In this document: positions 1-64,000 of the stretch, piece after piece | How positions within the stretch are numbered: position 1 is the stretch's first letter | Layout: each line of letters opens with the position of its first letter | DNA from: Escherichia coli | GTDB lineage: Bacteria; Pseudomonadota; Gammaproteobacteria; Enterobacterales; Enterobacteriaceae | Direction: 5' to 3' (one strand) | Length of the DNA stretch: 64,000 nucleotides | NCBI RefSeq assembly: GCF_024223415.1 | Contig: NZ_CP100501.1 | Translations under genes and position numbers: made by a program | Notes under the pieces: model-generated | Databases searched by the model: none | The model's input: the letters and a program-made list of their open reading frames with translations, nothing else | Told to the model about the DNA's origin: nothing

Positions 1-873
1 GTGGCGGCCCTGAACCAGACCTCATTTACTGAAAGCACATACCGTCAGGTAAAGAACCCGAATCCGGTGTTCACACCCCGTGAAGATGCCGGAACGCTGA
101 AGTTCTGCGAAAAACTGATGGAAAAGGCCGTGGGCTTCACCTCCCGTTTTGATTTTGCCGCGCATGTGGCGTATGCCCGTTCGCGCGGCCTGCGCCGGCG
201 TATGCCGCCGGTGCTGCGCCGCCGGGCGATTGATGCGCTGCTGCAGGGGCTGTGTTTCCACTATGACCCGCTGGCCAACCGCGTGCAGTGCTCCATCACC
301 ACGCTGGCCATTGAGTGCGGACTGGCGACGGAGTCTGAGGCCGGGAAACTCTCCATCACCCGTGCCACCCGTGCCCTGAAGTTCCTGTCTGAGCTGGGGC
401 TGATAACCTACCAGACGGAATACGACCCGACAATTGGCTGTAACATCCCGACCGACATCACGTTCACGCCGGCACTGTTTGACTCACTCGATATCTCAGA
501 AGAGGCAGTGGCTTCCGCACGCCGCAGCCGCGTGGAATGGGAAAACAGGCTGCGCAAAAAGCAGGGGATGGATGCGCTGGGTATGGATGAACTGATAGCG
601 AGGGCCTGGCGTTTTGTGCGCGAGCGTTTCCGCAGTTATCAGGCAGAGCTTAAGTCCCACGGCATGAAACGTGCCCGTGCGCGCCGCGATGCAGGCAGGA
701 CCCGTCAGGACATTGTCACCCTGGTGAAACGGCAGCTGACACGTGAAATCGCGGAAGGGCGTTTCCGCGGAAGCCTGGAGGCCGTGAAGCGCGAAATCGA
801 CCGTCGCGTGAAGGAACGCATGATAATGTCGCGGAACAACAACTACACACGGCTGGCCACTGCCTCACCCTGA
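1..873 (+). CDS. repA1: IncFII replication initiator RepA1 (start at window edge, possibly 5'-partial)
   Basis: Translation (..[44 protein letters not shown]) closely matches remembered R100/IncFII RepA1; ORF begins at base 1 with GTG. Confidence 0.9.
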
Positions 874-1048
874 GTTTGACCTCATCTGAATAATCCGGCC
901 TGCGCCGGAGGCTTCCGCACGTCTGAAGCCCGGTGACGCACAAAAAAGCAGCACAGCACACAAAAAACAGCCTCATTATCTGCCTTCCGGCTCGCCTTGC
1001 TCCCCCTGTTTTTCACGCAAAACAGGTATCACAGACGGGGAATTCTGT

Positions 1049-1057
1049 TTATCCACA
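1049..1057. promoter_or_regulatory. DnaA box TTATCCACA within IncFII-type oriR region (about 900-1260, AT-rich stretch at 1140-1200)
   Basis: Exact DnaA box consensus about 175 bp downstream of repA1 stop, followed by AT-rich tract; matches IncFII ori organisation. Confidence 0.5.
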
Positions 1058-1486
1058 TTTAACTGCAAGGGACTTCTCCGTAAGGTTACAACCGTTCATG
1101 CTATAAAGCGCCAGCCGCAGGCGTTACAGGGTGCAATGTTTCTTTTAAACCCCAGTAATATATTTCCTTTAAACTACTTAATTACTTCCATTTAAAAAAA
1201 AGACCTGTTCAGTGCCTGTCCTGTGGACAGACAAATATGCACCTCCCACGCTGACGCGCGGGCCCCAAACCTCACCGTTCTGGAACCACAACAAAAAACA
1301 TCAGAAATAAAAACACCACACAAACGCAGCACCGTGCCCACCCCTCATAACTGAAAAGCGAGGCCGCCCCCGCCCGAAGGGCGGGAACAACATCGCTTTT
1401 AATTATGAATGTTGTAACTACATCATCATCGCTGCCAGTCTTCTGGCTGGAAGTCCTCAGTACACGCTCGTAAGCGGCCCTCACGG

Positions 1487-1692
1487 CCCGCTAACGCGGA
1501 GATACGCCCCGACTTCGGGTAAACCCTCGTCGGGACCACTCCGACCGCGCACAGAAGCTCTCTCATGGCTGAAAGCGGGTATGGCTTAGCAGGGTGGGGA
1601 TGGGTAAGGTGAAATCTATCAATCAGTGCCGGCTTACGCCGGGCTTCGGCGGTTTTACTCTTGTGCCATATGTAGCTACATTATGCCGCCTT
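1487..1692. repeat. About 205-bp structured direct repeat, copy A (copy B at 44255-44462)
   Basis: Near-identical to 44255-44462 by direct comparison; contains inverted repeats GTCCCGAC..GTCGGGAC and CCGGC..GCCGG. Confidence 0.85.
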
Positions 1693-1827
1693 CCATGCCG
1701 CTCACGCGGCATCAGAACAATAAAACCAGCATTAAATGTATTTGCAAAAGTATGAGTAATACAGACTTGTTAACCGGTCCTTTCAGAGGTATCTTTAAGA
1801 CTTGTTAAATAGTCTCAAAGGTACGTT

Positions 1828-2079
1828 ATGCCTAACATCATTCTGTCTGACACCAGTGCAAGTGTCAGTGAACTGAAAAAAAATCCTATGGCTACAGTCA
1901 GTGCCGGAGATGGTTATCCTGTCGCCATTCTTAACCGGAATCAGCCGGCATTCTACTGTGTGCCTGCGGAACTCTATGAAAGGATGCTTGATGCGCTGGA
2001 TGACCAGGAACTGGTGAAACTGGTTACTGAACGCAGCAATCAGCCACTGCATGATGTGGACCTGGACAGTTATTTATGA
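1828..2079 (+). CDS. stbD: Phd/YefM-type antitoxin (StbD/RelB-like)
   Basis: 83-aa ORF immediately upstream of and overlapping (ATGA) a RelE-like toxin; small acidic C-terminus typical of antitoxins. Confidence 0.8.
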   Translation: MPNIILSDTSASVSELKKNPMATVSAGDGYPVAILNRNQPAFYCVPAELYERMLDALDDQELVKLVTERSNQPLHDVDLDSYL

Positions 2080-2363
2080 CTTATACAGTAAAATTCAGGG
2101 ATGATGCGCTCAAAGAATGGCTGAAACTGGATAAATCCATTCAACAGCAGTTTGCGAAAAAACTAAAGAAATGCAGCGAAAATCCTCATATTCCTTCCGC
2201 AAAACTGCGTGGATTAAAAGACTGCTACAAAATCAAACTTCGCGCATCGGGGTTTCGTCTGGTCTATCAGGTTATTGATGACATGCTAATTATTGCGGTT
2301 GTCGCGGTAGGTAAACGTGAACGTAGTAACGTTTATAATCTCGCCAGTGAGAGAATGAGATAG
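2076..2363 (+). CDS. stbE: RelE/StbE-family mRNA interferase toxin
   Basis: 95 aa; KLRGLKDCYKIKLRASGFRLVYQV..VGKRERS matches remembered E. coli RelE. Confidence 0.9.
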   Translation: MTYTVKFRDDALKEWLKLDKSIQQQFAKKLKKCSENPHIPSAKLRGLKDCYKIKLRASGFRLVYQVIDDMLIIAVVAVGKRERSNVYNLASERMR

Positions 2364-2466
2364 TTATCTTTAAAGCTGACTGATATTACTTTAAAAGTAT
2401 TTCTGATAGTTATGTTATTTTATTCCACAATACAGAATATTTTCTTTATTCTTTAAGGTCGTTTTT

Positions 2467-3057
2467 ATGATGAAAAATCCATTAGCTTATTTTCATATTG
2501 CCACCTTTTTATTGTCAGGTAAAAGTCGTAATCTGTCAGAATACTGGAAAGCCGAAGTCATCATGCGGGATAAGTTTGTCTTACACCGCCTGATAAGAAA
2601 CGGGTTGCAGAGACAACGAGGCTTTCTGATGTGGTGGCGCCTGGCCAATGAGATGTTTATCTCTGGAAACCAAAAACAAAGGAAATGTGCGATAAAGATA
2701 AAAAATGCACTTATGGAACGGTATGGATGTGATATCGGCCTGGGCGCGCGGATTGGTAAAGGCCTCATGTTACCTCATCATGCAGGAATCGTCATTCATG
2801 GTAATGTTGATATCGGTGAGAATGTCATTATACGGCAGAATACAACCATTGGTGAAAAGGTTCCTGACAGTAAGGAAAACTATATTGTTATTGGCGATAA
2901 TGTCGATATTGGTGCCCATACATGTATTATTGGGTTAAATGTGAAAATCGGAAGTAATGTTAAAATCGGGGCAATGTCTTTTATTATGGAAGATGTACCT
3001 GATAACTGTACTTATGTCACCAGGAAGGAATCCAGAGTGATAATTCGCGAACAGTAA
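2467..3057 (+). CDS. Hexapeptide-repeat (left-handed beta-helix) acyl/acetyltransferase; true start may be internal Met near 2563
   Basis: Repeated [LIV]-G-x-x-x-x hexapeptides (IGENVIIRQNTTIGEKV.., IGDNVDIGAHTCIIGLNVKIGSNVKIG); low GC. Confidence 0.75.
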   Translation: MMKNPLAYFHIATFLLSGKSRNLSEYWKAEVIMRDKFVLHRLIRNGLQRQRGFLMWWRLANEMFISGNQKQRKCAIKIKNALMERYGCDIGLGARIGKGLMLPHHAGIVIHGNVDIGENVIIRQNTTIGEKVPDSKENYIVIGDNVDIGAHTCIIGLNVKIGSNVKIGAMSFIMEDVPDNCTYVTRKESRVIIREQ

Positions 3058-3159
3058 TGAAATACATGTTATCATTCTTCTGTTGGTGACTTTGCCGACT
3101 CAGATATATACTATCTGTATGTCGTGCATTATATATTAACGATACGCAGAGGTGTGTAT

Positions 3160-3825
3160 ATGGGCAGTGTTACAAAGAAACCGTCACCTGTTGTTATTAT
3201 TAAGAAAAAAAGACGAATTCTTTCTCATCAGGATGATGCCGTACAGGCAGTTCCTGATGATATAAAACCAGCGCCAGTAATGGAATTTAAAACCGACTCA
3301 TTACCTCCTGAAATACCAGCCACAGTGGCCGGTTCCCCGGAACAACAGAAAAAAACAGGACGTAAGAAGAAGAAAAAAAAGAAGAACAATAGATGGAATC
3401 ATGAGTTTATCCGACACAGTCTGGACTGTGTTAAAAAAACATTCCCTCAGTTACGGGCTGAAGAGGGGGGATATCATGCATTTAAAATAGGCATCTCAAA
3501 GGATGTCATGGCTTTTATTTCGGCCAGTCCTGAGTGTGGACTAACTGTAAAAGAATGGAATTGTGCTGTAAGGATGATTACTGGCGGTTACAAATATCTG
3601 CAGCGTATATCAGTCGCAGGTACTCCGCGTTATGGTCTGGATGGCAAAGTTCATGGAACTGTAACGGAGGAAGAAGCGCTGTATGCGCAGGCAAAACTTG
3701 AAAAACACACGCAGCGTTATAACGCCAGGATGAAAGAGACAGAAGATGCTCGTTGCAACCAACCATCGAAAACTGTTACACCGGACAGCAATTTGAAGGA
3801 CGCCTGCATTCATAACGGGGCATAA
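3160..3825 (+). CDS. FinO/ProQ-family RNA-binding protein with lysine-rich N-terminal region
   Basis: C-terminal half resembles remembered FinO (ITGGYKYLQRISVAG..GTVTEEEALYAQAKLEKHTQ vs FinO [35 protein letters not shown]); GAGG RBS before ATG 3160. Confidence 0.65.
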   Translation: MGSVTKKPSPVVIIKKKRRILSHQDDAVQAVPDDIKPAPVMEFKTDSLPPEIPATVAGSPEQQKKTGRKKKKKKKNNRWNHEFIRHSLDCVKKTFPQLRAEEGGYHAFKIGISKDVMAFISASPECGLTVKEWNCAVRMITGGYKYLQRISVAGTPRYGLDGKVHGTVTEEEALYAQAKLEKHTQRYNARMKETEDARCNQPSKTVTPDSNLKDACIHNGA

Positions 3826-3879
3826 TTATGTGAAATGCTGTCCCGCTATGGAATCAGAATTGAGTAACGACACGAGGTT

Positions 3880-4197
3880 TTGATGATTACTGTTATTATT
3901 TCTGAGGTGGATGGCTGGCGTGAATGGAAACACCGCGCCCGAACAAAGGATGCACAGACAGCCATCATCCGGGCTATGAATAAACATTTTCCACGATCTT
4001 ACAATTTTATCCCTGATGATATTGATAATGCACCTGTATTATTTGCAGCTGTAACACGTACACCGAACGTGAAAATAACCGGTCATATCTGGAAACCTAT
4101 GTGGAACAGGGGAATTTGCTGGAACGTCAAAGGTCCGCCAGTAATCATCACGCTCATCCAAGGGGCCGCTTGGAATTCGGAAAATAAACCACGTTAA
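3880..4197 (+). CDS. Hypothetical protein (105 aa)
   Basis: ORF only; low-GC context; no recognisable motif. Confidence 0.35.
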   Translation: MMITVIISEVDGWREWKHRARTKDAQTAIIRAMNKHFPRSYNFIPDDIDNAPVLFAAVTRTPNVKITGHIWKPMWNRGICWNVKGPPVIITLIQGAAWNSENKPR

Positions 4198-4202
4198 GAC
4201 TA

Positions 4203-4648
4203 TTTGGGGTTCTAAGCCGAAAACCTAGAAAATTCCGTAACCAAAGCCAGTAATTGACAGATTTGCATGACGTTGAATAGGTGACGGGTTATGTGACGAA
4301 ATCTGATGCAGAAATCGTTGTTTCAGTGACAGTCACTCAATCGGTCGTTTATGTGACAACCCATGCCGTTACTGGTCGCGGAAAAATCCAGGTTTCGGGG
4401 TTTGAGGCTCAGTGGAACAATAACCGCCGTTAAGCGGTCATTTTAAATAGCCAAAAATCAACCAGCCAATTTACATCGTGAATCTGCGTTCTTGGCTATC
4501 TGTTTTGGGGGGGCCAAGTTGGCTTTACTCATCCTGGCCGTTTGCGGAACAAACGACGTTGTTGATCTCAACAGATTGATTTACCTGTTATTGACCATTC
4601 AATTGAACCGCTTAACCGCCTTTTGAGTTCCACTACTCCCCAAACCCC
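4203..4648. mobile_element. Tn3-family terminal inverted-repeat-like motifs (miniature element or transposon-end relics)
   Basis: 4397-4437 GGGGTTTGAGGCTCAGTGGAAC..GTTAAGCGG and its inverted partner at 4608-4648 resemble the Tn3 38-bp IR; a third GGGG..AAAAC motif at 4203. Confidence 0.4.
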
Positions 4649-4849
4649 AAATAGCTGTCTAGCGCGAAAAATCACTGCCCGTAACGTATCATATGGCTGG
4701 TACGAATAAATTCTCACTTACTGCACCATAAACGTACACGTCAAAACCTTCCAAACATGCTTCAAAAATCAACAAATTCGCTGTATCGGAAATTTTGGCG
4801 TTTCCGGCGTACAACCCCGATTAGATATAAATGAATTAACGTGTGTGGT

Positions 4850-5326
4850 TTATTGGTCTCTGCCTTCTCCAGCAATGACGCAAGACTTTGACATACCATC
4901 AAAAAAATGATCGGCGAGCTCCAGAATTCGTGGATTATGAGTTGTAATAATAACGGTAGGGCAATGCTGCCGGATATAGGTAATGATCTTTATCGCGAGT
5001 TCTTCGCCAATAGAGGCCGTGGGTTCATCAAGTACGATAATCTTTTTCTTACGGGCTAGGGCGCGGGCTATGCATAATCGCTGGATCTCTCCACCACTCA
5101 AACCACTACCCAGAGGATTAATATCCCGGTCTAGGAAAGCAAGGAAATGTTCTCCGCAGTCCTCTTTAATTAACCCCAATGAATTCAGGATGCAAAACAG
5201 TTCATCATCGGGAAGAATGTCATCGGTTCCATACAGAATATTATCACGAATAGTTCCCTGCACCAGAACGGCTTTTTGAGGCACAACAGCAACGTCCTCC
5301 AGGATAGACGCACTCAACTCTGTGTT
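4850..5326 (-). pseudogene. 3' fragment of an ABC transporter ATP-binding protein gene, fused in frame to truncated IS2 insD
   Basis: C-terminal 160 aa of the 378-aa ORF carry ABC signature LSGGEIQR, Walker B IIVLDEP and H-loop ITTHN; N-terminal 220 aa are IS2 InsD. Confidence 0.7.
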
Positions 5327-6400
5327 CTTCGGTTCAAGCCCCAACATCCGGGCAAACTGCCGTGTTTCATTAGCCCGGTAGCATGAACCATTATCCGTCA
5401 GCCACTCTACTGGAGACGCCGGAAGCTCGTTGCCGAAGCGGCGTTCAACCGCTCCCAGCATGACGTCCTGTACTGTTTCACTGTCGAAGCCGCCCGTAGT
5501 GACCGCCCAGTACAGTGCCTCACGGTCACAGCAGTCCAGCGCGAACGTGACTCGCAGTTTTTCTCCGTTATCACAGCGGAACTCGAACCCGTCAGAGCAC
5601 CATCGTTGATTGCTTTCTTTCACGGCCACTTTGCCAGTATGTGCCCGCTTCGATGGCGGTACAGCGGTTTTTCGCTCAAGCAACAGCGCATTCTGGCGCA
5701 TGATCCGGTAAACACGTTTGGCATTGATCGCAGGCATACCATCAAGTTCGGCCTGTCTGCGAAGCAGCGCCCATACCCGACGATAACCATACGTGGGCAG
5801 CTCTCCGATAACATGGTGTATACGGAGAAGTACATCCATATTATCGGAGTGACGGCTGCGGCGACCATCTTTCCAGTCATCGGTTCGTCTGAGAATGACG
5901 TGCAACTGCGCACGCGACACCCGGAGACAACGGCTGACTAAGCTTACTCCCCATTCCCGGGCAATAAGGGCGCGTGCGCTATCCACTTTTTTGCACGCCC
6001 ATATTCAACGGCTTCTTTAAGGAGTTCATTTTCCATCGTTTTTTTGCCGAGCAGGCGCTGGAGTTCTTTAATCTGCTTCATGGCAGCAGCAAGTTCAGAG
6101 GCAGGAACGACCTGTTCTCCTGCGGCCACAGCAGTAAGACTTCCCTCCTGGTATTGCTTGCGCCAGAGAAATAGCTGGCTGGCTGCCACACCGTGTTGCC
6201 GGGCTACAAGGGAGACCGTCATTCCCGGTTCAAAACTCTGCTGAACAATAGCGATCTTTTCCTGTGTAGTACGCCGTCTGCGTTTCTCCGGTCCTAAGAC
6301 ATCAATCATCTGCTCTCCAATGACTAGTCTAAAAACTAGTATTAAGACTATCACTTATTTAAGTGATATTGGTTGTCTGGAGATTCAGGGGGCCAGTCTA
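5327..6400 (-). mobile_element. IS2 (IS3 family), truncated copy lacking the right end
   Basis: IRL TAGACTGGCCCCCTGAATCTCCAGACAACC (reverse complement ending at 6400); insC intact, insD broken after LGLEPK by comparison with the complete copy at 30173-33953. Confidence 0.85.
5944..6354 (-). CDS. insC: IS2 InsC (OrfA)
   Basis: 136-aa HTH protein, near-identical to the insC segment of the second IS2 copy (32801-33079). Confidence 0.85.
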
Positions 6401-6442
6401 GCAGATGTTCTTGACCCCTTATCTCCAGACAGGGATTGTATC

Positions 6443-7324
6443 TTAAGTTAACGTTACCCGCTGACGTCGATATTCTCGCGGAGAGCGATAACCCAACGCA
6501 CTGTGCGGATGGTTTTCATTGTAATGCTCGATCGCCACTGCAAGGTTATGCACTGCCGTTCTTACATTCGGTTTCGGCATGAACGCGATGTAGTCTTCCT
6601 TCATCGTTTTCACGAACCGTTCTGCCATTCCATTACTCTGAGGACTGCTGACTGCCGTCGTACAGGGCTCCAGATTCAGCTCTCTGGCGAACTGCCGTGT
6701 TTCATGCGCTCTGTACGCTGAATCGTTATCTGTCAGCCACTGGATCGACTGTTCCGGCACTTTATCGCCAAAGCGTTTTTCTATCGCGCCTAACATCACA
6801 TCCTGCACTGTCGATTTATCGTAACCTCCCGTACTGGCTGCCCAGTCGATAGCTTCACGATCGCAACAGTCCAGGGCGAACGTAACCCGGACTTTTTCGC
6901 CATCATCGCAACCGAACTCAAAGCCATTGGAACACCAACGCTGGTCGCTTTTATTAACCTCTACACGGCCTTTATGTGCCCGCTGAGGTCGTGATGGTTT
7001 GTCATGCAACAACAACAGGCTGTTTTCGCTCATTATCCGGTAAACGCGTTTTGCATTCACGAACGGCAGGCCTTCATTTCGGGACTGCCGTCTGGGTATC
7101 GCCCAGACACGGCGATACCCATATGTTGGCATATCGCCAATGATATCCAGGATGCGCGATAAGACTTCTGCATCCGCAGCCTCATCGCGTCTCTGACGCC
7201 GTTTATCTGTCTTGTTATCAGATGCCTTCATCCGTAATGTTAACTGCGCACGCGACACGCCCAGAACACGGCTTACCGGGGCTATTCCTTGTCCGAAGGT
7301 AACAAGGGCACATGCGCTATCCAT
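6443..7324 (-). CDS. IS3-family transposase OrfB (DDE integrase domain)
   Basis: 293 aa, about 65% identical by eye to IS2 InsD ([19 protein letters not shown]). Confidence 0.8.
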
Positions 7325-7710
7325 TTTCGCGATTGCGCGTACTCCACCGCTTCTTTGAGGAGCTCAACTTCCATTGTTTTCTTGCCCAGTAAACGCTGAA
7401 GCTGATTAATCTGCTTTATCGCAGCGGCCAGTTCAGAAGCAGGAACAACGTCTTCACCCGCAGCCACAGCAGTGAGACTTCCTTCCTGGTATTGTTTTTT
7501 CCACTTAAACAACAGGCTGGGCTGAATTCCATGCAAACGCGCCACGTGAGACACCGTCATGCCTGGCTCCATAGTCTGTTGAATAATTGCGATTTTTTCC
7601 TGAGGTGTTTTACGTTTACGCACCTCTTTTCCTAACAAAACGCCAGCCATCTCAAAATTAGAACTAGTGTTAGACATATATCCAAGCCTACCTCTTATTT
7701 TAAGATACAT
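7282..7710 (-). CDS. IS3-family transposase OrfA
   Basis: 142 aa, homologous to IS2 InsC; overlaps OrfB as expected for -1 frameshift expression. Confidence 0.8.
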
Positions 7711-8075
7711 CTACTGTCTGGTGTTTCAGGGGGCCAGCTCATATATCAATTAATCATTAGTTTAAAAGCTTGTTCAACTGCATACATCATTAGCGTTTAA
7801 GCCAGTGAACAGGAAGTTTACTGGCTTAATTACAGTAATATAGTGTATCGCTATGCTCACTGAGTCTTAGATCTCCACCGTCGGTCTAATATTCGCACTC
7901 CTGCTAACAACCGGTAATCAAATCGTCCTCCGGTATTGAAAGTTAATACACAAATCAGGATGATGGAGGCTCATACTGGTACAGCGCGACCACTTATGCA
8001 GGCGTCTCTGTCAGGTTTGTTGCCCGGATCACCCGCATCAGGGACAGGGCTGTTCAGTTATCCGCAGGAGAAAAT

Positions 8076-9086
8076 ATGTCACTCAAGGCTATCGCCGCCG
8101 AACTCGGGATCTCTGTCACCACAGTCAGCCGGGCGCTTGGCGGATTTTCGGACGTTTCCGCTTCGACCCGTGCACGTGTAGAAGCGGAAGCTCGGCGTCG
8201 TGGTTATCGCCCGAATACCCTGGCAAGACGTCTCAAAACCGGTAAAACCGATGCGGTCGGCCTGGTCTTCCCTGAACATGCTGTACTGTTCAGCAGTAGT
8301 GTGTTTGTGGATATGGTCAGTTGTATCAGCCGGGAACTGGCCCGCCATGATATTGACTTACTGCTGATAGCCGATGATGAACGGGCTGACAGCCACAGCT
8401 ATATGCGTCTGGTCGAAAGCCGCCGGGTTGATGCCCTTATCGTGGCGCACACGCTGGATAATGACCCGCGTCTTACACACCTGCAGGAGGCCGGTATTCC
8501 GTTTCTGGCACTCGGTCAGGTGCCGTCCGGTCTTCCCTGTGCCTGGTTTGACTTTGATAACCATGCAGGAACCTGGCAGGCCACACAGCACCTGATTGCC
8601 CTGGGCCATCAGCGAATTGCCCTGCTGAGTGAGGACAACTCCCGTACCTATGTCACTGCACGACGTCAGGGATGGCGCGATGCCCTGAGTGAACATGGTC
8701 TGCCTGAGACCTGGCTACGCCGGGTCTCTCCCACCCGACGCTCAGGTTTCCAGGCAGTGACTGAGTTAATGTCACTTCCGCTTCCCCCGACGGCCATTAT
8801 TACCGACAGTGACCTGATCGGTGATGGCGCGGCCATGTCGCTGCAGTTATCCGGTCATCTGTCCGGAGAGGATGCCGTCTCTCTTGTGGTTTATGATGGT
8901 CTGCCGCAGGACAGTATTATTGAACAGGATGTGGCTGCAGTTCTTCAGTCAACACGACATCGCGTCGGTCGTCAGGTTGCCGACATGATACGCCAGCTGG
9001 TCACGAATGTTTCACCTGAAATGCTACAAGTACTCTGGCAGCCGGAATTTCATCCTGGCAAGACAACGCTTGCTCCCTCCGCCTGA
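8076..9086 (+). CDS. rafR: LacI-family repressor of the raffinose operon
   Basis: N-terminal HTH (MSLKAIAAELGISVTTVSRAL) plus periplasmic-binding-like domain; located upstream of alpha-galactosidase and permease. Confidence 0.85.
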   Translation: MSLKAIAAELGISVTTVSRALGGFSDVSASTRARVEAEARRRGYRPNTLARRLKTGKTDAVGLVFPEHAVLFSSSVFVDMVSCISRELARHDIDLLLIADDERADSHSYMRLVESRRVDALIVAHTLDNDPRLTHLQEAGIPFLALGQVPSGLPCAWFDFDNHAGTWQATQHLIALGHQRIALLSEDNSRTYVTARRQGWRDALSEHGLPETWLRRVSPTRRSGFQAVTELMSLPLPPTAIITDSDLIGDGAAMSLQLSGHLSGEDAVSLVVYDGLPQDSIIEQDVAAVLQSTRHRVGRQVADMIRQLVTNVSPEMLQVLWQPEFHPGKTTLAPSA

Positions 9087-9105
9087 TTTTTAATCCCGCT
9101 CACAA

Positions 9106-9144
9106 ATCCGAATCGTTTCGGTTGCTATCCGAAACGATTCGGAT
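9106..9144. promoter_or_regulatory. Paired near-palindromic operator sites in the rafA promoter
   Basis: ATCCGAATCGTTTCGG (9106-9121) and its reverse complement CCGAAACGATTCGGAT (9129-9144) between rafR and rafA. Confidence 0.6.
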
Positions 9145-9179
9145 CAACAGTAAGGCATACCCGAAAACGGAGATGTCTT

Positions 9180-43206: not shown

Positions 43207-43396
43207 ATGTGTTCTTGCCCCCTTATTTCCAGACAGGGGTTGTATCTTAAGTTAATGTTACCCGCTGACGTCGATATTCTCGCGGAGAGCGATAACCCAA
43301 CGCACTGTGCGGATGGTTTTCATTGTAATGTTCGATCGCCACTGCAAGATTATGCAATGCCGTTCTTACATTCGGTTTCGGCATGAACGCGATGTA
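43207..43396. mobile_element. Fragment (about 190 bp) of the IS3-family element seen at 6411-7740
   Basis: About 95% identical to 6415-6600 (IS end plus orfB 3' end). Confidence 0.8.
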
Positions 43397-43451
43397 GTCT
43401 TCCTTGGGGTCCGCTTGGAAAACGGAAAATATCCCACGCTAAGACTATTTT

Positions 43452-44042
43452 CTATACAGTAACAGTTTGCTGTTTCGCTCTAACTCTCAGAATTGTTTGC
43501 CGTGTGGTTCGGAATTCCCTGGCAATAGCACTTATACTTGCTCCAGACTTAATGTGTTCGAGTACCTTCTGTTTTTGTTCTTCATTTAATACCGGTGGGC
43601 GACCAAAACGTTTTCCTGCATCCCGTGCTCTTGCTATCCCTGAATAAGTTCGTTCAAGTAAAAGATCTCGTTCAAATTCAGCGACCGCTGAAATCACTTG
43701 CATTGTCATTTTTCCTGCCGGACTGGTCAGATCAACACCACCTAATGCCAGGCAATGTACCCTGATGCCAGATTCGGTCAGTTGCTCCACTGTTTTCCTG
43801 ATATCCATTGCATTACGACCGAGGCGATCCAGTTTTGTGACTATCAATACATCGCCACTTTCCAGACGATCAAGCAACCGGTTAAAACCTGGACGTTCAC
43901 TGGCTGCTACTGATCCACTAATTTGTTCTTCGATTATTCGTTGGGGTCTGACGTTAAAACCCGCGCTTTCGATTTCCCGACGTTGATTTTCGGTCGTCTG
44001 TTCCAGAGTGGAAACCCGACAATAGGCAAAAATTCGAGACAT
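43452..44042 (-). CDS. Serine recombinase (resolvase/invertase family)
   Basis: N-terminal catalytic motif [10 protein letters not shown]-terminal HTH; 196 aa. Confidence 0.85.
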
Positions 44043-44069
44043 AGTGAGATCTTCTGTACGAAATGGGTG

Positions 44070-44180
44070 TACATATTATAATGCATGTCCGAAAGTAATT
44101 TCGCTGACTTTCGGATATATCTGTTTAACAATGTCCGAAACCGGTCGATTTCGGACACCAAAACCACTGTTGTCCCGCCA
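44070..44180. promoter_or_regulatory. res-like recombination site upstream of the serine recombinase gene
   Basis: Inverted repeats TGTCCGAAA..TTTCGGATA and TGTCCGAAACCGGTCGATTTCGGACA resembling resolvase binding half-sites. Confidence 0.5.
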
Positions 44181-44254
44181 TTCTGGCGATTCCTGAAAGC
44201 CCTTTGGCTAAAAAATAGTCTTAACATGGTTTATTTTCCGAATTCCAAACTGAC

Positions 44255-44462
44255 CCCGCTAACGCGGAGATACGTCCCGACTTCGGGTAAACCCTCGTCG
44301 GGACCACTCCGACCGCGCACAGAAGCTCTCTCATGGCTGAAAGCGGGTATGGCTTAGCAGGGCTGGGGATGGGTAAGGTGAAATCTATCAATCAGTACCG
44401 GCTTACGCCGGGCTTCGGCGGTTTTACTCCTGTGCCATATGCAACAACGGAGTGCCGCCTTA
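44255..44462. repeat. About 205-bp structured direct repeat, copy B
   Basis: See copy A at 1487-1692. Confidence 0.85.
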
Positions 44463-44542
44463 CATGCGCTGACGCGCATTATTTGCCTTGTTCCGTCTGA
44501 AACTAATCACTATGATTAAATATGATTAACAACTAATCGGGT

Positions 44543-44827
44543 ATGCAAATGAAAAACAATACCGCACAGGCAACAAAAGTCATTACCGCGCATGTGCCAT
44601 TACCAATGGCTGATAAAGTCGACCAGATGGCCGCCAGACTGGAACGCTCCCGGGGCTGGGTTATCAAACAGGCGCTTTCTGCATGGCTTGCCCAGGAGGA
44701 GGAGCGTAATCGCCTGACGCTGGAAGCCCTGGACGATGTGAAATCCGGACAGGTTATCGACCATCAGGCTGTACAGGCCTGGGCGGACAGCCTCAGTACT
44801 GACAATCCGTTACCGGTGCCACGCTGA
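44543..44827 (+). CDS. RHH (CopG/ParD-like) antitoxin
   Basis: 94 aa; upstream of and contiguous with a ParE/RelE-fold toxin gene. Confidence 0.7.
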   Translation: MQMKNNTAQATKVITAHVPLPMADKVDQMAARLERSRGWVIKQALSAWLAQEEERNRLTLEALDDVKSGQVIDHQAVQAWADSLSTDNPLPVPR

Positions 44828-45102
44828 TGGAACTGAAGTGGACCAGTAAGGCGCTTTCTGATTTGGCGCGGTTATATGATTTTCTGGTGCTGGCCAGTAA
44901 ACCTGCGGCCACCAGAACGGTGCAGTCCCTGACACAGGCACCGGTCATTCTGTTAACTCATCCACGTATGGGAGAACAGTTGTTTCAGTTTGAACCCAGG
45001 GAGGTCAGACGGATTTTTGCTGGCGAGTACGAAATCCGTTACGAACTTAATGGCCAGACTATTTATGTATTGCGCCTGTGGCACACACGAGAAAACAGGT
45101 AG
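44827..45102 (+). CDS. ParE/RelE-superfamily toxin
   Basis: 91 aa; YEIRYELNGQTIYVLRLWHTRE is typical of ParE/RelE C-termini. Confidence 0.75.
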   Translation: MELKWTSKALSDLARLYDFLVLASKPAATRTVQSLTQAPVILLTHPRMGEQLFQFEPREVRRIFAGEYEIRYELNGQTIYVLRLWHTRENR

Positions 45103-45207
45103 ATTGTGTGTGGGGACAACTTAACATAGCCTGCAGATATTAATTCTGGAACATTATTATCAGGCCAGATATTTTTCATTCCATTAAATAATCTTGTAGG
45201 AGATAAA

Positions 45208-45447
45208 ATGAATTACGATGAAATAACGAAAATTACCGCTGAACGTATTAGCGACTACATGACCGAAGCAGTTAATACAGACTCTATAGCCGTTGCGGAA
45301 ATGTTTCATAACGCTGCATGGGGAGTGCGAACATTGTGGTTTGAACTCGTCACAAAAATAGATATGGATATACATAAAAAGAACAGGTATGCGAGTTATG
45401 ATCTTAGAAGGAAAATCGAAATACAGCATGAAGAGTTTCACGTATAG
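45208..45447 (+). CDS. Hypothetical small protein (79 aa)
   Basis: Strong RBS AGGAGA 7 nt before ATG; low GC; no recognisable motif. Confidence 0.45.
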
Positions 45448-45609
45448 GAAATTGAAAAACTAAGCGATACCACTGTCCGCGTCTTATGCCTCGTGCGGTA
45501 AGCTGTTTTTCACATCACGCCGGTGTTTTTTCTCTCTGCGTGGTCGGTTTTTATACTGCGGATGGGGTTTTTTATCCTTTCCCCGGATTGCTGACACACT
45601 TACCCTGTA

Positions 45610-46800
45610 TCAGGCCGGCACATACCTCAGCAGACTGATATCCCGCGCGTTTTTCTTCAGCCCTGATACATTCAGCCCCGCAAGGGCCCGGCGGTATACC
45701 ATCCGGCCGCCACACAGCACGCATTCGAACGGGTCACGACTCAGGAACTGTTTCACCATTTGTGCATAGCACACTTTCGCCACCGGTTCCGGTTTATCCA
45801 TCCCCAGAGCTCGGTACACCTGCGGCAGCTTCTCTCCACACCCCCGGTTGGCAAGGAACCCGAAGTACCTCACCATCTTAAAAAACTTCTCCGGGATGTG
45901 CTGTTTCATCCTCGCGACCAGCTCACGCTGCGTCAGCGTTTCCGTCGCTGTCTCTCCCGTTTTGTGGTCCAGGTAACGGAAGCTCAGGCTCGCCCCTCCG
46001 TTGTAATGTGCCAGCCGGGAAGCCGCTATTGGTGGCTTCTTCAGATAACGACCCAGGTAGCGTGCCGTATTCCGCCCGCCGGCCGTCTTCTTCGACATGT
46101 ACACATGCCAGTATTTTCCGCCGGCTTTCAGCACCAGGCTTCTCCACTGTGATTCCGTCGTGATATGTGACAACGACTCCGGCATCGCCATCCCCTCTGA
46201 CCACGCTTTCAGAAGCAACTGCCGTATATTCCACATCCACCGCGAACGCATTGCGTCTTTCAGGAAGCTCAGCTTTTTCCACTGACCGTGCTTATTCAGC
46301 CCCCCGCAGGTTACTGACACATGTACATGCGGATGCCAGTTGAGACGACGGCCATATGTGTGGATGGCGCAGAAGATACCGGGTTCCAGCCCCCGTTTTC
46401 GGGCGGCATACAGCAGCCAACGGTTGCTTTCGAACACCGGCCACAGCGTGTCCGGCAGGGTGAAGACCAGGTGTACCCAGTCGCAGTCAGGAAGACGATT
46501 CAGCTGTGTCGCTGTCCACAGGTCTGTGGCCTTTTTTCCGCAGGACGGGCAGGCACGGCTGCCACATGAGTTAGTGACGTATCTGACGTGGGGACAGTCA
46601 GGTTTATCGCAGTTGTATTCCTTCACGCCCAGTATCCGCGTGCCGCAGGCCAGCATTTTGGTGACAGCCTCAACCTCGATATCGCGCAGACCGCCCGCAT
46701 CCAGGAAGGACGTCCAGCACTGGTTGGCTGTGAACAGGCGTTTCAGCGGACGGGGCTGAAAATCACCACCACTTCGGGTCATCCATCCTGCACGCTCCAT
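45610..46800 (-). CDS. IS91-family rolling-circle (HUH, Y2) transposase; start uncertain
   Basis: Zinc-binding Cys cluster (CDKPDCPHVRYV..CGSRACPSCGKK), HUH motif HPHVHV, tyrosine motif YLGRYLKKPP. Confidence 0.8.
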   Translation of the reverse strand: MERAGWMTRSGGDFQPRPLKRLFTANQCWTSFLDAGGLRDIEVEAVTKMLACGTRILGVKEYNCDKPDCPHVRYVTNSCGSRACPSCGKKATDLWTATQLNRLPDCDWVHLVFTLPDTLWPVFESNRWLLYAARKRGLEPGIFCAIHTYGRRLNWHPHVHVSVTCGGLNKHGQWKKLSFLKDAMRSRWMWNIRQLLLKAWSEGMAMPESLSHITTESQWRSLVLKAGGKYWHVYMSKKTAGGRNTARYLGRYLKKPPIAASRLAHYNGGASLSFRYLDHKTGETATETLTQRELVARMKQHIPEKFFKMVRYFGFLANRGCGEKLPQVYRALGMDKPEPVAKVCYAQMVKQFLSRDPFECVLCGGRMVYRRALAGLNVSGLKKNARDISLLRYVPA

Positions 46801-47139
46801 CTGATAATGTTCTGACAGGTAAAAATAATATCCCGCATGATTTGTGTGCTCATGATTTCTGATAATATCAGATATGGTTTTATCATCAATGATGAAAATC
46901 ATATCTGATATGATTTTATGTGAATTGCTTAATTAGCATATCATTTGCCCGTTTCCCGCCGTGCAGATCCGGTTTCCGGCGAAGTCGGATCGACCTAATC
47001 TTTGTTTCTGATATGAACATCTCGGAGAGGTGTAAGCAATGGTATAAACGAAATGTATTATGTATCTGCATCACAGCATGCGGGCACATTTTGCGGCAGG
47101 ATATGAATCCCCCCGGAATAACTGGCAAAGGACAGATAA

Positions 47140-49234
47140 ATGGACATTGAAATACGCCACTGCAATAACATCGTACGAGCACATATCACCCTCACTGCCG
47201 ATAAACTGAACATTAAGTTTGCGCCAAATGGTACTGGAAAAAGTACGCTGTCACGGGCCATAAGCTGTGCGGCGCGGGACGACATTCAGGGACTACAGGC
47301 ACTGATGCCCTTCCGGCTGCGCGGAGAAAACCCCGATAGCACCGGGCCCATTGTCATCGGTGCTGACGGGATTGGGGACGTGATGTGCTTCAACGAGGAG
47401 TACGTCAGTCAGTTTACGTTCCAACCGGACGAGCTCATCAGTGACAGCTTTAATATTCTTATCCGCAATCAAGCCCATGCGGAAAGAGAGCGTGAAATAG
47501 AAGAAATGACGCAAAAGATCCGGGCTGTTTTCACGGATCACACTGAGCTGAACTCTCTGATAGACCATCTACAGGAACTCAGTAATGCTTTCAAATCAAC
47601 CAGTTCCGGGATTTCACGTTCTTCAACCGGCATGAGAGGTCTGTCAGGCGGAAATAAAATACACCACATTCCGGCTGGTCTTGAGAACTATCAACCCTAC
47701 ATCCGCAGTGAACGCCGCGTGGAATGGATTGACTGGCAGACAAAGGGACTCGAGTTTTCGCCCCTTTCGGATGGCTGCTGTCCGTTCTGTACCGGTGATA
47801 TCACGGGAAAGGAAGCACAAATTCGCCAAGTCAGAGAGGAATACGATAAATCCACCATTAAAAATGACGGAGAGCGCCAGAGAACGCCTTCTGGCCATTA
47901 CTATGCTTCAGAACGGTCCGGAAGCCGAACATATCGAGTACCTAGTGGCGTTGAAACGCCAGACCGATACGCTGACAGAGAAACTCACTGCGCTGAGAGG
48001 CCTGAATGTTTTCAGCCTGCAGGAACAGCAGAACGTTCGGGAGGTGCTCACTGCCAGGTTGATTGACCTGCAGTTCTTCCCTGATCTGCAATCCGAACTC
48101 ATGCAGGGGATCACCGACAGACTGAACGCGGCCCTTATGGACCTGATAAACCTTGCCGGACCGCTGCAGGGAAAAATTAACCGGCACCGGGACAGCATGA
48201 TCCGGCTGATCGCACAGCACAAAACAAACATCAATAATTTCCTCACTTATGCAGGCTATAAATACAGGGTGGATATAGCCGGCGAGGGAGAGCAGAGAAA
48301 ACTCAGGCTACGACACATAGATTTTGACGGGTACGTCAGCGGCGGTAGCCAGCATCTCAGCTATGGAGAACGGAACGCCTTTGCGATTGTGTTATTCATG
48401 TATGAATGCCTGTCAAAAAACCCGGGACTGATTATCCTTGATGATCCCATATCTTCTTTTGATAAAAACAAGAAGTTTGCCATTCTTGAAATGCTGTTCA
48501 GACGTGCAAGTGGTGAATGCCTGAAGAACCGGACTGTACTTATGCTGACGCATGACGTGGAGCCTGTGATTGACACGCTGAAGTCAGTCAGAAGGTTGTT
48601 CAGTAATCAGGTGACCGCCTCCTGCCTGCGCCTGTCTGCTGGAGTCATAGAAGAATTACCTGTTAACGACGGCGATATCATGACATTCATGCAGATCTGC
48701 AAATCCATCACCGCGTCAGCAGACTGTGAGGAGATCATTAAGCTCATCTATCTTCGTCGCTACTTTGAAATCGTTGACGAACGTGGTGATGCTTATCAGC
48801 TTCTATCCAATCTATTCCATCGACGCGTCGCCCCGCTGGATTATCGCGAGCCTGCCGCTGCGGGCTCGGGCTATCCCAAAATGGCTCCTGAGAAAATTCA
48901 GCAGGCCTTGCGGGATATCCGGGAGTATGTGGACAGTTTTGATTACCCGCGACTTCAGGCTCTCGTCAGCAGCCCAGATGAAATAAAAAACCTGTACCGT
49001 CGCTGTCGTAACGGCTATGAAAAACTGCAGGTATTCCGTTTACTGGAACTGGATCAGGACCATCCGGTAATACGAAAATTCGTTAACGAAACGTACCACA
49101 TTGAAAATGAGTTCATCTGTCAACTAGATCCGTCCAGATTCGATCTCATCCCGGAGTACGTGATTATGGAATGTGACAAGTTCATCGCCCTGCCACCGGC
49201 AGCAAACCAGAGCTCGGTTGCCCGTATCGCTTGA
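47140..49234 (+). CDS. Rad50-like ABC ATPase with CxxC hook and extra C-terminal domain (RloC/PrrC-like candidate); reading frame shifts near 47860-47870
   Basis: Walker A FAPNGTGKSTL, long coiled-coil insert with CPFC, signature LSYGERN, Walker B LIILDDP, H-loop LMLTHD, then about 215 aa; N part in frame 1, C part in frame 2. Confidence 0.55.
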
Positions 49235-49333
49235 GCCACTGTTTTTGCCGCCGGAAGATAGGCTTTAGCTCCCTGATAGTCTGATCTTCGAAGATACCCT
49301 ACAGTTTAGGACCGCTTACTGTAGATATCTGTT

Positions 49334-49360
49334 AAAACAGCCCGTATACGGGCTGTTTCT
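49334..49360. terminator. Bidirectional intrinsic terminator between convergent genes
   Basis: AAAACAGCCCG-TATA-CGGGCTGTTTCTT hairpin with flanking A and T runs. Confidence 0.7.
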
Positions 49361-49395
49361 TGGTGCCCTTATCTCCTGACTTTGAAAAGAGTGTC

Positions 49396-49812
49396 TTACT
49401 TCACCCAGTCTTCCAGCACCAGGTCAGGCACTCGCTCAAATTCTCTTGTATTATTCGTTACCAGTATCGCCCCGGCGGCGATGGCGTGCCCGGCAATCGC
49501 CGTGTCGTTCGGGCCGATCGGCGTCCCGGCCAGCCGCAGTGCCACTTTAATCTTCGTGGTGGCGTCTACTGCGGCGCGATCCCAGGGCAGGATGGCATCG
49601 AGGCGGGCGCAGAATTCATCGACCAGTTGGACGTGACGTGGTGAGGCCTTTGGGCCGGTAGCCCCGAAGCGCATTTCAGAGTAGGTGATGGCCGAGACCA
49701 CTATACGGTGGCCGCGTAGCACCGCCTGCTCCAGACGCTTCAGGACGGCTTCTGGCTGTTCACGCATGATGAACGAGCAGATACAGGTATCAAGCATATA
49801 AGTCTTGTTCAC
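49396..49812 (-). CDS. vapC: PIN-domain toxin VapC
   Basis: 138 aa; N-terminal YMLDTCIC with acidic residue and PIN-like spacing; overlaps the antitoxin gene. Confidence 0.85.
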   Translation of the reverse strand: MNKTYMLDTCICSFIMREQPEAVLKRLEQAVLRGHRIVVSAITYSEMRFGATGPKASPRHVQLVDEFCARLDAILPWDRAAVDATTKIKVALRLAGTPIGPNDTAIAGHAIAAGAILVTNNTREFERVPDLVLEDWVK

Positions 49813-50039
49813 AGGTTAAATCGCCCTTCGTCGCTGACAACATCCTCGCGCTCCGCCATAAAATCTGGATCGGCTTTTTCGTACTCTAGGAATGATCCCC
49901 AGGTTGGCCGGACGGGGCGCAGGATGATGCTGTCCCCTTCCCGGACGATCTCGAGCTCGCTCACCCCCTCAAAATCCAGATCACGAGGCAGACGGATGGC
50001 GCGGTTGTTGCCATTTTTAAATATCGATACGGTTCTCAT
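49809..50039 (-). CDS. vapB: AbrB/SpoVT-type antitoxin VapB
   Basis: 76 aa; MRTVSIFKNGNNRAIRLPRD typical of VapB/MazE swapped-hairpin antitoxins. Confidence 0.85.
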   Translation of the reverse strand: MRTVSIFKNGNNRAIRLPRDLDFEGVSELEIVREGDSIILRPVRPTWGSFLEYEKADPDFMAEREDVVSDEGRFNL

Positions 50040-50049
50040 GTTCTTTCTC

Positions 50050-50180
50050 TCCCGAGCATATGGATATGTGAAACATATCCGGAATATTCAAAGCACCGGG
50101 TGTGTGCATATGTTTAGTATAGGCAGATGTGTGGCATATGTATAGCGGTAGCATATGTAGATGCCATGCATATGTTTAGC
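50050..50180. promoter_or_regulatory. Array of GCATATG(T) repeats upstream of vapBC (operator or iteron-like)
   Basis: At least five copies of the palindromic CATATG core within about 130 bp, plus inverted repeat GGATATGTGAAACATATCC. Confidence 0.5.
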
Positions 50181-50598
50181 ATATCCCTATTTCTTTCTTT
50201 TTTATCGGAGATCCGAAAAAAGGTTGTTCAGGATCTTCCTCTCCCCCCACACAACGCCACCTCCTGTAAGCACAACATGTGGTGCCGGATTCAGCTGCTG
50301 ATGACACTATATGTTGTGTCATCTCCCTGACCTGTGATGCGTCGCGCAGGGGCGGAAAACAGCGATATGATGATTTCCTCAGCGTGGTACACTTCCGGAA
50401 AGTTGTGATATTCTGGAAAGTCGGATCTGACGGAAACGGCTCTCCGGTAATTTAACGGCGTGGTTATATGGATGCTTGTTATCATGGTGATGATGATAAC
50501 GGCATGATGTTATCAGACGGCGTGACGGTAAGGGCAGTGATGATGGATGACGTTATCGCATGACCGTCCCTGCCCGGAAAAGAAAAAAGGAGTCACCC

Positions 50599-51012
50599 AT
50601 GTTTTTTATTAAGAATGAAGGTCAGGCTGTCGCCAGAACGGATTACTGGCAGTCTGTACAGGCGCAGGCCGGATATGTCTACCTCAGCTGGAATGCCGGC
50701 GCAGCCAGGCTGCTTGTCCCGGATGCGGCAAAACATTTACTCAGGGAGATGCGGGGGGCTGAGTACGTCATCATCAGTAAGGGAACGCTGCATGGCCGCG
50801 ATGCGCTGGAACTGATATTTGAAGACGGCAGCGATGCGCCGTTCGTGATCCACATGCTGAGCGAGCAGTGCGATCGCCTGCTCCCCGAAAACAACCAGGG
50901 CGGGGGTTTTGTTGTCACCGTCTGGACGCGTGGCGGTAACCAGCTCCGTTATCCGGGAAAGTACCGTGTTGTGGAAAACCTGCCCGACGTTTCCCCGTGG
51001 AGTGAACACTGA
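50599..51012 (+). CDS. Hypothetical protein, translationally coupled to the tyrosine recombinase
   Basis: ORF with stop (TGA) 1 nt before the recombinase ATG. Confidence 0.5.
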   Translation: MFFIKNEGQAVARTDYWQSVQAQAGYVYLSWNAGAARLLVPDAAKHLLREMRGAEYVIISKGTLHGRDALELIFEDGSDAPFVIHMLSEQCDRLLPENNQGGGFVVTVWTRGGNQLRYPGKYRVVENLPDVSPWSEH

Positions 51013-51013
51013 T

Positions 51014-51799
51014 ATGCAGCACCTGCCGGCACCGATCCACCATGCCCGGGATGTCGCTCAGCTTCCTGTTGCCATCGATTATCCGGCAGCGCTGGCACTC
51101 CGCCAGATGTCGATGGTTCATGATGAACTGCCAAAATACCTGCTGGCCCCTGAAGTGAGCGCCCTGCTCCATTACGTCCCGGATCTGCGCCGCAAGATGC
51201 TGCTGGCCACACTGTGGAACACCGGTGCGCGCATTAATGAAGCACTGGCGCTGACGCGGGGGGATTTTTCGCTTGCGCCCCCGTATCCGTTTGTGCAGCT
51301 GGCCACTCTGAAGCAGCGGACAGAAAAAGCCGCCAGGACGGCAGGAAGAATGCCCGCCGGTCAGCAGACTCACCGGCTGGTTCCGCTTTCCGACACCTGG
51401 TACCTCAGCCAGCTGCAGACGATGGTGGCCACACTGAAAATCCCCATGGAACGGCGTAATAAACGAACAGGCAGGACAGAGAAAGCGCGGATCTGGGAAG
51501 TGACGGACAGAACGGTCAGGACCTGGATTGGGGAGGCGGTTGCCGCCGCTGCCGCTGATGGTGTGACGTTCTCTGTCCCGGTCACGCCACATACGTTCCG
51601 CCATTCCTATGCGATGCACATGCTGTATGCCGGTATACCGCTGAAGGTCCTGCAGAGCCTGATGGGGCATAAGTCCATCAGCTCAACGGAGGTCTACACG
51701 AAGGTGTTTGCACTGGATGTCGCGGCGCGCCATCGTGTGCAGTTCGCTATGCCGGAAGCCGATGCGGTAGCGCTGATAAAACAACTTGAGAGGCGTTAA
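51014..51799 (+). CDS. Tyrosine site-specific recombinase (XerC/XerD-like; probable multimer resolution)
   Basis: Catalytic box II HTFRHSYAMHM..LMGH..EVYTKV. Confidence 0.8.
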   Translation: MQHLPAPIHHARDVAQLPVAIDYPAALALRQMSMVHDELPKYLLAPEVSALLHYVPDLRRKMLLATLWNTGARINEALALTRGDFSLAPPYPFVQLATLKQRTEKAARTAGRMPAGQQTHRLVPLSDTWYLSQLQTMVATLKIPMERRNKRTGRTEKARIWEVTDRTVRTWIGEAVAAAAADGVTFSVPVTPHTFRHSYAMHMLYAGIPLKVLQSLMGHKSISSTEVYTKVFALDVAARHRVQFAMPEADAVALIKQLERR

Positions 51800-52059
51800 A
51801 AAGCCGTATTCGCGGTTCAGTCAAGGGGGAGCTGGTGCATCCATCTGTGGAAGATAGAGCACCAAACTCATAGAGGCCACGTTCTCAGGCCAGAACAGTC
51901 TTATATCTCTGGCGCTGACAACCCATAGTACTTGCCTGGATGGGAAACTCTTCTTGTGCTGAGCGTAAGAGCCATCTGCCGGAACGCTTCCTCGCCAGTT
52001 CGCTCGCTACGCACAGTTACATGGCTGCGGCGAGGGCTGCCTGATTCTAATAATGATAT

Positions 52060-52390
52060 TTCAGCATGATAGCAGCAATAAAATAGATTGCAGCTATCAT
52101 GCTGTACACATACGGCCTAGCGCTCTGCTTATGTTATGCTATCTGCAATCTTGCGGCAATCTTGCTTCATCTGTCGATGCGATTCTGAATGAGGTTTCTT
52201 TTATTGTTAACGTGACACAAGTATTCGGCTGTCAATTCCAGCACTCTGCTAAGTAGCAAGATTTAATCTTGCTACTAGATTTTTTATTGTTGCAATCTTG
52301 CTGCAAGCTGTTATCTTGTTCTGGAAGAGTTACTCTACCTAACCTCAATCTGGTTTATATTGATGTTTGCTGCAAGATAGCAGCAAGTAA
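52060..52390. promoter_or_regulatory. Centromere-like repeat array upstream of parA (GCAATCTTGC / GCAAGAT palindromic units)
   Basis: Multiple ATCTTGC..GCAAGAT units in the promoter region; similar units recur at 53410-53480. Confidence 0.55.
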
Positions 52391-52400
52391 AGGGGGCTAA

Positions 52401-53033
52401 ATGGCCTGGATAGTTGGTTTTATTTCTCAGAAAGGTGGTGTGGGCAAAAGCACTAAAGCGAGAGCGTTAGCGCGTGAAGCATCCGCCTGTGGTATCAAAA
52501 CAAAATTAGCTGATCTCGACTTGGAACAGGCAACGAGTGCTGAGTGGCATCGTAGACGTCTGTCAGCTGGTTTGTCACCGGTTGCTTCAGTTGAAGTGTT
52601 TTCAACAGCAAAGCAGGCGATAGAATCTGCCGGCGATTTTGACCTTCTGATTCTTGATGGCCCTGCTCGTGCAAGTAAAGGTACTTCAGAAATTGCTAAG
52701 GTCGCCGACCTTATCGTCCAGCCAACGGGGGCCTCCCTTGACGATCTTGTCCCGGCAATTAAAGTTTTCAACGCGTTGGTAAAAGAAGGTATACCACGTT
52801 CAAAACTGGTCTTCGCTTTAAGCCGGGTAGGTACCGAAGCGGAAGAGCTGGATGCTCGTGCATATATCAGTGAAGCAGGTTATGAAACTTTATCTGGATG
52901 CCTTTTTGAGAAGCCAGCATACAGAAAAGCGATGAATTCAGGACTCGCTGTGACAGAAACACGTTATAAAGGTTTAAACGAGAGAGCTGATGAACTTATC
53001 CAGGCACTCATCGATAAGATTGGAGAAGAGTAA
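52401..53033 (+). CDS. parA: ParA-family partition ATPase (small, type Ib)
   Basis: Deviant Walker A SQKGGVGKST; 210 aa. Confidence 0.85.
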   Translation: MAWIVGFISQKGGVGKSTKARALAREASACGIKTKLADLDLEQATSAEWHRRRLSAGLSPVASVEVFSTAKQAIESAGDFDLLILDGPARASKGTSEIAKVADLIVQPTGASLDDLVPAIKVFNALVKEGIPRSKLVFALSRVGTEAEELDARAYISEAGYETLSGCLFEKPAYRKAMNSGLAVTETRYKGLNERADELIQALIDKIGEE

Positions 53034-53407
53034 TGGCTGATGCGTCAAAACTTAGAACTAAAAGAACCCGTAGTGGGTTGGGGGTACCCCCGGGCCCCGA
53101 CGAAGTGGCTACCAGCTTGAATGCGCCTGAGATAGCTCCGGCTGTCGCTGCCACTGATGTTCAGAGACAACAGGCAGACTCATCGCCAGTGCACCATGAG
53201 CCTGTGGTTACGCAAACTGTGACCGAGGTATATACCCGCCGCGATGGCCGTTCTGCCAGAAAAACAAACAGGACGCTGGCATTTGCAACACGTGTCACAC
53301 CTGCTTTCGACCAAGAGATCCGGGATATCGCAGAGCGTGAGGGGTTGAAACTGGTGGAAGTTCTGGAAAAAGCAGTTGAGGCATATAAGGAAAAACAGGG
53401 CTATTAA
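53033..53407 (+). CDS. Partition centromere-binding protein (ParG/ParB-like partner of ParA)
   Basis: 124 aa, immediately downstream of and overlapping parA; basic N-terminus. Confidence 0.55.
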   Translation: MADASKLRTKRTRSGLGVPPGPDEVATSLNAPEIAPAVAATDVQRQQADSSPVHHEPVVTQTVTEVYTRRDGRSARKTNRTLAFATRVTPAFDQEIRDIAEREGLKLVEVLEKAVEAYKEKQGY

Positions 53408-53409
53408 TC

Positions 53410-53620
53410 CGGGATGCAGCAATCTTGCTGCATTCTTTTTTTGTGTGCAATCTTGCAGCAAGATTTATGCTAGATAAATGCTAGATTGCTGCAAGATAAA
53501 TGATATAATGCTCAAATTGAGTAGTTAACTGCCCCAGGTAAGTACGCAGCTTGAGTACTTACCTGTGGTTTATGAACGTATTTACTTAATGTGAGTAGTT
53601 ATTGGGTGAAGATTAATACT
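53410..53620. promoter_or_regulatory. Second repeat array (GCAATCTTGC units followed by TGAGTA-containing repeats) upstream of parM/stbA
   Basis: Direct and inverted repeats CTCAAATTGAGTA / CTTGAGTACTTAC / TGTGAGTAGTT / ACTCAAATTGAGTAT. Confidence 0.5.
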
Positions 53621-53645
53621 CAAATTGAGTATAAATGGAGATGGT

Positions 53646-54620
53646 ATGAGAATTTTTTGCGATGATGGTTCTACAAATGTGAAACTTGCCTGGTTTGAAG
53701 GCAAGACGCTGAAAAGTGCGGTATCAGTGAACTCTTTTCGCCATAACTGGAAAGTCGAGGGCTTAGGCAGCAGTCGTACCTATAACTATTTGCTTGATGG
53801 CCGTAAATATACCTACGACCCGGTCAGCGAAGATGCGATCAGCACGACTCATATTGAGTATCAGTACTCTGATACAAATGTGTTGGCAGTTCACCACGCA
53901 TTACTGAACAGTGGAATTGAACCCCAGGAGATCGATCTCACCGTTACGTTACCTATCAGCGAGTTTTACACGGCCGACTGCCAGAAAAATACGCTTAACA
54001 TTGAGAGAAAAATTCGCAACCTGATGCGGGAAGTCACCCTGAACAAAGGGGGAACTTTTACCATTAAAAGCGTTGAAGTGATGCCTGAATCACTCCCGGC
54101 TGTATTTACTCGCCTAGTTGCTGACAATGTTGGTCAGTACGAAAAATCATTGGTTATCGATCTCGGTGGTACAACTCTGGATGTCGGGGTTATTGTTGGC
54201 CAGTTTGAGGATGTTTCGGCTGTACATGGTAATCCTGATATTGGTGTATCAATGGTCACGAAAGCCACGCTCACTGCACTGAAAATGGCCAGCAGTGATA
54301 CCAGTCCAATGATTGCTGACGAGTTGATCAAAAACAGGAAGAACCTGGATTTTGTGGGGCAGGTTGTAAATGAGGTTTCTAAACTAAATCTGGTGCTGGA
54401 TACCATTGATACAGCGATAAATAAACTGGGCGAGCTAGTTGTTGATGATTTGCTGCAGTATCGAAACGTAAACCGCGTATATATTGTCGGAGGCGGGGCT
54501 GCACTCATTGCTGATGCTGTTCGTAAGGCATGGAACCACCTTGGCGAAAAGGTGGTTCTTATGGATGAACCTCAGACAGCGCTGGTCCAGGCTATTGCAC
54601 GCTTCAAAGCGGAGGAGTAA
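53646..54620 (+). CDS. stbA: Actin-like partition ATPase ParM/StbA (type II)
   Basis: N-terminal DDGSTNVK phosphate-1 motif, DLGGTTLD, YIVGGGA motifs of actin/ParM fold. Confidence 0.85.
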   Translation: MRIFCDDGSTNVKLAWFEGKTLKSAVSVNSFRHNWKVEGLGSSRTYNYLLDGRKYTYDPVSEDAISTTHIEYQYSDTNVLAVHHALLNSGIEPQEIDLTVTLPISEFYTADCQKNTLNIERKIRNLMREVTLNKGGTFTIKSVEVMPESLPAVFTRLVADNVGQYEKSLVIDLGGTTLDVGVIVGQFEDVSAVHGNPDIGVSMVTKATLTALKMASSDTSPMIADELIKNRKNLDFVGQVVNEVSKLNLVLDTIDTAINKLGELVVDDLLQYRNVNRVYIVGGGAALIADAVRKAWNHLGEKVVLMDEPQTALVQAIARFKAEE

Positions 54621-54623
54621 TCG

Positions 54624-55016
54624 ATGTACGACGGCGAAGAAAGGAAAAAACTTTCACTCTACCTTCACCCGGAGGACTCTGCCGATTGTCTTGCACTGGC
54701 TGAAATCGAAACTGTTCCCCGGAAAAAACGGGGGGAGTTATATCGGCAGGCTTTGATAACCGGCCTGATAATGCATCAGCTTGATGAGAGAATTCCCGCC
54801 GTGTTAACCGCGCTATTCACCAGAGAACTGAATGCGGATGAGGTCATTAGTCAGATTGCCAGGATAACAGGCTGGAAACCCTCCTCCGGTGATTTAAAAG
54901 AGGTACTGAAGGCGTTGGGAGGGCTTCAGAGTACAGTTTCACCAGAACTCTCTCAGGATGACGGTGAACAGGCCCGTCTGAAAGCGGCTAGGGTGAAGAT
55001 GCAAAAGCTAATCTAA
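54624..55016 (+). CDS. stbB: ParR/StbB partition adaptor
   Basis: 130 aa downstream of parM; operon context. Confidence 0.7.
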   Translation: MYDGEERKKLSLYLHPEDSADCLALAEIETVPRKKRGELYRQALITGLIMHQLDERIPAVLTALFTRELNADEVISQIARITGWKPSSGDLKEVLKALGGLQSTVSPELSQDDGEQARLKAARVKMQKLI

Positions 55017-55672
55017 AAAAGTCTCGCTCCGTGAAACCTGCAAAATTTCTCGGGGTGTGCGGCTTAATTTTTAGATTTCCGCGTTTCCCGTCATTTGAGT
55101 CAATGGAGTGCTGGTTGACAGCTCCCTGCTCTGAAGGACGGGGATTCCCACATATGCAGCCAGATTTCCGGCTAGTGTGGTTTCAGACGTTGTTCGATTT
55201 CATTCTGTAGCGCCTGAAGTGTGCCTGATTTGAGGTTTTTTGTGCTCTGGCGGTCGAAAAGAATTTCAATGCGGATCATGTTCTCATCTCCCTTTTATTT
55301 TACTGTGTATATATACAGTATTCTAATAACTGAATCCACACACAGTCAAATGTCATTGTTGTGACTAAAAAACGCTCAATTCTCTGAGAGTGTGGCTGTA
55401 TGCCTGCTGTGGACTGCTGTGTCCAGCTTATCCACAGCATTTTGTGCACGGTTCTGTGGACAAAATACCTGGTTACCCAGGCCGTGCCGGCACGTTAACC
55501 GGGCTGCATCCGATGCAAGTGTGTCGCTGTCGCCGGCCTTCTCACCCGGTCACGTTTCGTCGTTCCTCCTCCACGAGCTGCGGCTTCGGGGCCGCACCTG
55601 CATTCGTATGCGGTCGCCCGGTTACAGGTGCGGCACGGCCTGATGGAGGCCGCATGTGAGAGGAGAATTCCC

Positions 55673-56599
55673 ATGCCAAACTGGTGCTCAAATCGTATGT
55701 ATTTTTCTGGTGAACCGGCACAGATTGCTGAGATTAAACGACTGGCCAGCGGTGCAGTCACACCGTTTTATCGCCGCGCCACAAATGAAGGTATTCAGCT
55801 GTTTCTGGCCGGAAGTGCCGGACTTCTGCAGACCACTGAAGATGTGCGGTTTGAACCATGTCCCGGACTGACGGCTGCCGGACGTGGCGTTGTATCGCCG
55901 GAGAATATCGCGTTCACCCGCTGGCTGACATACCTGCAGGACGGTGTACTGCTGGATGAGCAAAACTGCCTGATGCTGCATGAACTCTGGCTGCAGAGCG
56001 GTACTGGACAGCGTCGCTGGGAAGGATTACCGGACGATGTCAGGGATACCATCACCGCACTTTTCACCGCAAAAAGAGGTGACTGGTGTGGCTTCTGGAG
56101 TAACGAAGATGTATCGGTGTGGTGGAACCGTCTGTGTGACAACGTACTGCCGGAAAAAACCATGCCGTTTGACCTGCTGACGGTTCTGCCCACCCGCCTG
56201 GATGTTGAAGTGAATGGCTTTAACGGTGGTGTTCTGAACGGTGTTCCTTCTGCATATCACTGGTATACGGAACGGTATGGCGTGAAGTGGCCTGTGGGGT
56301 ATGAGGTGAATATCAGTAATCAGGGAGACAACTTCATTAAGGTGGATTTCGACACGCCGTGGTGTCAGCCGGAAAGCGACGTTATTGCAGAATTAAGCCG
56401 CCGTTTCAGCTGCACGCTGGAGCACTGGTATGCCGAACAGGGCTGTGATTTCTGTGGCTGGCAGTTGTATGAGCGCGGAGAGCTCGTTGATGTGCTGTGG
56501 GGGGAACTGGAATGGTCTTCCCCGACAGATGACGATGAGCTGCCGGAAGTCACCGGACCTGCGTGGATAGTCGACAATGTGGCGCATTATGGCGGATGA
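55673..56599 (+). CDS. Leading-region hypothetical protein (308 aa)
   Basis: GAGGAG RBS; Cys/Trp-rich; no confident family assignment. Confidence 0.55.
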   Translation: MPNWCSNRMYFSGEPAQIAEIKRLASGAVTPFYRRATNEGIQLFLAGSAGLLQTTEDVRFEPCPGLTAAGRGVVSPENIAFTRWLTYLQDGVLLDEQNCLMLHELWLQSGTGQRRWEGLPDDVRDTITALFTAKRGDWCGFWSNEDVSVWWNRLCDNVLPEKTMPFDLLTVLPTRLDVEVNGFNGGVLNGVPSAYHWYTERYGVKWPVGYEVNISNQGDNFIKVDFDTPWCQPESDVIAELSRRFSCTLEHWYAEQGCDFCGWQLYERGELVDVLWGELEWSSPTDDDELPEVTGPAWIVDNVAHYGG

Positions 56600-56981
56600 A
56601 GTATGACGGAGACGGGCGGGCAACTGCCCGTTTCTTTTCCGGTAAAGGATGTCGCCATGCTCCTCTTTTTACTGCGCCGGCTGACGCGGCGCGGCATAAA
56701 CGCTGCCTGTGGTCAGTGTCCCGCGTCCGGTGGGCACGGGACGGGCGCTTTTACCGCTCCCGGCTGGCGTCGGTGACAGTGTACGCCAGCCTGTCGCCCT
56801 TTTCTGATGAACGCCCTTCAAGCCGCTTTCGCGGCATAACCTTGCCGTCAAACAGACGACGGCTGCGGTATTCCACGGTCGGCCTGACCCGTTACCGGAC
56901 GCGGTGAACAGCCCACAGGCAGCGGGGAACGGGCACCACAGGGGTGCCCTCCCGGTGCCCCCTGTAAGAGAAGGAGCTGTT

Positions 56982-57665
56982 ATGTCCCGTTTTATCCTGG
57001 GTGACTGCGTGCGTGTTATGGCCACGATTCCTGATAACGCCATTGATTTCATATTAACCGATCCGCCATATCTCGTCGGTTTCCGTGACCGTTCCGGGCG
57101 CACCATTGCCGGTGACGTTAATGATGACTGGCTGCAACCGGCCTGTAATGAGATGTACCGCGTACTCAAAAAAGACGCGCTGATGGTCAGCTTCTACGGC
57201 TGGCACCGTATTGACCGCTTTATGGCGGCCTGGAAACGCGCCGGATTCAGCGTGGTTGGCCACCTGGTCTTCACCAAAAACTACACATCCAAATCTGCGT
57301 ATGTCGCGTACCGCCACGAATGCGCTTACATCCTGGCAAAGGGCAGTCCGGCCCGGCCCCGTAACCCGCTGCCGGATGTGCTGGGCTGGAAATATTCGGG
57401 CAACCGCCATCACCCGACGGAAAAGCCCGTTACCAGCCTGCAACCGCTGATTGAGAGCTTCACACATCCGAACGCGATTGTGCTGGATCCGTTTGCAGGC
57501 AGCGGTTCAACCTGCGTGGCCGCCCTTCAGTCCGGACGCCGGTATATCGGTATCGAGCTGCTTGAACAGTATCACCGTGCCGGACAGCAACGACTGGCCG
57601 CCGTGCAACGGGCCATGCAGCAGGGGGCCGCGAATGATAACTGGTTTATGCCGGAGGCTGCGTAA
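56982..57665 (+). CDS. Orphan N6-adenine DNA methyltransferase
   Basis: DPPY catalytic motif (ILTDPPYLVGF) and FxGxG AdoMet motif (LDPFAGSGST); AAGGAG RBS; no adjacent restriction enzyme gene. Confidence 0.85.
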   Translation: MSRFILGDCVRVMATIPDNAIDFILTDPPYLVGFRDRSGRTIAGDVNDDWLQPACNEMYRVLKKDALMVSFYGWHRIDRFMAAWKRAGFSVVGHLVFTKNYTSKSAYVAYRHECAYILAKGSPARPRNPLPDVLGWKYSGNRHHPTEKPVTSLQPLIESFTHPNAIVLDPFAGSGSTCVAALQSGRRYIGIELLEQYHRAGQQRLAAVQRAMQQGAANDNWFMPEAA

Positions 57666-57887
57666 ATGAACTATGCCGGACACGAAAAACTTCGCGCCGA
57701 CGTGGCGGAGGTGGCCAATGCCATGTGCGACCTGCGTACAACCATGAATGAGATGGAGCGGCGGTACAGCTTTAATGCTGACACCCTGCCGGAACGTCTG
57801 GTGCGTCAGACGTTGTTTCGCGCAAACCGCCTCCTGATGGAGGCATATACCGAAATTCTGGAACTGGATTCCTGCTTCAAAGATTGA
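57666..57887 (+). CDS. Hypothetical small protein (73 aa)
   Basis: ORF starting directly after the methyltransferase stop. Confidence 0.45.
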   Translation: MNYAGHEKLRADVAEVANAMCDLRTTMNEMERRYSFNADTLPERLVRQTLFRANRLLMEAYTEILELDSCFKD

Positions 57888-57900
57888 GAAGGAGACGAGA

Positions 57901-58335
57901 ATGTACGGAACATGCGAAACGCTATGCCGGGCGCTGGCAGCAAAGTATCCGGGAGATACGCCGCTGATGCTGGTTATCTGGTCCCCGGAAGAAATTCAGG
58001 CCCTCGCTGACGGAATGGATATTTCCCTGTCCGATCATGAAATCAGGACTGTCCTGGCGCGGCTGGCGGACATCCCGGAAGACCAGCGGACTGAGTCCGG
58101 TATTTCTTCCGGCGTGGCGATGGAGATTATCAGCAACGTGAGCGAAAACCGCCAGGTGACCGTCCCGGCTGAACTGCTGGCGTCCCTGATTCAGACCGCC
58201 GAACAGGCACTGTGGAAACGTGAATGGGCCGCCCGTGATTACGGCCTCGCCGTCCCGGAATGCGTCACCCGCCGTCAGGCGGTGGTTAATCAGGCCCGCA
58301 TCCTGCTGAAAAACAACCCACACGAAAACGACTGA
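57901..58335 (+). CDS. Leading-region protein, paralog of 60037-60456 (DUF1380-like)
   Basis: Shared motifs with 60037-60456 (..LSD.E..TV..RL.D.. and ..VTVPA.LL..). Confidence 0.6.
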   Translation: MYGTCETLCRALAAKYPGDTPLMLVIWSPEEIQALADGMDISLSDHEIRTVLARLADIPEDQRTESGISSGVAMEIISNVSENRQVTVPAELLASLIQTAEQALWKREWAARDYGLAVPECVTRRQAVVNQARILLKNNPHEND

Positions 58336-58379
58336 TGTTATCGCCGCCTTCGGGCGGCGATTCAGGGAGACCATGAATC

Positions 58380-59150
58380 ATGAACAAAACGCTGAATGCA
58401 CTGGTTTGTCACCACGCCCGTAACCTGCTGCTGGCGCAGGGCTGGCCGGAAGAGACGGATGTTGACCAGCGTAACCCGAAGTATCCGGGCTGGATCAGCA
58501 TTTATGTTCTGCTGGATGCGCCCCGGCTGGCGACGTTACTTATCAACCGTCACGGCGGCGTACTGCCGCCGCTCCTGGCCTCCGCCATTCACAAACTGAC
58601 CGGAACCGGGGCGGAAGTTGTACTGTCCGGCAGTCAGTGGCAGTCGCTGCCGGTACTTCCGGCAGACGGAACGCAGGTGTCTTTCCCGTATGCCGGAGAA
58701 TGGCTGACCGAAGACGAAATCAGGGCAGTTCTTGATGCAGTGCGCGATGCGGTACGCAGTGTCAGTTGCCGGGTGACAGAAGATGCGCGGCGTATCAGGG
58801 CGGCGCTGACCACAACCGGTCAGACGTTGCTGACCCGCCAGACGCGGCGCTTTCGCCTGGTTGTGAAGGAAAGCGATCACCCCTGCTGGCTCGATGAAGA
58901 CGACGAAAACCTGCCCGTGGTGCTCGATGCCATCCTGAACCGGGGCGCTCGTTTTTCTTCGGTGGAAATGTATCTGGTCAGTGAGTGTGTGGAGCATATC
59001 CTGTCCAGTGGGCTGGCCTGCGATGTGCTGCGTATACCGGATGAACCGCCCCGCCGGTGGTTTGACCGTGGTGTTCTGCGGGAGGTGGTCCGGGAAGCCC
59101 GGGCCGAAATCCGCAGCATGGCGGATGCCCTGGCAAAAATCCGGAAATGA
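58380..59150 (+). CDS. Leading-region hypothetical protein (256 aa)
   Basis: ORF with RBS; preceded by hairpin TCGCCGCC-TTCG-GGCGGCGA. Confidence 0.5.
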
Positions 59151-59564
59151 TGACGCTGGCGGGGAAAAATCTCCGCCTTTTCCAGCCGGTCCCCGGAAAG
59201 AGCAAAAGGATGTCGCCGCAGGCTCCGCTTTACTCGGCCATGCGGGGCATGGCCTTGTGGGTTTTCAGTTATGTGGCCTCAGCGTCGTGTGCGGGCTGTG
59301 CCGTGCCTCCATCGTAGCCGGGCTTCTGCGGGCGGGTTGCAAGGTAAGGTGAACCGCTGCGGTCACCCGGTCCCTCCTTCCCGTCTGCCGTGATTTTCCG
59401 GTCGTTCACCCGCTCAGATTTCGCGGTCTCACCCTCCAACTCCCGCCAGCCGTGTGCGTCAGGCTGCGGCTTCCCTTGCGCCCTTGCAACCCTGCAGGCC
59501 CGGCAAAGATGGAGGCACGGCACCGCCCGGTGTCGCGGAATATGTGAACAACGGAGGAAATCCC

Positions 59565-59990
59565 ATGCAGTATGCGAAACCTGTCACCCTGAACGTTGAA
59601 GAGTGCGACCGCCTTTCTTTTCTGCCTTACCTGTTTGGCAACGATTTTCTGTATGCCGAGGCGTATGTGTACGCGCTGGCGCAAAAAATGATGCCGGAAT
59701 ATCAGGGAGGCTTCTGGCATTTCATCCGCCTGCCGGACGGTGGCGGTTACATGATGCCGGATGGCGACCGTTTTCATCTGGTCAACGGTGAAAACTGGTT
59801 TGACCGCACTGTGAGTGCTGATGCCGCAGGCATCATTGTTACGTCTCTTGTGATTAACCGCCAGTTGTGGCTGTACCACGACAGCGGGGATGCGGGACTG
59901 ACACACCTGTACCGGATGCGTGATGCGCAGTTGTGGCGTCACATCGAATTTCACCCCGAATGCAACGCGATTTACGCGGCACTGGACTGA
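59565..59990 (+). CDS. klcA: Antirestriction protein KlcA/ArdB family
   Basis: Similarity to remembered KlcA (..GG.W.F...NGG.YM.PD.D..WHL.NG.N....S..AAGI..) ; GGAGGA RBS. Confidence 0.8.
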   Translation: MQYAKPVTLNVEECDRLSFLPYLFGNDFLYAEAYVYALAQKMMPEYQGGFWHFIRLPDGGGYMMPDGDRFHLVNGENWFDRTVSADAAGIIVTSLVINRQLWLYHDSGDAGLTHLYRMRDAQLWRHIEFHPECNAIYAALD

Positions 59991-60036
59991 TTAACGGACG
60001 GGGCGGCAATGCCGCCCCTGTAAAGGAGACGAGAAC

Positions 60037-60456
60037 ATGTACTGTACTGTTAAAGAAATTATCCGCGAAGTGCTGAATACAGACGTGCCGGACAGTGAAT
60101 GTGTTTTTGCCGTGGTGCTGACCCGCGGGGATGTGCGCCACATAGCCCGGGACTGGAACCTGTCAGACGATGAGCTGGAAACCGTCATGCAGCGGCTGGA
60201 CGATGCTTTTGTATATGGCGCATGTGACAGAGTTGTTTCCGATATTGTCAATGAACTGATGGAGGAAAAGCGCGTAAACCGTCTTGTAACAGTTCCTGCG
60301 GTGCTGCTGGAAAAAGTGATGGTGATGGCTGGTAGTGAAATTTATCGCCTCCATGCTGTAGGGAGCGAGAACGGGGGCGACGGTGACGCATTTGTCAGGG
60401 AAGAACGTGAGATTATGCGGGTAATGCGTCAGGCGCTGGACGGGGAGAACGGGTAA
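60037..60456 (+). CDS. Leading-region protein, paralog of 57901-58335 (DUF1380-like)
   Basis: See 57901-58335. Confidence 0.6.
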   Translation: MYCTVKEIIREVLNTDVPDSECVFAVVLTRGDVRHIARDWNLSDDELETVMQRLDDAFVYGACDRVVSDIVNELMEEKRVNRLVTVPAVLLEKVMVMAGSEIYRLHAVGSENGGDGDAFVREEREIMRVMRQALDGENG

Positions 60457-60647
60457 TGAATATCAGCACGGAAACCCGCGAAATTCTGCGTAATTACAGG
60501 GCCGTGATTAATGCGCGGCGTCGTGAAATGGGGCAGAAACCGCTCACCACCGCGCAGATTGTTGATGAAATCTGTGATTTTGTGGCGAATCAGCAGGCGG
60601 TTTTCCTCGGTGGTCACTATATCCTTCAGGGCAGCAGGCACAGGTGA
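60456..60647 (+). CDS. Hypothetical small protein (63 aa)
   Basis: ORF overlapping the previous stop (ATGA). Confidence 0.4.
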   Translation: MNISTETREILRNYRAVINARRREMGQKPLTTAQIVDEICDFVANQQAVFLGGHYILQGSRHR

Positions 60648-60649
60648 TA

Positions 60650-61390
60650 CAGGGGCAGGCGGTGGAGGCCGCCTGTCAGCCCGCGCGAAAACCCCTGGCA
60701 GGCTGGCGCCTGCCGGAAGGGATGCGGGCCACGCTGGCGCGTCGCCCGTTACCCTTCCTGTTGGTGACAGGCGTTGTTTCAGGAAGTACCTGTTACAGAC
60801 CTGTCGTTAAAGAACCTTCTTACACATGCGCCCCTTCGGCTCCCGGCTGCCTGGCGGCATCCGGTCGTCAGGCCCGACTCCGACAGGCAGCTGCTGGCGC
60901 ACCCGCCAGTCTCCGCCGAACCCGCTGGCGCGGTTTCGGGCTGTCGCTACGGTCCGATGCGTGAAAACCCGGGCTTGCAGCGACCGTTCCGGTCGCGCCG
61001 CCTCTGTCGCGCCGTGACCTGCGCTCCCTGCACACCTGACGGTGTGTGAGGAAACTGCGCCTGATGGCGCAGCAGTCCTCCCTCCTGCCGCCACCTCTGC
61101 GGCCTGTTTCCCGCTGTGGACTTTCCGGGGGGCAGACGTAACCCCCTCCCGTTCCATCTGTCCAGGGTGAGATGCACCGGCCACAAAATTTTTAGCCATG
61201 AACCCGGCAAAAAATTTTGCGTCCGCCCCCGGACAGCTGCCCCGTGAGGCGGTAAACGGGCCCCCATCGGAAAGGTCCACTGCGGGGAGAAACCCCTGTG
61301 AAGTGGACGGCAGGAGGAGCTTTCGCTCCTCTGAAGGGGCACATGAACGTCCCGTCGCCGGTATCCGGTTTATCTCACATCTTTCAGTCA
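60650..61390 (+). promoter_or_regulatory. GC-rich structured non-coding region upstream of ssb (candidate ssi/Frpo-type single-strand promoter)
   Basis: About 740 bp without a credible ORF, many inverted repeats, directly 5' of plasmid ssb as in IncF leading regions. Confidence 0.45.
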
Positions 61391-61400
61391 GGAGGTTCTT

Positions 61401-61922
61401 ATGAGTGCACGTGGTATCAACAAGGTCATCCTCGTCGGGCGTCTGGGCAATGATCCGGAAGTCTGTTACATCCCCAACGGGGGCGCAGTGGCAAACCTGC
61501 AGGTCGCCACGTCAGAAAGCTGGCGCGACAAACAGACGGGGGAGATGCGGGAGCAGACGGAATGGCACCGCGTGGTGCTGTTCGGCAAGCTCGCGGAAGT
61601 GGCTGGTGAATATCTGCGCAAGGGCGCGCAGGTCTACATCGAGGGGCAACTCCGTACCCGTAGCTGGGAGGATAACGGTATCACCCGTTACGTCACTGAA
61701 ATTCTTGTTAAGACCACGGGCACCATGCAGATGCTGGGGAGTGCACCACAGCAGAACGCTCAGGCGCAACCGAAGCCTCAGCAGAATGGGCAGCCACAGA
61801 GTGCTGACGCGACGAAAAAAGGTGGCGCGAAAACGAAAGGCCGTGGACGTAAGGCCGCGCAGCCGGAGCCTCAGCAGCCGTCTGAACCCGCGTATGACTT
61901 CGATGACGACATTCCGTTCTAA
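61401..61922 (+). CDS. ssb: Plasmid single-stranded DNA-binding protein
   Basis: OB-fold N-terminus ([14 protein letters not shown]..), Gln/Pro-rich linker, acidic tail [17 protein letters not shown]. Confidence 0.95.
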
Positions 61923-61977
61923 CGAAAGACAGTGACAACCGCCCCGTCCAGTGCGGGGCATCACCGGAGAGATGAGG

Positions 61978-62211
61978 ATGAGCGAATATTTCAGAATACT
62001 TCAGGGACTGCCTGACGGTCCTTTTACCCGCAAACATGCCGAAGCCGTTGCCGCACAGTACCGGAATGTCTTTATCGAGGATGATCAGGGAACGCATTTT
62101 CGCCTGGTTGTCCGCAATAACAGTGGCCTGGTCTGGCGTACCTGGAATTTTGAGGACGGTGCCGGGTACTGGATGAACCATGCCATCCGTGATTTCGGCA
62201 TTCTTAAGTAA
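61978..62211 (+). CDS. Hypothetical small protein downstream of ssb
   Basis: 77 aa starting MSEYFRILQ; conserved position between ssb and ParB-like gene. Confidence 0.5.
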
Positions 62212-62274
62212 GAGAGGTGCCGGACGGGAACGCGTCCGGCAGACATACAACCATCCCGGTCAAAGGAGAAATAT

Positions 62275-64000: not shown

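Follow-up and report, generated by a model that had tools for sequence, protein, structure and literature searches.

A near-exact copy of the ColIb-P9 Frpo3/ssi3 element upstream of ssb in the leading region of a conjugative plasmid

Organization of the leading region and of the gap before ssb

The window analyzed here, the whole 64,000-nucleotide stretch of Escherichia coli contig NZ_CP100501.1 (assembly GCF_024223415.1), carries the leading region of an enterobacterial conjugative plasmid, which is collinear with the leading region of F. Its leading-region genes all lie on the plus strand and, based on Pfam matches, encode a DUF1281 protein, an N6/N4 DNA methylase, two DUF1380 proteins, a KlcA/ArdB-type antirestriction protein, SSB and a DUF905 protein, with parM/stbA located upstream of them. 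The F leading region has the same gene order and continues via psiB and hok to oriT and traM. The following genes and leader are referred to below.

ATG at 55673, plus strand: DUF1281 gene (Pfam DUF1281, 1.1e-49)
3′ of the hairpin at 59292-59529, plus strand: klcA/ardB-like antirestriction gene (Antirestrict Pfam match)
61335-61400, plus strand: ssb leader, with the ribosome-binding site AGGAGG at 61390-61395 as read from the sequence
61401-61922, plus strand: ssb (Pfam SSB, 3.8e-36), first gene of the operon that the predicted class-1 promoter would serve
61978-62211, plus strand: DUF905 (yfjA-like) gene, after ssb (Pfam DUF905, 3e-33)

By collinearity with F and with IncI plasmids, oriT, itself outside the window, is expected to lie to the right. 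Since transfer runs 5′ to 3′ from oriT, the transferred strand (T-strand) would be the minus strand, which is the template of all the leading genes. Such a placement of the template on the transferred strand has been described for F and for IncI plasmids (Couturier et al. 2023; Samuel et al. 2024). The region is a mosaic, since the element upstream of ssb is close to that of ColIb-P9, whereas other, individual leading-region segments are 88-96% identical to F by BLAST. The best match for the gap upstream of ssb is an IncK2/Z plasmid, and the gap is closest to IncI-complex plasmids.

This gap extends over 753 bp (60648-61400), from the stop codon of a 63-aa open reading frame (60647) to the ATG of ssb (61401). 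Its GC content is 0.60-0.70 in 200-bp windows across 60600-61400, compared to ~0.53 just upstream. We folded the gap, its two halves and two coding controls as single-stranded DNA, with z-scores calculated relative to dinucleotide-preserving shuffles.

60648-61400, minus strand: whole gap, −224.6 kcal/mol, z = −8.2
60648-61400, plus strand: whole gap, −204.1 kcal/mol, z = −8.6
61004-61345, minus strand: 3′ half, −105.8 kcal/mol, z = −10.1
61004-61345, plus strand: 3′ half, −90.5 kcal/mol, z = −8.0
60648-61003, minus strand: 5′ half, −104.8 kcal/mol, z = −5.9
ssb, 342 nt, minus strand: coding control, −50.0 kcal/mol, z = −0.6
58500-58841, 342 nt, minus strand: coding control, −71.3 kcal/mol, z = −1.8

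Judging by these z-scores, the structure of the gap is real and well beyond chance. The original prediction, of about 740 bp of GC-rich, structured, non-coding DNA immediately before ssb, was thus borne out (z = −8 to −10), and the secondary-structure prediction that it had suggested for the transferred strand does give a stable hairpin, in the 3′ half. Conservation, folds and alignments divide the gap, up to the ssb leader, into the following parts.

60648-60771, no strand assigned: GC-rich hairpin cluster directly after the stop codon of the 63-aa open reading frame (minimum-energy and centroid folds)
60772-60835, no strand assigned: variable spacer (alignments, the F sequence and L002)
60836-61014, no strand assigned: conserved structured module of ~170-180 bp (conservation and folds), consisting of module A (60836 to ~60960, a multi-hairpin domain) and module B (60976-61014)
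61004-61334, minus strand: predicted class-1 single-strand DNA promoter (homology to ColIb-P9 Frpo3/ssi3)

A sequence scan of 60400-61450 found no sigma-70 consensus site in duplex form on either strand, which fits an element with no activity as duplex DNA. Three weak terminator-like sites were found in a terminator scan, none of them convincing.

The element at 61004-61334

Read along the minus strand, 61334 to 61004 matches Frpo3 of ColIb-P9 (AJ238399.1:11381-11711) over its full length with 99.4% identity (~329 of 331 nt by BLAST). The element is 86.9% identical to Frpo2 and 80.4% identical to Frpo1, the other copies in ColIb-P9. Frpo1 and Frpo2 of F align to it by BLAST only in a core of ~80 nt, at 77-80% identity, and fall into the same family in a multiple alignment. 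As BLAST queries against the window, ssiD and ssiE of F gave no match at E ≤ 1e-3, and no ssiE-type signals were found in the window. Based on these comparisons, 61004-61334 is very probably a class-1 single-strand DNA promoter of the Frpo/ssi family, and is essentially the ssi3/Frpo3 allele of ColIb-P9. The suggestion that the gap before ssb may be an Frpo/ssi element therefore holds for its 3′ half and not for its 5′ half; ~330 of the 740 bp flagged make up the promoter element. The kinship to F Frpo that had been suspected is also seen, in the shared core.

Related elements have been characterized in several studies. Samuel et al. 2024 (Nature, Suppl. Table 2) list five known Frpo/ssi sequences, with ColIb-P9 Frpo3 among them, and found that a 287-nt fragment of F Frpo2 driving acrIIA4 protects a plasmid only when carried on the leading-region T-strand. 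The F element upstream of ssbF was named Frpo2 by Couturier et al. 2023, and its deletion abolishes early Ssb and YfjA in transconjugants. Wen et al. 2025 assign ssi1-3 and Frpo1/2 to class 1 and mapped the transcription starts of ssi1-3 in the IncI1 plasmid pESBL by 5′ RACE. Transcripts from such elements prime conversion to double-stranded DNA, according to the literature on F. It is from experiments on these near-identical or homologous elements that we attribute early activity to the promoter in the window. Because the element is a near-exact copy of a characterized one, its finding was already known and adds no new principle.

The predicted fold of the 3′ half and the promoter motifs that we assign to it are as follows.

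61081-61317, minus strand: long imperfect hairpin of ~237 nt (minimum-energy fold, −105.8 kcal/mol)
61078-61046 and 61044-61023, minus strand: pair of small hairpins that separates the long hairpin from module B (fold)
61186 to 61181, minus strand: putative −35, TTGTGG, on the 3′, non-template arm
61164 to 61159, minus strand: putative −10-like TGGACA, on the 3′, non-template arm

The long hairpin consists, on the minus strand, of a 5′ arm (61317 to 61206), an apical loop (61205-61198) and a 3′ arm (61197 to 61081). Beside the loop, the 3′ arm carries the A/T-rich, UP-like tract AAAAATTTT (61193 to 61185), TTGTGG, a 16-nt spacer that contains the bulged GTGCATCTCA, and TGGACA. In the predicted fold the partners of TTGTGG and TGGACA on the gene-proximal arm are 61217-61221 and 61230-61235. 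The motif AAAAdTTTTGyGG-N15-17-TGGACw is kept in all class-1 copies examined. TGGACA agrees with TATAAT in only 2 of 6 positions and has no A at −11, and the class-1 spacer is 15-17 nt long depending on the homologue, with ~8-10 nt of it bulged. Because of this poor −10 and the variable, partly bulged spacer, both the assignment of the hexamers and the RNA start that it predicts, near 61241-61247 on the plus strand, are uncertain. Two other placements were considered and rejected. A −10 inside the bulge (CATCTC) would lie only 4-6 nt from the sole plausible −35, and a promoter on the gene-proximal arm pointing to the loop would have no conserved hexamers there.

That the minus strand is the folded species of the class-1 element is supported in several ways. 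Across 61004-61345 the fold of the T-strand is 15 kcal/mol more stable than that of its complement. Compensatory changes were found in 19 of 37 consensus pairs among nine members of the class-1 family, and in these nine members several conserved G-T pairs on the minus strand become A-C mismatches on the plus strand.

We propose that the T-strand, on arriving single-stranded, would fold into the ~237-nt hairpin seen in silico. The arm far from ssb would then serve as the non-template strand of a sigma-70 promoter directed from the loop to the base, and topology would make the arm next to ssb the template. Host RNA polymerase would start at the predicted position and transcribe ssb, yfjA, yfjB and psiB. 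As described for homologues, the hairpin would be lost and the promoter switched off once the complementary strand is made, and the transcript from the hairpin may also prime synthesis of that strand.

Two alternatives share the same hairpin and assign it another role. The structure could act as an RNA element of ssb (a long structured 5′ leader, a riboregulator or a small RNA). In favor of this, the fold of the plus strand is stable as well (z = −8.0), a start at the predicted position would place ~155 nt of the gene-proximal arm within the ssb leader, and the few wobble pairs of module A are U-G on the plus strand. Yet it is the minus strand that is the more stable and that retains the conserved G-T pairs, and the scan of 60400-61450 revealed no upstream double-strand promoter able to transcribe the whole hairpin. 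A permissive Rfam scan of 52000-64000 gave no significant match; a hit to Erse at 56747-56942, outside the flagged gap, scored 19.6 bits against a threshold of 138 and was taken as chance. Since published genetics also place promoter function in this element (Couturier et al. 2023; Samuel et al. 2024; Wen et al. 2025), we consider an RNA role highly unlikely. No more probable, in our estimate, is that the element is mainly a single-strand initiation site priming complementary-strand synthesis, with expression secondary. Frpo (ssiD) was in fact originally isolated as a signal for single-strand initiation, and in vitro its RNA serves as a primer for DNA synthesis (as reviewed); early in vivo conversion near psiA and ygeB is rifampicin-sensitive in the literature on F. 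Priming is nonetheless compatible with a promoter, since one transcription event serves both. Moreover, early ssb and yfjA expression is lost on deletion of Frpo2 (Couturier et al. 2023), and the element is oriented and placed as a promoter would be, immediately before an operon whose ribosome-binding site is strong.

The 5′ half of the gap and its conserved module

The promoter does not include the 5′ half of the gap (60648-61003). The fold energies of this half are alike on the two strands (−104.8 vs −103.1 kcal/mol) and do not discriminate between them. The hairpin cluster with which it begins consists of h1 (60656-60675), h2 (~60696-60713), h3 (60714-60758) and h4 (60757-60771), and this stretch (60648-60771) is 96% identical to F (L001 9831-9957). 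Together with the T-rich tail CGTTGTTTCA, h4 forms a weak terminator-like site, and the klcA operon may end in this cluster or be weakly terminated by it. The spacer that follows has as its counterparts a CT-rich repeat in F, (CCTGTT)n in Citrobacter plasmids and a group II intron in one Klebsiella plasmid.

The gap could instead encode a small protein, for example one of the annotated open reading frames 60644-60964 on the plus strand or 60807-61280 on the minus strand. Frames of 91-157 aa are open on both strands, and RefSeq and GenBank records annotate hypothetical proteins over homologous stretches. However, long open reading frames are expected by chance in DNA of 65-70% GC, and the annotated frames differ in strand and position from plasmid to plasmid. 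None of seven open reading frames of the gap has a match in NCBIfam. Substitutions relative to paralogous copies are spread evenly over the codon positions (17/18/19 and 22/19/20) and are accompanied by 1- and 2-nt indels. In F, part of the stretch is replaced by the CT-rich repeat mentioned above, and in a Klebsiella plasmid the group II intron lies there. A protein product is thus extremely improbable. The original prediction of no credible open reading frame in the gap agrees with both the NCBIfam result and the lack of codon-position bias. Before ssb we find a conserved hairpin-promoter structure and no conserved coding gene.

The module at 60836-61014 is better conserved than the promoters that it accompanies. 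At least 5000 plasmid records carry it with 95-100% identity, and 60836-60935 shows no substitutions relative to copies whose hairpins differ by 10-15%. Module B is a block of ~39 nt, TGCAGCGACCGTTCCGGTCGCGCCGCCyCTGTCGCGCCG, that is nearly invariant across all types. It contains the hairpin GCGACCG-TTC-CGGTCGC (60980-60996) and extends over the final 11 nt of Frpo3 as published. Module A occurs in at least three alternative versions, and the type found in the window shows compensatory changes.

The module always lies immediately upstream of class-1 promoters, of both subtypes. In IncI-complex plasmids it precedes the class-1 hairpins upstream of ssb and downstream of ardA (ssi3 and ssi2), in F the module B part precedes both Frpo2 and Frpo1, and in a Klebsiella plasmid the module precedes an F-type Frpo belonging to another operon. 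The module is missing from the working Frpo2-acrIIA4 construct and is thus dispensable for the promoter. A scan of species-representative genomes for module B yielded 11 loci, too few for a firm test of covariation or strand; in this sample module A has few wobble pairs, and these are U-G on the plus strand, which weakly hints that module A folds in the plus strand or in RNA. The module could be an insulator or terminator at operon boundaries on single-stranded templates, a site of priming or replication control, or a protein-binding site. Our tentative proposal, which we hold as possible and rather doubtful, is that 60836-61014 is a distinct, undescribed functional element and that the hairpin at 55478-55642, described below, is an uncounted fifth single-strand promoter of F-like plasmids.

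Other hairpins and comparison with known elements

The window contains three more hairpins of single-strand-promoter type, whose classes follow Wen et al. 2025.

55478-55642, minus strand: short class-2-related hairpin, 30 nt upstream of the DUF1281 start (inverted repeat, fold, alignment)
55518 to 55513, minus strand: putative −35, TTGCAT, on the 3′ arm of the transferred strand
55497 to 55492, minus strand: putative −10, TAACGT, with bases 55495 and 55494 unpaired in the single-sequence fold
56701-56924, minus strand: hairpin in the class-3 position (M.EcoGIX-type, ssp3), upstream of the DNA methylase gene
59292-59529, minus strand: full-length class-2 hairpin (ssp2), upstream of the klcA/ardB-like antirestriction gene

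Two of these, at 56701-56924 and 59292-59529, belong to further published types that were absent from the original prediction. The hairpin at 56701-56924 has 31-nt arms that are 84% complementary (z = −5.8 on the minus strand) and is 95% identical to the F region upstream of the F methylase; its sequence is unrelated to the gap upstream of ssb. The arms of the hairpin at 59292-59529 are 32 nt long and 91% complementary (z = −4.8). It carries the −35 TTGCAA (59342 to 59337) and the −10 TACGAT (59316 to 59311), and is 78.8% identical to the candidate Frpo'4 of Samuel et al. and 88% identical to F (L001 8340-8760).

A shorter region at 55400-55670 had been flagged as similar to the gap before ssb and as a second possible Frpo-type element. 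It does contain real structure, an imperfect inverted repeat (55478-55504 and 55616-55642, with arms 81% complementary) whose minus-strand fold has z = −4.0. BLAST found no similarity of 55478-55642 to the ssb-upstream gap, and the two are alike in kind only. Nor is it a homologue of Frpo; its kin are the class-2 single-strand promoters, of which it is a short relative (alignment A1). It aligns with 59292-59529 and with the candidates Frpo'4, Frpo*1 and Frpo*3 of Samuel et al., with 67 invariant columns, and the arms of the two window hairpins (I7 and I8) show 75% similarity. The kinship to class 2 is distant, given that there is no match at the BLAST level. Among these five aligned elements compensatory changes were found in 21 of 54 pairs, and all five have TTGnnn and TAnnnT on the gene-distal arm, with the −11 A unpaired in the consensus fold. 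The spacer of TTGCAT-N15-TAACGT, at 15 nt, is short for sigma-70.

Class-2 (ssp2) elements share with 55478-55642 the hairpin and the blocks GCCGTG, CGGGC, GAAGCCGCA, CGGGTGA, CTTG, GCCCGG-TAnnnT and CACGG. They differ in that 55478-55642, as well as Frpo*1 and Frpo*3, lacks an internal segment of ~80 nt present in full-length class 2, and in that class-2 elements precede antirestriction genes (klcA/ardB, ardA), whereas 55478-55642 precedes the DUF1281 gene. The hairpin is 96% identical to F (L001 4580-4883) and was found in 4427 plasmid records; among the 30 matches listed, none has an annotated feature under it. By analogy with these elements, 55478-55642 probably belongs with class 2 and works for the DUF1281 gene by the mechanism proposed for the class-1 promoter. 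Counting against its activity, F has been described in recent work as having four single-strand-promoter operons, and not all leading genes are induced (Wen et al. 2025). In the single-strand-promoter literature consulted, we found neither a published promoter at this position nor expression data for the DUF1281 gene.

Single-strand promoters allow SSB, SOS inhibitors and anti-restriction functions to be expressed within minutes of entry, before the second strand is made, and are thus central to the spread of resistance plasmids. The practical value of the present analysis lies in annotation, as such elements are rarely annotated in public records, where spurious hypothetical proteins are called across the gap upstream of ssb. 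The loose ends are only two, the conserved module beside class-1 promoters and the hairpin upstream of DUF1281, and both are minor. The former is a cheap, testable lead on the conversion of the leading region to double-stranded DNA.

Among known systems, ssi3/Frpo3 of ColIb-P9 (IncI1) is the closest to the element in the window, with the same strand and the same long T-strand hairpin, and differs from it by about two substitutions. IncI-complex plasmids (L003, L004) carry the element in the same place, upstream of ssb. Frpo2 of F (ssp1b) resembles it in position, in orientation and in the downstream operon of ssb, yfjA, yfjB and psiB. Both Frpo2 and Frpo1 (ssiD, ssp1a) of F share with it the core CTGTCCGGGGG...GCAAAAnTTTTT-loop-AAAAAnTTTTGyGG...CCCTGGAC and have module B directly upstream. 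However, the lower stem and flanking hairpins of the F elements are of other sequence, including two small hairpins analogous to those in the window, and F has a different module A and the CT-rich insertion.

Hairpins upstream of leading-region genes

The hairpin at 55478-55642, 5' of the DUF1281 gene, resembles class 2 of the published single-strand promoters and is 96% identical to its counterpart in the F plasmid. It was found in 4427 plasmid records, and in the 30 matches listed, none had an annotated feature beneath it. Since recent work credits F with only four single-strand-promoter operons, this hairpin may be an uncounted fifth single-strand promoter of F-like leading regions.

In addition to the regions named in the original prediction, two other large hairpins were observed on the transferred strand:

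59292-59529, minus strand: class-2 (ssp2) hairpin upstream of a klcA/ardB-like gene, 78.8% identical to Frpo'4 of Samuel et al. 2024
56701-56924, minus strand: class-3 (ssp3) hairpin upstream of a DNA methylase gene, 95% identical to F

The class-3 hairpin is overlapped by a weak Rfam hit on the minus strand (56747-56942) to the small RNA Erse. With 19.6 bits (E = 0.04), this hit falls short of the threshold of 138 and is probably due to chance.

When ORFs are called mechanically, the longest ones for the DUF1281 gene and the antirestriction gene begin at GTG codons located within hairpin arms; the stretches concerned are 55628-55672 and 59454-59562, respectively. For the former, the true start codon is probably ATG 55673 (MPNWCSN...), and for the latter the ATG near 59565 (MQYAKP...), both of which match the annotation in related plasmids.

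A conserved module and its variable spacer

A structured module at 60836-61014 shows 95-100% conservation across at least 5000 plasmids, more than the class-1 promoter hairpin itself. In every case it lies directly 5' of a class-1 promoter, of either subtype. Within the module, a stretch of ~39 nt that holds the hairpin GCGACCG-TTC-CGGTCGC is almost invariant.

The spacer preceding this module (about 60768-60835) appears to be a hotspot for both insertions and slippage. In the Klebsiella pneumoniae plasmid pBSI055-KPC2, a group II intron (ltrA; 242-2500 of that locus) is inserted precisely in the equivalent spacer, with the hairpin cluster that follows the ORF on one side and the conserved module on the other. 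The same spacer carries a CT-rich repeat in F and (CCTGTT)n repeats in Citrobacter plasmids.

A leading-region module of enterobacterial plasmids was also found on contigs assigned to Gram-positive genomes: Streptomyces morookaense (contig139) and metagenome-assembled genomes of Oscillibacter and Erysipelotrichaceae. Its upstream flank is identical to that of the Klebsiella plasmid in the Streptomyces and Erysipelotrichaceae contigs, and is F-like in the Oscillibacter contig. These occurrences most likely reflect contamination during assembly or binning.

Probable mosaic origin of the promoter upstream of ssb

Sequence comparison suggests that the class-1 promoter cassette upstream of ssb (61004-61334) was swapped between plasmid lineages, with the conserved module seemingly serving as the exchange point. 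At 99.4% identity, this promoter belongs to the ColIb/IncI type, whereas the segments flanking it, compared across 53600-64000, are 88-96% identical to F. Frpo2 of F, by comparison, matches this promoter at only 77-80%, and in the core only.
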